NCBI GenBank assembly: GCA_964016885.1
Contig: OZ024740.1
Coordinates: 9,300,001 to 9,364,000, forward strand
Direction: 5' to 3'
Length of the DNA: 64,000 nt
DNA from: Eledone cirrhosa
Taxonomy: Eukaryota
Each line of letters begins with the position of its first letter. The first letter of the stretch is position 1. The notes below the pieces were generated by a model. That model searched no databases and had not been told where the DNA came from. It worked only from the letters and a program-made list of their open reading frames with translations. The position numbers were made by a program, and so were the translations under genes. Shown here piece after piece: positions 1-64,000 of this stretch.

Positions 1-3000
1 TATATCAGTTTCGATTGGTATGTCAGTTTTAATTTGTATATCAGTTTCGATTGATATATCAGTTTCGATTAATATATCAGTTTCTATTGGTATGTCACTT
101 TCGATTAGTATATCAGTTTCTATTGGTATGTCAGTTTCGATTGGAATGTCAATTTCTATTAGTATATCAGTTTCTATTGGTATGTCAGTTTCTATTGGTA
201 TATCAATTTCGATTGGTATATCAGTTACGATTAGTATGTCAGTTTCGATTCGTATGTCAGTTTCGATTGGTATGTCAGTTTTGATTGGTATGTCAGTTTC
301 TATTGGTATATCAGTTACGATTGGTATATCAGTTTTGGTTGGTATATCAGTTTCGATTGGTATGTCAGTTTCTATTGGTATATCAGTTACGATTTGTATA
401 TCAGTTTTGATTTGTATATCAGTTTCGATTGGTATGACAGTTTCTATTGGTATGTCAGTTTCTATTGGTATGTCAGTTTCGATTGGTATGTCAGTTTTAT
501 TGGTATGTCAATTTCGATTGGTATATCAGTTTCGATTGGTATGTCAGTTTCTATTCGTATATCAGTTTTGATTAGTATGTTAGTTTCTATTGGTATGTCA
601 GGTCCGATTGGTATGTTAGTCCTCGATTCGTATGTCAGTTTCTATTGGTATATCAATTTCGATTGGTATGTCAGTTTCACTTGGTCTGTCAGTTTCTATT
701 GTTATGTCAGGTCCGATTGGTATGTTAGTCCTCGATTCGTATGTCAGTTTTTAATGGTATATCAGTTTCGATTGGTATGTCAGTTTCGATTAGTATATCA
801 GTTTCTATTGGTATGTCAGTTTCTATTGGTATATCAATTTCGATTGGTATATCAGTTTCGATTAGTATGACAGTTTCGATTCGTATGTCAGTTTCGATTG
901 GTATGTCAGTTTTGATTGGTATGTCAGTTTCGATTTGTATGTCAATTTCGATTGGTATGACAGTTTTGATTGGTATGTCAGTTTCTATTGGTATATCAGT
1001 TTCAATTGGTATATCAGTTTCTATTAGTATATCAGTTCCGATTGGTATATCAGTTTCGATTTGTATGTCAGTTTCGATTAGTATATCAGTTTCTATTGGT
1101 ATGTCAGTTATGATTGGTATGTGAGTTTCTATTGGTATATCAGTTTCTATTGGTATATCAGTTTTGATTGGTATGTTAGTTTCTATTGGTATGTCAGTTC
1201 CGATAGGTATGTTAGTCCTCGGTTGGTATGTCAGTTTCTATTGGTATATCAATTTCGATTGGTATATCAGTTTCGATTGGTATGTCACTTTCGATTAGTA
1301 TATCAGTTTGTATTGGTATGTCAGTTTCTATTGGTATATCAATTTCGATTGGTATATCAGTTTCTTTAGTATGTCAGTTTCGATTCTTATGTCAGTTTCG
1401 ATTGGTATGTCAGTTTCGATTGGTATGTCAGTTTCTATTAGTATGTCAGTTTCTATTGGCATATCAGTTTCTATTGGTATGTCAGTTTTGATTAGTATGT
1501 CAGTTTCTATTGGTATGTCAGTTTCGATTGGTATATCAGTTTCTATTGGTATATCAGTTCCGATTGGTATATCAGTTTCGATTGGTATGTCAGTTTCGAT
1601 TACTATATCAGTTTCGATTGGTATATCAGTTTCTATTGGTATATCAGTTCCGATTGGTATATCAGTTTCGATTGGTATGTCAGTTTTAATTTGTATATCA
1701 GTTTCGATTGATATATCAGTTTCGATTAATATATCAGTTTCTATTGGTATGTCACTTTCGATTAGTATATCAGTTTCTATTGGTATGTCAGTTTCGATTG
1801 GAATGTCAATTTCTATTAGTATATCAGTTTCTATTGGTATGTCAGTTTCTATTGGTATATCAATTTCGATTGGTATATCAGTTACGATTAGTATGTCAGT
1901 TTCGATTCGTATGTCAGTTTCGATTGGTATGTCAGTTTTGATTGGTATGTCAGTTTCTATTGGTATATCAGTTACGATTGGTATATCAGTTTTGATTGGT
2001 ATATCAGTTTCGATTGGTATGTCAGTTTCTATTGGTATGTCAGTTTCTATTGGTATGTTAGTTTCAATTGGTATATCAGTTTCGATTGGTATGTCAGTTT
2101 TATTGGTACGTCAATTTCGATTGGTACATAAGTTTTGATTGGTATGTCAGTTTCTATTGGTATATCAGTTTAAATTTGTATGTCAGTTTCGATTGGTATG
2201 TCAGTTTCTATTGGTATATCAATTTTGATTTGTATGTCAGTTTCTATTGGTATATCAATTTCAATTGGTATGTCAGTTTCTATTGGTATGTCAGTTTCTA
2301 TTGGTATATCAGTTTCGATTGGTATGTCACTTTCGATTAGTATATCAGTTTCTAATGGTATGTCAGTTTCTATTGGTATATCAATTTCGATTGGTATATC
2401 AGTTTCGATTAGTATGTCAGTTTCGATTCTTATGTCAGTTTCGATTGGTACGTCAGTTTCGATTGGTATGTCAGTTTCTATTAGTATGTCAGTTTCTATT
2501 GGTATATCAATTTCGATTGGTATATCAGTTTCGATTAGTATGTCAGTTTCGATTCTTATGTCAGTTTCTATTGGTATATCAGTTTCGATTGGTATATCAG
2601 TTTCTATTGGCATATCAGTTCCGATTGGTATATCAGTTTCGATTGGTATGTCAGTTTCGATTACTATATCTGTTTCTATTCGTATGTCAGTTTTGATTGG
2701 TTTGTCAGTTTCTATTGGTATATCAGTTTCGATGGTATATCAGTTTCTATTGTTATATCAGTTCCGATTGGTATATCAGTTTTGATTGGTATATCAGTTT
2801 CTATTGGTATATCAGTTCCGATTGGTATATCAGTTTCGATTGGTATATCAGTTTCGATTGCTATGTCAGTTTCTATTGGTATGTCAGTTTCTATTGGTAT
2901 GTCAGTTTCAATTGGTATATCAGTTTCGATTGGTATGTCAGTTTTATTGGTATGTCAATTTCGATTGGTATATAAGTTTCGATTGGTATGTCAGTTTCTA

Positions 3001-6000
3001 TTGGTATATCAGTTTTGATCGCTATGTTAGTTTCTATTGGTATGTCAGTTCCGATTGGTATGTTAGTCCTCGATTCGTATGTCAGTTTCTATTGGTATAT
3101 CAATTTTGATTGGTATGTCAGTTTCTATTGGTATATCAATTTCAATTGGTATGTCACTTTCGTTTAGTATATCAGTTTCTATTGGTATGTCAGTTTCTAT
3201 TGGTATGTAAGTTTCGATTACTATATCAGTTTCTATTCGTATGTCAGTTTTGATTGGTTTGTCAATTTCTATTGGTATATCAGTTTCGATGGTATATCAG
3301 TTTCTATTGTTATATCAGTTCCGATTGGTATATCAGTTTCGATTGGTATATCAGTTTCTATTGGTATATCAGTACCGATTGGTATATCAGTTTCGATTTG
3401 TATGTCAGTTTCGATTAGTATATCATTTTCTATTGCTATGTCAGTTATGATTGGTATGTGAGTTTCTATTGGTATATCAGTTTCTATTGGTATATCAGTT
3501 TCTATTGGTATATCAGTTACGATTGGTATATCAGTTTCGATTGGTATATCAGTTTCGATTGGTATGTCCGTTTCTATTGGTATGTCAGTTTCTATTGGTA
3601 TGTCAGTTTTATTGGTACGTCAATTTCGATTGGTACATAAGTTTTGATTGGTGTGTCAGTTTCTATTGGTATATCAGTTTAAATTTGTATGTCAGTTTCG
3701 ATTGGTACGTCAGTTTCTATTGGTATATCAATTTTGATTGGTATGTCAGTTTCTATTGGTATATCAATTTCAATTGGTATGTCAGTTTCTATTGGTATGT
3801 CAGTTTCTATTGGTATATCAGTTTCGATTGGTATGTCACTTTCGATTAGTATATCAGTTTCTAATGGTATGTCAGTTTCTATTGGTATATCAATTTCGAT
3901 TGGTATATCAGTTTCGATTAGTATGTCAGTTTCGATTCTTATGTCAGTTTCGATTGGTATGTCAGTTTCGATTGGTATGTCAGTTTCTATTAGTATGTCA
4001 GTTTCTATTGGTATATCAGTTTCTATTGGTATGTCAGTTTTGATTGGTATGTCAGTTTCTATTGGTATATCAGTTTCGATTGGTATATCAATTTCTATTG
4101 GCATATCAGTTCCGATTGGTATATCAGTTTCGATTGGTATGTCAGTTTCGATTACTATATCTGTTTCTATTCGTATGTCAGTTTTGATTGGTATGTCAGT
4201 TTCTATTGTTATATCAGTTCCGATTGGTATATCAGTTTCGATTGGTATATCAGTTTCTATTAGTATATCAGTTCCGATTGGTATATCAGTTTCGATTGGT
4301 ATATCAGTTTCGATTGCTATGTCAGTTTCTATTGGTATGTCAGTTTCTATTGGTATGTCAGTTTCAATTGGTATATCAGTTTCGATTGGTATGTCAGTTT
4401 TATTGGTATGTCAATTTCGATTGGTATATAAGTTTCGATTGGTATGTCAGTTTCTATTGGTATATAAGTTTTGATCGTTATGTTAGTTTCTATTGGTATG
4501 TCAGTTCCGATTGGTATGTTAGTCCTCGATTCGTATGTCAGTTTCTATTCGTATATCAATTTTGATTGGTATGTCAGTTTCTATTGGTATATCAATTTCA
4601 ATTGGTATGTCAGTTTCTATTGGTATGTCAGTTTCTATTGTTATATCAGTTTCGATTGGTATGTCACTTTCGTTTAGTATATCAGTTTCTATTGGTATGT
4701 CAGTTTCTATTGGTATATCAATTTCGATTGGTATATCAGTTTCGATTAGTATGTCAGTTTCGATTCTTATGTCAGTTTTCATTGGTATGTCAGTTTCGAT
4801 TGGTATGTCAGTTTCTATTAGTATGTCAGTTTCTATTGGTATATCAGTTTCTATTGGTATGTCAGTTTTGATTGGTATGTAAGTTTCTATTGGTATATCA
4901 GTTCCGATTGGTATATCAGTTTTGATTGGTATGTCAGTTTCGATTACTATATCAGTTTCTATTCGTATGTCAGTTTTGATTGGTTTGTCAATTTCTATTG
5001 GTATATCAGTTTCGATGGTATATCAGTTTCTATTGTTATATCCGTTCCGATTGGTATATCAGTTTCGATTGGTATATCAGTTTCTATTGGTATATCAGTT
5101 CCGATTGGTATATCAGTTTCGATTGGTATGTCAGTTTCTATTGGTATATCAGTTTCGATTGATATATCAGTTTCGATTAATATGTCAGTTTCAATTGGTA
5201 TGTCAGTTTCGATTAGTATATCAGTTTCTATTGGTATGTCAGTTTCGATTGGTATGTCAGTTTCTATTGGTATATCAGTTTCGATTGGTATATCAGTTTT
5301 GATTTGTATATCAGTTTCGATTGGTATGACAGTTTCTATTGGTATGTCAGTTTCTATTGGTATGTCAGTTTCGATTGGTATGTCAGTTTTATTGTTAAGT
5401 CAATTTCGATTGGTATGTCAGTTTCTATTCGTATATCAGTTTATATTTGTATGTCTGTTTCGATTGGTATGTCTGTTTCTATTGGTATATCAATTTCGAT
5501 TGGTATATCAGTTTCGATTAGTATGACAGTTTCGATTCGTATGTCAGTTTCGATTCGTATGTCAGTTTTGATTGGTATGTCAGTTTCGATTGTTATATCA
5601 GGTCTGATTGGTATGTTAGTGCTCGATTCGTATGTCAGTTTCTATTGGTATGTCAGTTTCTATTGGTATATCAATTTCGATTGGTATATCAGTTTCGATT
5701 AGTATGACAGTTTCGATTCGTATGTCAGTTTCGATTCGTATGTCAGTTTTGATTGGTATGTCAGTTTCGATTTGTATGTCAATTTCGATTGGTATGACAG
5801 TTTTGATTGGTATGTCAGTTTCTATTGGTATATCAGTTTCGATTGGTATATCAGTTTCTATTGGTATATCAGTTCCGATTGGTATATCAGTTTCGATTTG
5901 TATGTCAGTTTCGATTAGTATATCAGTTTCTATTGGTATGTCAGTTATGATTGGTATGTGAGTTTCTATTGGTATATCAGTTTCGATTGGTATATCAGTT

Positions 6001-6699
6001 TCTATTGGTATATCAGTTCCGACTGGTATATCAGTTTCGATTTGTATGTCAGTTTCGATTAGTATATCAGTTTCTATTGCTATGTCAGTTATGATTGGTA
6101 TGTGAGTTTCTATTGGTATCTCAGTTTCTATTGGTATATCAGTTTTGATTGGTATGTTAGTTTCTATTGGTATGTCAGTTCCGATTGATATGTTAGTCCT
6201 CGATTGGTATGTCAGTTTCTATTGGTATATCAATTTCGATTGGTATATCAGTTTCCATTGGTATGTCACTCTCGATTAGTATATCAGTTTCTATTGGTAT
6301 GTCAGTTTCTATTGGTATATCAATTTCGATTGGTATATCAATTTCGATTAGTATGTCAGTTTCGATTCTTATGTCAGTTTCGATTGGTATGTCAGTTTCG
6401 ATTGGTATGTCAGTTTCTATTAGTATGTCAGTTTCTATTGGTATATCAGTTTCTATTGGTATGTCAGTTTTGATTAGTATGTCAGTTTCTATTGGTATAT
6501 CAGTTTCTATTGGTATATCAGTTTCTATTGGTATGTCAGTTCCGATTGGTATGTCAGTTTTGATTGGTATGTCAGTTTCTATTGGTATATCAGTCTCGAT
6601 TTGTATAACAGTTTCTATTGGTATATCAGTTCCGATTGGTATATCAGTTTCGATTGGTATGTCAGTTTCGATTACTATATCAGTTTCTATTCGTATGTC
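1..6699. repeat. 18-bp satellite array, segment 1 (domain A), consensus ATTGGTAT(A/G)TCAGTTTC(G/T)
   Basis: Continuous head-to-tail monomers with point variants and occasional 17- and 19-bp monomers. Runs off the left edge of the window. Confidence 0.99.
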
Positions 6700-7895
6700 G
6701 GGGAAATGGTCGTGCTCGGTGTGTAGGAAAGGCGTAGGTAGAAACTCCATTTTATGTCCTAAATGCAAAGTATGGGTGCATAAAAGATGTAGTGGGATCA
6801 CAGGTAAGCTAACTAAGAACATAGATTTTACATGTGGCCGGTGCTCTGGTGCAATAAGTAGCAGCAAGTGCCCACACAATACTAGCTCTTTCAATTGCGC
6901 AGAGGGTTCTATAGAAATAGTGGACAGCTTCCGTTACCTGGGCGATAAAATCAGCAGTGGGGGAGGGTGCTCTGAAAGTACTGTAGCTAGAGTCAGAACT
7001 GGTTGGAAAAAGTTCAGAGAGCTTATACCACTATTAGCTGCTAAAGGGTTCTCACTAAAAATGAAAGGCAGGTTGTACGATGCCTGCATACGAACAGCAA
7101 TGCTGCATGGCAGTGAGACCTGGGCATTGTGTGCAGAGGATATACGCAGACTAGAGAGGAACGAAGCTTGCATGCTCCGCTGGATGTGTAACAGTAATAT
7201 ACGTGAACGGCAAAGCATAAACGAACTAAGGAATAAATTAGAGATAAGAGGGATCAGATGTTGTTTACTCGAGAGAAGGCTACGTTGGTATGGACACGTG
7301 ATGCGCATGAAAGTCGATAGCTGTATAACAAAGTGCAGGGCAATAAAGATAGACGGTAGTCACGGAATAGGCAGACCTAGAAAAACCTGGGACGAGCTGA
7401 TAAACTCCGACATCACACACTTACACCTCTCCAAGACAATGTCACTGGACCGAGACCTTTGGCGGTACTCAGTAACAGAGAAGACCCGCCTTACCTAAAT
7501 ATATAGTAAAACCTACTCCAGCCAGTAGGCATCTCTAACAAAATACACCCCGTCCCACCACCCCCACCCCCACCCGATCCACACCACCCCGTTCTATGTA
7601 AAGTTATGTTGGTGCCGCGCCATCGAGGCCGAAACAAATGAGATCGTGTAGGTGTCACGACAAAAAAACACACAGTCCACGCTGTAATGTGGCCGTGTAG
7701 GCAACACGGTAAAAACCTCCCAGACCCACACTGTAAATGTGGTTGGTGTTAGGAAGGGCATCCAACTGTAGAAAACCTGCCAGACAGTCCTATGCGAGCA
7801 AGACAATCACTCTTGCCTCAAGTGGGACTACCCCCGTCCAAACCCATGCAAGCGTGGAACACGGACGTTAAACGTTGATGATGATGATGATGATG
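6700..7895 (+). mobile_element. 5'-truncated RTE-like LINE, copy 1 (~1.2 kb)
   Basis: Nearly identical to ~54846-56043 of the full-length copy. Ends in (TGA)7 tail starting at 7876. Flanked by ATGTC at 6695-6699 and 7896-7900. Confidence 0.97.
6701..7498 (+). pseudogene. C-terminal fragment of the LINE ORF (PHD-like finger, FRYLG motif, C-terminus)
   Basis: GKWSCSVC...EKTRLT* matches the end of the 1056-aa ORF. Lacks the endonuclease and YADD core. Confidence 0.93.
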
Positions 7896-10800
7896 ATGTC
7901 AGTTTTGATTGGTTTGTCAATTTCTATTGGTATTTCAGTTTCGATGGTATATCAGTTTCTATTGTTACATCAGTTCCGATTGGTATATCAGTTTCGATTG
8001 GTATATCAGTTTTTATTGGTACATCAGTTCCGATTGGTATATTAGTTTCGATTGGTATGTCAGTTTCTATTGGTATATCAGTTTCGATTGATATATCAGT
8101 TTCGATTAATATGTCAGTTTCTATTGGTATGTCAATTTCGATTAGTATATCAGTTTCTATTGGTATGTCAGTTTCGATTGGTATGTCAGTTTCTATTGGT
8201 ATATCAGTTTCGATTGGTATATCAGTTTTGATTTGTATATCAGTTTCGATTGGTATGACAGTTTCTATTGGTATGTCAGTTTCTATTGGTATGTCAGTTT
8301 CGATTGGTATGTCAGTTTTATTGGTATGTCAGTTTTATTGGTATGTCAATTTCGATTGGTATATCAGTTTCGATTGGTATGTCAGTTTCTATTGGTATAT
8401 CAGTTTTGATTGGTATGTTAGTTTCTATTGGTATGTCAGGTCTGATTGGTATGTTAGTCCTCGATTCGTATGTCAGTTTCTATTGGTATATCAATTTCGA
8501 TTGGTATGTCAGTTTCTATTGGTCTGTCAGTTTCTATTGGTATATCAGTTTCGATTGGTATGTCAGTTTCGATTAGTATATCAGTTTCTATTGGTATGTC
8601 AGTTTCTATTGGTATATCAATTTCGATTGGTATGACAGTTTTGATTGGTATGTCAGTTTCTATTGGTATATCAGTTTCGATTGGTATGTCACTTTCGATT
8701 AGTATATCAGTTTCTATTGGTATGTCAGTTTCTATTGGTATATCAATTTCGATTGGTATATCAGTTTCGATTAGGATGTCAGTTTCGATTCTTATGTCAG
8801 TTTCGATTGGTATGTCAGTTTCGATTTGTATGTCAGTTTCTATTAGTATGTCAGTTTCTATTGGTATATCAGTTTCTATTGGTATGTCAGTTTTGATTAG
8901 TATGTCAGTTTCTATTGGTATATCAGTTTCGATTGGTATATCAGTTTCTATTGGTATATCAGTTCCGATTGGTATATCAGTTTCGATTGGTATGTCAGTT
9001 TCGATTAGTATATCAGTTTCTATTGGTATGTCAGTTATGATTGGTATGTCAGTTTCGATTTGTATGTCAGTTTCTATTAGTATGTCAGTTTCTATTGGTA
9101 TATCAGTTTCTATTGGTATGTCAGTTTCGATTGGTATGTCAGTTTCTATTAGTATGTCAGTTTCTATTGGTATATCAATTTCGATTGGTATATCAGTTTC
9201 GATTAGTATGTCAGTTTCGATTCTTATGTCAGTTTCTATTGGTATATTAGTTTCGATTGGTATATCAGTTTCTATTGGCATATCAGTTCCGATTGGTATA
9301 TCAGTTTCGATTGGTATGTCAGTTTCGATTACTATATCTGTTTCTATTCGTATGTCAGTTTTGATTGGTTTGTCAGTTTCTATTGGTATATCAGTTTCGA
9401 TGGTATATCAGTTTCTATTGTTATATCAGTTCCGATTGGTATATCAGTTTTGATTGGTATATCAGTTTCTATTGGTATATCAGTTCCGATTGGTATATCA
9501 GTTTCGATTGGTATATCAGTTTCGATTGCTATGTCAGTTTCTATTGGTATGTCAGTTTCTATTGGTATGTCAGTTTCAATTGGTATATCAGTTTCGATTG
9601 GTATGTCAGTTTTATTGGTATGTCAATTTCGATTGGTATATAAGTTTCGATTGGTATGTCAGTTTCTATTGGTATATCAGTTTTGATCGCTATGTTAGTT
9701 TCTATTGGTATGTCAGTTCCGATTGGTATGTTAGTCCTCGATTCGTATGTCAGTTTCTATTGGTATATCAATTTTGATTGGTATGTCAGTTTCTATTGGT
9801 ATATCAATTTCAATTGGTATGTCAGTTTCTATTGGTATGTCAGTTTCTATTGGTATATCAGTTTCGATTGGTATGTCACTTTCGTTTAGTATATCAGTTT
9901 CTATTGGTATGTCAGTTTCTATTGGTATGTAAGTTTCGATTACTATATCAGTTTCTATTCGTATGTCAGTTTTGATTGGTTTGTCAATTTCTATTGGTAT
10001 ATCAGTTTCGATGGTATATCAGTTTCTATTGGTATTTCAGTTTCTATTGTTATGTTAGTCCTCGATTTGTATGTCAGTTTCTATTGGTATGTCAGTTTCT
10101 ATTGGTATGTCAGTTTCAATTGGTATATCAGTTTAGATTGGTATGTCCGTTTTATTGGTATGTCAATTTCGATTGGTATATAAGTTTCGATTGGTATGTC
10201 AGTTTCTATTGGTATATCAGTTTATATTTGTATGTCAGTTTCGATTGGTATGTCAGTTTCTATTGGTATATCAGTTTTGATTGGTATGTTAGTTTCTATT
10301 GGTATGTCAGTTCCGATTGGTATGTTAGTCCTCGATTCGTATGTCAGTTTCTATTGGTATATCAATTTTGATTGGTATGTCAGTTTCTATTGGTATATCA
10401 GTTTCGATTGGTATGTCAGTTTCGATTGGTATGTCAGTTTCTATTAGTACGTCAGTTTCTATTGGTAAATCAGTTTCTATTGGTATGTCAGTTTTGATTG
10501 GTATGTCAGTTTCTATTGGTATATCAGTTTCGATTGGTATATCAGTTTCTATTGGTATATCAGTTCCGATTGGTATATCAGTTTCGATTGGTATGTCAGT
10601 TTCGATTACTATATCAGTTTCTATTCGTATGTCAGTTTTGATTGGTTTGTCAGTTTCTATTGGTATATCAGTTTCGATGGTATATCAGTTTCTATTGTTA
10701 TATCAGTTCCGATTGGTATATCAGTTTCGATTGGTATATCAGTTTCTATTGGTATATCAGTTCCGATTGGTATATCAGTTTCGATTGGTATGACAGTTTC

Positions 10801-13800
10801 TATTGGTATGTCAGTTTCGATTGATATATCAGTTTCGATTAATATGTCAGTTTCTATTGGTATCTCAGTTTCGATTAGTATATCAGTTTCTATTGGTATG
10901 TCAGTTTCGATTGGTATGTCAGTTTCTATTGGTATATCAGTTTCGATTGGTATATCAGTTTCGATTGGTATGACAGTTTCTATTGGTATGTCAGTTTCTA
11001 TTGGTATGTCAGTTTCGATTGGTATGTCAGTTTTATTGGTATGTCAATTTCGATTGGTATATCAGTTTCGATTGGTATGTCAGTTCCTATTCGTATATCA
11101 GTTTATATTTGTATGTCTGTTTCGATTGGTATGTCAGTTTCTATTAGTATATCAGTTTTGATTGGTATGTTAGTTTCTATTTGTATGTCAGGTCCGATTG
11201 GAATGTTAGTCCTCGATTCGTATGTCAGTTTCTATTGGTATATCAATTTCGATTGGTATGTCAGTTTCTATTGGTCTGTCAGTTTCTATTGGTATATCAG
11301 TTACGATTGGTATGTCAGTTTCGATTAGTATATCAGTTTCTATTGGTATGTCAGTTTCTATTGGTATATCAATTTCTAGTGGTATATCAGTTTCGATTAG
11401 TATGTCAGTTTCGATTCGTATGTCAGCTTCGATTGGTATGTCAGTTTTGATTTGTATGTCAATTTCGATTGGTATGACAGTTTTTATTGGTATGTCAGTT
11501 TCTATTGGTATATCAGTTTCGATTGGTATATCAGATTCTATTGGTATATCAGTTCCGATTGGTATATCAGTTTCGATTTGTATGTCTGTTTCGATTAGTA
11601 TATCAGTTTCTATTGGTATGTCAGTTATGATTGGTATGTGAGTTTCTATTGGTATATCAGTTTCTATTGGTATATCAGTTTCTATTGTTATATCAGTTCC
11701 GATTGGTATATCAGTTTCGATTGGTATATCAGTTTCTATTGGTATATCAGTTCCGATTATTATATCAGTTTCGATTGGTATGTCAGATTCTATTGGTATA
11801 TCAGTTTCGATTGATATATCAGTTTCGATTAATATGTCAGTTTCTATTGGTATGTCAGTTTCGATTAGTATATCAGTTTCTATTGGTATGTCAGTTTCGA
11901 TTGGTATATCAGTTTCGATTGGTATGACAGTTTCTATTGGTATATCAGTTTCGATAGGTATATCAGTTTTGATTGGTATATCAGTTTCTTTTGTTATGTT
12001 AGTTTCTATTGGTATATCAATTTCGATTGGTATATCAGTTCCGATTAGTATGTCAGTTTCAATTCATATGTCAGTTTCGATTGGTATGTCAGTTTTGATT
12101 GGTATGACAGTTTTGATTGGTATGTCAGTTTCTATTGGTATATCAGTTTCGATTGGTATATCAGTTTCTATTGGTATATCAGTTCCGATTGGTATATCAG
12201 TTTCCATTTGTATGTCAGTTTCGATTAGTATATCAGTTTCTATTGGTATATCAGTTTCTATTGGTATATCAGTTTCAATTGGTATGTCAGTTTCTATTGT
12301 TATGTTAGTCCTCGATTTGTATGTCAGTTTCTATTGGTATATCAATTTCGATTGGTATGTCAATTTCTTTCGGTATGTCAGTTTCTATTGGTAAATCAAT
12401 TTCGATTGGTATGTCAGTTTTTATTTGTATATCAGTTTCGATTGGTATGTCAGTTTCGATTTGTATGTCAGTTTCAATAGGTATATCAGTTTCGATTCGT
12501 ATGTCAGTTTCTATTGGTATATCGGTTTCCATTGGTATATCAGTTTCAATTGGTATGTCATTTTCTCTTTGTATATCAGTTTCTATTAGTATGTCAGTTT
12601 CTATTGGTATGTCAGTTTCGATTTGTATGACAGTTTCTATTGGTATATCAGTTTCGATTGGTATATCAGTTTCGATTGGTATATCAGTTTCGATTGGTAT
12701 GTCAGTTTCTATTGGTATGTCAGTTTTTATTGGTATGTCAGTTTCAATTGGTATATCAGTTTTGACTGGTATGTCAGTTTTATTGGTATGTCAATTTCGA
12801 ATGGTATAGCAGTTTCGATTGGTATGTCAGTTTCTATTGGTATATCAGTTTATATTTGTATGTCAGTTTCGATTGGTATGTCAGTTTCTATTGGTATATC
12901 AGTTCCGATTGGTATGTTAGTCCTCGATTCGTATGTCAGTTTCTATTGGTATTTCAATTTCGATTGGTATGTCAGTTTCTTTTGGTATGTCAGTTCCTAT
13001 TGGTATATCAGTTTCGATTGGTATGTCACTTTCGATTAGTATGTCAGTTTCGATTCTTATGTCAGTTTCGATTGGTATGTCAGTTTCGATGGGTATGTCA
13101 GTTTCTATTAGTATGTCAGTTTCTATTGGTATATCAGTTTCTATTGGTATGTCAGTTTTGATTAGTATGTCAGTTTCTATTGGTATATCAGTTTCGATTG
13201 GTATATCAGTTTCTATTGGTATATCAGTTCCGAATGGTATATCAGTTTCAATTTGTATGTCAATTTCGATTAGTATATCAGTTTCTATTGGTATGTCAGT
13301 TATGATTGGTATGTCAGTTTCTATTGGTATATCAGTTTCTATTGGTATATCAGTTTCTATTGGTATGTCAGTTTCTATTGTTATGTTAGTCCTCAATTTG
13401 TATGTCAGTTTCTATTGGTATATCAATTTCGATTGGTATATCAGTTTCGATATGTATGTCAGATTCTATTGGTATGTCAGTTTTTATTGGTATGGCGGTT
13501 TCAATTGGTATATCAGTTTTGATTGGTATGTCAGTTTTATTGGTATGTCAATTTCGATTGTGATATCAGTTTCGATTGGTATGTCAGTTTCTATTGGTAT
13601 ATCAGTTTCGATTGGTATATCAGTTTCTATTGGTATATCAGTTCCGATTGGTATGTCAGTTTCGATTACTATATCAGTTTCTATTGGTATGTCAGTTTTG
13701 ATTGGTTTGTTAGTTTCTATTGGTATATCAGTTTCGATTGGTATATCAGTTTCTATTGTTATATCAGTTCCGATTGGTATATCAGTTTCGATTGGTATAT

Positions 13801-16800
13801 CAGTTTCTATTGGTATATCAGTTCCGATTGGTATATCAGTTTCGATTGGTATGTCAGTTTCTATTGGTATATCAGTTTCGATTGATATATCAGTTTCAAT
13901 TAATATGTCAGTTTCTATTGGTATGTCAGTTTCGATTAGTATATCAGTTTCTATTGGTATGTCAGTTTCGATTAGTATGTCAGTTTCTATTGGTATATAA
14001 GTTTTGATTGGTATATCAGTTTTGATTGGTATATCAGTTTCGAGTGGTATGACAGTTTCTATTGGTATGTCAGTTTCTATTGGTATGTCAGTTTCGATTG
14101 GTATGTCAGTTTTATTGGTATGTCAATTTCGATTCGTATATCAGTTTCAATTAGTATGTCAGTTTTATTGGTATGTCAATTTCGATTGGTATATCAGTTT
14201 CGATTGGTATGTCAGTTTCTATTGGTATATCAGTTTATATTTGTATGTCTGTTTCGATTGGTATGTCAGTTTCTATTGGTATATAAGTTTTGATTGGTAT
14301 GTTAGTTTCTATTAGTATGTCAGGTCCGATTGGTATGTTTGTCCTCGATTCGTATGTCAGTTTCTATTGGTATATCAATTTCGATTGGTATGTCAGTTTC
14401 TATTGGTATATCAGTTTCTATTGGTATGTCAGTTTCTATTGGTATATCAGTTTCGATTGGTATGTCACTTTCGATTAGTATATCAGTTTCTATTGGTATG
14501 TCAGTTTCTATTGGTATATCAATTTCGATTGGTATATCAGTTTCGATTAGTATGTCAGTTTCGATTCTTATGTCAGTTTCGATTGGTATGTCAGTTTCGA
14601 TTGGTATGTCAGTTTCTATTAGTACGTCAGTTTCTATTGGTATATCAGTTTCTATTGGTGTGTCAGTTTTGATTGGTATGTCAGTTTCTATTGGTATATC
14701 AGTTTCGATTGGTATATCAGTTTCTATTGGTATATCAGTTCCGATTGGTATATCAGTTTCGATTGGTATGTCAGTTTCGATTACTATATCAGTTTCTATT
14801 CGTATGTCAGTTTTGATTGGTTTGTCAGTTTCTATTGGTATATCAGTTTCGATGGTATATCAGTTTCTATTGTTATATCAGTTCCGATTGGTATATCAGT
14901 TTCGATTGGTATATCAGTTTCTATTGGTATATCAGTTCCGATTGGTATATCAGTTTCGATTGGTATGTCAGTTTCTATTGGTATATCAGTTTCGATTGAT
15001 ATATCAGTTTCGATTAATATGTCAGTTTCTATTGGTATGTCAGTTTCGATTAGTATACCAGTTTCTATTGGTATGTCAGTTTCGATTGGTATGTCAGTTT
15101 CTATTGGTATATTAGTTTCGATTGGTATATCAGTTTCGATTGGTATGACAGTTTCTATTGGTATGTCAGTTTCTATTGGTATGTCAGTTTCGATTGGTAT
15201 GTCAGTTTTATTGTTATGTCAATTTCGATTGGTATATCAGTTTCGATTGGTATGTCAGTTTCTATTCGTATATCAGTTTATATTTGTATGTCTGTTTCGA
15301 TTGGTATGTCAGTTTCTATTGGTATATCAGTTTTGATTGGTATGTTAGTTTCTATTGGTATGTCAGGTCCGATTGGAATGTTAGTCCTCGATTCGTATGT
15401 CAGTTTCTATTGGTATATCAATTTCGATTGGTATGTCAGTTTCTATTGGTCTGTCAGTTTCTATTGGTATATCAGTTACGATTGGTATGTCAGTTTCGAT
15501 TAGTATATCAGTTTCTATTGGTATGTCAGTTTCTATTGGTATATCAATTTCGATTGGTATATCAGTTTCGATTAGTATGTCAGTTTCGATTCGTATGTCA
15601 GTTTCGATTGGTATGTCAGTTTTGATTGGTATGTCAGTTTCGATTTGTATGTCAATTTCGATTGGTATGACAGTTTTTATTGGTATGTCAATTTCTATTA
15701 GTATATCAGTTTCGATTGGTATATCAGTTTCTATTGGTATATCAGTTCCGATTGGTATATCAGTTTCGATTTGTATGTCTGTTTCGATTAGTATATCAGT
15801 TTCTATTGGTATGTCAGTTATGATTGGTATGTGAGTTTCTATTGGTATATCAGTTTCTATTGGTATATCAGTTTCTATTGTTATATGAGTTCCGATTGGT
15901 ATATCAGTTTCGATTGGTATATCAGTTTCTATTGGTATATCAGTTCCGATTGGTATATCAGTTTCGATTGGTATGTCAGTTTCTATTGTTATGTTAGTCC
16001 TCGATTTGTATGTCAGTTTCTATTGGTATATCAATTTCGATTGGTATGTCAATTTCTATCGGTATGTCAGTTTCTATTGGTAAATCAATTTCGATTGGTA
16101 TGTCAGTTTTGATTTGTATATCAGTTTCGATTCGTATGTCAGTTTCGATTGGTATGTCAGTTTCGATTGGTGTGTCAGTTTCGATTTGTATGTCAGTTTC
16201 AATAGGTATATCAGTTTCGATTCGTATGTCAGTTTCTATTGGTATATCGGTTTCCATTGGTATATCAGTTTCAATTGGTATGTCATTTTCTATTTGTATA
16301 TCAGTTTCTATTAGTATGTCAGTTTCTATTGGTAAGTCAGTTTCGATTAGTATATCAGTTTCTATTGGTATGTCAGTTTCGATTGGTATGACAGTTTCTA
16401 TTGGTATATCAGTTTCGATTGGTATATCAGTTTCGATTGGTATATCAGTTTCGATTGGTATGTCAGTTTCTATTGGTATGTCAGTTTTTATTGGTATGTC
16501 AGTTTCAATTGGTATATCAGTTTCGATTGGTATATCAGTTTTGATTAGTATATCAGTTTCGATTGATATGTCAGTTTCTATTGGTATGTCAGTTTTTATT
16601 GGTATGTCAATTTCGAATGGTATATCAGTTTCGATTGGTATGTCAGATTCTATTGGTATATCAGTTTATATTTGTATGTCAGTTTCGATTGGTATGTCAG
16701 TTTTTATTGGTATATCAGTTTTGATTCGTATGTTAGTTTCTATTGGTATGTCAGTTCCGATTGGTATGTTAGTCCTCGATTCGTATGTCAGTTTCTATTG

Positions 16801-19380
16801 GTATTTCAATTTCGATTGGTATGTCAGTTTCTATTGGTATGTCAGTTCCTATTGGTATATCAGTTTCGATTGGTATGTCACTTTCGATTAGTATATCAGT
16901 TTCTATTGGTATGTCAGTTTCTATTGGTATATCAGTTTCGATTGGTATGTCAGTTTCGATTGGTATGTCAGTTTCTATTAGTATGTCAGTTTCTATTGGT
17001 ATATCAGTTTCTATTGGTATGTCAGTTTTGATTAGTATGTCAGTTTCTATTGGTATATCAGTTTCGATTGGTATATCAGTTTCTATTGGTATATCAGTTC
17101 CGATTGGTATATCAGTTTCAATTTGTATGTCAATTTCGATTAGTATATCAGTTTCTATTGGTATGTCAGTTATGATTGGTATGTCAGTTTCTATTGGTAT
17201 ATCAGTTTCTATTGGTATATCAGTTTCTATTGGTATGTCAGTTTCTATTGTTATGTTAGTCCTCGATTTGTATGTCAGTTTCTATTGGTATATCAATTTC
17301 GATTGGTATATCAGTTTCGATTGGTATGTCAGTTTCTATTGGTATGTCAGTTTTTATTGGTATGGCGGTTTCAATTGGTATATCAGTTTTTATAGGTATG
17401 TCAGTTTTATTGTTATGTCAATTTCGATTGTGATATCAGTTTCGATTGGTATGTCAGTTTCTATTGGTATATCAGTTTCGATTGGTATATCAGTTTCTAT
17501 TGGTATATCAGTTTCGATTGGTATGTCAGTTTCGATTACTATATCAGTTTCTATTGGTATGTCAGTTTTGATTTGTTTGTTAGTTTCTATTGGTATATCA
17601 GTTTCGATTGGTATATCAGTTTCTATTGTTATATCAGTTCCGATTGGTATATCAGTTTCGATTGGTATATCAGTTTCTATTGGTATATCAGTTCCGATTG
17701 GTATATCAGTTTCGATTGGTATGTCAGTTTCTATTGGTATATCAGTTTCGATTGATATATCAGTTTCAATTAATATGTCAGTTTCTATTGGTATGTCAGT
17801 TTCGATTAGTATATCAGTTTCTATTGGTATGTCAGTTTCGATTAGTATGTCAGTTTCTATTGGTATATAAGTTTTGATTGGTATATCAGTTTTGATTGGT
17901 ATATCAGTTTTGATTGGTATGACAGTTTCTATTGGTATGTCAGTTTCTATTGGTATGTCAGTTTCAATTAGTATGTCAGTTTTATTGGTATGTCAATTTC
18001 GATTGGTATATCAGTTTCGATTGGTATGTCAGTTTCTATTGGTATATCAGTTTATATTTGTATGTCTGTTTCGATTGGTATGTCAGTTTCTATTGGTATA
18101 TAAGTTTTGATTGGTATGTGAGTTTCTATTGGTATATCAGTTTCTATTGGTATATCAGTTTCTATTGTTATATGAGTTCCGATTGGTATATCAGTTTCGA
18201 TTGGTATATCAGTTTCTATTGGTATATCAGTTCCGATTGGTATATCAGTTTCGATTGGTATGTCAGTTTCTATTGTTATGTTAGTCCTCGATTTGTATGT
18301 CAGTTTCTATTGGTATATCAATTTCGATTGGTATGTCAATTTCTATCGGTATGTCAGTTTCTATTGGTAAATCAATTTCGATTGGTATGTCAGTTTTGAT
18401 TTGTATATCAGTTTCGATTCGTATGTCAGTTTCGATTGGTATGTCAGTTTCGATTGGTGTGTCAGTTTCGATTTGTATGTCAGTTTCAATAGGTATATCA
18501 GTTTCGATTCGTATGTCAGTTTCTATTGGTATATCGGTTTCCATTGGTATATCAGTTTCAATTGGTATGTCATTTTCTATTTGTATATCAGTTTCTATTA
18601 GTATGTCAGTTTCTATTGGTAAGTCAGTTTCGATTAGTATATCAGTTTCTATTGGTATGTCAGTTTCGATTGGTATGACAGTTTCTATTGGTATATCAGT
18701 TTCGATTGGTATATCAGTTTCGATTGGTATATCAGTTTCGATTGGTATGTCAGTTTCTATTGGTATGTCAGTTTTTATTGGTATGTCAGTTTCAATTGGT
18801 ATATCAGTTTCGATTGGTATATCAGTTTTGATTAGTATATCAGTTTCGATTGATATGTCAGTTTCTATTGGTATGTCAGTTTTTATTGGTATGTCAGTTT
18901 CAATTGGTATATCAGTTTTGACTGGTATGTCAGTTTTATTGGTATGTCAATTTCGAATGGTATATCAGTTTCGATTGGTATGTCAGTTTCTATTGGTATA
19001 TCAGTTTATATTTGTATGTCAGTTTCGATTGGTATGTCAGTTTTTATTGGTATATCAGTTTTGATTCGTATGTTAGTTTCTATTGGTATGTCAGTTCCGA
19101 TTGGTATGTTAGTCCTCGATTCGTATATCAGTTTCTATTGGTATTTCAATTTCGATTGGTATGTCAGTTTCTATTGGTATGTCAGTTCCTATTGGTATAT
19201 CAGTTTCGATTGGTATGTCACTTTCGATTAGTATATCAGTTTCTATTGGTATGTCAGTTTCTATTGGTATATCAATTTCGATTGGTATATAAGTTTATAT
19301 TAGTATGTCAGTCTCGATTCTTACGTCAGTTTCGATTGGTATGTCAGTTTCGATTGGTATGTCAGTTTCTATTAGTATGT
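7896..19380. repeat. 18-bp satellite array, segment 2 (domain A)
   Basis: Same monomer and same diagnostic variants as segment 1 (GTTCCG, ATTCTTATG, TCACTTTCG, 17-bp CGATGGTAT). Confidence 0.99.
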
Positions 19381-19389
19381 GGAGGCACA

Positions 19390-19445
19390 TGGCTTAGTGG
19401 TTAGAGCATTGGCCTTGCAATCGAAAGGTTGTGAGTTCAATTCTC
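19390..19445 (+). promoter_or_regulatory. Internal RNA Pol III promoter of the SINE (box A and box B)
   Basis: Box A TGGCTTAGTGG at 19390-19400 fits TRGCNNAGYGG. Box B-like GAGTTCAATTCTC at 19433-19445. Spacing is tRNA-like. Confidence 0.85.
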
Positions 19446-19496
19446 AGACTGGGTGATGTGTTGTTTCAATTCTCAGACTGGGTGATGTGTTGTTTC
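19436..19496 (+). repeat. Exact 29-bp tandem duplication inside the SINE
   Basis: TTCAATTCTCAGACTGGGTGATGTGTTGT at 19436-19464 and 19465-19493, followed by TTC. Confidence 0.95.
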
Positions 19497-19757
19497 CTTG
19501 AGCAAGACACTTTATTTCACATTGCTCCAGTTTACTCAGCTGTAGAAATGAGATGATTGGGACTGGGGTCCCTATCATTCCACTGTAAAGTGGTCGTGGA
19601 GGTGCCACGGCAAAAAAAGCACCCAGCACTCACTGTAAATGAGTTTGGTGTTAGGAAGGGCATCCAGCTGTAGAAATCAAGCCAGAATCAGTTCCCGTCC
19701 CACCCTTGCAAGCAGGGAAAAGTGGACGTAAAATGAAATGATGATGAAATGATGATG

Positions 19758-22700
19758 ATGTCAGTTTCTATTGGTATATCAGTTTCTATTGGTATGTCAG
19801 TTTTGATTAGTATGTCAGTTTCTATTGGTATATCAGTTTCGATTGGTATATCAGTTTCTATTGGTATATCAGTTCCGATTGGTATATCAGTTTCAATTTG
19901 TATGTCAATTTCGATTAGTATATCAGTTTCTATTGGTATGTCAGTTATGATTGGTATGTCAGTTTCTATTGGTATATCAGTTTCTATTGGTATATCAGTT
20001 TCTATTGGTATGTCAGTTTCTATTGTTATGTTAGTCCTCGATTTGTATGTCAGTTTCTATTGGTATATCAATTTCGATTGGTATATCAGTTTCGATTGGT
20101 ATGTCAGTTTCTATTGGTATGTCAGTTTTTATTGGTATGGCGGTTTCAATTGGTATATCAGTTTTTATAGGTATGTCAGTTTTATTGGTATGTCAATTTC
20201 GATTGTGATATCAGTTTCGATTGGTATGTCAGTTTCTATTGGTATATCAGTTTCGATTGGTATATCAGTTTCTATTGGTATATCAGTTTCGATTGGTATG
20301 TCAGTTTCGATTACTATATCAGTTTCTATTGGTATGTCAGTTTTGATTTGTTTGTTAGTTTCTATTGGTATATCAGTTTCGATTGGTATATCAGTTTCTA
20401 TTGTTATATCAGTTCCGATTGGTATATCAGTTTCGATTGGTATATCAGTTTCTATTGGTATATCAGTTCCGATTGGTATATCAGTTTCGATTGGTATGTC
20501 AGTTTCGATTAGTATGTCAGTTTCTATTGGTATATAAGTTTTGATTGGTATATCAGTTTTGATTGGTATATCAGTTTTGATTGGTATGACAGTTTCTATT
20601 GGTATGTCAGTTTCTATTGGTATGTCAGTTTCGATTGGTATGTCAGTTTTATTGGTATGTCAATTTCGATTCGTATATCAGTTTCAATTAGTATGTCAGT
20701 TTTATTGGTATGTCAATTTCGATTGGTATATCAGTTTCGATTGGTATGTCAGTTTCTATTGGTATATCAGTTTATATTTGTATGTCTGTTTCGATTGGTA
20801 TGTCAGTTTCTATTGGTATATAAGTTTTGATTGGTATGTTAGTTTCTATTGGTATGTCAGGTCCGATTGGTATGTTTGTCCTCGATTTGTATGTCAGTTT
20901 CTATTGGTATATCAATTTCGATTGGTATGTCAGTTTCTATTGGTATGTCAGTTTCTATTGGTATGTCAGTTTCAATTGGTATATCAGTTTAGATTGGTAT
21001 GTCCGTTTTATTGGTATGTCAATTTCGATTGGTATATAAGTTTCGATTGGTTTGTCAGTTTCTATTGGTATATCAGTTTATATTTGTATGTCAGTTTCGA
21101 TTGGTATGTCAGTTTCTATTGGTATATCAGTTTTGATTGGTATGTTAGTTTCTATTGGTATGTCAGTTCCGATTGGTATGTTAGTCCTCGATTCGTATGT
21201 CAGTTTCTATTGGTATATCAATTTTGATTGGTATGTCAGTTTCTATTGGTATATCAATTTCAATTGGTATGTCAGTTTCTATTGGTATGTCAGTTTCTAT
21301 TGGTATATCAGTTTCGATTGGTATGTCACTTTCGATTAGTATATCAGTTTCTATTGGTATGTCAGTTTCTATTGGTATATCAATTTCGATTGGTATATCA
21401 GTTTCGATTAGTATGTCAGTTTCGATTCTTATGTCAGTTTCGATTGGTATGTCAGTTTCGATTGGTATGTCAGTTTCTATTAGTACGTCAGTTTCTATTG
21501 GTATATCAGTTTCTATTGGTGTGTCAGTTTTGATTGGTATGTCAGTTTCTATTGGTATATCAGTTTCGATTGGCATATCAGTTTCTATTGGTATATCAGT
21601 TCCGATTGGTATATCAGTTTCGATTGGTATGTCAGTTTCGATTACTATATCAGTTTCTATTCGTATGTCAGTTTTGATTGGTTTGTCAGTTTCTATTGGT
21701 ATATCAGTTTCGATGGTATATCAGTTTCTATTGTTATATCAGTTCCGATTGGTATATCAGTTTCGATTGGTATATCAGTTTCTATTGGTATATCAGTTCC
21801 GATTGGTATATCAGTTTCGATTGGTATGTCAGTTTCTATTGGTATATCAGTTTCGATTGATATATCAGTTTCGATTAATATGTCAGTTTCTATTGGTATG
21901 TCAGTTTCGATTAGTATACCAGTTTCTATTGGTATGTCAGTTTCGATTGGTATGTCAGTTTCTATTGGTATATCAGTTTCGATTGGTATATCAGTTTCGA
22001 TTGGTATGACAGTTTCTATTGGTATGTCAGTTTCAATTGGTATATCAGTTTTGATTGGTATGTCAGTTTTATTGGTATATCAGTTTATATTTGTATGTCA
22101 GTTTCGATTGGTATGTCAGTTTCTATTGGTATATCAGTTTTGATTTGTATGTTAGTTTCTATTGGTATGTCAGTTTCTATTGGTATATCAGTTTCTATTG
22201 GTATGTCAGTTTCTATTGGTATATCAGTTTCTATTGGTATGTCAGTTTCTATTGGTATATCAATTTCGATTGGTATATCAGTTTCGATTGGTATGTCAGT
22301 TTCTATTGGTATGTCAGTTTTTATTGGTATGGCTGTTTCAATTGGTATATCAGTTTTGATTGGTATGTCAGTTTTATTGGTATGTCAATTTCGATTGTGA
22401 TATCAGTTTCGATTGGTATGTCAGTTTCTATTGGTATATCAGTTTCGATTGGTATATAAGTTTCTATTGGTATATCAGTTTCGATTGGTATGTCAGTTTC
22501 GATTACTATATCAGTCTCTATTGGTATGTCAGTTTTGATTGGTTTGTTAGTTTCTATTGGTATATCTGTTTCGATTGGTATATCAGTTTCTATTGTTATA
22601 TCAGTTCCGATTGGTATATCAGTTTCGATTGGTATATCAGTTTCTATTGGTATATCAGTTCCGATTGGTATGTCAGTTTCGATTGTTATGACAGTTTCTA

Positions 22701-25700
22701 TTGGTATATCAGTTTCGATTGGTATATCAGTTTCGATTAATATGTCAGTTTCTATTGGTATGTCAGTTTCGATTAGTATACCAGTTTCGATTGGTATGTC
22801 AGTTTCTATTGGTATATCAGTTTATATTTGTATGTCAGTTTCGATTGGTATGTCAGTTTCTATTGGTATATCAGTTTTGATTCGTATGTTAGTTTCTATT
22901 GGTATGTCAGTTCCGATTGGTATGTTAGTCCTCGATTCGTATGTCAGTTTCTATTGGTATTTCAATTTCGATTGGTATGTCAGTTTCTATTGGTATGTCA
23001 GTTCCTATTGGTATATCAGTTTCGATTGGTATGTCACTTTCGATTAGTATATCAGTTTCTATTGGTATGTCAGTTTCTATTGGTATATCAATTTCGATTG
23101 GTATATCAGTTTCGATTAGTATGTCAGTTTCGATTCTTATGTCAATTTCGATTGGTATGTCAGTTTCGATTGGTATGTCAGTTTCTATTAGTATGTCAGT
23201 TTCTATTGGTATATCAGTTTCTATTGGTATGTCAGTTTTGATTAGTATGTCAGTTTCTATTGGTATATCAGTTTCGATTGGTATATCAGTTTCTATTGGT
23301 ATATCAGTTCCGATTGGTATATCAGTTTCGATTTGTATGTCAATTTCGAGTAGTATATCAGTTTCTATTGGTATGTCAGTTATGATTGGTATGTCAGTTT
23401 CTATTGGTATATCAGTTTCTATTGGTATATCAGTTTCTATTGGTATGTCAGTTTCTATTGTTATCTTAGTCCTCGATTTGTATGTCAGTTTCTATTGGTA
23501 TATCAATTTTGATTGGTATATCAGTTTCGATTGGTATGTCAGTTTCTATTGGTATGTCAGTTTTTATTGGTATGGCGGTTTCAATTGGTTTATCAGTTTT
23601 GATTGGTATGTCAGTTTTATTGGTATGTCAGTTTCTATTGGTATATCAATTTTGATTTGTATGTCAGTTTCTATTGGTATATCAATTTCAATTGGTATGT
23701 CAGTTTCTATTGGTATGTCAGTTTCTATTGGTATATCAGTTTCGATTGGTATGTCACTTTCGATTAGTATATCAGTTTCTATTGGTATGTCAGTTTCTAT
23801 TGGTATATCAATTTCGATTGGTATATCAGTTTCGATTAGTATGTCAGTTTCGATTCTTATGTCAGTTTCGATTGGTATGTCAGTTTCGATTGGTATGTCA
23901 GTTTCTATTAGTACGTCAGTTTCTATTGGTATATCAGTTTCTATTGGTGTGTCAGTTTTGATTGGTATGTCAGTTTCTATTGGTATATCAGTTTCTATTG
24001 GTATATCAGTTTCTATTGGTATGTCAGATTCTATTGTTATGTTAGTCCTCGATTTGTATGTCAGTTTCTATTGGTATATCAATTTCGATTGGTATATCAG
24101 TTTCGATTGGTATGTCAGTTTCTATTGGTATGTCAGTTTTTATTGGTATGGCGGTTTCAATTGGTTTATCAGTTTTGATTGGTATGTCAGTTTTATTGGT
24201 ATGTCAGTTTCTATTGGTATATCAGTTTATATTTGTATGTCAGTTTCGATTGGTATGTCAGTTTCGATTGGTATGTCAGTTTCTATTAGTACGTCAGTTT
24301 CTATTGGTATATCAGTTTCTATTGGTGTGTCAGTTTTGATTGGTATGTCAGTTTCTATTGGTATATCAGTTTCGATTGGTATATCAGTTTCTATTGGTAT
24401 ATCAGTTCCGATTGGTATATCAGTTTCGATTGGTATGTCAGTTTCGATTACTATATCAGTTTCTATTCGTATGTCAATTTTGATTGGTTTGTCAGTTTCT
24501 ATTGGTATATCAGTTTCGATGGTATATCAGTTTCTATTGTTATATCAGTTCCGATTGGTATATCAGTTTCGATTGGTATATCAGTTTCTATTGGTATATC
24601 AGTTCCGATTGGTATATCAGTTTCGATTGGTATGTCAGTTTCTATTGGTATATCAGTTTCGATTGATATATCAGTTTCGATTAATATGTCAGTTACTATT
24701 GGTATGTCAGTTTCGATTAGTATACCAGTTTCTATTGGTATGTCAGTTTCGATTGGTATGTCAGTTTCTATTGGTATATCAGTTTATATTTGTATGTCAG
24801 TTTCGATTAGTATGTCAGTTTCTATTGGTATATCAGTTTTGATTCGTATGTTAGTTTCTATTGGTATGTCAGTTCCGATTGGTATGTTAGTCCTTGATTC
24901 GTATGTCAGTGTCTATTGGTATATCAATTTCGATTGGTATGACAGTTTCTATTGGTATGTCAGTTCCTATTGGTATATCAGTTTCGATTTGTATGTCACT
25001 TTCGATTAGTATATCATTTTCTATTGGTATGTCAGTTTCTATTGGTATATCAGTTTCGATTGGTATATCAGTTTCTATTGGTATATCAGTTTCGATTGGT
25101 ATGTCAGTTTCGATTACTATATCAGTTTCTATTGGTATGTCAGTTTTGATTTGTTTGTTAGTTTCTATTGGTATATCAGTTTCGATTGTTATATCAGTTT
25201 CTATTGTTATATCAGTTCCGATTGGTGTATCAGTTTCGATTGGTATATCAGTTTCTATTGGTATATCAGTTCCGATTGGTATATCAGTTTCGATTCGTAT
25301 GTCAGTTTCTATTGGTATATCAGTTTCGATTGATATATCAGTTTCAATTAATATGTCAGTTTCTATTGGTATGTCAGTTTCGATTAGTATATCAGTTTCT
25401 ATTGGTATGTCAGTTTCGATTAGTATGTCAGTTTCTATTGGTATATAAGTTTTGATTGGTATATCAGTTTTGATTGGTATATCAGTTTTGATTGGTATGA
25501 CAGTTTCTATTGGTATGTCAGTTTCTATTGGTATGTCAGTTTCGATTGGTATGTCAGTTTTATTGGTATGTCAATTTCGATTCGTATATCAGTTTCAATT
25601 AGTATGTCAGTTTTATTGGTATGTCAATTTCGATTGGTATATCAGTTTCGATTGGTATGTCAGTTTCTATTGGTATATCAGTTTATATTTGTATGTCTGT

Positions 25701-28700
25701 TTCGATTGGTATGTCAGTTTCTATTGGTATATAAGTTTTGATTGGTATGTGAGTTTCTATTGGTATATCAGTTTCTATTGGTATATCAGTTTCTATTGTT
25801 ATATGAGTTCCGATTGGTATATCAGTTTCGATTGGTATATCAGTTTCTATTGGTATATCAGTTCCGATTGGTATATCAGTTTCGATTGGTATGTCAGTTT
25901 CTATTGTTATGTTAGTCCTCGATTTGTATGTCAGTTTCTATTGGTATATCAATTTCGATTGGTATGTCAATTTCTATCGGTATGTCAGTTTCTATTGGTA
26001 AATCAATTTCGATTGGTATGTCAGTTTTGATTTGTATATCAGTTTCGATTCGTATGTCAGTTTCGATTGGTATGTCAGTTTCGATTGGTGTGTCAGTTTC
26101 GATTTGTATGTCAGTTTCAATAGGTATATCAGTTTCGATTCGTATGTCAGTTTCTATTGGTATATCGGTTTCCATTGGTATATCAGTTTCAATTGGTATG
26201 TCATTTTCTATTTGTATATCAGTTTCTATTAGTATGTCAGTTTCTATTGGTAAGTCAGTTTCGATTAGTATATCAGTTTCTATTGGTATGTCAGTTTCGA
26301 TTGGTATGACAGTTTCTATTGTTATATCAGTTTCGATTGGTATATCAGTTTCGATTGGTATATCAGTTTCGATTGGTATGTCAGTTTCTATTGGTATGTC
26401 AGTTTTTATTGGTATGTCAGTTTCAATTGGTATATCAGTTTCGATTGGTATATCAGTTTTGATTAGTATATCAGTTTCGATTGATATGTCAGTTTCTATT
26501 GGTATGTCAGTTTTTATTGGTATGTCAGTTTCAATTGGTATATCAGTTTTGACTGGTATGTCAGTTTTATTGGTATGTCAATTTCGAATGGTATATCAGT
26601 TTCGATTGGTATGTCAGTTTCTATTGGTATATCAGTTTATATTTGTATGTCAGTTTCGATTGGTATGTCAGTTTTTATTGGTATATCAGTTTTGATTCGT
26701 ATGTTAGTTTCTATTGGTATGTCAGTTCCGATTGGTATGTTAGTCCTCGATTCGTATATCAGTTTCTATTGGTATTTCAATTTCGATTGGTATGTCAGTT
26801 TCTATTGGTATGTCAGTTCCTATTGGTATATCAGTTTCGATTGGTATGTCACTTTCGATTAGTATATCAGTTTCTATTGGTATGTCAGTTTCTATTGGTA
26901 TATCAATTTCGATTGGTATATAAGTTTATATTAGTATGTCAGTCTCGATTCTTACGTCAGTTTCGATTGGTATGTCAGTTTCGATTGGTATGTCAGTTTC
27001 TATTAGTATGTCAGTTTCTATTGGTATATCAGTTTCTATTGGTATGTCAGTTTTGATTAGTATGTCAGTTTCTATTGGTATATCAGTTTCGATTGGTATA
27101 TCAGTTTCTATTGGTATATCAGTTCCGATTGGTATATCAGTTTCAATTTGTATGTCAATTTCGATTAGTATATCAGATTCTATTTGTATGTCAGTTATGA
27201 TTGGTATGTCAGTTTCTATTGGTATATCAGTTTCTATTGGTATATCAGTTTCTATTGGTATGTCATTTTCTATTGTTATGTTAGTCCTCGATTTGTATGT
27301 CAGTTTCTATTGGTATATCAATTTCAATTGGTATATCAGTTTCGATTGGTATGTCAGTTTCTATTGGTATGTCAGTTTTTATTGGTATGGCGGTTTCAAT
27401 TGGTATATCAGTTTTTATAGGTATGTCAGTTTTATTGGTATGTCAATTTCGATTGTGATATCAGTTTCGATTGGTATGTCAGTTTCTATTGGTATATCAG
27501 TTTCGATTGGTATATCAGTTTCTATTGGTATATCAGTTTCGATTGGTATGTCAGTTTCGATTACTATATCAGTTTCTATTGGTATGTCAGTTTTGATTTG
27601 TTTGTTAGTTTCTATTGGTATATCAGTTTCGATTGGTATATCAGTTTCTATTGTTATATCAGTTCCGATTGGTATATCAGTTTCGATTGGTATATCAGTT
27701 TCTATTGGTATATCAGTTCCGATTGGTATATCAGTTTCGATTGGTATGTCAGTTTCTATTGGTATGTCAGTTTCGATTAGTATATCAGTTTCTATTGGTA
27801 TGTCAGTTTCGATTAGTATGTCAGTTTCTATTGGTATATAAGTTTTGATTGGTATATCAGTTTTGATTGGTATATCAGTTTTGATTGGTATGACAGTTTC
27901 TATTGGTATGTCAGTTTCTATTGGTATGTCAGTTTCGATTGGTATGTCAGTTTTATTGGTATGTCAATTTCGATTCGTATATCAGTTTCAATTAGTATGT
28001 CAGTTTTATTGGTATGTCAATTTCGATTGGTATATCAGTTTCGATTGGTATGTCAGTTTCTATTGGTATATCAGTTTATATTTGTATGTCTGTTTCGATT
28101 GGTATGTCAGTTTCTATTGGTATATAAGTTTTGATTGGTATGTTAGTTTCTATTGGTATGTCAGGTCCGATTGGTATGTTTGTCCTCGATTTGTATGTCA
28201 GTTTCTATTGGTATATCAATTTCGATTGGTATGTCAGTTTCTATTGGTATGTCAGTTTCTATTGGTATGTCAGTTTCAATTGGTATATCAGTTTAGATTG
28301 GTATGTCCGTTTTATTGGTATGTCAATTTCGATTGGTATATAAGTTTCGATTGGTATGTCAGTTTCTATTGGTATATCAGTTTATATTTGTATGTCAGTT
28401 TCGATTGGTATGTCAGTTTCTATTGGTATATCAGTTTTGATTGGTATGTTAGTTTCTATTGGTATGTCAGTTCCGATTGGTATGTTAGTCCTCGATTCGT
28501 ATGTCAGTTTCTATTGGTATATCAATTTTGATTGGTATGTCAGTTTCTATTGGTATATCAATTTCAATTGGTATGTCAGTTTCAATTGGTATGTCAATTT
28601 CGATTGGTATATAAGTTTCGATTGGTATGTCAGTTTCTATTGGTATGTCAGTTTCTATTGGTATATCAATTTCGATTGGTATATCAGTTTCGATTAGTAT

Positions 28701-31700
28701 GTCAGTTTCGATTCTTATGTCAGTTTCGATTGGTATGTCAGTTTCGATTGGTATGTCAGTTTCTATTAGTACGTCAGTTTCTATTGGTATATCAGTTTTG
28801 ATTGGTTTGTCAGTTTCTATTGGTATATCAGTTTCGATGGTATATCAGTTTCTATTGTTATATCAGTTCCGATTGGTATATCAGTTTCGATTGGTATATC
28901 AGTTTCTATTGGTATATCAGTTCCGATTGGTATATCAGTTTCGATTGGTATGTCAGTTTCTATTGGTATATCAGTTTCGATTGATATATCAGTTTCGATT
29001 AATATGTCAGTTTCTATTGGTATGTCAGTTTCGATTAGTATACCAGTTTCTATTGGTATGTCAGTTTCGATTGGTATGTCAGTTTCTATTGGTATATCAG
29101 TTTCGATTGGTATATCAGTTTCGATTCGTATGACGGTTTCTATTGGTATGTCAGTTTCTATTGGTATGTCAGTTTCGATTGGTATGTCAGTTTTATTGGT
29201 ATGTCAATTTCGATTGGTATATCAGTTTCGATTGGTATGTCAGTTTCTATTCGTATATCAGTTTATATTTGTATGTCTGTTTCGATTGGTATGTCAGTTT
29301 CCATTGGTATATCAGTTTTGATTGGTATGTTAGTTTCTATTGGTATGTCAGGTCCGATTGGAATGTTAGTCCTCGATTCGTATGTCAGTTTCTATTGGTA
29401 TATCAATTTCGATTGGTATGTCAGTTTCTATTGGTCTGTCAATTTCTATTGGTATATCAGTTACGATTGGCATGTCAGTTTCGATTAGTATATCAGTTTC
29501 TATTGGTATGTCAGTTTCTATTGGTATATCAATTTCGATTGGTATATCAGTTTCGATTAGTATGTCAGTTTCGATTGGTATGTCAGTTTTGATTGGTATG
29601 TCAGTTTCGATTTGTATGTCAATTTCGATTGGTATGACAGTTTTTATTGGTATGTCAGTTTCTATTAGTATACCAGTTTCGATTGGTATATCAGTTTCTA
29701 TTGGTATATCAGTTCCGATTGGTATATCAGTTTCGATTTGTATGTCTGTTTCGATTAGTATATCAGTTTCTATTGGTATGTCAGTTATGATTGGTAATTG
29801 AGTTTCTATTGGTATATCAGTTTCTATTGGTATATCAGTTTCTATTGTTACATGAGTTCCGATTGGTATATCAGTTTCGATTGGTATATCAGTTTCTATT
29901 GGTATATCAGTTCCGATTGGTATATCAGTTTCGATTGGTATGTCAGTTTCTATTTGTATATCAGTTTCGATTGATATATCAGTTTCGATTGATATGTCAG
30001 TTTCTATTGGTATGTCAGTTTCGATTAGTATATCAGTTTCTATTGGTATGTCAGTTTCGATTGGTATATCAGTTTCGATTGGTATGACAGTTTCTATTGG
30101 TATATCAGTTTCGATTGGTATATCAGTTTTGATTGGTATATCAGTTTCGATTGGTATGACAGTTTCTATTGGTATGTCAGTTTCTATTAGTATGTCAGTT
30201 TCGATTAGTATGTCAGTTTTATTGGTATGTCAATTTCGATTCGTATATCAGTTTCAATTAGTATGTCAGTTTTATTGGTATGTCAATTTCGATTGGTATG
30301 TCAGTTTCTATTGGTCTGTCAGTTTCTATTGGTATATCAGTTTCGATTGGTATGTCAGTTTCGATTATTATATCAGTTTCTTTTGGTATGTTAGTTTCTA
30401 TTGGTATATCAATTTCGATTGGTATATCAGTTTCGATTAGTATGTCAGTTTCAATTCGTATGTCAGTTTCGATTGGTATGTCAGTTTTGATTGGTATGTC
30501 AGTTTGGATTTGTATGTCAGTTTCTATTGGTATATCAGTTTCGATTGGTATATCAGTTTCTATTGGTATATCAGTTCCGATTGGTATATCAGTTTCTATT
30601 GGTATGTCAGTTATGATTGGTATGTCAGTTTCTATTGGTATATCAGTTTCTATTGGTATATCAGTTTAATTTGGTATGTCAGTTTCTATTGTTATGTTAG
30701 TCCTCGATTTGTATGTCAGTTTCTATTGGTATATCAATTTCGATTGGTATGTCAATTTCTATCGGTATGTCAGTTTCTATTGGTAAATCAATTTCGATTG
30801 GTATGTCAGTTTTGATTTGTATATCAGTTTCGATTCGTATGTCAGTTTCGATTGGTATGTCAGTTTCGATTGGTATGTCAGTTTCGATTTGTATGTCAGT
30901 TTCAATAGGTATATCAGTCTCGATTCGTATGTCAGTTTCTATTGGTATATCGGTTTCCATTGGTATATGAGTTTCAATTGGTATGTCATTTTCTATTTGT
31001 ATATCAGTTTCTATTAGTATGTCAGTTTCTATTGGTAAGTCAGTTTCGATTAGTATATCAGTTTCTATTGGTATGTCAGTGTCGATTGGTATGACAGTTT
31101 CTATTGGTATATTAATTTCGATTGGTATATCAGTTTCGATTGGTATATCAGTTTCGATTCGTATGTCAGTTTCTATTGGTATGTCAGTTTTTATTGGTAT
31201 GTCAGTTTCAATTGGTATATCAGTTTCGATTGGTATATCAGTTTTGATTGGTATATCAGTTTCGATTGGTATGTCAGTTTCTATTGGTATGTCAGTTTTT
31301 ATTGGTATGTCAGTTTCAATTGGTATATCAGTTTTGATTGGTATGTCAGTTTTATTGGTATGTCAATTTCGAATGGTATATCAGTTTCGATTGGTATGTC
31401 AGTTTCTATTGGTATGTCAGTTTATATTTGTATGTCAGTTTTGATTGGTATGTCAGTTTCTATTGGTATATCAGTTTTGATTTGTATGTTAGTTTCTATT
31501 GGTATGTCAGTTTCTATTGGTATATCAGTTTCTATTGGTATGTCAGTTTCTATTGTTATGTTAGTCCTCGATTTGTATGTCAGTTTCTATTGGTATATCA
31601 ATTTCGATTGGTATATCAGTTTCGATTAGTATGTCAGTTTCTATTGGTATGTCAGTTTTTATTGGTATGGCAGTTTCAATTGGTATATCAGTTTTGATTG

Positions 31701-34700
31701 GTATGTCAGATTTATTGGTATGTCAATTTCGATTGTGATATCAGTTTTCATTGGTATGTCAGTTTCTATTGGTATATCAGTTTCGATTGGTATATAAGTT
31801 TCTATTGGTATATCAGTTTCGATTGGTATGTCAGTTTCGATTACTATATCAGTCTCTATTGGTATATCAGTTTTGATTGGTTTGTTAGTTTCTATTGGTA
31901 TATCAGTTTTGATTGGTATATCAGTTTCTATTGTTATATCAGTTCCGATTGGTATATCAGTTTCGATTGGTATATCAGTTTCTATTGGTATATCAGTTCC
32001 GATTGGTATATCAGTTTCGATTGGTATGTCAGTTTCTATTGGTATATCAGTTTCGATTGATATATCAGTATCAATTAATATGTTAGTTTCTATTGGTATG
32101 TCAGTTTCGATTAGTATATCAGTTTCTATTGGTATGTCAGTTTCGATTAGTATGTCAGTTTCTATTGGTATATAAGTTTTGATTGGTATATCAGTTTTGA
32201 TTGGTATATCAGTTTCGATTGGTATGACTGTTTCTATTGGTATGTCAGTTTCTATTGGTATGTCAGTTTCGATTGGTATGTCAGTTTTATTGGTATGTCA
32301 ATTTCGATTCGTATATCAGTTTCAATTAGTATGTCAGTTTTATTGGTATGTCAATTTTGATTGGTATATCAGTTTCGATTGGTATGTCAGTTTCTATTGG
32401 TATATCAGTTTATATTTGTATGTCTGTTTCGATTGGTATGTCAGTTTCTATTGGTATATAAGTTTTGATTGGTATGTTAGTTTCTATTGGTATGTCAGGT
32501 CCGATTGGTATGCTTGTCCTCGATTCGTATGTCAGTTTCTATTGGTATATCAATTTCGATTGGTATGTCAGTTTCTATTGGTATGTCAGTTTCTATTGGT
32601 ATGTCAGTTTCAATTGGTATATCAGTTTAGATTGGTATGTCCGTTTTATTGTTATGTCAATTTCGATTGGTATATAAGTTTCGATTGGTATGTCAGTTTC
32701 TATTGGTATATCAGTTTATATTTGTATGTCAGTTTCGATTGGTATGTCAATTTCTATTGGTATATCAGTTTTGATTGGTATGTTAGTTTCTATTGGTATG
32801 TCAGTTCCGATTGGTATGTTAGTCCTCGATTCGTATGTCAGTTTCTATTGGTATATCAATTTTGATTGGTATGTCAGTTTCTATTGGTATATCAATTTCA
32901 ATTGGTATGTCAGTTTCTATTGGTATGTCAGTTTCTATTGGTATATCAGTTTCGATTGGTATGTCACTTTCGATTAGTATATCAGTTTCTATTGGTATGT
33001 CAGTTTCTATTGGTATATCAATTTCGATTGGTATATCAGTTTCGATTAGTATGTCAGTTTCGATTCTTATGTCAGTTTCGATTGGTATGTCAGTTTCGAT
33101 TGGTATGTCAGTTTCTATTAGTATGTCAGTTTCTATTGGTATATCAGTTTCGATGGTATATCAGTTTCTATTGTTATATCAGTTCCGATTGGTATATCAG
33201 TTTCGATTGGTATATCAGTTTCTATTGGTATATCAGTTCCGATTGGTATATCAGTTTCGATTGGTATGTCAGTTTCTATTGGTATATCAGTTTCGATTGA
33301 TATATCAGTTTCGATTAATATGTCAGTTTCTATTGGTATGTCAGTTTCGATTAGTATACCAGTTTCTATTGGTATGTCAGTTTCGATTGGTATGTCAGTT
33401 TCTATTGGTATATCAGTTTCGATTGGTATATCAGTTTCGATTGGTATGACAGTTTCTATTGGTATGTCACTTTCTATTCTTATGTCAGTTTCGATTGGTA
33501 TGTCAGTTTTATTGGTATGTCAATTTCGATTGGTATATCAGTTTCGATTGGTATGTCAGTTTCTATTCGTATATCAGTTTATATTTGTATGTCTGTTTCG
33601 ATTGGTATGTCAGTTTCTATTGGTATATCAGTTTTGATTGGTATGTTAGTTTCTATTGGTATGTCAGGTCCGATTGGAATGTTAGTCCTCGATTCGTATG
33701 TCAGTTTCTATTGGTATATCAATTTCGATTGGTATGTCAGTTTCTATTGGTCTGTCAGTTTCTATTGGTATATCAGTTACGATTGGTATGTCAGTTTCGA
33801 TTAGTATATCAGTTTCTATTGGTATGTCAGTTTCTATTTGTATATCAATTTCGATTGGTATATCAGTTTCGATTAGTATGTCAGTTTCGATCCGTATGTC
33901 ATTTTCGATTGGTATGTCAGTTTTGATTGGTATGTCAGTTTCGATTTGTATGTCAATTTCGATTGGTATGACAGTTTTTATTGGTATGTCAGTTTCTATT
34001 AGTATATCAGTTTCGATTGGTATATCAGTTTCTATTGGTATATCAGTTCCGATTGGTATATCAGTTTCGATTTGTATGTCTGTTTCGATTAGTATATCAG
34101 TTTCTATTGGTATGTCAGTTATGATTGGTATGTGAGTTTCTATTGGTATATCAGTTTCTATTGGTATATCAGTTTCTATGTTTATATGAGTTCCGATTGG
34201 TATATCAGTTTCGATTGGTATATCAGTTTCTATTGGTATATCATTTCCGATTGGTATATCAGTTTCGATTGGTATGTCAGTTTCTATTGGTATATCATTT
34301 TCGATTGATATATCAGTTTCGATTAATATGTCAGTTTCTATTGGTATGTCAGTTTCGATTGGTATATCAGTTTCGATTGGTATGACAGTTTCTATTGGTA
34401 TATCAGTTTCGATTGGTATATCAGTTTTGATTGGTATATCAGTTTCGATTGGTATGACAGTTTCTATTGGTATGTCAGTTTCTATTGGTATGTCAGTTTC
34501 GATTAGTATGTCAGTTTTATTGGTATGTCAATTTCGATTCGTATATCAGTTTCAATTAGTATGTCAGTTTTATTGGTATGTCAATTTCGATTGGTATGTC
34601 AGTTTCTATTGGTCTGTCAGTTTCTATTGGTATATCAGTTTCGATTGGTATGTCAGTTTCGATTATTATATCAGTTTCTTTTGGTATGTTAGTTTCTGTT

Positions 34701-37700
34701 GGTATATCAATTTCGATTGGTATATCAGTTTCGATTAGTATGTCAGTTTCAATTCGTATGTCGGTTTCGATTGGTATGTCAGTTTTGATTGGTATGTCAG
34801 TTTGGATTTGTATGTCAATTTCTATTGGTATATCAGTTTCGATTGGTATATCAGTTTCTATTGGTATATCAGTTCCGATTGGTATATCAGTTTCGATTTG
34901 TATGTCAGTTTCGATTAGTATATCAGTTTCTATTGGTATGTCAGTTATGATTGGTATGTCAGTTTCTATTGGTATATCAGTTTCTATTGGTATATCAGTT
35001 TCATTTGGTATGTCAGTTTCTATTGTTATGTTAGTCCTCGATTTGTATGTCAGTTTCTATTGGTATATCAATTTCGATTGGTATGTCAATTTCTATCGGT
35101 ATGTCAGTTTCTATTGGTAAATCAATTTCGATTGGTATGTCAGTTTTGATTTGTATATAAGTTTCGATTCGTATGTCAGTTTCGATTGGTATGTCAGTTT
35201 CGATTGGTATGTCAGTTTCGATTTGTATGTCAGTTTCAATAGGTATATCAGTTTCGATTCGTATGTCAGTTTCTATTGGTATATCGGTTTCCATTGGTAT
35301 ATCAGTTTCAATTGGTATGTCATTTTCTATTTGTATATCAGTTTCTATTTGTATGTCAGTTTCTATTGGTAAGTCAGTTTCGATTAGTATATCAGTTTCT
35401 ATTGGTATGTCAGTTTCGATTGTTATGACAGTTTCTATTGGTATATCAGTTTCGATTGGTATATCAGTTTCGATTGGTATATCAGTTTCGATTTCTATGT
35501 CAGTTTCTATTGGTATGTCAGTTTCAATTGGTATATCAGTTTCGATTGGTATATCAGTTTTGATTGGTATATCAGTTTCGATTGGTATGTCAGTTTCTAT
35601 TGGTATGTCAGTTTTTATTGGTATGTCAGTTTCAATTGGTATATCAGTTTTGATTGGTATGTCAGTTTTATTGGTATGTCACTTTCGAATGGTATATCAG
35701 TTTCGATTGGTATGTCAGTTTCTATTGGTATATCAGTTTATATTTGTATGTCAGTTTCGATTGGTATGTCAGTTTCTATTGGTATATCAGTTTTGATTCG
35801 TATGTTAGTTTCTATTGGTATGTCAGTTCCGATTGGTATGTTAGTCCTCGATTCGTATGTCAGTTTCTATTGGTATTTCAATTTCGATTGGTATGTCAGT
35901 TTCTATTGGTATGTCAGTTCCTATTGGTATATCAGTTTCGATTGGTATGTCACTTTCGATTAGTATATCAGTTTCTATTGGTATGTCAGTTTCTATTGGT
36001 ATATCAATTTCGATTGGTATATCAGTTTCTATTGGTATGTCAGTTTTGATTAGTATGTCAGGTTCGATTCTTATGTCAGTTTCGATTGGTATGTCAGTTT
36101 CGATTGGTATGTCAGTTTCTATTAGTATGTCAGTTTCTATTGGTATATCAGTTTCTATTGGTATGTCAGTTTTGATTAGTATGTCAGTTTCTTTTGGTAT
36201 ATCAGTTTCGATTGGTATATCAGTTTCTATTGGTATATCAGTTCCGATTGGTATATCAGTTTCGATTTGTATGTCAATTTCGATTAGTATATCAGTTTCT
36301 ATTGGTATGTCAGTTATGATTGGTATGTCAGTTTCTATTGGTATATCAGTTTCTATTGGTATATCAGTTTCTATTGGTATGTCAGTTTCTATTGTTATCT
36401 TAGTCCTCGATTTGTATGTCAGTTTCTATTGGTATATCAATTTTGATTGGTATATCAGTTTCGATTGGTATGTCAGTTACTATTGGTATGTCAGTTTTTA
36501 TTGGTATGGCGGTTTCAATTGGTTTATCAGTATTGATTGGTATGTCAGTTTTATTGGTATGTCAGTTTCTATTGGTATATCAATTTTGATTTGTATGTCA
36601 GTTTCTATTGGTATATCAATTTCAATTGGTATGTCAGTTTCTATTGGTATGTCAGTTTCTATTGGTATATCAGTTTCGATTGGTATGTCACTTTCGATTA
36701 GTATATCAGTTTCTATTGGTATGTCAGTTTCTATTGGTATATCAGTTTCGATTAGTATGTCAGTTTCGATTCTTATGTCAGTTTCGATTGGTATGTCAGT
36801 TTCGATTGGTATGTCAGTTTCTATTAGTACGTCAGTTTCTATTGGTATATCAGTTTCTATTGGTGTGTCAGTTTTGATTGGTATGTCAGTTTCTATTGGT
36901 ATATCAGTTTCGATTGGTATATCAGTTTCTATTTGTATGTCAGTTATGATTGGTATGTCAGTTTCTATTGGTATATCAGTTTCTATTGGTATATCAGTTT
37001 CTATTGGTATGTCAGATTCTATTGTTATGTTAGTCCTCGATTTGTATGTCAGTTTCTATTGGTATATCAATTTCGATTGGTATATCAGTTTCGATTGGTA
37101 TGTCAGTTTCTATTGGGATGTCAGTTTTTATTGGTATGGCGGTTTCAATTGGTTTATCAGTTTTCATTGGTATGTCAGTTTTATTGGTATGTCAGTTTCT
37201 ATTGGTATATCAGTTTATATTTGTATGTCAGTTTCGATTGGTATGTCAGTTTCGATTGGTATGTCAGTTTCTATTAGTACGTCAGTTTCTATTGGTATAT
37301 CAGTTTCTATTGGTGTGTCAGTTTTGATTGGTATGTCAGTTTCTATTGGTATATCAGTTTCGATTGGTATATCAGTTTCTATTGGTATATCAGTTCCGAT
37401 TGGTATATCAGTTTCGATTGGTATGTCAGTTTCGATTACTATATCAGTTTCTATTCGTATGTCAATTTTGATTGGTTTGTCAGTTTCTATTGGTATATCA
37501 GTTTCGATGGTATATCAGTTTCTATTGTTATATCAGTTCCGATTGGTATATCAGTTTCGATTGGTATATCAGTTTCTATTGGTATATCAGTTCCGATTGG
37601 TATATCAGTTTCGATTGGTATGTCAGTTTCTATTGGTATATCAGTTTCGATTGATATATCAGTTTCGATTAATATGTCAGTTACTATTGGTATGTCAGTT

Positions 37701-40458
37701 TCGATTAGTATACCAGTTTCTATTGGTATGTCAGTTTCGATTGGTATGTCAGTTTCTATTGGTATATCAGTTTATATTTGTATGTCAGTTTCGATTAGTA
37801 TGTCAGTTTCTATTGGTATATCAGTTTTGATTCGTATGTTAGTTTCTATTGGTATGTCAGTTCCGATTGGTATGTTAGTCCTCGATTCGTATGTCAGTGT
37901 CTATTGGTATATCAATTTCGATTGGTATGACAGTTTCTATTGGTATGTCAGTTCCTATTGGTATATCAGTTTCGATTTGTATGTCACTTTCGATTAGTAT
38001 ATCATTTTCTATTGGTATGTCAGTTTCTATTGGTATATCAATTTCGATTGGTATATCAGTTTCGATTAATATGTCAGTTTCGATTCTTATGTCAGTTTCG
38101 ATTGGTATGTCAGTTTCGATTGGTATGTCAGTTTCTATTAGTATGTCAGTTTCTATTGGTATATCAGTTTCTATTGGTATGTCAGTTTTGATTAGTATGT
38201 CAGTTTCTATTGGTATATCAGTTTCGATTGGTATATCAGTTTCTATTGGTATATCAGTTCCGATTGGTATATCAGTTTCGATTGGTATGTCAGTTTCGAT
38301 TACTATATCAGTTTCTATTGGTATGTCAGTTTTGATTGGTTTGTTAGTTTCTATTGGTATATCAGTTTCGATTGGTATATCAGTTTCTATTGTTATATCA
38401 GTTCCGATTGGTATATCAGTTTCGATTGGTATATCAGTTTCTATTGGAATATCAGTTCCGATTGGTATATCAGTTTCGATTGGTATGTCAGTTTCTATTG
38501 GTATATCAGTTTCGATCGATATATCAGTTTCAATTAATATGTCAGTTTCTATTGGTATGTCAGTTTCGATTAGTATATCAGTTTCTATTGGTATGTCAGT
38601 TTCGATTAGTATGTCAGTTTCTATTGGTATATAAGTTTCGATTGGTATATCAGTTTCTATTGGTATATCAGTTTATATTTGTATGTCTGTTTCGATTGGT
38701 ATGTCAGTTTCTATTGGTATATAAGTTTTGATTGGTATGTTAGTTTCTATTGATATGTCAGTTTCTATTGGTATATCAGTTTCGATTGGTATGTCAGTTT
38801 GGATTAGTATATCAGTTTCTATTGGTATGTCAGTTTCTATTGGTATATCAATTTCGATTGGTATGTCAGTTTCTATTGGTCTGTCAGTTTCTATTGGTAT
38901 ATCAGTTTCGATTGGTATGTCAGTTTTGATTAGTATATCAGTTTCTATTGGTATGTCAGTTTCTATTGGTATATTAATTTCGATTGGTATATCAGTTTCG
39001 ATTGGTATATCAGTTTCGATTAGTATGTCAGTTTCTATTGGTATATCAGTTTCAATTGGTATGTCATTTTCTATTTGTATATCAGTTTCTATTGGTATGT
39101 CAGTTTCTATTGGTATGTCAGTTTCGATTAGTATATCAGTTTCTATTGGTATGTCAGTTTCGATTGGTATGTCAGTTTCCATGGTATATCAGTTTCGATT
39201 GGTATATCAGTTTCGATTGGTATGTCAGTTTCTATTGGTATGTCAGTTTTTATTGTTATGTCAGTTTCAATTGTTATATCAGTTTCGATTGGTATATCAG
39301 TTTCGATTGGTATATCAGTTTCGATTGGTATGTCAGTTTCTATTGGTATGTCAGTTTTTATTGGTATGTCAGTTTCAATTGGAATATCAGTTTTGATTAG
39401 TATGTCAGTTTTATTGGTATGTCAATTTCGATTGGTATATCAGTTTCGATTGGTATGTCAGTTTCTATTAGTATGTCAGTTTCTATTGGTATATCAGTTC
39501 CGATTGGTATGTTAGTCCTCGATTCGTATGTCAGTTTCTATTGGTATATCAATTTCGATTGGTATGTCAGTTTCTATTGGTATGTCAGTTCCTATTGGTA
39601 TATCAGTTTCGATTGGTATGTCACTTTCGATTAGTATATCAGTTTCTATTGGTATGTCAGTTTCTATTGGTATATCAATTTCCATTGGTATATCAGTTTC
39701 GATTAATATGTCAGTTTCGATTCTTATGTCAGTTTCGATTGGTATGTCAGTTTCGATTGGTATGTCAGTTTCTATTAGTATGTCAGTTTCTATTGGTATA
39801 TCAGTTTCTATTGGTATGTCAGTTTTGATTAGTATGTCAGTTTCTATTGGTATATCAGTTTCGATTGGTATATCAGTTTCTATTGGTATATCAGTTCCGA
39901 TTGGTATATCAGTTTCGATTGGTATGTCAGTTTTATTGGTATGTCAATTTCGATTCGTATATCAGTTTCAATTAGTATGTCAGTTTTATTAGTATGTCAA
40001 TTTCGATTGGTATATCAGTTTCGATTGGTATGTCAGTTTCTATTGGTATATCAGTTTCGATTAGTATGTCAGTTTCTATTGGTATGTCATTTTCTATTTG
40101 TATATCAGTTTCGATTGGTATATCAGTTTCGATTGGTATGTCAGTTTTTATTGGTATGTCAGTTTCAATTGGTATATCAGTTTCGTTTGGTATATCAGTT
40201 TCGATTGGTATATCAGTTTCGATTGCTATGTCAGTTTCTATTGGTATGTCAGTTTTTATTGGTATGTCTGTTTCAATTGGTATATCAGTTTTGATTGGTA
40301 TGTCAGTTTCTATTTGTATGTCAGTTTCGATTGGTATGTCAGTTTCTATTGGTATATCAGTTTTGATTGGTATGTCACTTTCGATTAGTATATCAGTTTC
40401 TATTGGTATGTCAGTTTCTATTGGTATATCAATTTCGATTTGTATATCAGTTTCGATT
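19758..40458. repeat. 18-bp satellite array, segment 3 (domain A)
   Basis: Same monomer and variant set. Contains multi-kb paralogous blocks (e.g. 22941-25450 vs 35857-38630). Confidence 0.99.
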
Positions 40459-41663
40459 TTCGACATTATCTGGTGGGCTCTTAGAAAACTAGGTGTTGAT
40501 GAATGGCTTGTGAGAGCTATACAAGCCATGTATAAAGAAACAGTTAGCAAGGTTAGAATTAACAACGAATATAGTGAAGAGTTTAGCGTAAAAGTTGGCG
40601 TCCATCAGGGCTCTGTTCTCAGCCCCCTACTATTTATTATTGCCCTTCAGGCTATAACAGAGGAGTTCAAGACAGGCTGCCCATGGGAACTCCTATACGC
40701 AGACGACCTGACACTCATAGCGGAATCAATGGCCGAGCTAGAGAAGAAATTCCAAACATGGAAGCACGGCCTAGAGTCAAAAGGACTTAAAATTAACCTG
40801 GCTAAGACCAAAGTTCTAGTTTGTAGGAAAGAAAACAAGGCGGCGGTCCCTTCTGGGAAATGGTCGTGCTCAGTGTGTAGGAAAGGCGTAGGTAGAAACT
40901 CCATTTTATGTCCTAAATGCAAAGTATGGGTGCATAAAAGATGTAGTGGGATCACAGGTAAGCTAACTAAGAACATAGATTTTACATGTGGCCGGTGTTC
41001 TGGTGCAATAAGTAGCAGCAAGTGCCCACAAAATACTAGCTCTTTCAATTGCGCAGAGGGTTCTATAGAAATAGAGGACAGCTTTCGTTACCTGGGCGAT
41101 AAAATCAGCAGTGGGGGAGGGTGCTCTGAAAGTACTGTAGCTAGAGTCAGAACTGGTTGGAAAAAGTTCAGAGAGCTTATACCACTATTAGCTGCTAAAG
41201 GGTTCTCCCTAAAAATGAAAGGCAGGTTGTACGATGCCTGCATACGAACAGCAATGTTGCATGGTAGTGAGACCTGGGCATTGTGTGCAGAGGATATACG
41301 CAGACTAGAGAGGAACGAAGCTTGCATGCTCCGCTGGATGTGTAACAGTAATATACGTGAACGGCAAAGCATAAACGAACTAAGGAAAAATTAGAGATAA
41401 GAGGGATCAGATGTTGTTTACTCGAGAGAAGGCTGCGTTGGTATGGACACGTGATGCGCATGAAAGTCGATAGCTGTATAACAAAGTGCAGGGCAATAAA
41501 GATAGACGGTAGCCACGGAATAGGCAGACCTAGAAAAACCTGGGATGAGCTGATAAACTCCGACCTCACACACTTACACCTCTCCAAGACAATGTCACTG
41601 GACCGAGACCTTTGGCGGTACTCAGTAACAGAGAAGACCCGCCTTGCCAGTAGGCATCTCTAA
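40459..41663 (+). pseudogene. Disrupted RT fragment of the LINE ORF
   Basis: Contains GVHQGSVLSPLLF, LLYADDL and the PHD-like finger. Has a 1-nt frameshift in the A-run at ~41386-41390 (A5 vs A6) and a 28-bp deletion removing the normal stop after 41645. Confidence 0.93.
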
Positions 41664-42018
41664 CAAAATACACCCCGTCCCACCACCACCACCCCCATCC
41701 CATCCACACCACCCCCGTTCTATGTAAAGTTATGTTGGTGCCGCGCCATCCAGGCCGAAACAAATGAGATCGTGTAGGTGTCACGACAAAAAAACACACA
41801 GTCCACGCTGTAATGTGGCCGTGTAGTCAACACGGTTAAAACCTCCCAGACCCACACTGTAAATGTGGTTGGTGTTAGGAAGGGCATCCAACTGTAGAAA
41901 ACCTGCCAGACAGTCCTATGCGAGCAAGACAATCACTCTTGCCTCAAGTGGGACTACCCCCGTCCAAACCCATGCAAGCGTGGAACACGGACGTTAAACG
42001 TTGATGATGATGATGATG
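40459..42018 (+). mobile_element. 5'-truncated, degenerate RTE-like LINE, copy 2 (~1.56 kb)
   Basis: Matches ~54435-56043 of the full-length copy. (TGA)6 tail from 42002. No target duplication visible. Confidence 0.97.
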
Positions 42019-45000
42019 ATATGAGTTTCTATCGGTATGTCAGTTTCGATTGGTATATCAGTTTCGAATGGTATGTCAGTTTGGATTGGTATGTCAGTTT
42101 CGATTAGTATATCAGTTTCGATTGCTATGTTAGTTCTCGATTTGTATGTCAGTTTCTATTTGTATATCAGTTTCGATTGGTATGTCAGTTTCGATTGGTA
42201 TATCAGTTTCGATTAGTATATCAGTTTCGATTAGTATGTCAATTTCTATTGGTATATCAGTTTCGATTGATATGTCAGTTTCCATTGGTATATCAGTTTG
42301 TATTGGTATGTCAGTTTCTATTAGTATGTCAGTTTCTATTGGTATATCAGTTTCGATTGGTATATCAGCTTCGATTGGTATGCCAGTATAGATTGGTATG
42401 TCAGTGTCGATGGGTATATCAGTTTCGATTGTTATGTCAGTTTCTATTGGTATATCAGTTTCGACTAGTATGTGATTTTCGATTGGTATGTAAGTCCTTG
42501 ATTTGTATGTCAGTTTATATTGGTATATCAGTTTCGATTGGTATATCAGTTTCTATTAGTATATCAGTTACTATTTGTATGTCAGTTTCTATTGGTATAT
42601 CAGTTTCGATTGGTATATCAGTTTCGATTGGTATGTCAATTTCGATTGGTATATCAGTTTCGATTGGTATATCAGTTTCGATTGGTATGTCAGTTTCGAT
42701 TGGTATGTAAGTTTCGATTGGTATATCAGTTTCGATTGTTATGTCAGTTTCTATTGGTATATCAGTTTCGACTGGTATGTTAGTCCTCGATTTGTATGTC
42801 AGTTTCTATTGGTATATCAGTTTCAATTAGTATATCAGTTACTATTTGTATGTCAGTTTCTATTGGTATATCAGTTTCGATTGGTATATCAGTTTCCATT
42901 GGTATGTCAGTTTCTATTGGTATGTCAATTTCGATTGGTATATCAGTTTCGGACGGTATGTTAGTTTCGATTGGTAAGTCAGTTTCGATTGGTATATCAG
43001 TTTCGATTGTTATGTCAGTTTCTATTGGTATGTCAGTTTCGACTGGTATGTGATTTTCGATTGGTATGTTAGTCCTCGATTTGTATGTCAGTTTCTATTG
43101 GTATATCCCTTTCGATTGGTATGTCAGTTTCGATTAGTATATCACTTACTATTTGTATGTCAGTTTATATTGGTATATCAGTTTCGATTGGTATGTCAAT
43201 TTCGATTGGTATATCAGTTTCGATTGGTATATCAGTTTCGATTGGTATGTAAGTTTCGATTGGTATATCAGTTTTGATTGTTATGTCAGTTTCTATTGGT
43301 ATATCAGTTTTGATTATTATATTAGTTACTATTTGTATTTCAGTTTCTATTGGTATATCAGTTTCGATTGGTATATCATTTTCGATTGATATTTCAGTTT
43401 CGATTGGTATATCAGTTTCGATTGGTATGTCAGTTTAATTGGTATGTCAATTTCGATTTGTATATCAGTTTCGGTTGGTATGTTAGTTTCGATTGGTAAG
43501 TCAGTTTCGATTAGTATATCAGTTTCGAATGATATGTCTGTTTCGATTGGTATGTCAGTTTCAATTGGTTTATCAGATTCGATTAGTATGTCAATTTCTA
43601 TTGGTATGTTAGTTTCGATTGGTATGTCAGTTTCTATTGGTATATAAGTTTCTGTTGGTATGTCAGTTTCTATTGGTATGTCAGTTTTTATTGGTATATC
43701 AGTTTCGATTGTTATATCAGTTTCGATTGGTATGTCAGTTTCGATTGGTATGTCAGTTTCTATTGGTATATCAGTTTTGACTGGTATGTTAGTTTCTATT
43801 GGTATGTCAGTTTCGATTAGTATATTAGTTTCTATTGGTATGTCATTTTCGATTGGTATGTTAGTCCTCGATTTGTATGTCCGTTTCTATTGGTATATCA
43901 GTTTCGATTTGAATGTCAGTTTCGATTAGTGTATCAGTTACTATTTGTATGTCAGTTTCTATTGGTATATCAGTTTCGATTGGTATATCAGTTTCGATTG
44001 GTATGTCAATTTCGATTGGTATGTAATTTTCGATTAGTATATCAGTTTCGAATGGTATGTCAGTTTTGATTGGTATATCAGTTTCGATTGGTATGTCAGT
44101 TTCGATTGGTATGTTAGTTTCGATTGGTATATCAGTTTCTATTGCTATGTCAGTTTCGATTGTTATGTCAGATTCTATTTGTATATCAGTTTCGATTGAT
44201 ATATCAGTTTCGATTAGTATGTCAGTTTTTATTGGTATGTCAGTGTCGATTAGTATATCAGTTTCTATTGGTATGTCAGTTTCGATTAGTATGTCAGTTT
44301 CTATTGGTATATCAGTTTTGATTGGTATATCAGTTTCGATTGGTATATCAGTTTTGATTGGTATGTCAGTTTCTATTATTATGTCAGTTTCAATTGGTAT
44401 ATCAGTTTCGATTGGTATGTAAGTTTTATTGGTATGTCAGTTTCGATTGGTATATCAGTTTTGGTTGGTATGTCAGTTTCGAATGGGATGTCAGTTTCTA
44501 TTGGTATATCAGTTTCGATTGGTATGTCAGTTTCTATTGGTATGTCAGTTTCGATTGGTATGTCTGTTTCGATTGGTATATCAGTTTCGAATGGTATGTC
44601 AGTCTCGATTGGTATGTCCGTTTTGATTGGTATAACAGTTTCAATTTGAATGTCTGTTTCGATTTGTATGTCAGTTTCGATTGGTATATCAGTTTTGGTT
44701 GGTATGTCAGTTTCGTTTGGTGTGTTAGTTTCTATTGGTAAGTCAGTATCGATTAGTATATCAGTTTCTATTGGTATGTTAGTTTCGATTGGTATGTTAG
44801 TTCTCGATTCGTATGTCAGTTTCTATTGGTATATCAGTTTCGATTGGTATGTCAGTTTCGATTGGTATGTCAGTTTCAATTGGTAAGTCAATTTCGATTG
44901 GTTTATCAGATTCGATTAGTATGTCAATTTCTATCGGTATATCAGTTTCCATTGGTATATCAGTTTCGATTGGTATGTCAGTTTCGATTGGTATATCAGT

Positions 45001-48000
45001 TTCGAATGGTATGTCAGTTTCGATTGGTATGTCAGTTTCGATTAGTATATCAGTTTCGATTAGTATGTCAATTTCTATTGGTATATCAGTTTCAATTGGA
45101 TTGTCAGTTTCTATTGGTATATCAGTTTGTATTAGTATGTCAGTTTCTATTAGTATGTCAGTTTCTATTGTTATATCAGTTTCGATTGTTATGTCAGTTT
45201 CTATTGGTATATCAGTTTCGACTGGTATGTGATTTTCGATTGGTATGTTAGTACTCGATTTGTATGTCAGTTTCTATTGATATATCAGTTTCGATTGGTA
45301 TATCAGTTACTATTTGTATGTCAGTTTCTATTGGTATATCAGTTTCGATTGGTATATCAGTTTCGACTGGAATGTTATTTTCGATTGGTATGTTAGTCCT
45401 CGATTTGTATGTCAGTTTCTATCGGGATATCAGTTTCAATTATTATATCAGTTACTATTTGTATGTCAGTTTCTATTGGTATATCAGTTTCGATTGGTAT
45501 ATCAGTTTCGATTGGTATGTCAGTTTCGATTGGTATATCAGTTTCGATTGGTATGTCAGTTTCGATTGGTATGTAAGTTTTGATTAGTATATCAGTTTCG
45601 AATGGTATGTCAGTTTTGATTGGTATATCAGTTTCGATTGGTATGTCAGTATCGATTGGTATGTCAGTTTCGATTGGTATATCAGTTTCGATTAGTATGT
45701 CAGTTTCTATTGGTATATCGGTTTCCATTGGTATTTCAGTTTCTATGGGTATATCAGTTTCTATTTGTATGTCAGTTTCAATTGGTAGGTCAGTTTCGAT
45801 TAGTATATCAGTTTCTATTGGTATGTCTGTTTCGATTGGTATATCAGTTTCTATTGTTATGTCAATTTCGATTGGTATGTCAGTTTAGATTGGTATATCA
45901 GTTTCGATTGGTATGTCAGTTTCTATTATTAAGTCTGTTTCGATTGGTATATCAGTTTCGGTTGGTATGTCAGTTTCGATTGGTATGTCAATTTTGATTA
46001 GTATATGAGTTTCTATTGGTATGTCAGTTTCGATTGGTATATCAGTTTTGAATGGTATGTCAGTTTGCATTGGTATGTCAGTTTGGATAGGTATATCAGT
46101 TTCGATTGATATATCAGTTTCGATTACTATGTCAGTTTCTATTGGTATGTCAGTTTCGATTAGTATATCAGTTTCGATTGCTATGTTAGTTCTCGATTTG
46201 TATGTCAGTTTCTATTTGTATATCAGTTTCGATTGGTATGTCTGTTTCGATTGTTATGTCAGTTTCGATTGGTATATCAGTTTCGAATGGTATGTCAGTT
46301 TCGATTGGTATGTCAGTTTCGATTGGTATATCAGTTTCGATTAGTATGTCAATTTCTATTGGTATATCAGTTTCGATTGGTATGTCAGATTCTATTGGTA
46401 TATCAGTTTGTATTGGTATATCAGTTTCGATTGGTATATCAGCTTCGATTGGTATGTCAGTTTCGATTGCTATGTCAGTTTCGATTGGTATATCAGTTTC
46501 GATTGTTATGTCAGTTTCTACTGGTATATCAGTTTCGACTAGTATGTGATTTTCGATTGGTATGTTAGTCCTCGATTTGTATGTCAGTTTATATTGGTAT
46601 ATCAGTTTCGATTAGTATATCAGTTACTATTTGTATGTCAGTTTATATTGGTATATCAGTTTCGATTGGTATGTCAGATTCTATTGGTATATCAGTTTCG
46701 ATTGGTATATCAGTTTCGACTGGTATGTCAATTTCGATTGGTATATCAGTTTCGATTGGTATATCAGTTTCGATTGGTATATCAGTTTCGATTGGTATGT
46801 AAGTTTCGATTGGTATATCAGTTTCGATTGTTATGTCAGTTTCTATTGGTATATCAGTTTCGACTGGTATGTTATTTTCGGTTGGTATCTTAGTCCTCGA
46901 TTTGTATGTCAGTTTCTATTGGTATATCAGTTTCAATTAGTATATCAGTTACTATTTGTATGTCAGTTTCTATTGGTATATCAGTTTCGATTGGTATATC
47001 AGTTTCGATTGGTATATCAGTTTTGATTGGTATGTCAGTTTCTATTATTATGTCAGTTTCAATTGGTATATCAGTTTCGATTGGTATGTAAGTTTTATTG
47101 GTATGTCAGTTTCGATTGGTATATCAGTTTTGGTTGGTATGTCAGTTTCGAATGGGATGTCAGTTTCTATTGGTATATCAGTTTCGATTGGTATGTCAGT
47201 TTCTATTGGTATGTCAGTTTCGATTGGTATGTCTGTTTCGATTGGTATATCAGTTTCGAATGGTATGTCAGTCTCGATTGGTATGTCCGTTTTGATTGGT
47301 ATAACAGTTTCTATTTGAATGTCTGTTTCGATTTGTATGTCAGTTTCGATTGGTATATCAGTTTTGGTTGGTATGTCAGTTTCATTTGGTGTGTTAGTTT
47401 CTATTGGTAAGTCAGTATCGATTAGTATATCAGTTTCTATTGGTATGTTAGTTTCGATTGGTATGTTAGTTCTCGATTCGTATGTCAGTTTCTATTGGTA
47501 TATCAGTTTCGATTGGTATGTCAGTTTCGATTGGTATGTCAGTTTCAATTGGCAAGTCAATTTCGATTGGTTTATCAGATTCGATTAGTATGTCAATTTC
47601 TATCGGTATATCAGTTTCCATTGGTATATCAGTTTCGATTGGTATGTCAGTTTCGATTGGTATATCAGTTTCGAATGGTATGTCAGTTTCGATTGGTATG
47701 TCAGTTTCGATTAGTATATCAGTTTCGATTAGTATGTCAATTTCTATTGGTATATCAGTTTCAATTGGATTGTCAGTTTCTATTGGTATATCAGTTTGTA
47801 TTAGTATGTCAGTTTCTATTAGTATGTCAGTTTCTATTGTTATATCAGTTTCGATTGTTATGTCAGTTTCTATTGGTATATCAGTTTCGACTGGTATGTG
47901 ATTTTCGATTGGTATGTTAGTACTCGATTTGTATGTCAGTTTCTATTGATATATCAGTTTCGATTGGTATATCAGTTACTATTTGTATGTCAGTTTCTTT

Positions 48001-51000
48001 TGGTATATCAGTTTCGATTGGTATATCAGTTTCGACTGGAATGTTATTTTCGATTGGTATGTTAGTCCTCGATTTGTATGTCAGTTTCTATCGGGATATC
48101 AGTTTCAATTATTATATCAGTTACTATTTGTATGTCAGTTTCTATTGGTATATCAGTTTCGATTGGTATATCAGTTTCGATTGGTATGTCAGTTTCGATT
48201 GGTATATCAGTTTCGATTGGTATGTCAGTTTCGATTGGTATGTAAGTTTTGATTAGTATATCAGTTTCGAATGGTATGTCAGTTTTGATTGGTATATCAG
48301 TTTCGATTGGTATGTCAGTATCGATTGGTATGTCAGTTTCGATTGGTATATCAGTTTCGATTAGTATGTCAGTTTCTATTGGTATATCGGTTTCCATTGG
48401 TATTTCAGTTTCTATGGGTATATCAGTTTCTATTTGTATGTCAGTTTCAATTGGTATGTCAGTTTCGATTAGTATATCAGTTTCTATTGGTATGTCTGTT
48501 TCGATTGGTATATCAGTTTCTATTGTTATGTCAATTTCGATTGGTATGTCAGTTTAGATTGGTATATCAGTTTCGATTGGTATGTCAGTTTCTATTATTA
48601 AGTCTGTTTCGATTGGTATATCAGTTTCGGTTGGTATGTCAGTTTCGATTGGTATGTCAATTTTGATTAGTATATGAGTTTCTATTGGTATGTCAGTTTC
48701 GATTGGAATATCAGTTTTGAATGGTATGTCAGTTTGCATTGGTATGTCAGTTTGGATAGGTATATCAGTTTCGATTGATATATCAGTTTCGATTACTATG
48801 TCAGTTTCTATTGGTATGTCAGTTTCGATTAGTATATCAGTTTCGATTGCTATGTTAGTTCTCGATTTGTATGTCAGTTTCTATTTGTATATCAGTTTCG
48901 ATTGGTATGTCTGTTTCGATTGTTATGTCAGTTTCGATTGGTATATCAGTTTCGAATGGTATGTCAGTTTCGATTGGTATGTCAGTTTCGATTGGTATAT
49001 CAGTTTCGATTAGTATGTCAATTTCTATTGGTATATCAGTTTCGATTGGTATGTCAGATTCTATTGGTATATCAGTTTGTATTGGTATATCAGTTTCGAT
49101 TGGTATATCAGCTTCGATTGGTATGTCAGTTTCGATTGGTATGTCAGTTTCGATTGGTATATCAGTTTCGATTGTTATGTCAGTTTCTACTGGTATATCA
49201 GTTTCGACTAGTATGTGATTTTCGATTGGTATGTTAGTCCTCGATTTGTATGTCAGTTTATATTGGTATATCAGTTTCGATTTGTATATCAGTTTCGATT
49301 AGTATATCAGTTACTATTTGTATGTCAGTTTATATTGGTATATCAGTTTCGATTGGTATGTCAGATTCTATTGGTATATCAGTTTCGATTGGTATATCAG
49401 TTTCGACTGGTATGTCAATTTCGATTGGTATATCAGTTTCGATTGGTATATCAGTTTCGATTGGTATATCAGTTTCGATTGGTATGTAAGTTTCGATTGG
49501 TATATCAGTTTCGATTGTTATGTCAGTTTCTATTGGTATATCAGTTTCGACTGGTATGTTATTTTCGGTTGGTATCTTAGTCCTCGATTTGTATGTCAGT
49601 TTCTATTGGTATATCAGTTTCAATTAGTATATCAGTTACTATTTGTATGTCAGTTTCTATTGGTATATCAGTTTCGATTGGTATATCAGTTTCCATTGGT
49701 ATATCAGTTTCTATTGGTATATCACTATCGATTGGTATGTCAGTTTCTATTGGTATGTCAGTGTCAATTGGTATATCAGTTTTAATTGGTATGTCAGTTT
49801 TATTGGTATGTCAATTTCGATTGGTATATCAGTTTCGGTTGGTATGTTAGTTTCGATTGGTAAGTCAGTTTCGATTGGTATATCAGTTTCAAATGATATG
49901 TCAGTTTCTATTGGTATATCAGTTTCTGTTGGTATGTCAGTTTCTATTGGTATGTCAATTTTTATTGGTATATCAGTTTCGATTGTTATATCAGTTTCGA
50001 TTGGTATGTCAGTTTCATAGGTATGTCAGTCTCGATAGGTATATCAGTTTCGATTGTTATGTCAGTTTCTATTGGTATATCAGTTTTGACTGGTATGTTA
50101 GTTTCTACTGGTATGTCAGTTTCGATTAGTATATTAGTTTCTATTGGTATGTCACTTTCGATTGGTATGTTAGTCCTCGATTGGTATGTCCGTTTCTATT
50201 GGTATATCAGTTTCGATTGGTATGTCAGTTTCGATTAGTGTATCAGTTACTATTTGTATGTCAGTTTCTATTGGTATATCAGTTTCGATTGGTATATCAG
50301 TTTCGAATGGTATGTCAGTTTGTATTGGTATGTCAGTTGGGATAGGTATATCAGTTTCGATTGATATATCAGTTTCGATTACTATGTCAGTTTCTATTGG
50401 TATGTCAGTTTCGATTAGTATATCAGTTTCGATTGCTATGTTAGTTCTCGATTTGTATGTCAGTTTCCATTTGTATATCAGTTTCGATTGGTATGTCTGT
50501 TTCGATTGTTATGTCAGTTTCTATTGGAATATCAGTTTCGATTGTTATGTCAGTTTCGATTATTATATCAGTTTATATTGGTATGTCAGTTTTTATTGGT
50601 ATATCGGTTTCCATTGGTATATCAGTTTCCATTGGTATGTCAGTTTCTATTGGTATATCAGTATCGATTGGTATGTCAGTTTCTATTGGTATGTCAGTGA
50701 CAATTGGTATATCAGTTTTAATTGGTATTTCAGTTTTATTGGTATGTCAATTTCGATTGGTATGTCAGTTTCGATTGGTATATCAGTTTCGAATGGTATG
50801 TCAGTTTCGATTGGTATGTCAGTTTCGATTGGTATATTAGTTTCGATTAGTATGTCAATTTCTATTGGGATATCAGTTTCGATTGGTATGTCAGTTTCTA
50901 TTGGTATATCAGTTTGTATTGGTATGTCAGTTTCTATTAGTATGTCAGTTTCTATTGGTATATCAGTTTCAATTGGTATATCAGCTTCGATTGGTATGTC

Positions 51001-51721
51001 AGTTTCGATTGGTATGTCAGTTTCAATTGGTATATCAGTTTCGAATGTTATGTCAGTTTCTATTGGTACATCAGTTTCGACTGGTATGTGATTTTTCGAT
51101 TGGTATGTTAGTCCTCGATTTGTATGTCAGTTTCTATTGGTATATCAGTTTCGATTGGTATATCAGTTTCGATTGGTATGTCAATTTCGATTGGTATATC
51201 AGTTTCGATCGGTATATCAGTTTCGATTGGTATGTCAGTTTCGATTGGTATATCAGTTTCGAATGGTATGTCAGTTTCGATAGGTATGTAATTTTTGATT
51301 AGTATATCAGTTTTGAATGGTTTGTCAGTTTTATTGGTATGTCAATTTCGATTGGTATATCAGTTTCGGTTGGTATGTTAGTTTCGATTGGTATATCAGT
51401 TTCTGTTGGTATGTCAGTTTCGATTAGTATATCAGTTTCTGTTGGTATGTCTGTTTCTATTGGTATGTCAGTTTCGATTAGTGTATTAGTTTCTATTGGT
51501 ATCTCATTTTCGATTGGTATGTTAGTCCTCGATTTGTATGTCTGTTTCTATTGGTATATCAGTTTAGATTGGTATGTCAGTTTCGATTAGCGTATCAGTT
51601 TCTAATGGTATGTCAGTTTTGATTGGTATATCAGTTTCGATTGGTATGTCAGTTTCGATTGGTATGTCAGTTTCGACTGGTATATCAATTTCTATTGCTA
51701 TGTCAGTTTCGATTGGTATAT
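42019..51721. repeat. 18-bp satellite array, segment 4 (domain B variants)
   Basis: Same consensus but a different variant set: GTGATTTTCG, GTTACTATTTG, TTAGTTCTCG, frequent CGAATGG. Confidence 0.99.
44340..49680. repeat. Near-perfect 2669-bp tandem duplication (higher-order unit of 148 monomers)
   Basis: Constant 2669 offset between matching rare variants and ORFs (44358/47027, 44813/47482, 45264/47933, 46021/48690, 46546/49215). Outer boundaries are approximate. Confidence 0.9.
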
Positions 51722-51880
51722 TTTCAAACCTTAATTCCAAACGTATTTTCAAACCCCAATCCCTAATTCTAGCGTATCTTCAAAACAAAAAAAACAAAAT
51801 CCTTTCCTTCTTCCTTCTTCGAAGGCACGGGGCGGTCAAACGCCTAACACTCACAGCCATCATGTGGCCCCCTCCCCTCG

Positions 51881-52021
51881 CTCTCTCTCACTCTCTCTCT
51901 CTCCCTATAAATATATGATAGGAATTCACTTCGCCAAATTTCATTTCATTGCTTGCTGTCCACACGATATTCATGTAAACGTAATGTACAGACTTCATCT
52001 CTCTCTCTCTCTCTCTCCTCT
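51881..52021. repeat. Two (CT)n microsatellite tracts in the LINE 5' region
   Basis: CT runs at ~51881-51903 and ~51999-52021. Confidence 0.85.
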
Positions 52022-52271
52022 CCCTCCACAAATCTTAATTCTAGCGTATTTTCAAAACAATCCATATTTCGTATCAAGTCCAAATAGCCAATCTATCGCT
52101 AAAACAAACTACATTTCCTGTTTCTATTAATTGCTAAATACGTAGGTTTTTGGACGTATTTAACAGAACAAATTTTGTATTTTTGTTAATCGCTTGTTAA
52201 ATGCATGGACCCCACTCAATCATTACCTTCTTGCTAGCTACCCAACACCCCTCCCTCCCACCCCCACTCAC

Positions 52272-52404
52272 CACCATTGCTATTACGTGGACCAATCATA
52301 AAACAGAGCCCCCACGCATCACCAGTATTATTACGCGGACCAATCAGAAACCAGAGGCCTATACTATCGCTTGCCTGGTTGCCTTTCGATATACGATATA
52401 TAAT
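52272..52404 (+). promoter_or_regulatory. Putative promoter elements in the LINE 5' region: duplicated CCAAT module (48-bp period) and downstream TATA-like sequence
   Basis: TATTACGTGGACCAATCATAAAACAGAG (52281) and TATTACGCGGACCAATCAGAAACCAGAG (52329). TATATAAT at ~52397. Function is inferred from motifs only. Confidence 0.4.
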
Positions 52405-52472
52405 GGATGGATGGACTGCGGAATCCTGGAGAGTGAAGGAGAGAGAGAGAAAAATCTGGACGCTCAGCGACA

Positions 52473-55400
52473 ATGCCAAAGATAAAGACAAATTCACCTC
52501 TTGGACGAGAATGCAAGCACTCCTCATTGTTTCGACCGCGGACGGCTAACATAACCCCATCGCCCCCCGCCCCTCACCGCCCCCAACCCCCAAACGCAAT
52601 CCAAAACTTCAGAGTTGGTACCATAAATGTAGGCACCCTAAAGGGTCGCGCTAACGAGGTTGTAGAAATGCTTGAACGTAAGGAGGTCGATGTTTGTTGT
52701 ATTCAAGAGACCAGGTGGAGGGGTGGGTCTGCTAGGTTCATTGAGGGTAAAAAACGATGTTATAAGCTTTTCTGGGTGGGAAACGACGATGGGCTGGGTG
52801 GAGTAGGAATCATGGTAGCAGAAAAGTGGGCAGATAAGATAATAGACGTAAATAGAGTGAACGACAGAATAATTAAAATACGACTTGTCCTCAATAGAAC
52901 TACGGTGACAGTAATATCTGCGTACGCACCCCAATCCGGACTGCCCGGCACTATAAAAGACAGATTCTATGAGACACTGATGCTAACTACCTCCCAAATA
53001 TCCGACAGTGACTATATAATTATCGCAGGCGACCTAAATGGTCACGTTGGACAACATTGTGACGGTTACGACGAAATCCATGGAGGCTATGGGTTTGGTA
53101 CTAGAAATGAGGAAGGCGCCAGAATCCTGGAATTCTGTGATGCAAATAACCTAACTATCTGTAACACTAACTTCAAAAAACGTGACAATCACCTGATCAC
53201 CTATAGATCCGGGGAACACACAAGCCAGGTAGATTATATCTTTACCAGAAGACGTGACAGAGTGTCTGTTGTTAACACTAAATCCCTCCCCCATGAAGAA
53301 TGCACCTCCCAACATAGACTGATAATTAGCGACCTCATAGTCAGGACGAGACGTACTCGACAACAGAAGAGGACTATCCTCAGGAGGAAAATATGGAAGC
53401 TAAAGGACCCCACAGCCAGGAATAAATTTCAAAGCATATTACTTGATGCTTTCGACAGTAAGGAAGAACATTTAGAGTCGGACAATATAGAGGGAGAGTG
53501 GGAATTTCTGAAAGCAAACCTGCTGTTGGCGACAGACGAGGTCTGTGGCTGGAGCAGGCCTGTAGGCAGGAGGAGAGTAACATGGTGGTGGAACAGTAAG
53601 GTGGAGGGGTCAATTAAGGCCAAAAAGCAGGCTTGGAAAGTATGGCGGGATGGGGGAAGTAGAGAGGACTATCAAGTGGCCAGGAGGGAAGCTAGGAGAC
53701 AAGTGTACTTAGCAAGAAGGGAAGCTGAGGAAAGAAAGTTCAAGCATGTTCTACAACGCGATGACCAAAAACGTGAGGTGTTCAGGATTGCTAGGCAATG
53801 CGTCAAGGAAAACCGTGATATTGTCGGGGAGAAGTGTGTACTAAACGACGATGGCACACTTGCCATCACCGACGCTGATAAGAAGGTAGCTTGGAAGTGT
53901 CACTATGAAAGGCTACTAAATGAGGAGAATAATTGGGAGAAAGGCAGTCTCCCCCATATCGACCCAATAGAGGGACAAGCAGTGTTAGTCGAGGGGAGTA
54001 TAATAAGTAAGGCAATCAAGGATATGAAGACTGGTAAGGCGGCTGGGCCTTCGGAAATAGTTGCTGAGATGCTGAAGGCATCTGGCACGGTGGGACACAC
54101 CATGGTCACCCGCATAGTTAACCAAGTCGTACAGAATGGGGTTGTTCCGAAGGACTGGCATAGCAGCATCATCGTTAACTGTTATAAGGGTAAAGGAGAC
54201 GCCCTAGATAGGAGTAACTATAGAGGCATTAAATTAATCGACCAGGTCATGAAGGTCACGGAAAAAGTAATAGCGCAACTAATCAGAGAGAGAATTGACC
54301 TAGATGAAATGCAGTTCGGGTTTGTGTCAGGCAAAAGTACCACAGACGCTCTTTTCATAGTACGACAACTACAGGAGAAGTACCTAGCTAAAGGTAAACC
54401 CCTCTACTTAGCTTTTGTCGACTTGGAGGAAGCCTTCGACAGAGTCCCCCGCTCCATTATCTGGTGGGCTCTTAGAAAACTAGGCGTTGACGAATGGCTT
54501 GTGAGGGCTATACAAGCCATGTATAAAGAAACAGTCAGCAAGGTTAGAATTAACAACGAATATAGTGAAGAGTTTAGCGTAAAAGTTGGCGTCCATCAGG
54601 GCTCTGTTCTCAGTCCACTACTATTTATTATTGCCCTTCAGGCTATAACAGAGGAGTTCAAGACAGGCTGCCCATGGGAACTCCTATACGCAGACGACCT
54701 GACACTCATAGCGGAATCAATGGCCGAACTAGAGAAGAAATTCCAAACATGGAAGCACGGCCGAGAGTCAAAAGGACTTAAAATTAACCTGGCTAAGACC
54801 AAAGTACTAGTTTGTAGGAAAGAAAACAAGGCGGCGGTCCCTTCTGGGAAATGGTCGTGCTCGGTGTGTAGGAAAGGCGTAGGTAGAAACTCCATTTTAT
54901 GTCCTAAATGCAAAGTATGGGTGCATAAAAGATGTAGTGGGATCACAGGTAAGCTAACTAAGAACATAGATTTTACATGTGGCCGGTGCTCTGGTGCAAT
55001 AAGTAGCAGCAAGTGCCCAAAAACTACCAGCTCTTTCAATTGCGCAGAGGGTTCTATAGAAATAGTGGACAGCTTCCGTTACCTGGGCGATAAAATCAGC
55101 AGTGGGGGAGGGTGCTCTGAAAGTACTGTAGCTAGAGTCAGAACTGGGTGGAAAAAGTTCAGAGAGCATATACCACTATTAGCTGCTAAAGGGTTCTCAC
55201 TAAAAATGAAAGGCAGGTTGTACGATGCCTGCATACGAACAGCAATGCTGCATGGCAGTGAGACCTGGGCATTGTGTGCAGAGGATATACGCAGACTAGA
55301 GAGGAACGAAGCTTGCATGCTCCGCTGGATGTGTAACAGTAATATACGTGAACGGCAAAGCATAAACGAACTAAGGAAAAAATTAGAGATAAGAGGGATC

Positions 55401-55643
55401 AGATGTTGTTTACTCGAGAGAAGGCTACGTTGGTATGGACACGTGATGCGCATGAAAGTCGATAGCTGTATAACAAAGTGCAGGGCAATAAAGATAGACG
55501 GTAGTCACGGAATAGGCAGACCTAGAAAAACCTGGGACGAGCTGATAAACTCCGACATCACACACTTACACCTCTCCAAGACAATGTCACTGGACCGAGA
55601 CCTTTGGCGGTACTCAGTAACAGAGAAGACCCGCCTTACCTAA
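52473..55643 (+). CDS. Non-LTR retrotransposon polyprotein: AP-endonuclease + reverse transcriptase with inserted PHD-like zinc finger (1056 aa)
   Basis: APE motifs GTINVGTL, CCIQETRW, SAYAP, GDLNGH, QVDYI, SQHRL. RT motifs YRGIKL, QFGF, DLEEAFD, QGSVLSPLLF, YADD, KTK, FRYLG. C-terminal RLRWYGHVMR and GRPRKTW. No stops or frameshifts. Confidence 0.96.
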   Translation: MPKIKTNSPLGRECKHSSLFRPRTANITPSPPAPHRPQPPNAIQNFRVGTINVGTLKGRANEVVEMLERKEVDVCCIQETRWRGGSARFIEGKKRCYKLFWVGNDDGLGGVGIMVAEKWADKIIDVNRVNDRIIKIRLVLNRTTVTVISAYAPQSGLPGTIKDRFYETLMLTTSQISDSDYIIIAGDLNGHVGQHCDGYDEIHGGYGFGTRNEEGARILEFCDANNLTICNTNFKKRDNHLITYRSGEHTSQVDYIFTRRRDRVSVVNTKSLPHEECTSQHRLIISDLIVRTRRTRQQKRTILRRKIWKLKDPTARNKFQSILLDAFDSKEEHLESDNIEGEWEFLKANLLLATDEVCGWSRPVGRRRVTWWWNSKVEGSIKAKKQAWKVWRDGGSREDYQVARREARRQVYLARREAEERKFKHVLQRDDQKREVFRIARQCVKENRDIVGEKCVLNDDGTLAITDADKKVAWKCHYERLLNEENNWEKGSLPHIDPIEGQAVLVEGSIISKAIKDMKTGKAAGPSEIVAEMLKASGTVGHTMVTRIVNQVVQNGVVPKDWHSSIIVNCYKGKGDALDRSNYRGIKLIDQVMKVTEKVIAQLIRERIDLDEMQFGFVSGKSTTDALFIVRQLQEKYLAKGKPLYLAFVDLEEAFDRVPRSIIWWALRKLGVDEWLVRAIQAMYKETVSKVRINNEYSEEFSVKVGVHQGSVLSPLLFIIALQAITEEFKTGCPWELLYADDLTLIAESMAELEKKFQTWKHGRESKGLKINLAKTKVLVCRKENKAAVPSGKWSCSVCRKGVGRNSILCPKCKVWVHKRCSGITGKLTKNIDFTCGRCSGAISSSKCPKTTSSFNCAEGSIEIVDSFRYLGDKISSGGGCSESTVARVRTGWKKFREHIPLLAAKGFSLKMKGRLYDACIRTAMLHGSETWALCAEDIRRLERNEACMLRWMCNSNIRERQSINELRKKLEIRGIRCCLLERRLRWYGHVMRMKVDSCITKCRAIKIDGSHGIGRPRKTWDELINSDITHLHLSKTMSLDRDLWRYSVTEKTRLT
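54852..54989 (+). other. PHD-type C4HC3 zinc-finger coding segment within the RT
   Basis: C-x2-C-x10-C-x2-C-x4-H-x2-C-x14-C-x2-C, with W-x-H and F-x-C, located between KTKVL and FRYLG. Confidence 0.8.
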
Positions 55644-55788
55644 ATATATAGTAAAACCTACTCCAGCCAGTAGGCATCTCTAACAAAATACACCCCGTCC
55701 CACCACCACCACCCCCACCCGATCCACACCACCCCGTTCTATGTAAAGTTATGTTGGTGCCGCGCCATCGAGGCCGAAACAAATGAGA

Positions 55789-56012
55789 TCGTGTAGGTGT
55801 CACGACAAAAAAACACACAGTCCACGCTGTAATGTGGCCGTGTAGGCAACACGGTAAAAACCTCCCAGACCCACACTGTAAATGTGGTTGGTGTTAGGAA
55901 GGGCATCCAACTGTAGAAAACCTGCCAGACAGTCCTATGCGAGCAAGACAATCACTCTTGCCTCAAGTGGGACTACCCCCGTCCAAACCCATGCAAGCAT
56001 GGAACACGGACG
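55789..56012 (+). other. Structured 3' UTR module of the LINE (serial hairpins plus terminal stem-loop), shared with the SINE
   Basis: Stems TCGTG/CACGA, CCAC/GTGG, CCGTGT/ACACGG, CCACA/TGTGG, GTTGG/CCAAC, and CGTCC/GGACG enclosing CCATGC-AA-GCATGG. The SINE copy shows compensatory changes. Confidence 0.75.
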
Positions 56013-56043
56013 TTAAACGTTGATGATGATGATGATGATGATG

Positions 56044-59000
56044 ATATCAGTTTCGATTGGTATGTCAGTTTCTATTATTATGTCAGTTTCAATTGGTATA
56101 TCAGTTTCGATCGGTATGTAAGTTTTATTGGTATGTCAGTTTTGATTGGTATATCAGTTTTGGTTGGTATGTCAGTTTCGATTGGGATGTCAGTTTCTAT
56201 TGGTATATCAGTTTCGATTGGTATGTCAGTTTCTATTGGTATATCAGTTTTGATAAGTATATCAGTTTCTATTGGTATGTCAGTTTCGATTGGTATGTCT
56301 GTTTCGATTGGTATATCAGTTTCGAATGGTATGTCAGTCTCGATTAGTATGTCCGTTTTGATTGCTATAGCAGTTTCTATTTGTATGTCAGTTTCGATTT
56401 GTATGTCAGTTTCTATTGGTATATCAGTTTCATTTGGTGTGTTTATTTCTATTGGTATGTCAGTTTCGATTAGTATATAAATTTCTATTGGTATGTTAGT
56501 TTCGATTGGTATGTTAGTTCTCGATTTGTATGTTAGTTTCTATTGGTATATCAGTTTCGATTGGTATGTCAGTTTCGATTAGTATATCAGTTACTACTTG
56601 TATGTCAGTTTCTATTGCTATATCAGTTTTGATTGGTATATCAGTTTCGATTGGTATGTCTGTTTCGATTGGTATATCAGTTTCGATTGGTATGTCAGTT
56701 TCGATTGGTATGTAAGTTTCGATTAGTATATCTGTTTCGAATGGTATGTCAGTTTTGATTGGTATATCAGTTTCGATTGGTATGTCAGTTTCGATTGGTA
56801 TGTAAGTTTCGATTAGTATATCAGTTTCGAATGGTATGTCAGTTTTGATTGGTATATCAGTTTCGATTGGTATGTCAGTTTCGATTGGTATGTCAGTTTT
56901 GTTTGGTATATCAGTTTCGATTAGTATGTCAGTTTCTATTGGTATATCGGTTTCCATTGCTATATCAGTTTCGATTGGTATTTCAGTTTCTATGGGTGTA
57001 TCAGTTTCTATTTGTATGTCAGTTTCAATTGGTATGTCAGTTTCTATTGGTATATCAGTTTTAACTGGTATGTTAGTTTCTATTGGTATGTCAGTTTCGA
57101 TTAGTATGTTAGTTTCTATTGGTATGTCATTTTCGATTGGTATGTTAGTCCTCGATTGGTATATCAGTTTCTATTGATATGTCAATTTCGATTGGTATGT
57201 CAGTTTCGATTGTTATGTATGTTTCGATTAATATATCAGTTTCGATTGGTATGTCAGTTTCTATTGGTATGTTTGTTTCGATTGGTATATCAGTTTCTAT
57301 TGGTATGTCAATTTCGATTGGTATGTCAGTTTAGATTGGTATATCAGTTTCGATTGGTATGTCAGTTTCTATTATTATGTCAGTTTCAATTGGTATATCG
57401 GTTTCGATTGTTATGTAAGTTTTATTGTTATTTCAGTTTCGATTGGTATATCAGTTTCGAACGGTATGTCAGTTTCGATTGGTATGTCAGTTTTCGATTG
57501 GTATATCAGTTTCGATTAGTATGTCAATTTCTATTGGTATATCAGTTTCGATTGGTATGTCAGTTTCTATTGGTATATCAGTTTGTATTGGTGTGTCTTT
57601 TTCTATTAGTATGTCAGTTTCTATTGGTATATCAGTTTCGATTGATATATCAGTTTCTATTGGTATGTCAGTTTCGATTGGTATGTCAGTTTCTATTGTT
57701 ATGTCAGTTTCGATTGGTATGTCTGTTTCGATTGATATATCAGTTTCTATTGGTATGTCAGTTTCGATTGGTATGTCAGTTTCTATTGTTATATCAGTTT
57801 CGATTGGTATGTCAGTTTCGATTGGTATGTCAGTTTCGATTGATATATCAGTTTCGATTGTTATGTCAGTTTCTATTGGTATATCAGTTTCGATTGTTAT
57901 GTCAGTTTCGATTATTATATCAGTTTATATTGGTATGTCAGTTTCTATTGGTATGTCAGTTTCGATTGGTATGTCAGTTTCTATTGTTATGTCAATTTCG
58001 ATTGGTATGTCAGTTTAGATTGGTATATCAGTTTCGATTGGTATGTCAGTTTCTATTATTATGTCAGTTTCAATTGGTATATCGGTTTCGATTGTTATGT
58101 AAGTTTTATAGTTATTTCAGTTTCGATTGGTATATCAGTTTCGATTGGTATGTCAGTTTAGATTGGTATATCAGTTTCGATTGGTATGTCAGTTTCGATA
58201 GGTATGTAAGTTTCGATTAGTATATCAGTTTCGAATGGTATGTCAGTTTTATTGGTATGTCAATTTCGATTGGTATATCAGTTTCGGTTGGTATGTTAGT
58301 TTCGATTGGTATATCAGTTTCTGTTGGTATGTCAGTTTCGATTAGTATATCAGTTTCTGTTGGTATGTCAGTATATATTGGTATGTCAGTTTTTATTGGT
58401 ATATCAGTTTCGATTGTTATATCAGTTTCGATTGTTATGTCAGTTTCGATTGGTATGTCAGTTTCGATTGATATATCAGTTTCGCTTGTTATGTCAGTTT
58501 CTATTGGTATATCAGTTTTTACTGGTATGTTCGTTTCTATTGGTATGTCAGTTTCGATTAGTGTATTAGTTTCTATTGGTATGTCATTTTCGATTGGTAT
58601 GGTAGTCCTCGATTTGTATGTCTGTTTCGATTGATATATCAGTTTCTATTGGTATGTCAGTTTCGATTGGTATGTCAGTTTCTATTGTTATGTCAGTTTC
58701 GATTGGTATGTCTGTTTCGATTGATATATCAGTTTCTATTGGTATGTCAGTTTCGATTGATATGTCAGTTTCTATTGTTATATCAGTTTCGATTGGTATG
58801 TCAGTTTCGATTGGTATGTCAGTTTCGATTGATATATCAGTTTCGATTGTTATGTCAGTTTCTATTGGTATATCAGTTTCGATTGTTATGTCAGTTTCGA
58901 TTATTATATCAGTTTATATTGGTATGTCAGTTTCTATTGGTATGTCAGTTTCGATTGGTATGTCAGTTTCTATTGTTATGTCAATTTCGATTGGTATGTC

Positions 59001-62000
59001 AGTTTAGATTGGTATATCAGTTTCGATTGGTATGTCAGTTTCTATTATTATGTCAGTTTCAATTGGTATATCGGTTTCGATTGTTATGTAAGTTTTATTG
59101 TTATTTCAGTTTCGATTGGTATATCAGTTTCGATTGGTATGTCAGTTTAGATTGGTATATTAGTTTCGGTTGGTATGTTAGTTTCGATTGGTATATCAGT
59201 TTCTGTTGGTATGTCAGTTTCGATTAGTATATCAGTTTCTGTTGGTATGTCAGTATCTATTGGTATGTCAGTTTTTATTGGTATATCAGTTTCGATTGTT
59301 ATATCAGTTTCGATTGGTATGTCAGTTTCGATTGGTATGTCAGTTTCGATTGATATATCAGTTTCGATTGTTATGTCAGTTTCTATTGGTATATCAGTTT
59401 TGACTGGTATGTTCGTTTCTATTGGTATGTCAGTTTCGATTAGTGTATTAGTTTCTATTGGTATGTCATTTTCGATTGGTATGGTAGTCCTCGATTTGTA
59501 TGTCTGTTTCGATTGATATATCAGTTTCTATTGGTATGTCAGTTTCGATTGGTATGTCAGTTTCTATTGTTATGTCAGTTTCGATTGGTATGTCTGTTTC
59601 GATTGATATATCAGTTTCTATTGGTATATCAGTTTCGATTGGTATGTCAGTTTCTATTGTTATATCAGTTTCGATTTGTATGTCAGTTTCGATTGGTATG
59701 TCAGTTTCGATTGATATATCAGTTTCGATTGTTATGTCAGTTTCTATTGGTATATCAGTTTTGACTGGTATGTTCGTTTCTATTGGTATGTCAGTTTCGA
59801 TTAGTGTATTAGTTTCTATTGGTATGTCATTTTCGATTGGTATGGTAGTCCTCGATTTGTATATCAGTTTCGATTGGTATGTCAGTTTCTATTGGTATGT
59901 CAGTTTCGATTGGTATGTCAGTTTCTATTGTTATGTCAATTTCGATTGGTATGTCAGTTTAGATTGGTATATCAGTTTCGATTGGTATGTCAGTTTCTAT
60001 TATTATGTCAGTTTCAATTGGTATATCGGTTTCGATTGTTATGTAAGTTTTATTGTTATTTCAGTTTCGATTGGTATATCAGTTTCGGTTGGTATGTCAA
60101 TTTTAAATTAGTATATGAGTTTCTATTGGTATGTCAGTTTCGATGGTATATCAGTTTCGAATGGTATGTCAGTTTGGATTGGTATGTCAGTTGGGATAGG
60201 TATATCAGTTTCGATTGATATATCAGTTTCGATTACTATGTCAGTTTCTATTGGTATGTCAGTTTCGATTAGTATATCAGTTTCGATTGCTATGTTAGTT
60301 CTCGATTTGTATGTCAGTTTCCATTTGTATATCAGTTTCGATTGGTATGTCTGTTTCGATTGTTATGTCAGTTTCTATTGGAATATCAGTTTCGATTGTT
60401 ATGTCAGTTTCGATTATTATATCAGTTTATATTGGTATGTCAGTTTTTATTGGTATGTCAGTTTTTATTGGTATATCGGTTTCCATTGGTATATCAGTTT
60501 CCATTGGTATGTCAGTTTCTATTGGTATATCAGTATCGATTGGTATGTCAGTTTCTATTGGTATGTCAGTGACAATTAGTATATCAGTTTTAATTGGTAT
60601 TTCAGTTTTATTGGTATGTCAATTTCGATTGGTATGTCAGTTTCGATTGGTATATCAGTTTCGAATGGTATGTCAGTTTCGATTGGTATGTCAGTTTCGA
60701 TTGGTATATCAGTTTCGATTAGTATGTCAATTTCTATTGGTATATCAGTTTCGATTGGTATGTCAGTTTCTATTGGTATATCAGTTTGTATTGGTATGTC
60801 AGTTTCTATTAGTATGTCAGTTTCTATTGGTATATCAGTTTCGATTGGTATATCAGTTTCGGCTGGTATGTTATTTTCGATTGTTTTGTCAGTTTCTATT
60901 GGTATATCAGTTTCGGCTGGTATGTTATTTTCGATCGGTATGTTAGTCCTCGATTTGTATGTCAGTTTCTATTGGTATATCAGTTTCAATTAGTATATCA
61001 GTTACTATTTGTATGTCAGTTTCTATTGGTATACCAGTTTCGATTGGTATATCAGTTTCGATTGGTATGTCAATTTCGATTGGTATATCAGTTTCGATTG
61101 GTATATCAGTTTCGATTGGTATGTCAGTTTCGATTGGTACGTAAGTTTCGATTGGTATATCAGTTTCGATTGTTATGTCAGTTTCTATTGGTATATCAGT
61201 TTCGGCTGGTATGTTATTTTCGATCGGTATGTTAGTCCTCGATTTGTATGTCAGTTTCTATTGGTATATCTGTTTCAATTAGTATATCAGTTACTATTTG
61301 TATGTCAGTTTCTATTGGTATATCAGTTTCGATTGGTATATCAGTTTCGATTGGTATATCAGTTTCGATTGGTATTTCAGTTTCTACAGGTATGTAAGTT
61401 TCGATTAGTATATCAGTTTCGAATGGTATGTCAGTTTTATTGGTATGTTAATTTCGATTGGTATATCAGTTTCGGTTGGTATGTTAGTTTCGATTGGTAT
61501 ATCAGTTTCTGTTGGTATGTCAGTTTCGATTAGTATATCAGTTTCTGTTGGTATGTCAGTTTCTCTTGGTATGTCAGTTTTTATTGGTATATCAGTTTCG
61601 ATTGTTATATCAGTTTCGATTTGTATGTCAGTTTCGATTGGTATGTCAGATTCGATTGATATATCAGTTTCGATTGTTATGTCAGTTTCTAATAGTATAT
61701 CAGTTTTGACTGGTATGTTAGTTTCTATTGGTATGTCATTTTCGATTGGTATGTTAGTCCTCGATTTGTATGTCTGTTTCTATTGGTATATCAGTTTCGA
61801 TTGGTATGTCAGTTTCGATTGGTATGTCAGTTTCGACTGGTATATCAGTTTCTATTGCTATGTCAGTTTCGATTGTTATGTCAGTTTCTATTGGTATATC
61901 TGTTTCGATTGATATATCAGTTTCGATTTGTATATCAGTTTTGATTGGTATGTCAGTTTCTATTATTATGTCAGTTTCTATTGGTATATCAGTTTCGATT

Positions 62001-64000
62001 GGTATATCGGTTTCGATTGGTATATCAGTTTTGATTGGTATGTCAGTTTCTATTATTATGTCAGTTTCAATTGGTATGTCAGTTTCGATCGGTATGTAAG
62101 TTTTATTGGAATGTCAGTTTTGATTGGTATATCAGTTTTGGTTGGTATGTCAGTTTCGATTGGGATGTCAGTTTCTATTGGTATATCAGTTTCGATTGGT
62201 ATGTCAGTTTCTATTGGTATATCAGTTTCGAATGGTATGTCTGTCTCGATTGGTATGTCCGTTTTGATTGGTATAGCAGTTTCTATTTGTATGTCAGTTT
62301 CGATTTGTATGTCAGTTTCTATTGGTATATCAGTTTCATTTGGTGTGTTTATTTCTATTGGTATGTCAGTTTCGATTAGTATATCAATTTCTATTGGTAT
62401 GTTAGTTTCGATTGGTATGTTAGTTCTCGATTTGTATGTCAGTTTCTATTGGTATATCAGTTTCGATTGGTATGTCAGTTTCGATTGGTATGTCAGTTTC
62501 TATTGGTATATCAGTTTCGCGTAGGTATCTCAGTTTCGATTGGTATGTCAGTTTCAATTGGTAAGTCAATTTCGATTGGTTTATCAGATCCGATTAGTAT
62601 GTCAATTTCTATCAGTATATCAGTTTCCATTGGTATATCAGTTTCGATTGGTATGTCAGTTTCGATTGGTATATCAGTTTCGATTGGTATGTCAGTTTCG
62701 ATTAGTATATCAGTTACTACTTGTATGTCAGTTTCTATTGCTATATCAGTTTTGATTGGTATATCAGTTTCGATTGGTATGTCTGTTTCGATTGGTATAT
62801 CAGTTTCGATTGTTATGTCAGTTTCTATTGGTATATCAGTTTCGGCTGGTATGTTATTTTCGATTGGTATGTTAGTCCTTGATTTGTATGTCAGTTTCTA
62901 TTGGTATATCAGTTTCAATTAGTATATCAGTTACTATTTGTATGTCAGTTTCTATTGGTATATCAGTTTCGATTGGTTTGTCAGTTTCGATTGGTATATT
63001 AGTTTCGATTGGTATGTCAGTTTCGACAGGTATGTAAGTCTCGATTAGTATATCAGTTTCGAATGGTATGTCAGTTTTATTGGTATGTCAATTTCGATTG
63101 GTATATCAGTTTCGGTTGGTATGTTAGTTTCGATTGGTATATCAGTTTCTGTTGGTATGTCAGTTTCGATTTGTATATCAGTTTGTGTTGGTTTTTCAGT
63201 TTCTATTGGTATGTCAGTTTTTATTGGTATATCAGTTTCGATTAGTATATCAGTTTCGATTGGTATGTCAGTTTCGATTGGTATGTCAGATTCGATTGAT
63301 ATATCAGTTTCGATTGTTATGTCAGTTTCTATTAGTATATCAGTTTTGACTGGTATGTTAGTTTCTATTGGTATGTCAGTTTCGATTAGTGTATTAGTTT
63401 CTATTGGTATGTCATTTTCGATTGGTATGTTAGTCCTCGATTTGTATGTCTGTTTCTATTGGTATATCAGTTTCGATTGGTACGTCAGTTTCGATTAGCG
63501 TATCAGTTTCTAATGGTATGTCAGTTTTGATTGGTATATCAGTTTCGATTGGTATGTCAGTTTCGATTGGTATGTTAGTTTCGACTGGTATATCAGTTTC
63601 TATTGCTATGTCAGTTTCGATTGTTATGTCAGTTTCTATTGGTATATCAGTTTCGATTGATATATCAGTTTCGATTTCTATATCAGTTTTGATTGGTATG
63701 TCAGTTTCTATTATTGTGTCAGTTTCTATTGGTATATCAGTTTCGATTGGTATATCGGTTTCGATTGGTATATCAGTTTTGATTGGTATGTCAGTTTCTA
63801 TTATTATGTCAGTTTCAATTGGTATATCAGTTTCGATCGGTATGTAAGTTTTATTGGTATGTCAGTTTTGATTGGTATATCAGTTTTGGTTGGTATGTCA
63901 GTTTCGTTTGGGATGTCAGTTTCGATTGGTATATCAGTTTCGATTGGTATGTCAGTTTCTATGGGTATATCAGTTTCTATTTGTATGTCAGTTTCAATTG
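56044..64000. repeat. 18-bp satellite array, segment 5 (domain B variants)
   Basis: Same monomer with domain B variants. Local duplications, e.g. offset 882 between 58306/59188 and 58618/59500. Runs off the right edge. Confidence 0.99.

Follow-up and report, generated by a model that had tools for sequence, protein, structure and literature searches.

A 5' Leader Segment of RTE Retrotransposons Probably Relocated to the 3' UTR of a Successful LINE Lineage in Eledone cirrhosa

An RTE-Type LINE and a SINE Inserted in an 18-bp Satellite

The window, which is the whole stretch of 64,000 nucleotides analyzed here (positions 9,300,001 to 9,364,000 of contig OZ024740.1 from Eledone cirrhosa, genome size 3.0 Gb), consists mostly of an 18-bp satellite into which one LINE, in three copies, and one SINE have inserted. 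All of these insertions have the same orientation, and their (GAT)n passes straight into the satellite.

The only full-length LINE is a non-satellite block at 51733..56045 on the plus strand, inserted in the satellite and ending with (GAT)n. Its family is here called alpha. The family names were coined in this study; beta is a sister LINE family and gamma is a third RTE family of this genome. These three families may already carry names elsewhere. The 5' start of the alpha copy recurs in 8 of 30 loci (L242-L271), the window copy being one of the 8. The 5' UTR (51733..52472, plus strand) is followed by a single ORF of 1056 aa (52473..55643, plus strand), in which Pfam detected an AP endonuclease (PF03372), a reverse transcriptase (PF00078) and a PHD finger (PF00628). 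The PHD finger (aa 796-839; 54858-54990) is located immediately behind the reverse transcriptase domain.

Like members of the RTE clade, alpha encodes AP endonuclease and reverse transcriptase in a single reading frame, its 3' end is composed of short tandem repeats, (GAT)n at 56022-56045, and 5'-truncated copies exist. This architecture and a leader motif common to RTE-2/-4_EBu indicate that alpha is probably an RTE-type LINE; the assignment also rests partly on its similarity to RTE elements. Two 5'-truncated alpha copies on the plus strand, at 6700..7898 (99.5% identity over 403 nt) and 40467..42027 (97.9% identity over 380 nt), carry the same 3' UTR module as the full-length copy.

The SINE (19379..19760, plus strand) is of the tRNA-type/CORE type. 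It contains one beta-type A-B-A-C module (19580-19686; units defined below) and a gamma-type terminal stem-loop (19693-19735). The A and B boxes of the tRNA type were read by eye, and relaxed ARAGORN gave a poor tRNA-like fold with many mismatches. The CORE-like stretch resembles, by eye, the BivaCORE-SINE2 primer in the supplement of PMC4824008. A 29-nt internal duplication (19439-19496) covers the B box together with the spacer that leads up to the CORE-like stretch.

Structure of the 3' UTR Module

The module is composed of hairpin B with an A-tract, hairpin A, and the 24-nt motif C. The repeat unit is ~48 nt long and consists of hairpin B with a GG-containing loop, the A-tract, a C-rich word, and hairpin A. 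All features in the alpha 3' UTR are on the plus strand. Unit B1 (55789..55818) has a hairpin at 55789-55805 and an A-tract at 55807-55813; a possible stem 2 is predicted between GTGT (55797-55800) and ACAC (55813-55816). Hairpin A1 (55822..55837) has GTAA within its loop. Unit B2 (55838..55868) has a 6-bp hairpin (55838-55854), an A-tract and CCTCC, and only GG:CC pairs in the homologous register. Hairpin A2 (55871..55887) is immediately 5' of motif C (55888..55926), which is also conserved among distantly related animals in their RTE 5' leaders. In the motif C unit, a TTGG/CCAA stem and pairing of GGCA (55902-55905) with TGCC (55923-55926) are predicted. A degenerate extra A/B unit was read from the sequence at 55738..55765, upstream of the module as first reported, and it is clearer in the older copies L026, L075 and L345.

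An ATG at 55937..55939, 10 nt past motif C, stands at the place of the gamma start codon and opens a 28-codon frame. The frame is not kept in beta and is likely a relic. A terminal two-tier stem-loop is predicted at 55980..56012, ahead of (GAT)n, and gamma LINEs, like the SINE, end in a similar fold. Between motif C and this stem-loop, a second long hairpin is predicted at 55931-55975; gamma and the SINE do not have it. The module ends ~95 nt before the repeat tail.

The repeat unit is not a chance occurrence. A 19-mer of the module occurs 116,609 times in the genome, versus 0 for the reversed control. The number of tandem units is slippage-prone: runs with a period of 47-48 nt and 5 to 57 units were found in nine places, one of them directly behind a LINE ORF. 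The first-pass annotation described about 2.5 repeats of a two-hairpin unit. The hairpins are where it placed them, but the last half unit is a separate element, motif C, and the count represents just one state of a variable repeat. Minisatellite runs of 24-57 B-A copies are present in L091, L065, L108 and L359, and the run in L108 begins directly behind the LINE ORF. In one alpha subfamily (L058:3916-4030, minus strand, and similar copies), a 112-nt duplication of A-B-A-C has doubled motif C within the 3' UTR.

Stems and Loop Pairings Among Copies

The copies compared were collected from 120 ten-kb stretches of the genome and from loci around search matches. A profile alignment of unit B yielded 770 distinct hits, of which 635 are complete; the set includes decayed copies, units from minisatellites and pattern-enriched loci. 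In these 635 units, the core of B stem 1 is constant except for CpG-type decay, while the two end pairs vary among T-A, G-C, C-G and mismatches. A separate alignment with MAFFT contained 15 hand-picked representatives, several distant rows of which are misaligned. In this alignment the proposed structure is paired in 77.7% of cells, and 7 of 20 pairs changed on both sides. Shuffling gave a value as high in 16 of 500 cases, a figure that does not represent a probability. Helix 1 (stem 1) is paired in 80% of cells and shows two-sided change in three of its four pairs, two of them from a single row each.

All the stems quoted in the first-pass annotation are present in the LINE (55789-55887) and in the SINE (19580-19593, 19594-19610, 19620-19623 and 19628-19644). 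Its claim of compensatory stem changes is borne out between families by helices 1 and 3 of the 15-row alignment. Of the SINE stem given as ACTCA/TGAGT, the double change of the inner pair from A-T to T-A is real, but the fifth pair is private to the window copy; all 91 other matching copies have G there, and the stem of the family is CTCA/TGAG. In the metagenome locus L200, stem B keeps its pairing with a different sequence. These changes support compensatory covariation of the hairpin stems between families.

The pairings between the loop and the downstream bases behave differently from the stems. The four pairs in the homologous register are formed in 0.83, 0.98, 0.72 and 0.74 of the 635 units. 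GG:CC barely varies across B units, and because it is nearly invariant, it is little informative on covariation. The next two stem 2 pairs are broken in alpha unit 2, and one is broken in the second unit of beta. An older unit (L362, L381, L382 and L388) does not have GG at all. Only the junction pair of stem 2 shows the alternatives T-G, C-G and T-A, and it competes with stem 1, which the same base is able to close. Families with a broken stem 2 are abundant. In the 15 representatives, B stem 2 is paired in 68% of cells, the two AGG:CCT helices in 44% and 56%, and GGC:GCC of unit C in 87% with no two-sided change.

The covariation once proposed between the loops and the bases behind the A-tract is not supported; two of its three pairings are off-register or family-specific. 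GTGT:ACAC of LINE unit 1 and GGTG:CACC of the SINE do share the homologous register, but AGG:CCT does not. In unit 2 it is displaced by two positions, the in-register pairing of this unit is reduced to GG:CC, and older versions show GTT there. In unit 3, the word behind motif C is CCT in 88 of 381 copies and GCC in 328 of 381; the candidate pairing GGC:GCC suits this unit better than AGG:CCT.

Thus the hairpins, whose stems covary, are supported, and the H-type pseudoknots, whose loop/downstream pairs scarcely do, are no more than plausible. The gamma, SINE and ancestral units are each compatible with a compact H-type pseudoknot that has a 5-bp stem 1, a 1-nt loop, a 4-bp stem 2 and an A-rich linker. 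Pseudoknot-free folding energies are ordinary, without thermodynamic excess (z of -0.13 for the LINE, -0.07 for gamma and +0.26 for the SINE module). Hairpin A is weakly more stable than controls in the metagenome: z is below -1 in 9 of 25 groups, versus 3 of 24 controls.

The SINE Combines Parts of Beta and Gamma

The B unit of the SINE is that of beta, and its last 50 nt are those of gamma (alignment score 83, versus 56 for alpha). Motif C is present in 49 of the 55 sampled CORE matches. The tails of these 49 SINEs are from gamma in 44 cases, from beta in 4, from another family in 1, and from alpha in none. The LINE and the SINE of the window are not directly paired, and by their termini they do not form a stringent LINE/SINE pair. 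Because the unit of the SINE belongs to beta and its end to gamma, the original comparison of LINE and SINE was in effect a comparison of two sister LINE families. A segment common to a LINE and a SINE need not mark partners.

The Module in the 5' Leaders of Gamma and Other RTE Families

In gamma, the module lies in the leader, upstream of the endonuclease. Motif C and unit B are each present in 25 of 30 copies, and tandem B-A repeats are frequent. The ATG is 6-9 nt past the GCC word in 20 of 21 pattern-parsed copies, and it is in frame in the one copy that was translated (L417). The gamma ORF runs straight into a short bare terminal stem-loop, and its 3' UTR has no module. The 5' UTR of the window alpha copy lacks motif C on either strand, and a candidate match within 900 nt upstream was seen in 1 of 30 alpha N-terminal loci (L249).

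A motif C pattern matched 121 metagenome loci, with ~1500 estimated in the collection, in many unrelated repeat families. Two of the 123 oriented loci carry an RTE endonuclease on the motif's own strand, 170-200 nt further downstream; in no case does an ORF end upstream in sense. Five other loci match on the opposite strand. In L221, an in-frame ATG is right after motif C. A B-like unit is also present in L200, L172, L217 and L232. In two large metagenome families, motif C is ~25 nt behind a shared start. The motif was also found in contigs of other organisms (four sequencing contig sets), and in the supplement of PMC7245038 it is seen in the leaders of hagfish RTE-2/-4_EBu and in hagfish SINEs. 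Viral contigs gave 0 matches to a motif C pattern, and the motif is absent from lepidopteran SINE supplements. In the SINE-like metagenome elements L162, L185, L195, L196, L213, L220 and L238, motif C is directly behind the tRNA-like head.

The end of the module is 6-14 nt ahead of the ATG in gamma, two metagenome RTEs, and hagfish RTE-2/-4_EBu. This short distance between motif C and the start codon is constant across four RTE families. A segment matching the module is a part of the 5' leader of autonomous RTE LINEs, as expected for the 5'-UTR part of bipartite elements. Judged from these positions, the module is an RTE 5'-leader segment, and the 5' leader is where it was located ancestrally.

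In L200:900-1050 and L232:180-300, a stretch resembling, by eye, the Ceph-domain RTE segment (PMC5786205) immediately precedes unit B. The two conserved leader segments, Ceph-domain-like and unit B, can apparently be neighbors. Identity of the module with the Ceph-domain segment was rejected, as the motif words are absent from the 2018 supplement of PMC5786205.

A Probable Transfer to the 3' UTR

A first quick tree of C-terminal fragments contained 43 rows after thinning of near-identical alpha copies; one distant row (L273_146) was mislabelled. The 33 copies with the 3' module fell in one branch with a support of 98. The second tree was a quick search on ~200 residues of 20 hand-picked rows (13 with the 3' module, 5 gamma and 2 distant outgroup rows), with L273_146 dropped. 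All 13 LINE copies that carry the 3' module are on the same side of one branch (SH-aLRT 98). Grouping of beta with gamma was rejected (p-AU 0.002). An ATG is retained at the corresponding position in both alpha (55937) and beta.

In the simplest history, the common ancestor of alpha and beta would have captured a leader-plus-tail piece in a single event. The capture into the 3' UTR may have occurred by a template switch onto a bipartite (leader plus tail) RNA or a SINE, and the captured units would then have been multiplied in the tail by slippage. We consider it probable, with considerable room for doubt, that the module is an RTE leader segment likely aiding the start of translation, which was captured once into the 3' UTR of this lineage and multiplied there. 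In the 3' UTR the stems would have been kept while the pseudoknot pairs decayed, and the module is likely a mild structural passenger there. Its retention throughout the alpha/beta radiation argues against this last point and for some 3' function rather than a pure passenger.

Possible Functions of the Module

It is likely that the native role of the module is in translation initiation. This is suggested by the short distance between motif C and the start codon, constant in four RTE families. The structured segment just before the start codon would help the ribosome begin translation, with units B and C possibly folding into small H-type pseudoknots in the leader. As in IRES-like elements, the structure ends at a fixed short distance ahead of an in-frame start codon. 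IRES-like roles have been proposed for structured non-LTR leaders (PMC6765202), and this reading is in line with them. A 9-nt complementarity between motif C and the 18S rRNA of this genome is not significant; 7% of shuffles matched it, and pairing with 18S rRNA was dropped as support for the role in translation. The 18S rRNA gene of this genome (L422:1501-4368) is ~2.87 kb long, far longer than the 1831-position model. The position before the ATG would also fit a promoter element.

A bolder version, which we regard as speculative and rather unlikely, is that B-A-C is an animal-wide ribosome-recruiting RNA of RTE leaders, in which hairpins with a GG loop and a GNRA-type loop and a pseudoknot would precede the AUG. 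The tail copies would then act as a tandem translation enhancer, and SINEs would keep the module to ride ribosomes near newly made reverse transcriptase. If true, this would explain the recurrence of RTE 5'-UTR pieces in SINE bodies. No function is known for conserved SINE bodies and RTE 5'-UTR fragments, according to PMC4824008 and PMC5786205.

Motif C could instead act as DNA, as an internal promoter or transcription factor site of RTE leaders, with the hairpins being secondary. The 24-nt sequence is kept across distant animals (~1500 metagenome stretches estimated), and such a site would be suited by its position in the two large metagenome families, ~25 nt from the start that their copies share. 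The CAGGAAG of motif C presumably resembles an ETS site. Regulator binding was suggested by Kojima (2018) for a conserved RTE 5'-UTR sequence (PMC5786205). Double compensatory changes in hairpins A and B, however, point to a single-strand structure, a promoter 150 nt from the LINE 3' end would be of little use to the LINE, and the fixed short distance is to the ATG. This explanation is unlikely.

The first-pass annotation proposed tandem 3'-UTR pseudoknots acting, as one of several options, in RT recognition, in which case they would be bound by the LINE protein and needed for mobilization. The module is indeed present in 33/33 copies of the alpha/beta branch of the first tree, the rows of which were labelled by that trait, and in most sampled CORE SINEs (49/55), and the avian R2 protein binds a 3'-UTR pseudoknot (PMC12222951). 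We nevertheless consider such a role improbable. Gamma ends in a bare stem-loop without the module, 44 of the 49 SINEs with the module end in the tail of gamma, and the ancestral place of the module is the 5' leader. In addition, 5'-truncated alpha copies often start inside or after parts of the module, and units with a broken stem 2 are abundant. In avian R2 the element occupies the final 67 nt (PMC12222951), whereas ~95 nt separate the end of the module from the repeat tail. It is likely that the reverse transcriptase recognizes the terminal stem-loop (55980..56012) with (GAT)n.

Protection of the RNA by the folds, such as blocking of a 5'-to-3' exonuclease in leader and tail alike, is very unlikely. 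Tandem small folds capable of pseudoknots in a 3' UTR would fit it, and the 5' ends of alpha copies are commoner in 55740-55890 than in the ORF (raw hazard of 0.1-0.3 versus ~0.05 per 100 nt). Yet these ends are spread over many positions with no edge at the 5' side of the units, several of them are duplications or subfamily junctions, and no Rfam xrRNA model matched the LINE.

Unit B has what we take to be a pistol-like outline of P1 plus an A-tract, but a self-cleaving ribozyme, the catalytic element once suggested, is hardly credible: no Rfam ribozyme matched (E up to 5 in the LINE and up to 1 in four leaders), core motifs of hammerhead, pistol and twister are absent, a lone HDV-L3-like word sits inside hairpin A, 68 alpha copies have scattered 5' ends with none in common (four at 55814 are internal duplications), and cleavage at the module would sever the ORF from the tail. 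In the four leaders, the Rfam search gave only sub-threshold miRNA-like matches, to an inverted repeat in L221. HDV-like ribozymes have been reported from RTE elements (PMC6765202), and their structured 5' leaders, like those of R2 and L1Tc, were proposed to aid ORF initiation, as is proposed here. Unlike those HDV-like or IRES-like leaders, the module has no HDV fold, no Rfam match and no cleavage signature.

Comparison with Known Systems

The occurrence of RTE 5'-UTR pieces in bipartite elements and in SINE bodies is well documented (PMC5786205, PMC7245038). There, as here, a small-RNA head precedes an RTE 5'-UTR piece that is fused to an RTE 3' end. The likeness extends to motif C in both LINE leaders and SINEs of hagfish, and to the combination of parts of two RTE families in one SINE. 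In contrast, autonomous LINEs here bear the leader piece in their own 3' UTR, where it is tandemly repeated. For bipartite elements no RNA structure of the piece is described in the available text, and the word "pseudoknot" appears 0 times in that of PMC7245038. In the openly accessible literature that was searched, including available text of two octopus repeat papers, neither the fold nor its transfer into the 3' UTR of a LINE was found described.

The traffic would here have run in the less usual direction: an autonomous LINE lineage took up a leader or bipartite piece in its 3' UTR and went on to reach more than 100,000 motif copies. If the module were only a passenger, it would be a case of ordinary retrotransposon patchwork. 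Short, conserved in distant animals and placed immediately ahead of the start codon, it has natural variants in which each stem is intact or broken, and so it is a testable candidate. The annotated feature is real but was partly misread: it is a segment of RTE leaders that was probably moved to the 3' end of a highly successful LINE lineage; its hairpins are supported, and its pseudoknots and its role in translation are putative.

Stringent LINE/SINE pairs share a terminal stem-loop (PMC3747384), as do CR1-14_CGi and BivaV-SINE2 (PMC4824008). The terminal stem-loop and short repeats common to the SINE and gamma are comparable, and a similar fold ends alpha; the module, unlike these, is upstream of the stem-loop and dispensable at the gamma 3' end. 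The pseudoknot of avian R2 (R2Tg; PMC12222951) is likewise small, contains an A-rich tract and belongs to the 3' UTR of a non-LTR element. It is terminal, solved and required for priming, whereas the module is internal, predicted, leader-derived and partly decayed.

The Deu/Nin domain (BivaMD-SINE1 and Nla_Nin; PMC4824008, PMC4758252) differs from the module in that its ACCC can pair with an upstream segment and its loop need not hold GG. Homology to the Meta-domain was rejected, as the look-alike in BivaMD-SINE1 lies in its Deu/Nin part and pairs differently; the resemblance is at most a lead to a possible homology. In the Deu/Nin domain, a CGTG/CACG hairpin with an A-rich linker and ACCC behind it is, over ~16 nt and by eye only, like unit B of gamma.
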